From the NCBI GenBank assembly GCA_028534125.1, contig CM052850.1, positions 24,614,001 through 24,677,874 of the forward strand: a stretch of DNA of 63,874 nucleotides, given 5' to 3'. The translations under genes were made by a program, and so were the position numbers. Shown one piece after another: positions 1 through 63,874 of this stretch. Each line of letters begins with the position of its first letter. The first letter of the stretch is position 1. The notes beneath the pieces were generated by a model, which saw only the letters and a list, made by a program, of their open reading frames with translations, was not told where the DNA came from and did no database searches. Source of the DNA: Lama glama (lineage: Eukaryota).

Positions 1-3000
1 CACTAACACGGCTGTGCCAAATCAGATGAGCCTCTTACCCTCTCTGGTCTCCCAATTTCTCACTGTAAAATGGGAGAAGGAAAGAAAACCATATCAAGTT
101 TGAATGTCTNNNNNNNNNNNNNNNNNNNNNNNNNNNNNNNNNNNNNNNNNNNNNNNNNNNNNNNNNNNNNNNNNNNNNNNNNNNNNNNNNNNNNNNNNNN
201 NNNNNNNNNNNNNNNNNNNNNNNNNNNNNNNNNNNNNNNNNACTGAACTCTGCACAGCTCCCTGTACCCCTCCCCACCTCACTGTGTTGGTTCCTATGGC
301 TTGAAGAAGGTGATTTTAATTTTAAAAGTTGTTTGTTTAAAAGTTGTTTTCACCATAGAAAACATCAAGTATCCAAATTTAAAGGAAATGCTGTGACCAG
401 CCCCGTCTGCCCGTTGCCAGCTTTGACAATTTATCAGCTCACGTCCAACCTCGTCTCATCGCCACTCCTCCCCCGGCCCCGCCCCTGGGTTACTCTGAAG
501 CCACGTCCCATCTACACATATTTTCCTCAGTGTCTTTAAGAGACAAGGACAGAGCTGGTTTAGATAGTGACGCAACTGCTGGTCAGATGAAGCATTTTGC
601 GTCCCAAAGTTGTCTTTGAATTTGGGTCACCTCTTCACAGTGTGGGAAAGCACCTTTACCAAGAACAGATGCCTCAGACGTCTCACAGACTCTGCAACAC
701 AAATCAGAACATCCATACACACTGGGTTTTTTTAGAAAGCAACTTTGAGACTTCAGGAGTGATTCTAGGGTGGTCTGAAGTCAACTGTCCTCGAGAAACT
801 ATCAATGTGACATGCAAAGCAGGTGACTTAGTTTAAAGCCTGCCTGTGCTGGGCCCCAAACCCCTGCAGCACCAGCCGCAGCCCCTCACCTACAGCTTAG
901 GGCGAGCATCAGCGGTGGCGATGAGCGGGCAGCCAGGGCCCCCGCGGGCTGAGGCCCTGGAGCTGGACTCCCTGTCAGCCCCTGGCTCTACGGCTCCCGA
1001 ACCTGTGGCCGAACAAGCCAGGCCTCCCCGGGGCCTCGGTGGCCCCATCTGCAGAACAGGAACAATCATCTCAGTCTCTGTCACGAGCTGTCTGGGAACC
1101 AAATGAGCTTCAGAGCACACGGGAAGCGCTCCGCGAGCCCTGGGGTCCTGGGACCGTCTTCCTGGTTTCCAAGCCCGGGTGACACTCCGCAGCCAGACGC
1201 CGGCTGTGCTCAGAGACGGCCTCCCGACAGGTCAGCTGTACGTGCCCGTGCTAACCCGAGAGAACAGACTGAAGTATGAAAACTTTGTCTTGTGAGCCTG
1301 ATCCTCCTGGATCTTCTGCTATTTCCTCCGCGCATGAGCGAGCCTGACACAAGGCAGGCATTCAGCCTCCCTCTCACGGGGGAAGACAGCACAGAAACAC
1401 CCTTTTCGAACAGAAAGAACTGAGTTTGTGCAAGAGCCGCCATTTCAAAGGCCTGGAGGGACAAGGGGAGGATTGTACATCGCATCTGGGGCTCCTCACC
1501 AGAGCGGCTGGCCCACCGGACAGTAAACACGCCTCGAATGGAATCAGAGTTCTGGGGCAGCAGCGCCTCTTCTGTGAGTCACAGGCGGCGTGCTCCCGAG
1601 ACCTGTCAGGGTAAGCGCATCTGTCCCTGGATGGAGGCCCTCCCACAGCACAACGTGAATGGCAGCTCGGAGCCCGGCCCTGAGTCGCCCACGGTCTGTC
1701 TAAGCCGCCGTCCTGGGGCCCTCCGAGGCCAGTGAATGTGAGTGGACACGTCCAGGGATGCGTTCATGCCTTCTGCCTGCATCGCTCCTGGCCGCCTCTG
1801 CCCTGTGGAGCTCCTGGGCAAGACTACGTGCAGCCCAAGGACACTCAAGCTTTTAACGCACATGCTTCCGTAGCAATAAACTACATACATATTTACATTA
1901 ATCGACCAACAAAAGTCACATCTTGCAATGTCATTTAATCAGAACTCCATATGATTAAGTAACTGGATTGCTCCCTGTGCCCCCACCCCAGCCAACAAGC
2001 CACCAGAAAAGCCTAGATCCTTGCCACCTCGAGTCAAATGCCCACAAAGTGCCTTGTGTGTGCTCCCTGAAGGTGAGGGGGGTGGGGACTCGGTGACACC
2101 CCAGGGAGATACAGCCACTCCAGTGAATGAGGGTCACACCATCAAACGTCAGAGGCAGAAGGCCTGGCCTCTCAAGAGCTAACACAGAGCCCGATTGTTC
2201 AGAAGAAGAAACAGAGGCCCAGAGACAGGTGGGACCTGGCCACGGTCACATAGCTGCGAATGACAGCATGGCTCCAGCATGGCCATCCAGCACCGCCCTC
2301 TCAAAACTGCAAATACCTCTGAAAGCGGTAAAGACAGAGAGCGTCGGTACCCCTCCCCTTGCCAGGATGGAAGCTCAGAAGGACCCCCAGGACCCCTGCT
2401 GCCCCATTTCAGATGGGAAGCATGGAAGAAGGAATGGGTGTGCCGCACTCAGGACAGAGGGCGGCTGCCCTGAGGAGGCAGGACAGGGGACCTGGTTGTT
2501 GGACGTGTATGTGCGTGTGTGTGTGTCTGTTTCATGGGAGGGTCTGGGGGATTGGTTCCTGCCCCAACACAGCCTATGTCTATCTGGCAAGAGCTCCCAG
2601 AATCTCTGGGCAGGACAGTCCATGGGGAGAGGAGGGGATCTGGGGGCCCTTCCTGGCCTGGAGGCCAGGGAAGTTGGCCCTTGGCCAGTGGGAGCGGCAG
2701 GCCATGGCCACTTTCCTCTGGGACACACCTGCCCTATATGGGAGGCAGGGGGTCCCTCTGTCTCGTGATTAATCTACCCCCTCAGAGACCTTGGACAAAC
2801 ATTTAGACTGGGAACTCCCTTGTCTCATTTGTCCAAATATTTGTAGCTTGTGGGTCAGTCAAGTCATTTCCTGAAAGGTTAATTTGGAGTGGTTTCGACC
2901 CACACAATCTCCTTCCCCCCCCAGCACCGCAAGGGCCAACCTGAGCATCTCCAGTGTATCTGGAAGCTTCTGGTTCCATCCAGGGCCCCCCTGACATCCA

Positions 3001-3399
3001 GGATGTTGGGGGGAGGTGGGGGCAGGGAGTGAGGTAATGTTTCTGCATCTTCCCTCCTAGGACGCTCGGCGCTGGATATAGGAGCATCTCAGCGGCTCCT
3101 CCTGGCAACTCTGGTCAGGCAGGATTCAGAGCTGAGAACCCCAGGGCCTGGCCCTGGGCAGTGAGCTGCTCAAGCCGGTGGCACGGCTGGTGATGGTCTG
3201 GGCCTCAGTCGAACTGGGCTCTGTTCAATCCTGGACTCCAAGTCTCCCACAGACTTACATAAGTAGATTCATCCATCCGTTCATTCATTCCAGCAGCCCA
3301 TAAGGTTACTTTTTATCAGCATCCTCATGACTTTTGGCCATCATTTGCTAAACCTCCTCCTGGCTCAGACTTAATTCTCCAGAGCCTCTAGGGAGCAGG

Positions 3400-3480
3400 T
3401 ATGTTTTTTCCACCATTTTACAGATGGGGCCACTGAGGTGCAGAGAGGTTGGGTAACCCACCTAAGGCTGCACAGCAGGA
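3400..3480. mobile_element. MIR SINE fragment
   Basis: MIR core: ccattttacagatg...actgaggtgcagagaggtt...cctaaggctgcacagc. Confidence 0.65.
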
Positions 3481-6400
3481 GGAGAACCACCCTGGAAGCC
3501 AAAAGTTCTGACCCCGCCAAGCTCCAGACCATTCCATCGCTACGTTCTTACAGCCCACCTAACGGTGTTCCCGCTACAAACTGGGGTGGGGATAGCGGGG
3601 CGTAGCTGAGTTTGCCGTCTGAGGAGAGGCTCGGTGGATAGAAGCACCCATGGAGAACTGACTTTGTTCCTGGCAGCGCAGCGGCTTGGCGGCCAGTGTG
3701 CCCCGCGGGGCGGGGCCTTCGGACCTGGACTCGGAAGCCCAGCGGCCGGGGGCGGGGTCGCAGGCAGAGGCGGGAAGGGCCTGGCAGCGCGCTGCTCCCG
3801 CCGGTCCCGCAGCCTGNNNNNNNNNNNNNNNNNNNNNNNNNNNNNNNNNNNNNNNNNNNNNNNNNNNNNNNNNNNNNNNNNNNNNNNNNNNNNNNNNNNN
3901 NNNNNNNNNNNNNNNNNNNNNNNNNNNNNNNNNNNNNNNNNNNNNNNNNNNNNNNNAGCATCGTTAAGGAGATATTTGACCTCGGGTTTAATTGCAGGAT
4001 GGAATAAACGGCTGGGACGGGCAGAGGGGGCCCGCCAGCTTGCAGGCAAGTTGAGGGCTCGGCATCCGGCATCCGCCAGCCCCGGAGAAAGTTGTGCGGC
4101 AGAGAAAGCGGCTCCTGTGGGCACCCGGGAGCCAAGTGCAGGTGGTGTGGTCCTTGGCCAGGGCTGCCCTGGCACCCTTGGGTGTGGGTGGATTTGGGTG
4201 GCTGTTGACGCTAGAGAGCGGCCCTCTTGCGGCCAGCGCCCTCCTTCTGCCTGGCCCCTGCTTTCCGAAGTCCCCCAGAAAAAAGCCGCCCCTACCCCTG
4301 CCCCCTCCCCTCGGCAGAACGCAAAGCTGCCTAGCTGAGTGTTAGGCTTGGGACGCCTCACCCCCGAGCGCAACAGACTAAACATGGGCTTGAAGTGTTC
4401 CCAACACAAACCTCCTGTATCTGTCCTGGCCGGGGAGGGTGCCGGGGAGCCCGGGATGCAGGCGCCCGGCACCTGCTGGAGAGAACGAAACACGTGCTGG
4501 CAGACAACTCATGGCAAGCAGGGAGGGGCTCCGAGAAGCAACCTGCCTCTGGGCCTGTGACCCCAGCGACTCCACAGGAAAAACGTGGCCTGTGACCTCC
4601 ATCTGCGCCGGAGGAGGGGGGCGGATTCCGGACTGCGGCAGCGGAGGGTGCACTTGGTTGCTGCTCAATGTCAAGACTACAAAAGCCGTCAAGGGAGTGT
4701 CAGCTGAGCGCACGGCTTTGACAAATGACAACTGTTTGAGAGAAGGGAGTGCCAATAACTGTGATTTGGGCCCAAGTTACTCGACCTTGGTGGTTCCTAC
4801 CTGGGAGGGAGTGGGTAAGCGAGTGAAAGCCATGGGCTGCTATTCCCCCAGATGCACCCGCATACCTGGGTTTGCACCTCCCACATCAAGACCCTTTGGT
4901 TTTGAGTTAAGAACATCCCCCACCACTACTCTTCAACAGATTGACTCTGTTACCTAAGACGCATGCCGGGATGCAAACTCCCAGACACAACAAAGGGGTC
5001 CCAGGTCGGTTTCCAGGGGTCGGCGTGGAGCCCTGGTGGGCAGGGGCGGGGCAGGGAGGGCAGGCACAGCCCTTACATCGTCTCCCCTTCCTGTGTAGCT
5101 CCTCCCCACAGGTGGGCGCGCTCCACCTAAACCCGCAGTCAGAATAAGTCGTCCTAAGAGCAGCTCTCCTTTCCTGTGGAAGAGTCTACCTGCAGAATCC
5201 TAACGGCCAAGCACTCACCCCCCATTTCCCTCTTCCTGGAGAGACATTTTTTCCTTTGGTTCCTGTGACTTCTTAGCTGCTGGGGAGCCGGGCGGATCGC
5301 TGAGTCAGGGTGAGCCTGGCCTTCAAAGCCTATTTGACTAACGTCTGTGGGCTTTGTAGTACCCGGGAAGCAGAGATTCAGGACGGGCAATGTGGCCCGG
5401 ACACTGCTGGAAGCCCAGGCCGGGTGATCTCTACACCACTGCCACCCATGTGCAGCAGCCCAGCACCCTGTGCACAGAACCGGAGGCTGAACTGATCCCA
5501 GAGGGTGGAGCAGCATCTACACAGAGTGTGGAAGTGTACTGGGAAGCCAGAATCTCCCACCCCAATGTCCTCTACAAGATCAGACAGGGCCCTGAGCTGG
5601 CTGCACAGCCATCAGTCTCCAGATCACTCTGCCTGTGGAGACTCAGTGCACTCTGTTTGGAGGGCTGGGGGTGCGTTTCCACAAGGAAGCATGTGGTTGT
5701 GGTCCCTGGTGATCCCCGAGGGGTGCAGCGCCCCGCATCAACCTGCCTCCCACGACACGGAATCCCTCCTGCTGGCTGCCAGTGAGGCGCTCTCTCCAGC
5801 TGGGTCCCGCTTTTCTTGCTCTGGTTCTCATTCAACTAATGGAAAGGAGGCAAAAGCCAGCACATGCCATGGCTGTGCTTTCGAATCAACGGAGTAAAAG
5901 AGGGCAGTGAGTGTTGAGCAAAAGAGAAAACACTTCTCTGGGGATGGAGGAATTGCCGTGGCCTTTGGAAAGCCAACTGCTTTACCCCAGGAAAAAGTCA
6001 TCCAGGCCAGGAAGCAAATGTCAGAGCCTGGGGTAATTACATTATTTTTAAAATAAAGAAAAGAAGAGAGACAAGGGGAAAGCTGGCGGGGGGGAGGAGA
6101 GACGGGAGGCTGAGTTTACCCAGCCCCAGTGTCCCAGAGAGCTCTCTGGGTACTCTTAGAAAGGGGCACTGCAGGACTTAAATTAGGGTTCTTCTTATCC
6201 AGAAACCTGATTGTGCTGCTGTGGATGGGAGTGGAAATGATAGCAAATAGAGTCCCGATTTTGCGGAGTGGAGGGAAGAGACATGACAATTTCACCCAGT
6301 TAGAGGAAGATGGTCGGGGTTCTGCTAAAGGTCTCAGTGGCCCAGAATGCAGCTCCCTTCGATTGGACCTGGGACGGGAGCACCACCAGCTCCACCGGCA

Positions 6401-6499
6401 GGCTGTTTGTAATTCCACCCTTTTTTCATGAACATAAACACAACTTGAACAAAAATATACATGGCCACCTACTTCGTGGGAAAGACGGCCCTGCGCCCA

Positions 6500-8500
6500 C
6501 CGGCCTGGGCTCGCCCACAGGCCAGGACCCCCTGCATTCGCGACGCGCCCCGGGGCGCCCTTGTCCATGCGGTCCACGCGCTGCGCGGGCCGGACTGAGG
6601 CCGCCTTCGGGTGACTTTGAAGCTGGAGGCCTCCCAGCTCTCCAGCCGTCCCCCCACGGTACAGCCTGTCATCCCGGCTGGCTGCTGCCGGAGCCCCAGC
6701 GGAGGTGCTGAGTTGTCAGCGTAAATTCCTAGTTAAGCCACTTGTTGATAAAGCCTCAGGGCAAATTGGTGCCTCTTTACCTGCCCGCCCCCGCCCACCG
6801 CGCTCGCCGGCGCGGCTCTAATTGCAGGCGGAGCTGGTCGCCGGCGGCAGCGGCAGCCTCGCACCGAGCTAACTGAGTTGGGACCCGCGCGGTCTCCGTT
6901 CAGCCGGACGCCTGGAGCGGAGAGGCGGGGAAAGGAAGGAGCTGCGGGCGGGGGGCAAGTCTCCTGGGACCTCTGGCCTGGGGGTGCAGGCCCGCACTCG
7001 CTGGGGTGGGCTTTTGGTGGAGGAAGAGTAATAATGCGAGGAGGTCTCTGCCGTCCACAGAAATGGACGCGGTGACCGTCTGGCAGCTGCCGTTGGTGTG
7101 CCAGCCCCCGGCATCCGCGACCCCGAAATCCAGGCCCTTGGTTCGCATCCCCTCCCAGCACGTGTGCGTCTGTACGCGCTCCTGGCGCCCGCGGGGATCT
7201 CCTCCAGCGCGCCCCGCCCCGCATCAGAGCTCACCAGAGTCCGCCTGCAGTCTTGGGTCTGAGCTTCGCCCTCTTGCACCCGGCTCTGTATCCCCATTTC
7301 GGGCCCCGCGCCTGCGCGAATTAAAAATCGGGAGGGTTTCCGAGGCCGCAATGGGAAATCAGCCTGACTGGTCCCGGCTCCGGCTCCAGGCTTCGTCTCT
7401 GGGGGCACAGGCAGGTTCCCCGTTAAATTCAGGCCCCTAACAACGTAGCTGGAATTGTCCTCAGCTTGTTTTTCCCCCTCCCTAACGTTATTGCCTAATC
7501 ATTGGTCTCCGTTATTTCCCATTAGCAATACAGACACATCCCAAGCAATTTTGCACTTTAAGTGCATTTCCTGGTTTTGCAGGGGAAATAAAGTTCGAGG
7601 CAGCCCGGCTTCATGGAGCTTAGAGTCTGATCCCAGTGTCTCACCCTCTAGCGGCAACCTAGGTTGCATTCAGAGTCCAGAGCGCAGACCCTTCCTATCC
7701 GCCCCTCTCCCGTGGGCCCAGCGGCCGCGGTATCCGAGACTGGATGGTCCCACCGCGGTCAAAGGGACGCTACGGGGCCCGGAGACGCGCCCGCACTCGG
7801 TTTCCAGAAGGTGCCTCTCTGCGAGCACGAGTCCCGGGTGCGCCCTGGTGCCCCAAGCTCCGACCTCTCTGCCGCGGGAGAAGGCTGAATCCGACCCCTC
7901 GGCTCCCACCCAGGCAGGGCCAGGCAAGTGAGAAAGAGGAGCTCGCTGCCCCCACCTCCCAAGACCCTACCCCGTCCTGAGAGTTTTCGGATTTGCAGCT
8001 CCAGCGTCCGGCGCCCCCTCCCCGGAGATGGTCGAGGTAAAATAAACACCGCGTTCAAGCAAGCAGAACCCATCATTAGCCCAAAGCACGGTTAAAATAA
8101 TTGCTTCGTCGCAGGCCGACAGCAGTAGTAACCAGCCTGGCCTTCCCAGGACCCTCCCGCCGCCGCTGCCAGAGCCTCGGTGGACGCGGAGCCAAGGCGC
8201 AGCCGGGCCGGCCCCGACCCCGAGGGGTGGCGCGCGCGGCACGGAGCCCCGCGGGCCTGGGTCCGCGCGGGGAGGAACGCTCCCTGGGCTTCCTGCGCGA
8301 GTCAGATGCACCGCCTCGGCCGAAAGCCAGCCCTCCACAATCATGTCTGGGAGGCGACGTGAGAGTGCCCGAGTCAGACTCGAAAAATCAGAGTGAGTCT
8401 CGGCTGCTTAAAAAGGAGAGAGAGACAGAAAGAAGTTAGGGGCAGGTAGGCGGCGGTGCAGGGCGGGCAGCCACCCTGAAGCTAAGTCCTCTAAAAAATG
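6500..8500. promoter_or_regulatory. Orphan CpG island with AT-rich TF-motif patches (probable enhancer or Polycomb island within the FENDRR span)
   Basis: CpG-dense sequence with embedded AT-rich patches carrying TGTCA, GATAA, TAAT and ATAAACA motifs at about 6710-6830 and 8035-8105. Confidence 0.55.
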
Positions 8501-10609
8501 CGGCTTTGCAAAAAAACGCGGAGAGAACGTGAGCGCGTGGAGAAGGGGGTGTTGGGACACTCATTACTGGTCTCTTTAAAGGGCAAATTTGACTCCTAAT
8601 TGAGTTAGTTTTCATGGCGAATTAAGCGGATCTGAGCCCAGTTTAGGGGTGGGAATGACCCTGCGGAAGTTTTGCCTGCAGCTGCCACGTGGACCTAACT
8701 CTTTCAAAACGTTAACAGGGAAGAGGGAGGTGGGAGGAGAACAGAGATAAAAAGATTGATTTTGACCCTGGGAATATAACAAAATATTTGAAGTATTTTG
8801 AGCTTTTTGAAATAGCTGGTTTCCAATGTCAGGGATGGAAATTTTGCATATAATTAAATTCTAATTATCAAGAAAAATCCCCAGGATAAAAGTTAATTGG
8901 TGCTGGGGTAGAGAAGTGAAGTACTTATATGAACACCATGTTCCCAAAGCAAATTAGTTTTTAAAACGAACCCAAGCTAGGCTCTGTGTGTGATCAAACT
9001 GTTCCAAGATTTAGTGTATCTCATGCACTGAAAAAATATTTTCCAAAATAAAGGAGTATGTTTCAGAAACTTTGAGTGGCTACTTTACATTTGATTTTTA
9101 AATTCTACAGGGTAGAAAGCTGCCAGCTGGTAGGAAGGTGAGCATTGATTGAGAGGCAAAAATAAGAATTGGAGAAAGGGACACAGCATTTTAAAAGTCA
9201 AGGACCTCTGCCAGCGCTGGGCTAGCGGAGCAGCGGGGCAATTGCCCCAGGTGGAGACCTAGTGCCTGGGCTGGTCGGACCCCTACTCCGAGGGCTGGAG
9301 GTCCACTCCTGGGGGGCCAGGGACCCCCTCAGTCCCCAAGCTCAGCCAATGGCACTCCAATGTCTACCTTGCTCCAAGTCCTCCTGCCCCAATTTCACTC
9401 CACAAAAAGGGTGGCAATAAAGAGTTTCCCTTGACACCCTGGGGGAGGGAAGTCTGGGGTCTCAACAAGCCCTCACCCTCAGCGAGACAGATGCCCTGGA
9501 GGAACACGGATGTTCAAGCCAGGCCCCACCACCCACCATGCCTGGCGTTTCTCAGAAACCAGACTGTTGGGGAGCAGTGCCGGGGAGTGGGTAGGGAGGG
9601 GTGGAACCCCCTGGAGGGGGTCACAGGGCAGGGACCCAAAGGCTGGAGGCTGCTATTCTGTTACTACACGTGGTGGAAAGCTGGAGGTGGGACATACGTT
9701 AAGCAGAGCCTCCGAGTTAAGAGACAACCATCTCCCCTCTTCTTCCTGGAGGTGACAGTGGCAGCCCAGAGTTGGGACCCCACATGCGCCCTGGAGAGGA
9801 GGAGGGAAGTGTCTTACAGTGGAGCCACGTTTAAGGAGCCCTGACTGTTGGCCGGCTGCTCTCCTGTCGGTGAAATGGGCTCAGCAACAAATTCCGGGCC
9901 CCCGCTGGGACACAGCGGGCGCTCACCACTAAAGAGGACGCCTTTCTTGTCTAGCCTCCGGCAGCCCGAGGGTGGAGACAACTTCATTTTCACTATCATG
10001 CAAATGAGAAAAGGGGCACAGAGGTCCCACAGCAGCCGGGGCAGAAAGGTGGGATTCTAATCCAGGTCTTCGGCTGCCAGGTCCCTGCTCCTGCGGCACC
10101 CTCGCAAGGGCTGGGAGCCCAAGAGGGACTCTGCTGACTGCAAGAGGGTGACCAGGGACCAAGCCTGGCCCGGGTGTGTGTAGGGGGACACACCTGACAC
10201 TTCATCACCCTTCTGTGTGTCTGAATTGTCAAATGGCTGGAGGAGGCTCCTCTCCAACCCAACCAGACACTCTGCTCCCCGAAGTAGGTGCCTGGATTGT
10301 GAGCTATGATCCCTTTGATGCTGCATGAGGTGGGGGCCCATTTTCACTGGTGGCAAAACAGAGCACCCAGGGGAGGGGACTGGTCCAAAGTCACACGTGA
10401 GCCGATTCCCCTATTTGAGTTCACGCCACCAAAACTTGGTCTGTCAAGCTGAGCCCCATCGGATTTCAGGATCATCAGGAGAAAGGGATGAAGAATCTCA
10501 CCCCAGTGCCCCGAACACCAGGGGTGAGAGAGCACCCCAAAAATAACAACCAGGCTAAGAATGACTCACAGCTCTCAACTACCCAGAAGGAGGTGCTGTC
10601 ACTGCTCTG

Positions 10610-10675
10610 GTTCTGCAGATGAAGAAACCTAGGCACAGAGAGGTAAGGCCACCAGCCCCGGGTCACACAGCCATG
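10610..10675. mobile_element. MIR SINE fragment
   Basis: cagatgaagaaacctaggcacagagaggtaagg...ggtcacacagc. Confidence 0.6.
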
Positions 10676-13600
10676 GAAGCCAAGCTTCAGTGTGGTTTTA
10701 CTTGTTTAAGAATTTTGCCCTGGTTCACATTTAGGTGCCCCTTTAGCCCCCTCCAGACCCTGCTCAGAGTACTTCCCGGTTCTAGGGCCACTCCATGGGT
10801 GGATACTGATCTTTTCCCGATTTTAAGATAAGGGAAGTGGAGGCACCCAGAGGTGAAATCATCTGCGAAGGCTCCCCTCCTTCCGTGCTGCCCGGGCCTC
10901 CACCTAGGGCTTTACACTCACAGGGCCCCAGGGACAGTGGAAAGGGCCCCATGGCGACCTTTCCTGGCTCTTGGGGAAGCCCCACCCCAGGGCTAAGTGA
11001 GATGTAGTCTGGGACCCGCTCCTTGGAAAACTGGACTCAGAGAAATTTCCAGTATAGAGTGGCCACAGCCTGTCCAGTGCCTGAAGTCCCGGAGATACGT
11101 GCCCAGTGTGTGCCCAGCTGGGGCTGTGCCTCCAGACACGCGTGCATGCACACATACCCCTCTGATTCTCTCTCTGTCTCTGTCCCTCCCTTCCTCCATC
11201 CCTCCCTCCCACACACACTCCTCTCTCTCCACTCGGAGCCCCTGGCCCAACCCTTAGAGCCTCCCTGCCTCCCCAGACCCGGGAGTCCCTCCTTCCTCTC
11301 CTCCATGGGAGCTCTGTTTCTCTCTCAACCTTGGCTTTGATCTCTTGGTGTGTGAACCCCTGCTTCTCTCATAATCTGGGACTCACCCTCCTCTCTAAGT
11401 TCTGGTGACCAGAAAACGGGGGCCTTTCGGGAACGGGGTGGGTCTCCGTGTCTCAGTGCCACCTGTGCCTCTCTGTTCTGCACGCACACGGCAGGCTGCC
11501 CGCACCCCATGCAGCTTGGTCTGTGCAGGAGCTGTGTCTTTCTCCCCGTGTCACACACACACACAGCTGGCGGCCCCGCCGGTGTCGGGGCTGTGCTAGT
11601 CCCTGCACACCCACGTGCAAATCCTCCCAGGGGGTCCCTGGGGCAGCTCGGACACAACCTGGCTGGGACAAAAGGACCCAAACCCGACCTGGGGGGAGGC
11701 GTGGGAAGAGGAGGTCACCTTCCTCAGCGAGCCCGGGGCTCCGGGCCGCCTGCAGGCGGGTAAAGCTCCTTTCCCTCCCCGCTTCCTGAGCCAGGCCGGG
11801 TTGCGCCGGTTGTTTTCTTCCTAGAAATAATGCTTGTTCTCAACACCCTCTAAGTGGGAATAGACACAGCATTACAAGCTATAAATGGAGACCAACAGGC
11901 ACATTTTGAGTGTGCGCACTGGCAGGTTTCCGGGAGCAAATTGCTGCTTTTGATTAAGTAACAAATCTGAGCAGGCACCCCTCGGTCCCCACCTGGCCTG
12001 GCCCTCGGCCCTGGTCTCACGCTGTTCTAACTCCCTCTTCCCGAAGGTCGAATGCGTGGGTCTTATTTTATCTCCCCCTCAAATCTGAAAAACAGAAAAT
12101 ACCCGAGCTTTGACATTTAATTTATAATTTCCTTGTTTTCTGTCTTTTTGAACCCTGTTCATTTTCCTCTTCTGTCTCTCCACTTCGCCCAGCCCCAGAC
12201 TTATGTCCACGGGGAGGCCGGCCCTCTGAGTAAGTGCCACGGGGCAGTCCCTTTCTCTCTGCCGTGCCTTCTGGGAGATGCTTCCTTCTCCCCCTCTGTG
12301 CGGATTCTCTGTTCAGAAACAAATTCTGGGCACACTCCCTCCTGCACACACACATCCTCACACATCCCCTGCGAGAAGGAACAGCTTCTTGCCATCTTTC
12401 TGAGCACAGCTGTCCAGGCAGCGGGGGCAGAGATCCACCGGGTGCCTCTGTGCCAGCCCCTGTGGGAAGGAGAGCGGCCCAGGCGCGGTGGGGGGAGCGC
12501 CAGGACGCGCTTTGTCCCCGGGCCCTCCTCTGTTCCTTAGAGCAGGGTGCAGAGAATGCCAGAAAACTCCCCAAAATCTCGCAGGGAAGAGGGCTGTAAA
12601 TTCCTGGGCTGCAACGTTGTCAAATATTTCATTAAAGAACGTCATGGAAAATGTGTGCTTTTGGGTAAAAGGCCAAGTGGAAGGGCAAACACAAGCCTCT
12701 GTCTTTCTCTTTTTTTTCTTGACCAAAATATGAACCTCTCTCTAATGTATAGCTGACGGGGGAGATTAACTGCCAGGCCCTGGGTCAGGGACAGCCCTCA
12801 CCGCAGCCTCGCCCTAGACGTGGCCCTGGTGGTCCCCACAGGTGGGATTTCCGGGCCCCAAATGTGCCTGTGCCGAGGGGGTGTGGCAGGGCCTGTGAAG
12901 CCAGAGGGTATGGCTCTCTCCTCCTCACTTGCGGGGACCCCAGGAGGAACTGAAGGGGCCCCGGGATCTGGCTTGCCGCTGACAGGAGGGGACGGCGGGA
13001 CTGCTGTGGTTTGGACTTTGGTCGGCAGCGATGCACACGAGGGGGGACAGCATCCCTAGCCGTGGGTGTGCAACTCAGAAGGGGAGCCTTCCCCACAGCC
13101 CCGCACGCCAGGCACCGGGGCCCCCCGGGACTGGGGGCCATATGGCCAGTGCTCATTCTGCCCACATTTTTTGTCTCTGCATCTTTTCTGTGCTGGCTGC
13201 AGATGGAGGTCCCGGTCCTGAGTGCATAGCCTCTCAAAGACCCACACACAGTGCAGATCGTCCCCGCATCTCCCTCCCATGCCAAGGACAGCTCTCCCTT
13301 CCCAGCACAACGAAGTGCGGGAAGGCTGCTCTGTCACTGCAGAGGTGAAGCAGGAAAAGCACTTCGCTTCCCTGGGACCTGAGATTAAACCAGAGCCGGC
13401 CGCCCAGCATGTGGTTGAGGTTTCTGAGCTAGTGATGACCTCGAGGCGCCCAGGGAAGGCACACAGTCAGGCCTCAGTAGCCTTTAGCTGTGTGATCTTT
13501 GCGGTTTCATTATTGCGTGTTGGGCTGCATGCAAACCGCCTGACAGTCTTGGACCTGGGTCGCCATGCTCTACCGCAAACACACCGCCTGATGCTGGGGC

Positions 13601-14984
13601 AGACGCAGCGTCACTGGGTAGACCCTCTCCTTGCAAAACGCTGTGCCCAGTGCACTCTGTACCCACGGCATCACAATGCACGTGCTTCGCAGTGTGCGTG
13701 GAGACCCATCTGCCATGTGCACTGCGACCCGTCCTGTCACACACACACCCCCAGCAGCCCGAGCAGCCTGCAATGTCCTGCCCAGGATGCACTACGCCGT
13801 CCACTCCCCCAGGCTCTCCCGTGTGCAGTCTGCTGTACCACACACACGCTGTAACGCTCCGTGTGCAGGGCTCCTCCTACCGCACCCCAATACGCTGCAC
13901 ACGTTTGTGTTAACTGTTTACACCTTACACTATTCACTATGCGTGGAGCCACTACGAGGCACCCACACCCCATAAAGCTCAGCATAGGAAGCGCGGTCTA
14001 TCTGCACAGCCCAGGCTACTCTGCACACACAGGCCTTGCCCTGCATCCTCCAGACACTACTGTGCTTATGGGGCACTATTCGGGGTCGGGGTCTCTCTCT
14101 AGTTCTACAGTTCTTGCTCCTCTGAACAATATTTTGCACATTGGCAAGCGTGACGTGTGCACAGCTAGAGTTTGGGGAGAAATATCCCACTGTTTTGTGC
14201 ACAGATCATGGGGGGGGATGCCCTCTCTCCTCCTGACCCTGTTTCTCCCCACAATCGTCCCGTCTCCAGGGGACAGTCACCACAAACATCCTACCCCGCT
14301 AACCCCCCCCAGCGACACCCCCAGGCCAAGCGGTTGCCTTTACTGCCCAGTGCCCACCTGGTCTGGGGCCCAGCCCACACTACCTTGTGTCGCCTTTGGA
14401 CGTTGCCAGGAAGGGGTTGGAGGGAGTGGGGAGTGGGGAGGCACCAGCCCGGCGCTAATGCAGAGCAGGGGAGGCGGGCGGGCGGGGCGGCTGCCCTCGC
14501 GGTGGGTGGTCGGCGGCCGCCCCCTGCCCCCGCCCGCCCGCCGCCCGGCCGGCACAGTCCGAGGTGGATCTGGTTCCCCGCTCGGGTTACGGCGTGCTCT
14601 CGCCCTGGCGGCTTCACTTAAGCAATTAGCCAGTAAAAGCACCTTGGGCTTGGGGAGTGGGAGACATGGCAGGCGTGTCTGTTTTTACACACCCCCCGCA
14701 TCTGGGGATTCCCGGGGCCGGTGTTGGGGTGCAGGTTAGATTTGGGATTGGAGGGAGTTCTTCATGGATCTTTCAGCTAAGAGCAGAAAGCTGTCTGCAT
14801 CCCTCTCTGCATTTTCTCCCGCTTTCCCTGGAGCTGAGCCCCTGGGGGTTTCGTTTGTGTCTTGTCTGTTTGGATTACCTGTCTTTTTCCGCACTGTCCT
14901 GTCCTGTCCAGTCCTCCCCGCAGCCCTAAGAAATAGGTGCCCTTATTCATCCCTTTTGTTTTTTTGAAGATACTAAGTTACAGC

Positions 14985-15200
14985 TTGGAGATTACAGCTA
15001 AGATCACTGTATCCTATACTTTAATGTTGCTAAGAGTAGATCCTAAATGTCCTCACCACAAGAAAAAAAGAATGGTAACTCTGTGACGGGTCGGAGGCCA
15101 TTTTGCCACAAACACATGTACCAAACAACACTGCACAGCTTAAACTTACCCAACATTACCCATCAACAGTATCTCAAAAAGCTGGGGGAATAAATAAACC
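14985..15200 (+). mobile_element. Old L1 (L1MA/MB-type) 3' end fragment
   Basis: gctaagagtagatcctaaatgtcctcaccacaagaaaaaaa...tatctcaaaaagctggggga resembles the L1M 3' terminus. Confidence 0.7.
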
Positions 15201-16699
15201 AACAAAGCCCACCCCCGCCAAAAAAACTAAGGCACAAATGGCTTAGACACTATCCCTACTCAGTGGAGGCTGGATTTAAATCCTCAAACCAGACCACCAC
15301 GGCCGTCTGCAGGTAGAGGGTCTCTGCCCTGTACACTGGAGGCCTAACCTGCTCAGACCTGGATTTACATCCTGGCTCTGCAGAGTGACCTAGAACTTGG
15401 GGCAATGTCACTGAGCCCATCTGTAAAGGGATATTGACAATATTGATAATACTGACTTGGTAGGGGCATCTGTGGAGACTAAACAAGTATCTTTAGGGTG
15501 TTTAACCAGGGTCCTGGGTTCATGAGTAGGAAGTTGTAGATTCACGGATGGGCACCCAGGCATTTGGTAAAACCTTGACAGCCACTCTACAAATGTCACA
15601 GGTTTGTGCTTTCCAGAAGGGGAAGGTGTAGGGTTGTAGGTTTGAATAGTTTATCAAAGGAATTCACAGCCTAGAGAAAGGCTAAGAGCATCTGAAGGTG
15701 CCGATAAGGGAAGCTCAGTACTGGGTGCACAGCCAGCAGTCGATAGGTACTATTGCTGTTGTGCCCGTGGTGGTGCACAATTTTATCGCCATGAGTTCTC
15801 TAATGGGTCTTTGTGCCCTTGAGCCTGGGAAGCCAGAGGTGGGGGGGGCAACAGAAGCATTTCTAAACCCCATTCTTTCCACCCCTGGCCTGTAACAAGG
15901 CATCTGGGAGGGTAAATTAAAAGGCAGTCAGTCCTTTGAGGTGGAGTGGAACCAGGGAGAGATGTCTACTTGGCAGCACTAGCTGGACCAAGCAGGGGCC
16001 TCAGTTTCCCCATCCCTAAAACATATGAACAGACAAGACCCTTTCTCAGGGGCCTCTTAAGAGCTGAAAGCTTGGTCTCTGGGAAAAGCCGTCCTTGTCA
16101 TGCCTGTGGCTCTTCCAGTTACTAGGGGGGCCTCCGAATCACAGAGCTGGGGCTCACCCCCCTCCCCTGTACCTCCCACCTCGAGGGAGATGAGGGATTG
16201 GGGAGCGCTTCCATCTGCCACACTTCTGAGGCTCTGAGGCCACTGTGCCCCTCAGTGACTGAGGGCCTTCCCCCCCACCCCCCACCCTCTGCAAAGACTG
16301 AGGGGTAAATGGAGGCCAGGTGGGGCCTGGACTCCGCACTGCCTCCCAGGAAGGCCTAAGTTTTCCCACCCCAAACACACAGGAGCCCCCGAGGAGCTCA
16401 CAGGGAGCCAGTGAAAAAAAGTCCGGTTCAGGAGGTCGGAAAACTGATCTGGGGGTTAGTCAAAGATGGAATCTGCAGCGCCCTCCCAAATGGAGAAGGC
16501 CTAGGAGGGAAGGGGGCTATTAGGAAAAGGGTCCCACCCCAACCCTCCTGCGCTGTAGAGCCCCTCACTTTGGGAGCATCCGGTCAGTGGGGGAGGAGCG
16601 AGAGAAAGGGAGGGGTTACTATCACTTTCTGGGAGCCTGGGGGTTTGCGCTGCACCCCTCGCTGACTTAGGAGCGGGCAACCTCCCCCGCTCGCCTCTT

Positions 16700-20426
<3,727 letters not shown>

Positions 20427-21759
20427 TGAGTGTGCTGCGGAGGCAGTCCCCAAACCGCTTCACGCCCTGGGCCAGAGCCTGTGGCCCGTTCTGCGGGGTA
20501 CTAACCCCAGTGCTGCAGGGAAGCATCAGCTCCCCAGGTGTCTCTCGGTCCTATCTCCCTCCATTTGAGGGATGAGTGCAGCTTGGAATCCCCCAGTGTG
20601 GGCTGAGAGATCGTTTTCTCTTTTAACTTCCAGCTGCTGGCTGCCTAGCCTGGCCAGGTAGGCCCTATCCTCACTAAAAACATTTAGACCCCAATATTCT
20701 AAGTTTCCTCGGGTCCCTTAGCCCCCTAGCACCTCAGCAAGTTCCCAGGATGGAGCCAGGGCCAGCCCCGGCCAGTTGGCTCACCCTCTTCAATCGCCCC
20801 CAGAAAGCTGTGGGAGAGCGGCCTCTGCTCTAAGCTGGGCAGGACAGAAGAGTTAGGCCCGAAGCCGGCTGGGCCTGGCGCGCAAAGGCTCAGCACCCGG
20901 CCTTTCAGGAACCAGGCCTGAGTGTGTGAAAGCTGAGCTGGGGGTATTTTGCGGTGACAGAGGCAGATGGGGGCCCAGATCGAGGGTCAGAGTTGCAGGC
21001 CCCACGGACTCTACTTGTTAGGAACCAGGCTTTCAAGACCCCAGGTACTGCCACCCCGACCCCTCCAAGAAAGAAGATGCACAACCTTCCCCTTGGAGCC
21101 CTTTATCGTGGCCCCCAACAGCAGCCTTCTGGACCCGGTTCTGTAACGAGCTCGGCACGAACCAAGCAAAGGCCTGTCAGGGGTTAGCTGTCAGCTGCCT
21201 TCGGGACACAGGAGCCGGGCCTAGGGGCCAGAGGGCCGCCTCTCCACAGGGGTCGCCTAGCTTGGCCGGCTTCAAACTCCTGGGTGCCAGCTGCCCTGGG
21301 GCTTGGTTCTCCAAGGGGCCTTTCCTCTGGAGAAGCCACCCTTGGCCCCTGTGCTGGCCCCAGCCGGCCCGGCTCACTGCACCGGGACCTCGGCAGCATT
21401 TGGGGTTAGCCTTTGGGGTGGCACAGGCTTCAGGCTGCCCTGGGAGTGGAGGCCTCCGGGCCCTCCCTGCTGGCCCACCTCGGCCCCTTTCACCACTTCC
21501 CCTTCGGCCTCCGGAAGCTCCTGTCCCGGCTCTCGGTGTCCAAGGCAGGAGAGGCCCTGGCAGCCAGCGGGCACTCGGGGGACCGGGACTGTTGCCGGTG
21601 TTCTGGGATCTTCCTCTGGGGCGCTGGGCCCTATGGAGCCCGGGAGCCCAGGGACTTGCGGAGGCGTCGCACAGGGGAGGCCTCGGGCCCTGCGGCCGAG
21701 CCAGGCGGGCCTGCCCTGTACACCCGTGGGCAGCACTGCTTCTCCACCAGGACCTGTGA

Positions 21760-21972
<213 letters not shown>

Positions 21973-23345
21973 GGCCACAGACCCCGGGGGCCCTCCGGGC
22001 ACAGGCTGGCTGGCGCAGGGACCTCGGAACCCGTTGCCAGGAACTGCTTTATTCTCGAGGTATAACCGTCGGCAGAAGAAAAGGGTTTGACCTCTCCCCA
22101 ACCGGATTATTCAGAAAGGAATCCCCAAGGCAAAAACCGAGCAGTGGCCAGCACCTCCCCCCTACTCCCTCAACAGTTTTTAAAAATGGCAGTGGTGGGG
22201 CTTGATCTGACTGCAGCTGTTGGTAAATAAATATCTATTTTTGATCTGTTGAAAGCGGCTGAGAAGGTGCTGTGCTGGGGAAAAACCCTCCACATCTAAA
22301 GAATTCTGCTGCGGTCTCCCCCTCTTCCCCTCCAGCGGCAAACGTCGGGGAAGGCTTTAGGAGAAAGGCAAACGTGTGAGGCCATCAGTACCAAATACTT
22401 GTATTTTGGGGTTGAGTATTTATCTTCTTATTTTTAACTTTTTTTTGGAAAGAATGTCTTGGAATTCGCGTCGCCTTTTAGAGCCGTCTTTTGCAGGGAA
22501 GAGGGGAGCAAGAAATCACCTTCTCCCTCCCCACCTCAGAAGTCCTCCGACCAACCACAGGTGGACCCTTGTGCGAATAACTTGCATTTCTGAAGCCACT
22601 GCTCCTCTTAGGAGAGAAACCAGAAGGCGCCCAGAAGCAGCGGCTCTCTGGCCTCTGCCGTCCCCGTCCGCCTTCCTCTTCTTCCTTTCCTTCAGCTTTT
22701 TGGTTTGGTGTCGAACTTTATCTTGACTTTTTGGGTGAGTGTTCTTCTCCCGAGACCCAGCTGTCTCCCAGTCTCTACTGTAAACCTTCTGGTGGGGGAG
22801 CGGGCGAGCAGGCGCCGCGGGGACGGGGAGGCCCGCTGAGCATGCCTATTCAGGATTGCGGTGACGCAGAAAGGTTAAGGCACTTTTAAAAAGAAAACCG
22901 ATAGCAAGGCTCATCCTGTTATTTATTCTACTTTCTTTCCCTAATAANNNNNNNNNNNNNNNNNNNNNNNNNNNNNNNNNNNNNNNNNNNNNNNNNNNNN
23001 NNNNNNNNNNNNNNNNNNNNNNNNNNNNNNNNNNNNNNNNNNNNNNNNNNNNNNNNNNNNNNNNNNNNNNNNNNNNNNNNNNNNNNNNNNNNNNNNNNNN
23101 NNNNNNNNNNNNNNNNNNNNNNNNNNNNNNNNNNNNTTTTTTAGTATTTTGGCTGCTGGGGTGCAGCGTTTGTGACACGTATTTTAAATTTCCTTCTGCA
23201 CTGTATAAAAATGACAATTTGAGGATGTTTTTGCCTTTTGTGTATTTTTTCCTAGAAAAAGAACAAAAATAAAAATGTGTAACATTTGTACATGGCCTTT
23301 AATATTGTATCAATTAGAAATAAAATCGCACGAGTATTTTATTGG
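21973..23345 (+). other. FOXF1: FOXF1 3' UTR
   Basis: Follows the stop codon, becomes AU-rich distally, and ends in AATAAA signals at 23268-23273 and 23319-23324. Confidence 0.75.
23268..23324 (+). terminator. FOXF1 polyadenylation signals (two AATAAA)
   Basis: AATAAA at 23268-23273 and 23319-23324, with upstream TGTA motifs and downstream T-rich sequence. Confidence 0.7.
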
Positions 23346-24249
23346 GATTGCAGAGTGTCTTCCAACCCCAAAATACAGAGACCAGTCTGGGATTTCTAGA
23401 CTTTTTTTTTGCATTTAAAGTATGGATGATTCTTCATATTTTCTCTCTATTTTTTATTTGTTGGCTAATCCTTCTCTTTTCACTCCTCATTTCGCATTGA
23501 ACTGAAATCTGGACAAGAGTAACTATTTTTCTTGGCTTCTGTTTTTTAAGAAGAGCCCTCTGCCCCTCTAAATGTCATTTCTTGTTTTAAAGAAATAATC
23601 AAACATTTAAAGAAAAGCCGCAGTCCTCCTTCCGCCAGAAAAAAACATGTATATATACACATATATAAAAAATATTTTAAACTTTTTTTTGGCCACTCCA
23701 AGACCAGTGAGGATTTTACTTCTGAGTTTCAGACTTTACTGTTCCCATATTCCAGCTGTTATAAATCATGGAACATCCTTTAAGGTTTTTTTGTTTCGGG
23801 TTTTTTTTTTTTGGTGCCCTACACTTGGTTTTCCCCAAAAGAGAAGTGAGTAAAATCTGAGCAAGAGAAGGGCCCTTGCCGGGAGAGCAAGGTGACAGGC
23901 ACGTCTCCCGTCTGCTTACGTTTCCCCCTAAATCATCAGGGGGGAAATCCATTTCAAAAAGCCTGTCTCCCCTCCTGACCCTCTTTCTATCCCAATTCCC
24001 AGCTACCTAGGAAAACAAACACAATAAAGTCACATTGTCAGCGCAGCCGTTCAAGACCCACCACAGTTTCTCCTCATCGTGGGGTCGTGAGCCTCTGAAC
24101 CTGGTTCTTCTCAAATTTGACATTTTGGACATGAGGGTAATTTCTCCGGTGCTCTGTTACATCAAAATTATCAATAAACTCGCCTGGGCAATTAATGCCC
24201 CCAACTAACAGCTGTCCGTAAAAACCAAGATAAAGGGGACAGGAAAAAG

Positions 24250-25700
24250 CCAGCGACTCTCTCCCTGGGGTCTTGGGCAGTCGAAACCGTGGGCCGGGTG
24301 CTGGGAGCAGCTTCTCAAGGGCAGAGAAGGCAATGTCCTCCGGGTGGAGGCCACCTCTCCGCGTCCCCTGTCTCCCACCGGTGCTCAGGAGAACAGGGCC
24401 ATCGAAAAGCCTCAGGTCTCCAGCGAGGGCCCTTTGCACTGACACCCCAGACAACCTCCGCAGGCAGGAGCGGGACTCCCTCCTCCCTCCCTCGGAGCCT
24501 GCGCCCCAATTAGGACGAGGCTCCGGGAAGTGGGGCTGATTAGGAGAAACCCAATGCCAGTCCAGTCGGCGCGCTCCCTGGTCTCCTGTGCACCATCTCC
24601 AGCCCCCGAGCCCATTTGCTTGGCCCCTTCTTGAGCCAGAGGCCGCCTCGAGCCCTGGTAGTGCGCTGCGGCTTTGGCGCCACTGGACCAGCGTCTAGGG
24701 CGGCGGTGAACCCCGGCTTCCTGTTCATCTCCCGGGCGGTGCCTTCATTCCAGCAGGGTCTCCCAGCGTGCCGCGTCCTGGCCAGGCTGGGTAGGAGGCA
24801 CCCAGAGGGGCCTGTGCAGGAAAACCGGCCCCGGGGAGCCCAGAGATGGGCCTGGCCTGTGTCGGGGCCTGACCCGGGGCCAGGGCATGAAAGAAAAGTC
24901 CAGCCTTCTCCGCCAGGAGAGCCTGGCTCCAGGCAAGGCCGGGAGGGCCAGATTCTACAGGCATAATGGCCTCCGCACCCGCGCCCGAGATTCCACGCTG
25001 CCGATGCGGGAGACCATGCTTCCTTGGGTCGAGCCTTCCCTGAGGCCCATTTCGCCCGGCTCGCTCAGGGAACACAGACGAGGGTGCCAGCACAAAAGCA
25101 TGCCCAGCTCGTGCACATTACCAGCTTAAAATGCAAAGCTGCTTCTGAGTCTGGTGCAAAATCACCTGCCCTGTGCGCGTAGAAGTGTATTGGTCTAGCT
25201 TAGGGGCTTTCTCCTATAGAATTCATTCAGAAGTTCTGCGTACACATTTAGCGGGTTTGGGTCTGTCCTGGAACAGTGCAGTCAAGGTACCCTTGGGGTA
25301 TGAACAGCCCCCCAAAATAATACGCCCGGAGGCAGGAAGCGGCCAGGACGCACGTGGCGCAGCTTCTGTCTGTGGGTTAGGTATCCCACGCGTGGGAGCC
25401 GCGGTTCTCGGCGTGGGGCTGATGCCCAGGACACAGCTGAGCCTCAGCTGCCGGCTGCTGCGGCTCCGGGCGACGGCAGGAGCAGCAGCAGCGCCTCGTG
25501 CAGCAGCCCAGCTCCCCAGCCACTGGCAGACAGCGCTCAGGGTGCGCACTTCTGATGGGAAGGTGCCTGGCCCTCGAGGCCTGCCATGCCCCACTGTTTT
25601 CTTTTTCCTTTGGGGCTGGAGGGCTAGGGACCGGGCAGCGGAGGGGCACTGAGGGCCCGGCTCCCCGCCTGCAGCTCTCCGGGAGGTAGTGGAAAGAGGG
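24250..25700. promoter_or_regulatory. CpG-rich region downstream of FOXF1
   Basis: Elevated CpG; tandem CCAAT-type boxes at about 24506-24555. Confidence 0.4.
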
Positions 25701-25719
25701 CGCTCAAGTTCCCACTCTG

Positions 25720-25785
25720 CCACCGCTTGACCTGGGCAAGCCACATCACCTCTGAGCCTCGGTTTTCCTCATCTCTGGTAACAGT
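25720..25785. mobile_element. MIR SINE fragment
   Basis: tgacctgggcaagccacatcacctctgagcctcggttttcctcatct. Confidence 0.65.
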
Positions 25786-28700
25786 GTTCTGTTGGCCTTT
25801 GGAAGGTAGTGGTCAGTGAGATGGTGCTCGTTGGGAGCAAGAGTACAGCCTGGCGCTGTGGAACCCAGACAGGAATGAGCCCTAAGGTCTTGGCATTTCT
25901 CATCTGCCTCCCCTGCAGTCTGGAGGCGGGTGCTATACGAGGTGCAAGAACCGTGTTTCACAAGGCCTCCTGCTCAGAGGCTGGGGAACCGCTGGACTCC
26001 CCATCTTCCAATATGACGCACCTGGACTTTTGCTCCCTTCTCAGGGAGAAGGGAGACCTTCTGTTTGACTCAAGAGATGGAATTCTGACGGAGAGGGTGA
26101 TGTTGAGTCTGAGGTTCTGCCTCGGATCTGCCCCAAGATCCCCTCCAGGTCAGAAAGCCCTGAACTCAAGGGCTTCCCTTCTGACGGCAGGTCTCAGGCT
26201 GAGGCCCAGGAACTGCCCCCATCAGACATACTCAACTCAGTACTCAGTACTCCACTCAAGCTGCAGACGCAGGGTTGGTGGGGGGGAAGGCAGGGGCTGA
26301 GAGTCACTGATTAGACTGTCCTGAGGTGGGACCCCGGAGTCCACGGTCTCACAGGTTTCCAGGTGGTCCCGGTGGGTGCTAAGCTTAGTCTCTCCTCCAG
26401 CGTTCTCTGGGCTCCTGAGAAAATGCTGGTGAAGGCGGCTCATGTGGCCTCTGCTGCCCCCTCCCGCCCAGCGGCCCGGCGGCTTGAGAATCCAGGCAGC
26501 AGCTGACTGTGGGACTTGGGGTCCAGGCAGGCAGATGCAGGGCTGGAGCTCAGGAGGCAGCGAGTGCTGGCCCCACGGCCACCCTCTCTACACACCACTT
26601 CCATTCACCTTCTCAGCAGCCCTCTTAGGCAGGTCATATGACTTACTGCTCCCACTTTCCAGATGCACAAACGAGCTCAGAGAAGTTAGGAGACTTTATC
26701 AAGACACGGCTGGTGAGGGATAGAATGTGCACACAGACCCAGGACTTTCTGGCCCCAAAGCCCATGTCCCTGACCATCATGTCTCATGGCTCCTGGACAC
26801 CCATTTTCCTCCAGCCACGAGGCTCCTAATGAGAAAAGAGGGACGCTGAAGTGTGGTCCATGACCCAGGCTCTGCCACTTCTGGCTTCGGCTGGGGAGAC
26901 AGCAACAGGCAGGGGCCACACAGGGGATGGGGATCTTTCAGACCCCTGCCTCCATTGGGATGGGGAGGGGAAGGCTCTCCCTGGGCCCTGGCTCAGACCC
27001 CTGACGCCAGGTTTGCCTTCTCTCTGGGACAAGGGACTTTGTTTTTATGGGTTCCCACCATGGCCCCCCCCGTGAGGGCTCCCTTCACTTCCTTGGGCCC
27101 CTTGGTCAAAGAGAGGCAGAAGCCCAAGGCCAGAGGGGCCAGCTGGGGCAGCACTGCACCTGCGCCTCCCACTCTGCTTCTGGAATCTTCTGAGCATCAA
27201 CAGCTCAGAGTTCTGGGAGGCCCTTGTTGAGCATCTCCCACCGGCAAGCCAAGTCCACTCACGACAGGACACTGACTAACTGTGGGGCCAAGACAAATCA
27301 CGGGCCTTTAACAACCGCATTGATTTACGTGCTGTGGGGATGGGCAGGGAAAGAGGGGTGAAGGACGTTCGCAAGTATAAAGTGTTGTTGGCACAAAACA
27401 CTGGATGGAGGAGGAGCCGTCAGGGCTCACCCAGTCAGGCACACTGAGCACCCACGGCCACTGGACCACAGGATTCAGAGGCTGCCACAGGCCAGCGCAC
27501 TGTTTACAGCACCAGGATACTTGGGGTCAGTCACGTCAACACTCTGAAGAGGTGACCTCACCAAGGCCGGGGCAACCCCAGCCCCGAGCAAAAGCAGAAA
27601 GCCGGTGCTGTTCAAGACCCCAGTGTGAGCGCGGTCACCAAGGTCCCCTCCAAGTCTCACAGAGTTGTAGGCTGTCTGCCTGGGGACGCAGTGGACAGAG
27701 TGCTGAGGCCAGGCGTGGGCTGTGCCCTGCAGCTTATTTTCCGTTGGGCACTGTCAGGAGGACGGGACGGCAGCTCTAGGGGAAACGCTGCAGCTGGACA
27801 GTGGTCTGCGGAGCAGGGGTGGTGATAAGCCTCCCCAGCCATCTTATGAAAACCACAGCATCACATCAGGGAGGAGGCATGGACCCTGAGTCCTGCTGCG
27901 TCTGGGGTTTACAGACATGGGGCACGTCAGGTGCTCAGATAACCCCTGGAAAAGGAAGAAGCATTTCTGTGCTTGGAAATCTCCCCCAAAGCAAGCCATA
28001 GGTCAGCACACCGTGTTTCCGGGTCCCGCTCTGACACCTTCGCATTGTCACAGCCTGGGTGAAGTGGGGAGGGCTGGGCCACCTCTGTCCAAACGGTGAG
28101 AAGCCTGGCGGGTCCTTCCCTGGGGAGGGAGCTCAGGGTCAAGGGACCCTCCTTGGGAGAGGAGAGGCAGTCCAGCATCAGACCCGCCCCGGGTTCGCCC
28201 CTGGCTGTTTCTCCATGGGGCGGCAGCGCCACCTGCCGTTCACTTCGAGGTTTGTCTTGGCCGCCAGCAGGGCCCCCACAAAGAAAGCTATTTCTCCTGA
28301 ACCGGGACGGAAGCTGTGCAGAAATGAACTCGATTTTGATGTTTTAGGCCCTTTGACCTTTGTTAGGGGGTAGGCAGCTAGCTTTTTTTGGGAGAGGGCC
28401 AAACTAAATTAATTTAATCTTTTCCTAATTACACAAACGAATGGGCTTATTTAAAATAAAATAAATGAGCCATAGAAAAGTGAAGGAAGAAAGCAAACAT
28501 CGCTTCAATACGCCACCCGGCCCCAAGACAACATGTGGTCCCCAGGAGACACCTCCCTGCACACACACAGACCCTGCCATCCCTGAAGAAGCAGGTCATG
28601 AACATAGTGGTTGAGACTTTGGGAGCCAGAGGACCTGAGTTTGAGTCCTGACTCCGCCCCTTCCTGTGAGCTCTGGCCAGTGCCTGTCCTTTCCACGCCT

Positions 28701-29079
28701 CCTCTTCCCCGTCTGTAACATGGGGATGATGGCAGGAGCACCTCTCTCAGCATTAAGTAAATTAGAAAAACAAAAACAAACAAAAAACCTCTGAAGGGCT
28801 TACAGGTGAAGAAACCAAGAGAGGGCAAGCACTCTGCCTGAGGATGCACAGCTAGGACAGACAGAGCTGGATGCACTGCAAACCCTGGTGGGCGTGGCTT
28901 CAACACCACATCCTCAGCCACTCAGTCGATGGTCTCTCTGGTGTCCCACGGGCCACCGTGGCTCCCAGCTACTCCTGAGGCCTGTTGGTGGTTGAGATGA
29001 TGGACCCCTGCATCCCCAGAGGACGGGCTTCTCCTGTGATGGGGTGGGGGGCCGAGGCCCTGGGGCTGAAAACCAGCTC

Positions 29080-29195
29080 TGCAGTGTGACCTGACCAAGT
29101 CATATAACCTCTCTGAGCCACATCTTTCTCACCTGGAAAATGGGGACATAACAGAATCTGTTTTGTGGGTTCTTCTAAGAGTTAAGTGAGTTAAT
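29080..29195. mobile_element. MIR SINE fragment
   Basis: gtgtgacctgaccaagtcatataacctctctgagcc...tctcacctggaaaatgggga. Confidence 0.65.
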
Positions 29196-30269
29196 CCGAC
29201 TCTAAGGCAGAGAAGGGTGTTTAGTTTGCTCACAACTCAGCAGTTTAGGGTCTGAGTTTATTGCTTCCAAACTATCCAACGTGCAAAATGTCCACATTAC
29301 ACGGTCCCATGTCAGCTCCTATTATACCCTTCATGATTTATGGACATCGAAAATAAAGGATTCCATTCACAAGAAGAAATCCTACCCCACCCACTAAGAG
29401 GAACGGGAGCATGGGCTCCACTATGCAGAAGCCTCTGCTTGTCTGCAAGATTGCCGAGGCTGTCTCTGCTGAAAACCTAGGATGATGACAAGGACTGGCA
29501 AAATGATGGGACTTGCAGGGGAGGACACGGCATGGGATGGGGACAAGCGGGGCTCCGCCATGTGCCAGGGAACAACGCATCACAATTCAGTGCCTCAGTC
29601 TCTTCATTCACACATGCAGTAAAATACAGGGCTATTTCCAGCAAAAGAGGCAAAGCTGGCCCGATGACCATCACATGTTGGGCTTCCAACAAGGGGAGCT
29701 ACTTAGTGATGTGCAGACCAGGGCTGAAGGCAGCAGGACAGACGTGACACAGAGTGGGAACACTGCCTAGAGACTCTCCTGCAGGCTTCTGAACTGAGCA
29801 GACCTGGCCCCAAGTGTGTCTCTGCCACCAGCATGTGCACCCTGGGGGAAACCGCCACCCCCGACCCCGCATTCCTCTTCTAGAAAGCGCCCCTGGTTTT
29901 GTCTGCAAGGTGCAGGTGACCCACAGTGACACAAGACAGATACGTGGGTAACTCTGGCTTAGTCTACCATCAGCTGCAACCTGAGTCTCGGCTTCACTAG
30001 GGAAGCTGGGGGGAATATGGACAAGTCTCCTGGTTATCAGTCTGTGAAGAGGGACGTCCTTCTGAAGTGACTGTGAGGGTGAAGTGACATTATGCACTTG
30101 CATATCTATGAATGTAATTTGTATTCTGAAGTTGTACCTTCAGTACTATATACGTATTTATAAATACATCATACCATTTATACACGAATATCATTATCTA
30201 TAATGTCAATGAAATTATGCAACTGATTATTAATGAAGACTAAATCACGCTCCAAATTTAAAGCAGCAA

Positions 30270-30655
30270 AATTCATTCATCTCACTCCTGACTGCAGTCT
30301 GGGCAGGGCTCAGTGGAGACGACCCGTCTCTGTTCCAGGAGGCACTGGCTGAGACGGCTCATCTGGGGCTGGGGGACCCACTTCAATGGTGCACCCGCGA
30401 GGCTGGCGAGGTGGTGGTGCTGGCTCCTCGCGGCTGGGCCTCTGCCTGGGAAGCTCGGGCTTCTTCACAGCGCGGTGGCCGGGCTCTAAGGGATCTGAGC
30501 AGATGAGGTGGAAGCTGCCAGTTTCTTAGCCTCTTCATGCAAGCTGGCAGTGTTCACCCAGCTGTCCCAGATCCCAGATTCAAGGAGATCTACAGAGACG
30601 CCTTCTCTTAATGGGGCATTGAAGAACTTTGGGGAAACATTTTACAATTTCCACA
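30270..30655. mobile_element. MLT1-type (ERVL-MaLR) solo LTR
   Basis: Motifs tctgggcagggctcag, gcttcttcacagc..ggtggc, gaggtggaagctgcca and cagattcaagga are typical of MLT1H/J/K LTRs. Confidence 0.6.
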
Positions 30656-31763
30656 GCATTTAATAAAACAAGTCAACAAATTTGAGCCATTATTATCAGG
30701 AGGAAAGACAGAAGGTATCAGCAGAATATGGAAGCCAACCAAGCTGAGGCTGTCACACCGCCCTCAGTGCAGGAGAAGAGTGGGGTCAGGTAGGCGGTGC
30801 CCATTAGAGAACGCTGTGGCAGGTGACACCAACCTCTTCCTCCCGCTTTTACACATGGGGTTCTGTGTAAGATTTATTTTGAAGACTTCCCCGGGACAGC
30901 TCCCCACCCCCCAAAAAAACCATTCTGAAAATGACTGGAGGCCTTGGTACCCGTTGTATTCGGAACGCTGGCTGAGTTAGATCCAGATACCCGAGAAGTG
31001 AGTTCAGCAATCCCCACTGGGTTTTCCCGCTGGGAGCAGGGTGTATGAGAATCAGAACTGAAATTCTGAAAGAGTCACCTGCAAGCCAAGTGCTTCCCAG
31101 GGGCCTTGGCGGGAGGGAGAGGATATAATGTGTGGTAGTGCTCCCCAGGAAGAGAAGAGGTGAAGGGAGAGAGCCTCAGTTCTGCTCCTCCGGCAGCAAG
31201 GTGGATGCTTCATCTCACGTCTAATAAGATCATCCAGTCCTGGTTCCTTACAATTCAGTGTGAAGGTTTCTCAGGCTCAGCCAGCAAGAGTGCTGGCGTT
31301 GATTACCGATGTCTGCTGTGGGTGTGGGTGTGGATGGAGAGCTCCGTTTGCCAGCCCTGGACCTGGTTACTGTTTTTTTTAAATGTGTCTGCCGTTTTAT
31401 CGTCTCTCCAATACATTTCTTCACCAAATGTAAGCTCTTTTGTGGTTTTAGCTGCACTGGCTCCCTTCCTGAGTTTTGTCCTCAGCCTTTTCTAGCTGCA
31501 GTCCTCCGTCGTCACGTTTCTGTCTCCTTACGTGAGGTCTGGGGGGAGGTATGTGTGTGTCACTGGATGGGAACGAGGGAGGCCAAGTGATGGCTGAAGG
31601 ACGGTGGGAGGGCAGACCTACAGAACTTACAGGCAGGACCCTCCCCAGTGGGTCCGGAGGGTAGGCTGCCTGCTCCACAGCCCCCACCCCGGCGGCTTAG
31701 GGGCTGGGTTGGGGAGGATGGGGTGTGAAAAGAGTGAACAGTGCTATTCTCTCTAGTCTGCTG

Positions 31764-31864
31764 CAGTCCCTTGGTATCTGCAGGGGATTGGTTCCCAGGG
31801 GTCAAAATTCCCAGCTGGCTGAACACATGGTGGATATGGAACCCGTGTGTACAGAGGGCAGCTG
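31764..31864. mobile_element. MER2-like (TcMar-Tigger) DNA transposon remnant, internally deleted
   Basis: Termini cagtcccttggtatctgcaggggattggttcc and ggaacccgtgtgtacagagggcagctg resemble MER2 terminal inverted repeats. Confidence 0.6.
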
Positions 31865-34800
31865 AAATGCAGGGAAGCCAGCTGGGCTCTTGGGGCAGAG
31901 GCCACGGTCCAAGCACCCACTTTACCTCTGCCCGGATCTGGAGCCCTGAATAAGCTTGTTAAACCTTCTGAGAGCAACTGTTTCTGTTTTTAATGGTCAT
32001 CCACTCACTGGTGCAGGTGATGCATTCTTACCGAAAGGCTGACCTCTCCCCCACTGGAACGTGCAGCCCTAGCCTCAGGGAGTCTCCAGCCCAGTGGGGC
32101 CTGGGTGTGAGAATGGGGCAGGGAGGGGGGCAGAAGTGGAAAGAGATTTGAAGCTAATGGAGATAATTCTCTATCAGGCTCAGCTCTTCCAGAACGGGCT
32201 GTGGGACTGGATGGGGGGAATCACTTCCTCTTGGGCAGCCTCAGTCTTCTCATTCGCAAACATGGGGAGCGCACTGTCTGCTACTTCAGAGTTCAGACAG
32301 TGTGTGATGGGGTCTGGCCCACAGGGAACATGGGACACTTGTACTTGTCTGCGTTAGAACTAGGGTGACACGCTTGCTGCCTGCATCACGGGAGCACTAA
32401 GCACTCCCCCGAGCATCCCAGAGGCTGACTGGAGAGGCAGGAGACAAGTGCTGTAATACACATTTATCCTAATGTTCCAAAAACGATTTAAGTAATACTG
32501 AATGAAATCGTCAATGCATGGTGTCAAATATTAGAAAAGAACACACAGAAATTAAGACACTTGGAACACACTAGCTTACGCTGCTGCTCAGAGACACATC
32601 CCACAGCAGCTGTCCCGGGGGGGCTCATCAGGATTCCGGACCGACCAATCGAAACCTGACGCTCGCCGGGGGGATGAGGGAGTAAATTCCTCCTTCAATT
32701 CAGGGCCCTGCCCATCCTTCCTACCCCAATGTCATCAAACATTCTCTTCTCTCCAAATTCCTTTACATTTAAGTTTAGATATTTAATTAGCCTGGAATTT
32801 ATTTTTATGAGTGGTATGATTTAGAAATTCATGCTGCTTTATTCACCTTCAAAGCAACAAATCCACAGGGGGCACTATCACTCTGCCCACTCACGGATGA
32901 GCACACGCTGTTCAGAGATGAGGTAGATGCTGGACCACACCGCAGGAGGAGGGCAGCACTGATGCTCTCAGCTGCACATGTGGGGTTTGTAGCTTATGCT
33001 GTTAATCTTAGCTGTGTTTTACAATTGCACAGAAGAAAGACTGAAAGTAAATAAGGGGCAGTGTCAAGGCTGCTTAAGAGGTGGGGTGAGGGGGTGATGC
33101 CCTTCATACGTCTCACTTTCCAGAACTTCCAAGATGGGTAAGTTTACTTTTATAAATAGAAAAAGACTAAGTGATGGTAAGCAGTGAGCTTCCTAAGAAA
33201 CAGAATGTTAGAACAGGTCAGGCCCTAGAAGCCAACACGCTCGACACTCTCATTCTAAAGATGAGGCCGCTAAAGCCCGAGAGGTCCCATGTCTTGCCCA
33301 CAGCGCAGGACCCGTGAGCCGACGGGGCGACCCCCGGGTCCAGCATGCGCGGCACAGAGCTGAGGGTGGGATTCTGGAGACTGCGCTGCTGCAGATTTGG
33401 CAGGAGTCTCCTTGCATCTGTGGGCAAGGCCACACTACCATTTAGGAAAACACAGGATGGGACCCATGAATCGTGAGAGCTCTGCTTAAAAGGGGTTCAT
33501 ATAGTCTAAGTGTTTTGTCAAGTGCTCATTTTCCATTATTTTCTCTTATTATGTGAATTATACAATTGTGATGCTGACAAGTACTCAAGAGGCTTGGGAA
33601 CCAGAAGCTGGGTCTCTGAGAGCTCCTCCCGGCGGCCCGAGGTGGATGCTGGGAAGGCGCACAGGTGATACGTCTGGGGCACTTACACTTCAAGCCCTCG
33701 GTCTTAGTTTCCATCATGTTCATCTACTGTTCACAAACACAAACATGATGAGCGCATTCAGAGGATCTGGGTATCAATACATCTGGGTTATCTTCACTGT
33801 GAACGACAGAAAACCCAGCGACCTGGCTCAAACCGGGGATCATCCCTGATGTGCAAGGTGCTGGCGCCAGGCTCCCTGAACACCCATGCCTGCACTCTCT
33901 CGGCTCCGAGAGACCCATCCGCATTCACATCTTTCCTGAGCTGCTGTGCATCTGCTGTGTATCTGCTGTGGTCCTCGAGGCTGGGGCACGGCGGGGACTG
34001 AAGACTGGCACAGGCCCATTTCCTGTCCTGGAGTGTGACTCCAACGTGGCAAACCCACAAGAAAACCGCCAGCAAGAATGGGACAAGAACATGTCAAACA
34101 CAGGAAGCACTCTGGGAAAAGGGGGAAAACCAACTGAAGCGAGGAGTTCAGATGAGCAGGTTGCCCCTCTGGGCCGGGCAGTCAGTTGGCCTGCGACTGC
34201 CGAGCTAAACACACGTGACAAAGCTAAACCAGCCGTGGGATGGGGACGGACGGTTCAGGCAGGAAAAGAGCCAGCACAGAGGCCTTAGGGCTGGTCCTGG
34301 CCTGTGTTAAGATATCCCACCTTCTTGTTTTGTTCATGACAACGTGGAAAGTCTGCATTTAATAAGCAAACCTAAGGACTGATTCTCTTTCCAAAGGGAG
34401 ACTGAGTGCCTAGAGAACATTTTCTTCACTGTGTGGGCAAGGCTGGCCTCTTGAGACATAGTAATGGGCTTAAAACACACTCAGTAAGACCCTTGGTGAA
34501 AAAATAAAAATTTCCAATGCATATACATTTGAATAAATAAAATCTCCACATAAATGCTTATTTTGACTTTTTGTCTAGCATTAATCGCAAAAGCACTTCT
34601 GGTTAGAAAGCACTGTTCTGCCAAAATCCAGCTTGCTTTTTAGGAACAGAGAACTGGAGGAAAAGACCCAGAAATCATATGGCGGGGGGCAAGCAGGAGT
34701 GTGAACATCTGGCCTCGCCTGTGATATAGGCTGGGACAATCTGTTTTCCAAAGCCAGGGTCCCCTAGGACAGAGCTCCCTGCTGTGCAAGGGCAGCTGGC

Positions 34801-35453
34801 CGAGAGCAGGGGTGCTCACCCAGAGGAAGTAGCCCGGCTGGGAAGGTAAGGAAGGGACAAAGGTGAGACCACACAGCCAAGGGGCCATGTCAGACCAGCC
34901 TCCATGTCCAACACCAGGACTAAGATGTGACAAGCAGTTTGTACCCAGGGAACTGAACCACCGGGCTTCTCTGACCTGAATGTACCTTTCCCCCTCCAGC
35001 AGTGCCAGGCCAAGGAATCAGGAACACAAGGTGTCTCCTGGTTTTGCCCCTTCGTGCCCCTACATCTGGGCCTCCCCGTCCGGATCCTCCATCCACCATC
35101 CCTTAATCCTCTGCGCCTTGCAAATCCAGAATTCAGATTCCTCTAAATTGCTGCCCCCATTTTCTACTTGTTTATTGCCCACTCTGTCCCCTAAACCAAG
35201 AAACCAGCAGGGCTGTGACATCCAACAGGCTGTAGGACCAAGGAAAACCAGAACCTGGACGTGGAGCTTTCTGGCTCCAGAAGGTGGGACGTGCATTATG
35301 CGCTGACTTCCCTGCTCCTCTGAAGACTGCAGGGCAGTAACTGGAGCCGATTCCCCAGAAAGGCTTGAACTCAAAGTAGGCCACGCAGCACTCGCTCCAC
35401 CACATCCTGCTGTGCTGGCTGCGAAGTTCGCTGGGGACCAGAGCGAAACATGG

Positions 35454-35942
35454 TCATGGGTCAGCGACGCTAGGGCGATGGTCAGGGTGTGGCTCTTCAG
35501 CATGGCCACCCACCAGATCACTGGCCCTCTGCTGCCTGGCCCGTGCCACCTTCAAGGCATTGGCGCCCAGGTGGAAGCCCTGCAGGCACAAGAGGGCCCG
35601 CTGGGCCGAGGCGGCATCCCGGTAGTGGAGGAAGGCCCTGCGCTGTGGCCCCTGCCAGGTGAGCCGGAGGGGTGCCACACCCAGCACGCCGAGGGCTGTC
35701 TTCAGCTCGCTCACTCGGGCGTTCCGTGGGAGGTTCCCGACATAAACAGTGTTGGAAGGCGCATCCTCCACCTGCCCGGAGCCCAGCTCTGGTGGGGGCA
35801 GGCCCCGCGGCTTTCTGACGACACTTGGGGTGGCCGGAAGGTGCCGGGGCTCATCCCGAAGGGTGACATCCTTCCCAGCCTGCTCCTCTCTGCAGCGCAG
35901 GCTTCTGAGAATTGGGATTTTCCCCAGCATCTCCCAGCTGAT
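35454..35942 (-). CDS. MTHFSD: MTHFSD terminal exon 8 (RRM domain)
   Basis: tttcag|ISWEMLGKIPILRSL...VYVGNLP (RNP2)...RAFLHY (RNP1-like)...ARQQR..., stop ending at 35454. Spliced CDS using one exon 3 is 1167 nt, 388 aa. Confidence 0.93.
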   Translation of the reverse strand: MSWEMLGKIPILRSLRCREEQAGKDVTLRDEPRHLPATPSVVRKPRGLPPPELGSGQVEDAPSNTVYVGNLPRNARVSELKTALGVLGVAPLRLTWQGPQRRAFLHYRDAASAQRALLCLQGFHLGANALKVARARQQRASDLVGGHAEEPHPDHRPSVADP

Positions 35943-36820
35943 CTGAAAAAGTAAAGCAGTTCAGCTAGTCCCGGGGTGTCCCAAGGGACCAAGACTCGTC
36001 ATGAGGGAGGAAGACACTCAGGGGCCTCTGGCACAGAGGCTCGTGTAAGACATGAGCACACTCAGGCCAGCCACCTCCACCTGCCACTCTGCGTCTGCCC
36101 AGCACACCATGGCAGCTCGCCAGAACAGGCAGCTTTCTCCATCTTCCTGGGGGCCCAGGAAGCAGATAACCGAGGCCTCCCACCTGGAAAGGGAAGAGCT
36201 AAGGTCACTGGTATAAAGGTTAGGGGGTTACAAATGGCACCTGCCCTAGTGACCCCCCAGGATAATGGGGGGGTTTCTGCCTCCGTGCCTCGCTCCCCTG
36301 CCCCCAACCTATGCCTTTGGGTAGGATGAGGTCTTCAATGGTGCCATGGGGATCTCCTCCTCCCTGCCCCTCTGCTTAAGGGCCAAATGCATCAAGGCGT
36401 CACTGAAAAAGCACCAACAAGGCGAATCTGAAGCAGAACCGTACACTGAAAACACTTTCTAGCAACGTGTCATCAAGCTACAAAATAACAAACAGCACAC
36501 ACGTTCCATCTCAACGAGCAGGCCTTCCATACAAAGGACATCTTAGGACATCTTTAGTTTCTTGGTCAAATCAATCAGCAAAGGTTTCCTGAGCACCTGC
36601 AGCAATGGAGGCAACAGAAGAGCCCTGGTACTCGAGGCAGAGCCTGAATGCGACACCCACGGCTCCGTCCCGTAGGGCAGGTATACTGGGGGCTGCCCGT
36701 TGGGCCAGCATGAGCTTGGACAACTGAGCCCGGGCAAAACTGGTCTCACATCTCTTGAGGACTCACACGGCAGAAGAGGGACAGAAAGACATGGTCAGTT
36801 CTTTTTGATAATTCATTTTT

Positions 36821-36924
36821 TAAATACTGCCTTTTCGGGGTTTTTTACTTTTTATTTAATTATTATTATTATTTTTTAATGCAGGTATTGGGGATTGAAC
36901 CCAGGACCTCATGCGCTTCCCCCC
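36821..36924 (-). mobile_element. Short tRNA-derived SINE (camelid Vic-type-like, internally deleted)
   Basis: Minus-strand B-box GGTTCAATCCC and an A-rich tail; imperfect TSD gataattcattttt (36807-36820) / gatgattcattctt (36925-36938). Confidence 0.7.
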
Positions 36925-39900
36925 GATGATTCATTCTTTAGAGATGCTTTCTGTGTTGTGTTGGGAACACAAAGCTGGTAAATGGTCAGTTGCCAAGAGG
37001 CAAGCGTGGGCCAAACACAGGCTGCCCAGACACGGGCCAGAACACTAGTCAGCACACAGGCAGACAGGCAGGCTTTTCCACAAAAATAAACAGCTCAGTG
37101 AGCACTAGTGCTCTCAGTACACTCAGGATCACATATAGCTTAGGGTAATGGTTCTTATCCTTGGCAGGATATCAAGGACCCTGGAGAGAAGCTGGGCTTC
37201 CCTCCCTGTCCCTGGTCCACCTCCGTCGGCTCAGATTCTCGTGTTCTTTCAGAGTTTTCTAAAGCAGACCTAAATAAACTGGTCATAATTAGATTCTTCA
37301 GGATTTCTTAAGTTACTAAATTGAGCATTTAGAAAAGCCGATCAACTGCAATTACAATCAAACAAAAAGTATGACTGTCATTAAATGAAAGACTAAATAT
37401 TGCCCCACTCCAAGCACCAGTGGCAGGAACCACCAGGCTGCACCTCCTGGTAAACACCGTGTGTCCACTGGGGCCACCGTGAGGCAGTCTCGGCCGGGTG
37501 ACCCCCCTGAAGTGCTGAAACTCCCGTGGGTTTTTGCCCAGGGGACCCACAGGGCTACCTGAGGCAGAGGTGTGTGTTCTCAGGAAGCCTGACCCACGGG
37601 GCAAGGCTCCACACTCAAGAAGCAGGAATCCATGCTGAAATGTGTGTGAAGGGAGTACACATCCTTCTGTGCCCTTCCCTGGCGCTACCTTATCCTGAGC
37701 TGGCGCACTTACAAACGGCCATCAGCTGCAGAATCAGGAAAGCAACCAGCGTGCACCGTGAACCGCCCGGGTCCACAGCGCGGCCACGGAGGCACACACC
37801 AGGGGTCTCTGGGGATGGAAACGCAGAGACGCACGGCTTTCATGTGAGACTGCTGTTTCAGGAGCACTGCATTCTTTGGGTAAGAACGACAAAGCTCAAT
37901 GCTGGCTCCCTCTCCGCCCTCCACGAGTCCTGAAGGAGAAATCTCCCCGATCACCAGGCGGGTTCTGCCACTTTCCAGCCGCCTGCCACCTCTGCCATCT
38001 CTGCGCTCCATGGGAGGGGACAGCAGGGGTCGAGGGCAGTTCCACGGCTGACAGAAGAGCCTCAAGAGCCAAGTGGATGGGCTGGACCCCCACGCAGGGC
38101 CCGCGGCAATGCTACTCTATCTTCCCTGCCTGGCAACTCAGAACATTTATTACATTTTGTCAATTTGCCACGTGAAACAGAAGATTTTGCTTGTTAATCA
38201 AACATAAAAAGATTATGCTCTCTGTAATCACTCCATTTGAAAAGTTAGTATAAAGCAAAAGTGATACTTTTTTTTTGGTACGGTACAATCACTTTCGCTG
38301 AAGCATGTGGATGGCAGTCAATTATAAACATGTGTCCCCTTTAAAGGTTAAATTTAAAGCACTAGAAACAGGTGCTAAGTCCAACACAAAGGCATCTGCC
38401 CAGAAAAAGACACTCGGTTCTAACCTCACCTCTGCCACACTGGGGTCACATTTTGGGGTAAGCTGCTTTTCTCTCTGGTTCCCACTTCACTTGAGTGGAA
38501 GATAAAGGAGCCTGAGAAGGAGGACCTTTAAGCTCCTTCTCTCTCAATAATGCTAGGACAGCAAAGACACACAGAAACACCAGAAGCATCTCTAACGTGA
38601 ACTACAGCTTCCACAAAAATCACTAGTTCTCCTGTACAAGTCTGCGCCTACCATGGCTGATGAAAATGCTTTAGACACTTCCCAATGACCGAGGTGAAGT
38701 CCTGCTAGAGGAGGCCTGCTCAGGAGGAGAAAGGAAATGCGGCATCCTCCACGGATGTCATTCAGGGGTTTTCTAAGGACAGTATCTCTTAATTGCAATG
38801 TGGCTTGTTTAGCACACCTTTCTGCACATAACTGGTCACAGATGTCGCTCAGTAGACAAGGCCCTACAGGGCCAGCCCCTCTGCAGTGGGAGCGCAGGAC
38901 GGGCTGGCCCCTGAGCACACCACTGCCCCACTGGACCACCCCTGGGGTCAGGAAGAGGTGGCTGCTTGGTGGCAGCCACGGACATCACTAAGAACTGTTT
39001 TAGTAAAGAACCTTTTCATTTTCTGGTAGACACGATCACCTTACAACCTGCGCTACAAAATGCCAGTTTCCATCTGCATGCCGTGGCTCCCGCCTGGTCC
39101 TGATTTGAGTCGGGGGCAGAATGCCAGGCCCACAGTAGTGCGGTCTCCCTCCCACCGGGCAATTCAGAGCTTGGGGGGACAAACGCCTGCCCCGTGGCTC
39201 TCGGCTTCACCCCACAGCCCAGACCGCCGGCCCCTGGAGAAGAGCGGCCCGTGTGCGTGGCCCACTTCACACACAGACAGAAGCTTTACACAACATCCTG
39301 GATGAGCCAGTGTCACCTACTCACACAAGTATGACTTCTAAGAACTGGTACATATTTAACTATTTTGGATCTCGAGTTCTCATTTTTACCTCCGGAGAGC
39401 ACACTGAGAACAGAGGCCACACCTTGATTCTGCAAAACTGGATTCAAACATAGCTAAAGCTGAAAAGTCTGCTTTGGAAAACAGTCATAAAATTCAATGT
39501 TTTGTCCACTAAATAGTTTGATTATTAAAGTAATACATACTGGCTGTGGGAAATTTGAGGGAAAAAAGTAGAAAACACATCTGAAACCCTATCCCACAGA
39601 GATAACTACTGTTAATCTTCCAGTGTGTTTCCTTTTGTCTCTTTTCTATGCATATTTTAACATACTAAGCAAAACACAAAATTATACATCAAACACATAT
39701 AAATTTATATTCTGCTTTTTACACTTAAAATTTCTTATACCACAAACATTTCCTCATGCCATTAAACATTCTTTAACAAGGCTGTATGCACAGCCTACTG
39801 GCATTTAGGTCTCTAACTTTCCCCGTTCTAGGGCACTGCATACCTGAGTACTCAAATATCTTTATCTGAGTTTGTAAGTATTTCTCTAGGACAGATCCCT

Positions 39901-42900
39901 ACGAGATGAATTACTAGATCAAGTGCAGTCACTCTTTCGAAATGAAAGCATCGGACGAGTGTTTGTGTGGGCCGGGGAGCTGAGCTTCAAGGTGCCAGGA
40001 CTGCTGCTGCCTGCAGGGGTGCTTTCCTTGAATCCTGTTCCCGAGGCGCCCGCCACCCTTCAGAAGTCAATGCGGCATGCTCCGACCCTCTGAGAATGGC
40101 CCTCCCACGCAGGCCGGTAGGGGTGGACAGGCTACACGGTGTGGAAGCTACAGAAGTATTTGCTTCTTTGTGTCTAAGCCCAAGAACAGCCCTGGCAGAA
40201 TCCCATTTCCTTAATTAAGGAGAAAATGAGTTGACAAGAAAGTTAGTTGTTCAGGTTCTGGCCAATGGCGTCATGCTGCTCTCCTTGGTACCTTACAGCA
40301 ACGACTGCGGGGAGCAGAGGAGGGTGCTCCCTGGACTGGGGCCCTGGTGGCAGGGAGCACGACCTCCCAGGTGCCCTGGGTTCCATCTCTGAGGCGGCCC
40401 CTCACAGATCGTCTGACACACGGCCGTCCGCAGGGAGGGACGTCTGGATTATGGTCCCAGAGACTAAAAGGCCACTGAGCTGGAAGAGTGCTCAGAGGTT
40501 CAGAACCACCCTCCCACCTCAATACCAGGTCTCTCGCTCCATCCTCGAGCCCTCCTCTCCCCAAGGTGGACTCAGGGAGCCCCAGGTTCTCAGGCGGATG
40601 GGCTGGAGCGGCTGTGTGTCTTGCAACTCATACGTGGCCAAGGGCGAGGAGAGTGCGAGAGACAGAGACCCACGTGCTCAGAGCAGTCACACCTTCCAGA
40701 AGGAGGAAGGAAAAGCTATCTCCCTGTGCCTCTCTCCTTCCTGTGCCTCTGCCCTCCTTCTCACTGACAGGCAATAAAGGGCACATGGTGACAAGGCACT
40801 GTGGAGAGAGTGGGCAGGGCCATCCTGGCTCAGTTAAGGAATCTGCTGGCAGCCAGAAGAAAAACCACACAGCCACATCCAGGCAGATCTCTTGCAATTA
40901 TTAACCACCATTCGGCACTTGTGACAGCCCAGCTGACCAGGTCCTGCCTCTGCCTGAAACATCAGTGTTGAGTGTCCCCATTTTACAGTCAACAAACGGG
41001 GGACTTGGAGAGGGTGTGCCCTGGTTTCAGACACCACCACTCAGTGGGCCACTGCCACTTCTAAGCTCTAAGCTTCTAAACCACACGCCTTCTGGCCTTG
41101 AAACCACAAGACATGAGCCGAGAAAGGCCCACGTGGACTTGGAAGGCAGGTTGAAGGGATCCACTGCTCGAAGTACCTAGAGTGGTAACCAGAGTCCATA
41201 CCAAACCAGCCTGGTGGGCTGGGGCAGCACTCACACTTCCTGAGATGTGGAAGCAAAGGCCAGGGAATCAAATGCTGCACAATCCTTGTGTATTAAGAAT
41301 GAGTTTTTTTTTTAAGGCGCCACATTTTGTACTTGTTTCACAACCTTTCATTTGAGAGGGCTACAGTGTTTAGAAAAAAATGAATTCCAGATACTCCAAT
41401 GAAATAGACAAGAGGCAAGTTCCTGGATTCTGGATTCTGATGCCTACATGACAACGAGTTTACGGGTGGAGCGTCGTGCAAGGACTTACCGGCACGTGCC
41501 AGCGGTCAACCTGAAACAGACTGCCCCCTCCACCTCCCCCAGTCTTAATGGAATTAGGGGCCTCCTCCCCATCGTCGATGAAAACACACTCTGGCTGCAC
41601 CCAGAGCAAGGTCATGACAAAAACCGAAGGGCTGAGGCATCCGTGCCTTCACAGGACCTGTGCAGAGGGATGCCCAGCCGGGAGGAGAGGCACTGGGAAC
41701 ACAGGACCCAAAATGAGAGCTGGCTTGCTGGGCATCTCGCCAAGGCCCCACCAGGAACTAGCGCCCTTCAGCAGAGGACAAAGCCGAGGTGTCCACAGGC
41801 GGAACAGCCCAGGACCCCGCAGGCACCAGCATGGCCGGGGTGTCTCAGGAGGCTGGGCCTGCGTTCGGTTTTCTTTCATCAAGAGGGATCACATTCCTCT
41901 AACACAACTGATAACCTGAGTAGTCGCTATTTTTGTTTTCTTCTTGTTAAAACCTGCAGCTCTTCTCCAAGGCCACACGTCTCTCTCTCCCTGGAGAGGC
42001 CCCCTGCGCCTCCCTACCACACTGCAGTTGGCGCAGTTGGTGCTGCAGCTGGCCCCTGACTGTGAAGCGCTGGTCCCAGGGCACCTGCGGCCTCGCTGGG
42101 GAGGCCCCTCTGGTGTAACCTCCGCAGACCAAGCGCTCACCCCTGAGCACAGCCACTTCTCTCCCTTGACTCGTGTGTCGGCTGCCACACAAAGGGGGGC
42201 TGTGTGCCCAAATTCCGAGGTACCCTAAGTTCTAAAAGTCCAGAGGGTTGTTTTAATATTCACGAAGGGTGCCACGGCCTCCTCCCTGGAACTCAGGGTG
42301 CACTTGAAGGGTCCCACCCCGCCCTGTCTGGTCTTGGGTACTCCCCTCTGCTCTCATGGGGCACCCTCTTCCGGCTCATCCTTGGAGGTACACACATTGA
42401 TTCCCACGCCCAAAGGAAGGCTGCCTTCCAACTCTGGATGACTCAGCTTTAAGGAATGTGACACAAGGATAAACATGCTGATTTGACCAAGTTTCAATCC
42501 CAAGGGAGCACAGTGCCTCCTGTTTTCTCAGTGATGCTGGCTCTCTACCAGCGGACAGCATCATAACCTGAAGGCGGATACTTGGGGTCAAACCCCGACT
42601 GCAGGTTAGCCTGTAACACGTGCCACAGCCTGTTCAGGAGACAGGTGTCGCCAAGGCATCAGCTCACGAAGGCTCTGCCTCAGCCCGGGGATGCAGACGG
42701 CAGTAAGAAAATCGGGGTTTGCAGAAGGAAAGACTGATGATTTAGGACCATGCGTAGCCGGGATGGCAGAAGACAGCTCTTAGACATGAAAACTAGCTGG
42801 CAAGCTGATTCAAGGCATCAGCTCGATCACTTCTGGGTATCAGCTGACAGTACACCTGCCTGTCAGAACAGGCGTGTTTGCAAAGCAGATTCTCAGGCCC

Positions 42901-43078
42901 ACGCATGGAGACCGACTCAGAAGCTGAATTGTTCAAAAGCTCACAGGCGACCCAAACGCACAGCCATGCAACACAGGCCTGGGGACGGCAGCCACGCTAG
43001 ACAGAGGAGACAGGGAAAGCGGAGGCGTCTGTACGCCACAGGCTGGTGCTGGCCACGCTGCCTGCCACAGTGACCCAC

Positions 43079-43204
43079 CTTGGACCATGTGATTCCCGCT
43101 GGCTTAGGGCGCTCACACCCTGTGGTGATAACTCGCGTTGGGGTGAGGATATAGTCCACTGTGAGGTCGTGATCCTCAAGGAGTGTTTCAGGTATGTTGA
43201 CAAC
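43079..43204 (-). CDS. MTHFSD: MTHFSD exon 7
   Basis: gaccag|[42 protein letters not shown]|gtgggt; 126 nt. Confidence 0.95.
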
Positions 43205-43467
43205 CTGGTCAAACAGAAGCAGGTAAGAGAGCTGAAGGGGAACAGCTCCAGCCGTGTTCACTGTCCCGCTTGGCGGAAGCTCCATGTCCCCCAAACCCCG
43301 GCGGACAAAGCCCAGCTGCCCTGCCAGTGGGCGAACCGGGCCTGGACGAGCAACGCCATGGCAGACGGGGCACGGAGCGACGGCAGAGGCCCATCTCCCC
43401 GCCTGTCATGCTCTTCATGCTCTCAGGGCGCAGCGGCAGCTCTGCTGGGCCTGTCCCCAGGAAGCAC

Positions 43468-43580
43468 CTGGCAGTCGTGGACGATGGTGGCCACTGGCGT
43501 CCCCGGGCCGACTGCTCCCATCGACACCATCATGGCGTATTCAAGGTCAGCATAGCCTTCTCCCTTTCCAATTCTCCAGC
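43468..43580 (-). CDS. MTHFSD: MTHFSD exon 6
   Basis: tcttag|(G)[37 protein letters not shown]|gtgctt; 113 nt; [10 protein letters not shown] is the nucleotide-binding loop of the 5-FTHF cyclo-ligase family. Confidence 0.95.
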
Positions 43581-46509
43581 CTAAGAGGCAATGCAGAGAG
43601 TGAGCACCTCTGTGGGGTCTGGGGAATCCTGCAGAGCACCTCTCTCATCGGGTCACAACGGAAGGAGAGACCTGAACCCGGTATCCCTGATCCTTTCACA
43701 GACGCTTCCAGGTAACCCTCAGCAGCCCAGCGAAAGCAGAGGAGTGAGAGGAACAGCCACACTGACCTGGCGCGTGGTCAACACACACTGAAGTGAACTT
43801 GGAATCCTGCCAACACAGAGGCATCTCCTTTACAAAGGAGACTGAGCTGGCACTTATGTGAGCTGTACATTAGTGGAGCTCAACTTAGAAGTAATGAAAA
43901 GAGTAGATTTTTAAAAGGCTACAAACAAATTCCTACTAAAGGCAAATCTTCTTCATCTTGGAGGGAAAATACAATGTCTAGCTCAGTGATATGGAGGCGA
44001 AATGGAATAGCCTTGCCGCTAAAAGCACCAAGGAGCGGCCCGGAGCAGCCCTGCAGCCCGAAAGGAAGCAGTTTAAGCAGCACTAGTGCTATCTTGTGAA
44101 TTCAAAATGTGACAGGAGGAAAGGACTCATTACCTAAAGTGAAGGACAAGCTAAGCAGGGGCAAAGGACGCAGCAAGACAGTGGGTGTTGGCACGCCTTT
44201 CAGCCCCCAGGTAAGCCCCTCTCAGCAGGACACCCAGGCCGGCTCAGGACTTCTGACTTCTACTCGGCACAGGCATCACCGCCAAGTGTGCACACACCTT
44301 GCTCCTGCGTCCCTCTGAGACTCCTACCTGGCCGTGCTGCTTCAACCACGAAAAGCCTTCAACCATTCATGCAAAGAGGCAAGAGAAAGACAATGCAACA
44401 GCATAACAGCAAAGGGTATGAACAGCCCAGAGAGATAGGCAGATGGATGGTGAACACAGGAGAAATGTTCAGCCTCACCCATACTAGATGCAAATCAAGA
44501 GGCAACTCAAATACCACGGTTCACTATCAGACAGAAAAATTAAAGTGGGATAATTCTAGTTATTAACAGGGAAGCTGGGAGAGAGGCAAGACAGACAGAC
44601 CGGGATGTGGGCTGGGCACCCTTTCTGGTGGGTAATTTGGCAACATCCATCAGGATTTAAAACACTTTGTTTTTTCCCTCTTCTAAGAATCACCCCAAAG
44701 GTAGTCCTTGAGGGCACCCCAGACCATACAATAAGACTACACGTCATTCTAGCGTTATATGCAAGGGAAAGACCACAGCCAACGCTGGAGATAGATGTCT
44801 GTCAGTCAGGGCTGCTGAACAGGAGGCCGACCTCCCGCACTGACGGGCAGAGGCCTGGGCGACCCCAGCAGCAGGACAGAGCACTGCAGCGCAAGCAAAG
44901 GAGCTGGATGAACGCACAGGATGAGCACATGGAGCATGCGAGACAGCTGCACCTCACACCGTGCTGACACTTACGTGGGCACCTGGGGAAAGGCAGAGGG
45001 AAGGTGGCCCAGTGATGCTTTCTGTGCTATCCACATTTTTAAAACATGCATAGTAATTTTGTTGTTTTAATCAGAGAGTTTATCTAATTTAAACAGTGAT
45101 GTTTACAAACACTTTTCTCTTGTTCATCCATCCTAATGTCCCTTTAAAAGAAGAAACCTTTGCTGATTTCCCACCGCCAAGAGTACAGCCTGAAGCCTGT
45201 CCTCCGGCCTCAGGCCTCGGGAAAGCCGGCACCAACCACCAAGGGCCGCACCACATCACCATGCTGCTCCCTCTCCCTGCCTGGCTCCACTGGCCTCGGA
45301 AACACCTGGCAGACCAGAGCCAGCTCTGAGGTCACCACTGAGCTGGGGCCCTGCTCAGGCTGACAGGTCCCTCCTCCGAGCCCACTGATGTCCACCCTGG
45401 CTTCTGTTTCCAGCCCTGAGCACCCTGTATTGTAGGTAGTTCAGCTCCACATCTGTTCCTCCCACGCACTGACAGCCCAAAGCAGAGCCCGCCCAGTGCT
45501 GGCCTGGTGCTGGTGTGCCGGCGTGGAGGAAACAAGTGCTTTTGTGTACCTGTCCCTGAGGTCACAGATAAATTATCTGTGACAGGGGACACACAGAAAG
45601 CAAGGACTGAGAACTACAACACCTCACTCCTACAGCACCTCACCTGCTGGCTCAGAGTGGGAGCAGGGGAAGAGTCCACTTAAGGTGACAATATTAAAAG
45701 CCAACATTTAAAAACACAGCGTTCAGGGTTTGGAATGAAGGATTCAGAGCCTCTCTCACCAACTATTTACTGGGAACCTCTCTTGAAAGAAGAACTTGGC
45801 TTCGGCCAGTTCACGTTCACAGGAGAGCTTTGCGGATGATGACGCAGGAGGTTCTCTTACTTCTTCCCTTGCGGGGAGGGGGAGCTTTCCCAGCAAGGCG
45901 GGGCCCAGTCACACTGCACACCCCGACCCGGAGCCTCCTGAGCCCACGGCGGAACCAGCAGCTTGTTTCCACACAGCACCAAGCTGAGGCTGCGGGGAGC
46001 AGGACGGAGGGGACGGAGGCCCCAGGAAGCCCCGGCCCTGTCACCCGCCTGCGGGAAGTGCCAGGCCCACAGGCAGGCTCGGGACACCCCGCTGTCCAGG
46101 GGCCGCTGCTTCACAGCAAAAACAAGGGCCAGAACCCAACGTCCTTTCCGTCTACTGGAGGCTCTCCAAAACCAACTCTTGACTGACACACTGCAAATAA
46201 ATCCAGCTCCAGTTCCAGTCAACTTAAGAACAGAAGGACATCTTTCAACACCCGAAGAGAGATTATCTCACTTTATTTTTCCTGTTACGAAAAGTGAAAA
46301 TGCTGTAAAGGTGCTGAATGGGGCCAGGAGTGGGAGGAACGGAGTCAGTTCTTCACAGCGAGTAACAGATGCAGTGGTTTTGGAGGCCAGGCATGCGTCC
46401 CGAAAGCTGAAATTACTCACCTTCAACGTCGGAAAGGTGACAGGGGCACCAGGAATAGCAAGCTACAGGGTAAGTGGGCACATGCCAGAGTTTCTGTTCT
46501 TACTCTTAC

Positions 46510-46600
46510 CTTTTTCAGAAACAGCCACGGACCCCACCACCACCAAGTCCACAAGGACCCTGGAATCCAAGCCCACGGGAGCGCTGTGGTTCCTCACACC
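46510..46600 (-). CDS. MTHFSD: MTHFSD exon 5
   Basis: ccacag|GVRNHSAPVGLDSRVLVDLVVVGSVAVSEK+G|gtaaga; 91 nt; contains the DLVVVGSVAV motif of 5-formyl-THF cyclo-ligase-like domains. Confidence 0.95.
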
Positions 46601-49018
46601 CTGTGGAGGGACAGACACGTGGCCTGAGAGCTCCCCAGCAGAGTGGCCACCCTGCCTCACAACTCAAGAGTCCAAATGAGCCCCACAGGAAGCTCACCGC
46701 CCCACAGCACACACTCAGCACCATGGAGGTGGCAGCCCAGGAAAACCAGGGATCAGAACCATTTTAGGACATTGCCCACCATTCTTTCCCAGCAAAGACT
46801 TCAGGAGGAACTGACAGCACAAGCCAACAAGACAGTCATTTCATAATGTTCAGCAAATCAGCCTCTCCCAGGAGGGAGAGAGCACAGCGTTCAGAACACA
46901 GGCTCGGGGGCCACAGGGAAGTGGGTCCACATCCCCCCTTGCCCTGCAGTCTCTGCAGGAGGAAACTCTGAGCTTGAGTCTCTCCCTCAGTAAGGCAGGG
47001 ACACCAGCCCTACCTCGCCCCCTGGTGTTGGGATGAAATGACAGTGGGGGGTAAAGCGTGGAGCACGTAAGATGTGGTCGTTTACTGTGTGTACTACTTC
47101 ACCAGGCAATACTCTCTCACTCTTCACGAACAGCAGATCACTCCTGACGTATTAAGTATTCAACCAGAAAGCACTCAAAGTACCACCCTTGTACTGACTA
47201 AGGGAGGCCTGCACAGGGAGGCTGCTGCAGCTGTGACTGACAACGGGCGACAGGGAAATCTAGGAAACTAGACCAGAATGCTGTGCGGATGTGATCTGGG
47301 GCCCTGTCGATGGATAAAGATGGGCTACTCATAGGATCAGTACTGTGCTTAGTCTGGGGCCTCCCAACAGTCAGACCACCATTATCGACCCATGGCACCC
47401 TTGCGGTAGGAAAGCCTGTCTTCCCTGAAGCTCATAGCGGCCATGCAGGCAGACATCTCATGTCCACAGCCTGCGTCCTCAAGCCCGTTTCAGTGGGCTC
47501 GGTGCCTGGTAGCCTCAGGGAGCGACACCCACATGGTGTTTCCTGTGTTGTAACCTGTCTGACCTCCTCTTCTCCCAGTGGGTCAGCCTCACCTGCTGAG
47601 TCTGACCAAAGCACGAGCATCCAGGAGTCTTCCTGACTTCCCAAAGTCCTGCTCTAGTCCACAAAGAGTCCCCAGATGGGTAAGGGACTTAAACAACCTA
47701 AATAATAACCACACTAAATTTGCATCTGCATGTAGACGTGGCCTTAGGAGCCTCTCCACTTTTTCCGCTACCATAAAGAAAATGAAAATCTTTTTGAAGT
47801 CCATGACTTGATCTCTGATTTCCATCCAGGATCTCATGACATGAAAGAGCCCAAACACCGCCGTTCGGTCCGTATGGGATTCAGTCACGACAGCCCGCCT
47901 GGCTCTACCCTGGCAGGGCCGTGCTGTCGGGAGAGCCTGTGAGAGACCAGCCAGTGCTGGCGCTTCACGGGACTCCCGGCAATGAACAGTGCATCGGGTC
48001 CCTTCAGAAGGGGGAGCAGGGTGCTGTTCAGGGTGACACAGACCACTATACCGGCACCACGGCCATGTCCAACCTGGACCTCAACCCCAGGAAAGAGCTG
48101 CTGTCACTGTCCAGAACCTACGACTCGTAACCCATCACAATCCCTGTCGCTCTCCGAGGTGTGGGCTCAGACCTGTGGCCACGTCTGCCCACCTCAGCGG
48201 ACACATGGTGTGCACTTTGAACACTGACCAGAAAGAACCATGGGTGTCTCTTGCGCTTATCTTCCCTTTGCTCTTTTCTCTACACATTTTATTATCTTAC
48301 TTTATTATATGTGCTTTTGTACGCCAGGTCAAAGTCTGTTTTTGGAATAAGCCAGGTTATCAATAAACAATACAGCATTCACTCTGTATACACTAGACAT
48401 AAGTAGAAAATCCCTTTTAAAAAGGAGTATCTTGATGCCCTATTTCTTATTCTTATTTGAATAGAAATCAAATTATCTGGGGTCAACTCTAGAACTTTAA
48501 AAATGTCACCAAATTCTATTTCTCTGCCTTTAAAAAACTAGACAAATGCCATTATAAGGCACCCCAGCGTAAGAGTCGCACAGCTTGGCTTTATGACACT
48601 GTGAGGCAGTCGGGAAAATCACGATGCTGAACTACCAAAGCCATCATTACTTAAGCACTTGGTGAGGCAATTTCCCATTGAACATATTTTGGAAATTCCA
48701 CTCCGTGTCCTCAGTTGTATGGGACACTGAACGGCACCACAGAATAACACTGGAGGGTGCCAGAGCACCAGAAAACTGGCTACTCCTTTTCTCAACCGGA
48801 ATTTACAATTTGCCAACTTGGTGCAAAAGAAAATCGAGTTGCAGTTTTTCTCCTCAGCTCCTTTAATGACAACATTGCTGATTACTTTAACGCTGCTCCT
48901 CATTTGGGTTTGTTAAGCACAGTTTCAACCCTGTGGTGAATTTGCACTGTTCTGACTCACCGGAAGCCGCGGCTGAGGACGGTTCTTCCCAGTGGTGGGC
49001 ACTGCTTCTCAAACTTAC

Positions 49019-49132
49019 CTCAGAGGTGGCACATCTTCTCAAGACATCTTTCGTTGCCCCGGGGGGTGGTATGATCTTATTAAACAACCCCGTTCTCAGT
49101 CGTGGTGTTGGAACCAGCAACGTTTTTTTGCT
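49019..49132 (-). CDS. MTHFSD: MTHFSD exon 4
   Basis: taaaag|[38 protein letters not shown]|gtaagt; 114 nt. Confidence 0.95.
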
Positions 49133-49573
49133 CTTTTAAAAGAAAGTCAATAAATGACAAAGTTCAACATGGGAACCTTCTTGTGTAAGTTTTTAACACT
49201 TCAGAAACAGAAGCAGGTCACAAGTCATAAAGCTTGCTGACTCTACTCTACTTGCCATTCAGAATTGTCACAGGTTAAAGCGACAGTGCAAACCCAAATG
49301 AAGGTCTGTTCTCATTAAAACTCCAACCATAGCTTGCCTATGCCTTCTGTTGCCAGCATTACACACTGTACAATTACAACGATGTTTTCATTTGAAGCCA
49401 GCCTTGCACAGCCACGTTAAAACATCATCCCATCAAGCATTTATATCTAGTTTGCTGCTCGGTAAATCGCAGTCTGAGAGATCAGGACTTGTTACAATCA
49501 ATATATAAAAACTGACCCATGACGATAGCCCTTTTCTTCTATTTAATTCTCAAATGTCTATTGTGAGGCCCAG

Positions 49574-49705
49574 AGCAAGGGTTCTCAAAGTGGGGGCCCC
49601 TGGCCACCGGTAGAAATGATCAGAAGCTCTGGGGCGGGGCCCAGCAACCTGCTTGGACAAGCCCACTGTATGTTCTGATGCACAGGAGAAGTTCGAGACC
49701 CATGG
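49574..49705. mobile_element. MER5A-like hAT-Charlie element
   Basis: ggttctcaaagtg...gaagctctggggcggggcccagcaacctg...acaagccc...ttctgatgca...agttcgagacc. Confidence 0.65.
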
Positions 49706-51096
49706 CCCAAGGCCACCACTGTAGATTATGCAGGGTGGGACATAAGGCAATCATACAACTTGTAAACTGTTTCATGTAAAAACAGCATTTTTACTTTTTG
49801 TGCAGGAGATGACAACCTAAGACCAATAAAACACTGTAAAATCAGAGTTTGGCTTAAATAAAGGTTTTCAACCCCAAGAAGATTATTTCAACACAGATAA
49901 CGAGTACGTGCTATTTTCCTTCTGAGTGTGACAGAGGGGGGTCACTCTGTCTGCAGGCTCCAGATCCTAGGGGCACTGCACACTACTCTGCTCAGCCCAG
50001 CTCTGTGGACCTCAGCCCTGGCTGTACACTAGGATCCCCTGGGGAACTCTGAGACTCACCAAGAGCCGATCTGCTTGAGCCTGACTCAGAACCGGTCCCT
50101 GGCCACAGAGAGTCTTCAAAGTTCCCCGAAAGGTGCTACCTTACAGCCAGGGTGCTCAGGCCAGGGGATCTCAAAACACCACCAGGGCATTTACTGTGAA
50201 TAGGCTATAGAACCAAATGAGGGTCTGGGGTTGAGCCTGGGAAGCCGTGCCTCCTGGTGTGGTCTGCGGCCTGTGCATCACCACCCCTGCCTGCAGGGCA
50301 TGCACTTCCCCACCCAGAGTGAGGGGCGCCCCACAGATCGAGGCTTCTCAGGAGCTGTGGGGGACCTGAGTCGTCACCTGAGGTCGAGTGGTGGATGGCA
50401 GAATCCCACAGACCCTGCACTGACATACACAGCACCACACTAACACTGTCAACAGTGCTTTGTTTCGGCAAAAAACATTACCTGTTACATTAAATGAGTG
50501 CTGTTATCCAAATGTTATTGCTTTTCTAATTTTGCTTATATTTAATTTACATGTTTATTTTGGTTTTACAGTTGCATAAGAGCTATGAGCATTAAAATTT
50601 ATGCCAAGTTTTATGCTTATACTTACAAGATTAAGTTATAATAAGTTAAAGTAACCCTGGGGGAATTTTTTTTTCTCAAAAAGGGGCCTATTATATCTAA
50701 GCTAAGAAACACTGTTCTAATTCATATATTTTGGGAACTCATTTATCAGATTTCTCACTCACGGGTTCCTAAGTTTTAAAGAATTTTAGTGTTACAAATG
50801 TAGCAGAGGAAATACACATATTGTAATCTTCTCTTCTGATAGATACATCAGAACTGGGATGACTCAAAGTCACTGTTTCAAAGTGCTTTCTCTTTGAACT
50901 CAGAAATGTTCAGGACTTTTGACTGATGATGAAAAACTTCCAGACAGTCCTGGAAAAAACGACTCCCAGGGCACGTTCTGCATTGAAGGGAGTCATAAGC
51001 ACCATCCTCTAAATGTGGGACTGTGAACACTTGCCAGCACCTGGGGAAGGTGGGCTGGTCAGTGGCCAGGGCTCCAGCTCGGGGAAATGGGATTAC

Positions 51097-51210
51097 CTGC
51101 AGCGCCAGCAGCCGGACGCCTTCCAGCGGTTTATCGGGGTCCACTTTAACTTCCTGCGTTCTGGCAAAAGCCTCGAGGTCTTTGATGTTTTGGCAAGCCA
51201 CATAAGAGCC
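51097..51210 (-). CDS. MTHFSD: MTHFSD alternative exon 3b
   Basis: aaccag|[38 protein letters not shown]|gtaatc; 114 nt, phase 0/0. Confidence 0.93.
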
Positions 51211-51242
51211 CTGGTTAAGCAGACAGACAGAGGTGCACTTAC

Positions 51243-51356
51243 GTCCAGGACGAAGAAGCGGGCATTTTTCTGGGGAGCGTCAGGATTGACTTTAATGGTT
51301 CTGGCCATTTTGAACGCCTGTAAGCGTGGGAAATGCTCAGCAGCCCGAGAAGCACC
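51243..51356 (-). CDS. MTHFSD: MTHFSD alternative exon 3a
   Basis: aaacag|[38 protein letters not shown]|gtaagt; 114 nt, phase 0/0. Confidence 0.88.
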
Positions 51357-51878
51357 CTGTTTTTAAATGCAAGTGCATGTTACTGAGAGGACACGACACT
51401 GGGCCACCCACAGCCTGATGCTCCAGCATCTCACCCAAACAGGCATGTGGGCCAATTCTGAGACAAGATCCAGGGTCACCTGAGAAACATCTAAGGAAGC
51501 AGCCAGGGTGGAAAGAGCTGAGAAGCAGCCTCACTGGGCTTCTTAGGGAGCCAACTGTGTGAAAAGCACCACAACAATCTCCAGCTTTTGGCCAAAGAAA
51601 CCCTTTCCTCTGTCAGCACCACCTTAGCACCACCTCATGGCAAGATGCAACCCACCCACCAACCCTGCACAGAAAAGGAAGAGGCACTTGAGGGTGCAGG
51701 TTAACGCAATGAGGGGCATCTCAAAACACAAAAGTCCTGGCATCTGGTTCGGATTTCACACCACTCACTGCTCACCGAGTTTAAATCCACCGTGAAGCAG
51801 GATGGTAACTGAGTTACTATTGTTACTCATCTAGGAATAGCGTGCTTCCCCGTGAATGTTCCGGGAATGCCTCAGTAC

Positions 51879-51982
51879 CTTGAAGTTGGGAATCCTGTGA
51901 TGAACAGGCCGGGGAAAATCAGCTAAATTTTGCGACTCCATGTAGTCCCAAATCTGCTCACGAATGTCTTGTTTGGAAACAC
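51879..51982 (-). CDS. MTHFSD: MTHFSD exon 2
   Basis: ccatag|GT GTT TCC...; encodes (G)[34 protein letters not shown], then gtactg donor. 104 nt, restoring phase 0. Confidence 0.95.
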
Positions 51983-54900
51983 CTATGGCAATAAAGGGTG
52001 TGACCGATGAACACAAAGACAAGAGCCATGCAGCGCAGCAGTCCCAGGTCACAGGACACCTGCTCCCACTGCACCCTGAGCTCTGCCACACCAGACCAGA
52101 ATCTGGGGCTTCTGATCCCTATATCAAAAAACCCAGGTTAGTGATAGGTTTTACTCTCACAACAAATTGCAAAGAGTCCAAACACTGTAAATTCAACATA
52201 ACCCAAATGTTTAGGCTAGTCTCATGAACTTGGAGCATGAGAACAAATGCAACCCAAACCATGGACCCAAGCATTCCCAAGTCCTCACTTGGAGATGAGA
52301 GTTCTGCTCAGTCAAGGCTGTGATTTCACCCTTGGTCTACTTAGTCTGGAGACAGCCACAATTACTTCACTCTTGCCGTAAGTCCTGCATACTTGCCTTA
52401 AACACAAGTGATTTCTAAGTCAGCTACTATTTTGAATTACCAACTACAATCCCCTTTATTGCAGGAATCTTTTACTCTAGATCCAATTTTGGAAATGAAG
52501 TTTTAGGCAACAGGTATTCTTTAATTATTTGACTGGGGAAGTCCCAATAGAATTTACATTAAGCATGTGCTCCTCTTAGAATGGAGAAAAACAAAAAGCA
52601 GTTTCCAGCTAAGCAGAAAAAGATAAAATCAGCACATTCATCTAAACACACTAAAGTATTCACTGAATTTTTGTTTTCTTGGTCCAGAAGGATATCCTTG
52701 CATTCATACAGAACTTTGTTTCAGATCACTTTGATGTGACGGGGCACCTCTTACCACCCCGGCAGGAAAGAGGGACAGGTTCAAACTCTTGGGTCCTCAG
52801 TCTTCCCTACATGAGTGGAGGCTGCTCCAAGATGACAAGAGGGAACAGTCCCATGGCCAGAGAGCTGGGAGTCACCTGCATGGGTGGTGGGGTGGGGCTG
52901 GCAGCCAGCTCCTCACCATAAACATTTATGAACTGTATGGCTTTGAGTCATATGAATAAATTACATTTTAAAAACTTAATTTTTTGTACATAGGGCTTTG
53001 AAACATACAAACGCATCCATAATGAAAAGCCTCTCCCCATCATCTGCCAAGTACCACGTCCCTTTCCCCAAGGCACTCAGTGCACCTGCTCTTCTTCTGC
53101 ATTCTTCCCCAGGCGCCTCAGGCTCCTCACAGGAGACACTGCCATGCTTGCCCTCACTCTCTTTCCCTGAGGTGCTGCACAATGCATGCAGCTGCACACA
53201 CTGCTCTGAACGCCGCTGCTGCTTGCTGTCTTGCAGATTAGTCCACATGGTACACAAAGAACACCCCCAATCCTCTCTGCAGTTAGACAGTATTCTGCGA
53301 TGGGGGCAGGTCACATTTTACTCAAGTGGTCCCCTACTGATGGGCAATAGATGGTTTCCAACCTTGTTACTGCTGGGTGTCTTCACAACCTTCGCCCATT
53401 TTATGTCAATTTGTTAAACCTCTACAAATAGTTCTAAGGTTTTAAGGGCCAGAGCCAAAGCTTTCTACTGCTTATGCCCTCAGGCTAGACACAGATCCCC
53501 TTGGAACAGCAGCACCCATACCAGACCCTTCACAGCCAGACCCCAGAGCCTTCTGGAGCCCACTGCAAACACTGCGGGTGCCTCTTGACCCCAGCTGTGC
53601 TTCTGAACCACCACAGAAATCAAGAATGCAGATCTGACTGTACTTAGGCAACATGCATCTCCAAAGATGCAGGCCAAGATTATACTGCTGTCGGCCTGGG
53701 TAGGGCTACATGGGTACTTTCCAGTGCTTGGCTTGTTCTTTCCTGCTGGGAGCACTGTCCCTCAGGAAAACCCTTACTCCTCAAGACCCAGCTTTGGCAA
53801 GACCTCCAGAAGTCTCCCTTCCATCCTGCTCCACTGCCCTGGGCCCCTGGCATAGGGTGTGGGATGAGCTGCAAAGCCCTGCTGGCCTCTTTGGCCTCAT
53901 CTCCCATCACCCTTCACCTCTAATTCAGAAAGTGGCCCAACTGTGTTGTTCCCTGGCCCCACACACCTGCCCCTCATCTCTCTTTCAGGCCTTTGTACCC
54001 CTCTCCTTCCTTTCCCCTCCCCGCTTCAGGTCTAGCTGAGATGCCACCTCCTCCAGAAAGCAATCTCTGAGTGCTCGATCACAGACCCATGTTCCTTCTT
54101 TAGGAACCGCCCTCCTTTAGGAACCCAGAGGACCCTCACTGTTTTTTCAAACAGAAACCGTTACATCAATACAACTATTAAAAGGCTATTACATTTATCA
54201 CTTTCACTAATGACCCAGAGGTCCTACAATATCCCCAACACTGTGCAGGATATGGTGTGAGACACAAGAAATGCAGGAATTGTGGCCCTTGCTCCAGAGT
54301 CAATTAATCACAAACATCTGAGTGACTCCCATTTAGAAAGCAGTGGGCTAACTGCAAGGGAAGGGAGAGAATGAAAGGGCAGATCCTTGCCCTTGGAAAG
54401 TTACCAAAACATGGGAAATGATTAGGATAATAAGAGGCGACATATATTAATGTGAGAAGTGCCAGAACCCTGTTCTGTTTTAAGTGCCTGTCAGGTCAGC
54501 ATGAGTCTTGCTCTTCCTTTTACCTCTAGCCCTGGGCCGACCTGGCACTCAGCAGGCGTCTCCAAAGGTCTTTGTTACTATCCCACTGTACTACCAGCAC
54601 CTACTTACTGTGCTGTTTACATGCTGCCCACATTGTAAGGGAGGAGTGGATTTATTCAGGGCTGTCCTCTCGGCTCTAACAGAACTTGGGGCACCAAGAG
54701 CCTTACTAATATCTTTGCCAGGCAATCCTGCGATAAATCACCAAAGCTCAAGGGCCCTGGAGCCAACTTCCTCAGGGCCTGGGACAGCCGAGATCTCAGG
54801 AAGCATTCCTTAAGAGGTCAGTGATGAAGCGCTCCAGCGTTTAGGTTAAACTGGCTTCCAGTCCTGCCCCTGCCGGCAGCTGTGAGCCTGTTTTCCCTTC

Positions 54901-55148
54901 TATAAAATGGGATGACATGGGAGGCAGATCTTAACGGGGGCGCACACCACCAAGTGCCCAGAAGGTAGCCCTACTTCGTTTTCTCCCATTTACTCCACCC
55001 ACCGGGTCGGGCTCCGGATCTGAGTCCGCCGAAGGTTCGACCCCGAAACCCCGCTCAGAGCCCTGGGCGTCCCCCCCACCCCTCCAAGTCCCCAGTCTGA
55101 CTCTGGCGGTCCCTCTGCCCAATCCTCGGAGGCCCCTCAGCAACCCCA

Positions 55149-55203
55149 CCCGTCCCTCCGGTGGCCCCTCCGCGACCCCCGCCCGTCCCTCCGGTGGCCC
55201 CTC
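55149..55203. repeat. 22-bp direct repeat with 33-bp period in MTHFSD intron 1
   Basis: cccgtccctccggtggcccctc at 55149-55170 and 55182-55203. Confidence 0.85.
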
Positions 55204-55238
55204 AGTGTCCCCAGCCCATCCCCTCAGCGGTCCCTCAC

Positions 55239-55254
55239 CCTCCCTCGGCTCCAT
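55239..55254 (-). CDS. MTHFSD: MTHFSD coding exon 1 (MEPRE+G)
   Basis: gtcgccATGG strong Kozak context at 55254; ATG GAG CCG AGG GAG G|GTGAGG donor; matches the known MEPR- N-terminus. Confidence 0.9.
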
Positions 55255-55959
55255 GGCGACGCCGTCAGCGCGCGACTCCCCCTCTGGCGGAGTCCCGTAC
55301 GAAGTGACGTCACCCGTGCGCGCTTTTCGCGCGCCTGCGCACTGGCCTGGAAGCGGGGGAGGGCGGGGGCGCCGTCTCAGAGGCCTGGCGGGAAGGACCC
55401 ACAGCGCATGCGCGTGTGACGCCGCAGGCAGGGCTGTTGTAGGTCCGGTGGGGGAACAAGCGTGACTCCCGGGCCTGAATGTTTGTTCTTGGAGCGGGCC
55501 AGCATTGAGCACTTGCTCGACGGGCGTTCGCCGGGCGCTGGGGGGCTACCAAGTGAACAAGCCCCTGGCTTGTCGGAGCCCACTGCCAATTCCAACATAC
55601 TCACCTCTCCTTCTGGTCGCCATAGATTGCCTCCTCCAGGAAGCCGGACTTGATTGCTCCTCCATGACGGGATTCCTGTCCTCTGAGACCGTATAGAATT
55701 TAAATGATACAGTCTAGTTTCTGCTCCCTGACTTCTCCCTGCATCTCTTCACACACACAACTCCCAAAGTCCTGAAAGTAAAATAAAATAATGAATAATT
55801 CTAATGAAAAAGGCTGGCTCCTGAGAAGGTAGAAGATTCCCTTCCCTCCTGGGAGCCGCTCTTCTCTCCTGACTTCATTCCATCCTTCACAACCCCTCTG
55901 GGGCCTCCTTTGCTTATTGCCACCGTGAGACACGGTAGTCATTTTGAGGTAAGATGATG

Positions 55960-55995
55960 ATTCAAAGTCTGTCGCATTCAAAGTCTGTCGCATTC
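55960..55995. repeat. Perfect 16-bp tandem duplication
   Basis: attcaaagtctgtcgc twice, followed by attc. Confidence 0.9.
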
Positions 55996-56399
55996 CCTGA
56001 GGCTCAGAACACGCATCCTACAGGCTGCAAATTTGGTGAAGAACAAATAGCCTCCTCACCTTTTCCTCTCCCTGTCCTGTCCATCAATCAAAGCCCTGTC
56101 TGCAGCTCCCAGAGAGCAGTCTGCTTCTTGCAGGGTCTGATAATGAGTCCTTTAACCCAACAGGGTTAATTACAGGCTTGCAAGTTGGTGGTATAAAAAG
56201 CTAAAACTTCATAGACATTGAGTTATGTGTTCAGAAGTCATGCCTTCATGTGTACACTACTGACAGTGTATATATAGTTATGAAATTACATAAATGTATG
56301 TTTCCATATAGACTTTTTATTTATATAGAAGTGTCCATTTGAACTTTTTAAGTTGCCTCTAATTTCCAAGACCCTCACCCTAATCTCAAAGAGGCAACA

Positions 56400-56560
56400 A
56401 AGTAATGGGTTAAGAGATCCTGATTCCCTCACTTGTAGCTGAAAATTTGGGGTCAGTTATTTAAGATATCTAGACCTCTGTTTCCTCACCTGTAAAATGA
56501 TGATACTAACAGTACCTACCCCAAAAGAGGATTAAATGAGATGTCATGGTCAGACCATCT
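56400..56560. mobile_element. MIR SINE fragment
   Basis: ggttaagag...agttatttaa...ctctgtttcctcacctgtaaaatga...agtacctacc...ggattaaatgagat. Confidence 0.7.
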
Positions 56561-56779
56561 TGGTACATGGTATTCATGCATTACATTTTCCCTCATTTAT
56601 TAGGGAGAAAAGTCTAGGAAAAGTCATACATTCATTCAATAAGCACTTCTTGTGCACCTATTATGCTCCAAGGTATCATGCAAGGCACTGGGGCTGCAGA
56701 GAGAAACAAGACAGAGTCACCCGCTGCCAGGAGAGAAAAGACGCATGTGGCAGAGATGAGGCTGCTAAACCAAAGTCAG

Positions 56780-63874: not shown

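Follow-up and report, generated by a model that had tools for sequence, protein, structure and literature searches.

Mutually exclusive exons 3a and 3b of camelid MTHFSD: a 32-nt spacer, likely steric exclusion, and a conserved motif swap beside a predicted ligand pocket

Introduction

A splice donor and a branch point are subject to a steric limit of about 50 nt (PMC5740500, PMC7969005), and PMC5740500 counts 57 clusters of mutually exclusive exons (MXEs) as steric. The described cases of α-tropomyosin exons 2/3, α-actinin, and OGDH exons 4a/4b involve duplicated exons with a donor-to-branch-point distance below this limit (PMC7969005), as does the locus analyzed here. In those genes, the intron is longer and its mapped branch point lies far from the acceptor, close to the donor, whereas the MTHFSD intron measures 32 nt in all, below the 60–500 nt range surveyed in PMC7969005, and its steric exclusion is deduced from geometry. 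It also lacks the long AG-free zone of the tropomyosin/OGDH subtype, with the nearest upstream AG of the 32-nt intron at −29.

The closest described pair is the human ortholog. Both human MTHFSD exons are contained in Dataset EV4 of Hatje 2017 (PMC5740500; cluster 1051, frame 0-0, "annotated MXE") as validated MXEs, under a procedure using 15 billion reads in which in-frame exon pairs were rejected on a single joining read. The same human pair is event 139 of Martinez Gomez 2021 (PMC8373072), where the last common ancestor is given as Vertebrata, the proteomics field of MTHFSD is left blank, and the 3b isoform is listed first; 3b is also usually X1 among database isoforms. According to the coordinates in that catalog (3a, 86552179–86552292; 3b, 86552033–86552146), the human exons are 114 nt each and flank a 32-nt spacer (86552147–86552178). 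The camelid pair represents this same event in a second mammal. The exon pair and the event are already known, in agreement with the original prediction that the isoforms were probably not new. MTHFSD receives 0 mentions in the main texts of PMC5740500 and PMC8373072, and the parts of these sources covered here contain no discussion of its spacer, mechanism, or residue swap; in the supplements of PMC9741552 and PMC7954323, it is likewise not found in the parts covered. The literature matches listed, which leave out most subscription papers, include no study devoted to the two isoforms, and this accords with the earlier remark that no functional comparison was known.

MTHFSD has been described as a stress-granule RNA-binding protein (PMC5773659). 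It has the fold of MTHFS (5-formyltetrahydrofolate cyclo-ligase, PF01812) but, unlike MTHFS, is fused to an RRM. Here, we describe the exon pair in a camelid genome, the probable basis of its exclusion, and the residues that the swap exchanges.

Results

Gene model and exon pair

The window, a 63,874-nt stretch of Lama glama contig CM052850.1, contains an eight-exon MTHFSD model on the minus strand, which encodes a 388-aa protein with either 3a or 3b. The coding part of exon 1 (55239–55254, with the ATG at 55254) is followed by exon 2 (51879–51982), whose donor is spliced to 3a (51243–51356) or 3b (51097–51210), and then by exon 4 (49019–49132), exon 5 (46510–46600), exon 6 (43468–43580), exon 7 (43079–43204), and the coding part of exon 8 (35454–35942), which carries the RRM domain and the stop codon. 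The gene was identified as MTHFSD by a PF01812 domain with a C-terminal RRM and by orthology to alpaca MTHFSD, to which the 3a form is 99.2% identical. A genome search gave at least one match, and no second locus is present among the genome matches listed. At 35454–35520, the frame continues beyond the end of the human protein, giving camelids a longer C-terminal tail. Elsewhere in the window, a block at about 16000–22000 is rich in GC and CpG, contains long ORFs, and consists partly of N; by synteny, it is presumably near FOXF1, but the unmasked ORF tested from this block had no match in Pfam.

The original prediction described two phase-0, 114-nt exons with canonical ends and a 32-nt GTAAGT...AACCAG spacer, leaving the strand unstated. 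This description is exact on the minus strand, where AG precedes and GT follows each exon and the spacer occupies 51211–51242; a plus-strand reading gave no sensible frame. The donor of 3a is strong (GAC/GTAAGT), that of 3b is GTAATC, and 3a's own acceptor is weak, with a pyrimidine fraction of 0.47. An internal in-frame AG at 51318–51319 (minus strand), 39 nt into 3a, has a better pyrimidine tract than this acceptor; this codon is the first of 3a in bat, narwhal, and catfish gene models, and the next codon is the first in a lamprey isoform.

The proposed origin by exon duplication is well supported. The gap-free alignment of 3a and 3b (12/38 aa and 54/114 nt identical) has a BLOSUM62 score of 60, which was reached by 0 of 100,000 shuffles (mean −33). 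By tblastn within the window, the best non-self match of each exon is the other exon (E 3e-4 and 1.7e-4), with the next-best matches at E 0.65 and 0.62. The exons are adjacent, homologous, alike in length, equal in phase, and bounded by canonical sites, as tandem duplicated exons are. No third copy was found in the window; exon 4, which is also of 114 nt and phase 0, was rejected as a further family member, showing no homology to 3a or 3b. Several database isoforms skip exon 4, and a lamprey isoform skips 3a and 3b together, in frame.

Use of both exons in RNA

Four of the 24 listed RNA runs (three as contigs and one raw) were compared with positions 50900–52050, the raw single-cell run X19 having 0 reads in this interval. 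The joint from exon 2 to 3b, which skips 668 nt with CT..AC on the plus strand, is present in all three contig runs at depths of 33, 21.1, and 30.5, while that from exon 2 to 3a, skipping 522 nt, is present in two at depths of 20.1 and 12.3. Both acceptors are joined to exon 2, as expected from alternative use of the twin exons. The contigs have no coverage at 51212–51328, across the spacer; the database proteins run on from 3a or from 3b into exon 4. Since the depth at the shared exon-2 end (55 and 42) is close to the sum of the joint depths (53.1 and 42.8), 3a seems to account for roughly one third of the messages in these two runs, with the caveat that contig depth reflects abundance poorly. 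In introns, the sequence of the runs departs from that of the window by a few percent, which places their origin in a close relative or in a different population. The contigs also cover intron 2 (51357–51878) and intron 3 (50900–51096), at depths of 15.8 and 13 in run X1, pointing to pre-mRNA, retention, or DNA in the RNA runs.

In human, inclusion of 3a and 3b varies among tissues and stages, with adjusted P values of 0.024 (Atlas), 1.6e-6 and 1.7e-5 (embryonic), and 0.0065 and 0.011 (ENCODE) (PMC5740500). The pair has low Gini indices (0.120 and 0.123), and its listed values are similar in testis (104.5 for 3b, 114.5 for 3a) and in oocyte (PMC5740500). Given the low indices and the similar testis values, the two forms look broadly co-expressed.

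These data bear on a reading in which 3b is effectively constitutive, with 3a reduced to a minor or decaying exon. One of the three contig runs has the 3b joint only, the grey squirrel isoforms described below lack a full 3a, and the peptide cell in PMC8373072 is empty, all of which would fit such a reading. We nevertheless regard it as very improbable. In the best 120 of 136 (3a) and 143 (3b) matches, from which double-exon models and segments with irregular flanks were dropped, 19 of the 38 columns are invariant across 48 distinct mammalian 3a segments and 16 of 38 across 52 distinct 3b segments. Mammalian 3a is constrained as much as 3b. Moreover, 3a isoforms exist in lizard, frog, fish, and lamprey, 3a takes about one third of junction depth where it is seen, and the human testis and oocyte values resemble those of 3b.

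Basis of mutual exclusion

The spacer contains six adenosines, at +3, +4, +9, +27, +28, and +31 from the 3a donor. Since every one of them lies within 31 nt of the donor, and thus below the steric limit of about 50 nt, steric exclusion of 3a and 3b is likely. In this mechanism, the donor of 3a and the branch point of 3b could not be engaged together across the 32-nt spacer, and each mRNA would contain one of the two exons, spliced to exon 2. A branch point further upstream would sit inside 3a, and 3a-to-3b joining would be blocked in that way too. The geometry makes the mutual blocking originally proposed likely, and the human pair is a validated MXE (PMC5740500). Spacer lengths were compared for the camelid, human, and one mammal-like record: the human spacer is also 32 nt, and the read-through ORF of the mammal-like record (P0396, the 1 match in the read-through ORF search) keeps the same register.

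Two other forms of exclusion were rejected. The spacer has no U12 donor motif, the donors being GTAAGT and GTAATC, which argues against a U12-type mechanism; exclusion enforced by the reading frame fails as well, since 114 nt is divisible by 3 and only retention of the spacer shifts the frame. Such retention does cause the frameshift that had been foreseen: the 260-nt composite is translated for 138 codons up to a first stop in exon 4, which precedes the last junction by 407 nt. Nonsense-mediated decay (NMD) acts on transcripts with a stop more than 50–55 nt before the last junction. The spacer-retaining transcript is a predicted NMD target, and decay of the composite may serve as a second safeguard. 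In contrast, spliced double inclusion of 3a and 3b would preserve the frame (426 aa), which puts a spliced 3a–3b joint beyond the reach of decay.

The 32-nt spacer offers no good branch-point consensus, with at most three of six pairings at any of its adenosines. In a variant of the steric explanation, the branch point of 3b would overlap the 3a donor itself (the A at −29) or lie within exon 3a (CTGAC at −70), and U2 binding for 3b would compete with recognition of 3a on the same bases, with exclusivity kept. The sole in-range spacer adenosine with a U at −2 is indeed the one in GTAAG, and the branch-point-like CTGAC (A at 51280) falls within the invariant N-P-D codons of 3a. However, the internal AG of the spacer at −29, the nearest one upstream of the 3b acceptor, intervenes between the −70 site and that acceptor, and a five-letter motif is frequent by chance. 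In the searched portions of the PMC5959240 branch-point supplement, no lariat data were found: there is no match to the MTHFSD name, and among the places listed there is no chr16 match to coordinates converted with an assumed offset. We consider this variant unlikely.

Alternatively, regulatory proteins or RNA pairing might impose the exclusion, the short spacer being incidental. Sterics and frame do not explain most human MXE clusters (PMC5740500), and the tissue and stage differences in human inclusion (adjusted P 0.024 to 1.6e-6) imply that some regulation of the choice exists. Nonetheless, no stable RNA structure above chance was detected in the pair region, which folds no better than its shuffles (z +1.44; as good a fold in 95 of 100), and a 32-nt spacer falls short of the steric limit regardless of any other factor, with an identical length in human. 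Regulation as the source of exclusivity is therefore improbable, and steric exclusion remains the preferred explanation.

The grey squirrel (Sciurus carolinensis) may provide a natural exception that fits the steric rule. Its ten RefSeq isoforms (P0362, P0369, and P0397–P0404, compared as protein sequences only) comprise five in which the initial 13 codons of 3a continue into 3b, four with 3b alone, and one with neither; none of the ten listed has a full 3a or a full 3a plus 3b. Judging from these proteins, a donor after codon 13 of 3a would leave a 107-nt intron if the squirrel spacer is also 32 nt. Lineage-specific loss or remodeling of 3a in squirrel is possible. The counterpart of the CAG at 51318–51319 appears to serve as the donor in the squirrel models, and several squirrel isoforms have an extra 31-residue insert after 3b.

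Among 120 entries each, the 3a search contains 3 proteins with both exons, or with a shortened 3a plus 3b, and the 3b search contains 5, these three among them; a catfish model is of this kind as well. None of them is an isoform-labeled RefSeq record, and we infer that they are ab initio predictions. These five database proteins could instead be taken to mean that the 32-nt intron is spliced and that both exons are retained in frame in a 426-aa protein. Canonical human introns shorter than 50 nt have been reported (PMC5435141), and some aligners ignore introns of this size. Yet for two of the double-exon species, Pteropus alecto and Monodon, the isoform-labeled records carry a single exon each, the human validation permitted no joining read (PMC5740500), and the insert would, in the structural models, duplicate a core strand and a helix. 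Double inclusion is accordingly the least probable of the readings weighed here, and scarcely credible.

Age of the duplication

In lamprey and in toadfish, the X1/X2 isoform pairs differ in the 3a/3b segment only, and frog, lizard, and bird records carry one or the other exon type. In a 29-row tree, the nine vertebrate 3b rows form one branch (87/85) on a long stem of 0.5, while the 3a rows are unresolved amid invertebrate sequences. These comparisons suggest that the duplication likely dates to early vertebrates. On the 38 columns, a separate duplication in lamprey survived an AU test (p 0.246), and a single origin is therefore favored at most. Invertebrates are assumed, from their proteins, to have one exon. 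The 80 metagenome loci kept are all prokaryote-like, with no vertebrate DNA among them; all 80 prefer 3a but were chosen by the 3a motif, so this preference is not usable as evidence for N24, A27, and Q29.

Consequences for the protein

The original prediction contrasted a basic 3a with an acidic 3b. The residue counts hold in the window, where 3a has 7 K/R and 3 D/E and 3b has 5 K/R and 6 D/E, and in mammals the net charge ranges from +2 to +5 for 3a and from −2 to +1 for 3b. Beyond mammals, however, the 3a/3b charges are +1/+1 in lamprey, +1/−2 in toadfish, and +1/0 in two frogs. Charge is thus not a conserved contrast, and the basic/acidic difference is largely mammalian. The conserved difference is instead a motif, N-P-D-x-P-Q in 3a (family-typical) against D-P-D-K-P-L in 3b (derived). 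N-P-D-A-P-Q at 3a codons 24–29 (51270–51287, minus strand) is invariant in the 48 distinct mammalian 3a segments, and D-P-D-K-P-L at the same codons of 3b (51124–51141, minus strand) is unchanged in all but one of the 52 distinct 3b segments from mammals (51 of 52) and also occurs in lamprey 3b.

To place these residues in the family, homologs were collected with the 3a isoform as the query, which introduces a mild bias; of 150 matches, 72 proteins were aligned, and removal of 13 vertebrate-type rows left 59. In these 59 homologs, not identified as vertebrate, A18 occurs in 56, N24 in 50, and Q29 in 50, whereas the 3b letters T18, D24, and L29 occur in 0, 3, and 8. N24 and Q29 co-vary (Fisher p 1e-4, no kinship correction), and the D/L combination also turns up in three non-vertebrate rows, including one from a leech. 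Around an invariant aspartate, 3a displays the family-typical A18/N24/Q29/F34, and 3b displays T/D/L/L. On the other hand, 3b keeps the family-typical K27 (32/59), V32, and L35, which mammalian 3a has lost, so neither exon is purely ancestral.

The prediction that the swap replaces 38 residues of a cyclo-ligase-like domain agrees with AlphaFold models of both alpaca isoforms, whose mean pLDDT is 88.5 and 88.4 overall and about 98 over the swapped exon. In both models, the exon is predicted to form a helix, the first core strand (60–63), a loop, and a second helix (67–78) within the same fold. The MTHFSD fold resembles 2jcb (Z 16.4, rmsd 3.5, 172 aligned) and 3hy3 (Z 15.4), and in this comparison the exon would correspond to the first core strand and loop of MTHFS, the MTHFSD loop being about 4 residues shorter than that of the cyclo-ligases. 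MTHFSD as a true 5-FCL (TIGR02727) was rejected, with 27.1 and 27.3 bits against the equivalog cut-off of 84.9. In two sequence alignments, the invariant D26 aligns with a loop glutamate of bacterial cyclo-ligases. Glutamate E61 of human MTHFS contacts pterin (PMC10545881), and we infer that E61 and the glutamate aligned with D26 occupy the same position. Because N24 and Q29 flank the D26 acid, the swap likely alters the pocket; it would then tune a predicted ligand pocket rather than surface charge.

The COG0212 paralog group is reportedly linked to thiamin. In a scan of 136 ORFs, 1 of 36 prokaryotic homolog loci had a ThiD/ThiN neighbor, a weak signal; the gene concerned, at L032:2968–4314, adjoins the homolog. 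Four loci (L012, L030, L054, and L076) share an upstream PmbA/TldD pair.

Discussion

The MTHFSD pair is a genuine, conserved, and cataloged set of mutually exclusive exons, and its steric explanation, drawn from geometry, is a likely one of textbook type. As both the event and the class of mechanism are known, the finding adds little by itself. The explanation that joins duplicated exons, steric exclusion by the 32-nt spacer, an early-vertebrate origin, and a pocket-tuning swap is held with good confidence. What is new here is that the charge contrast is largely mammalian and that the motif swap is the conserved difference. In a bolder proposal, the spacer would build into the gene a fixed choice between a 3a form that is ancestral and ligand-competent and a vertebrate-specific 3b form with altered or lost ligand specificity; this proposal is speculative and unlikely.

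For work on steric exclusion, the pair amounts to a natural minigene of very small size, to which squirrel is a possible natural exception. What remains of interest is how asymmetrically the two exons have diverged at the predicted ligand loop. The 3b form, probably the reference human isoform, is the derived one, and under the bolder proposal, assays of this form may have overlooked an enzyme activity of the protein. Since the two isoforms differ at conserved residues beside a predicted pocket and are both apparently expressed, assays of this orphan stress-granule protein should cover both.
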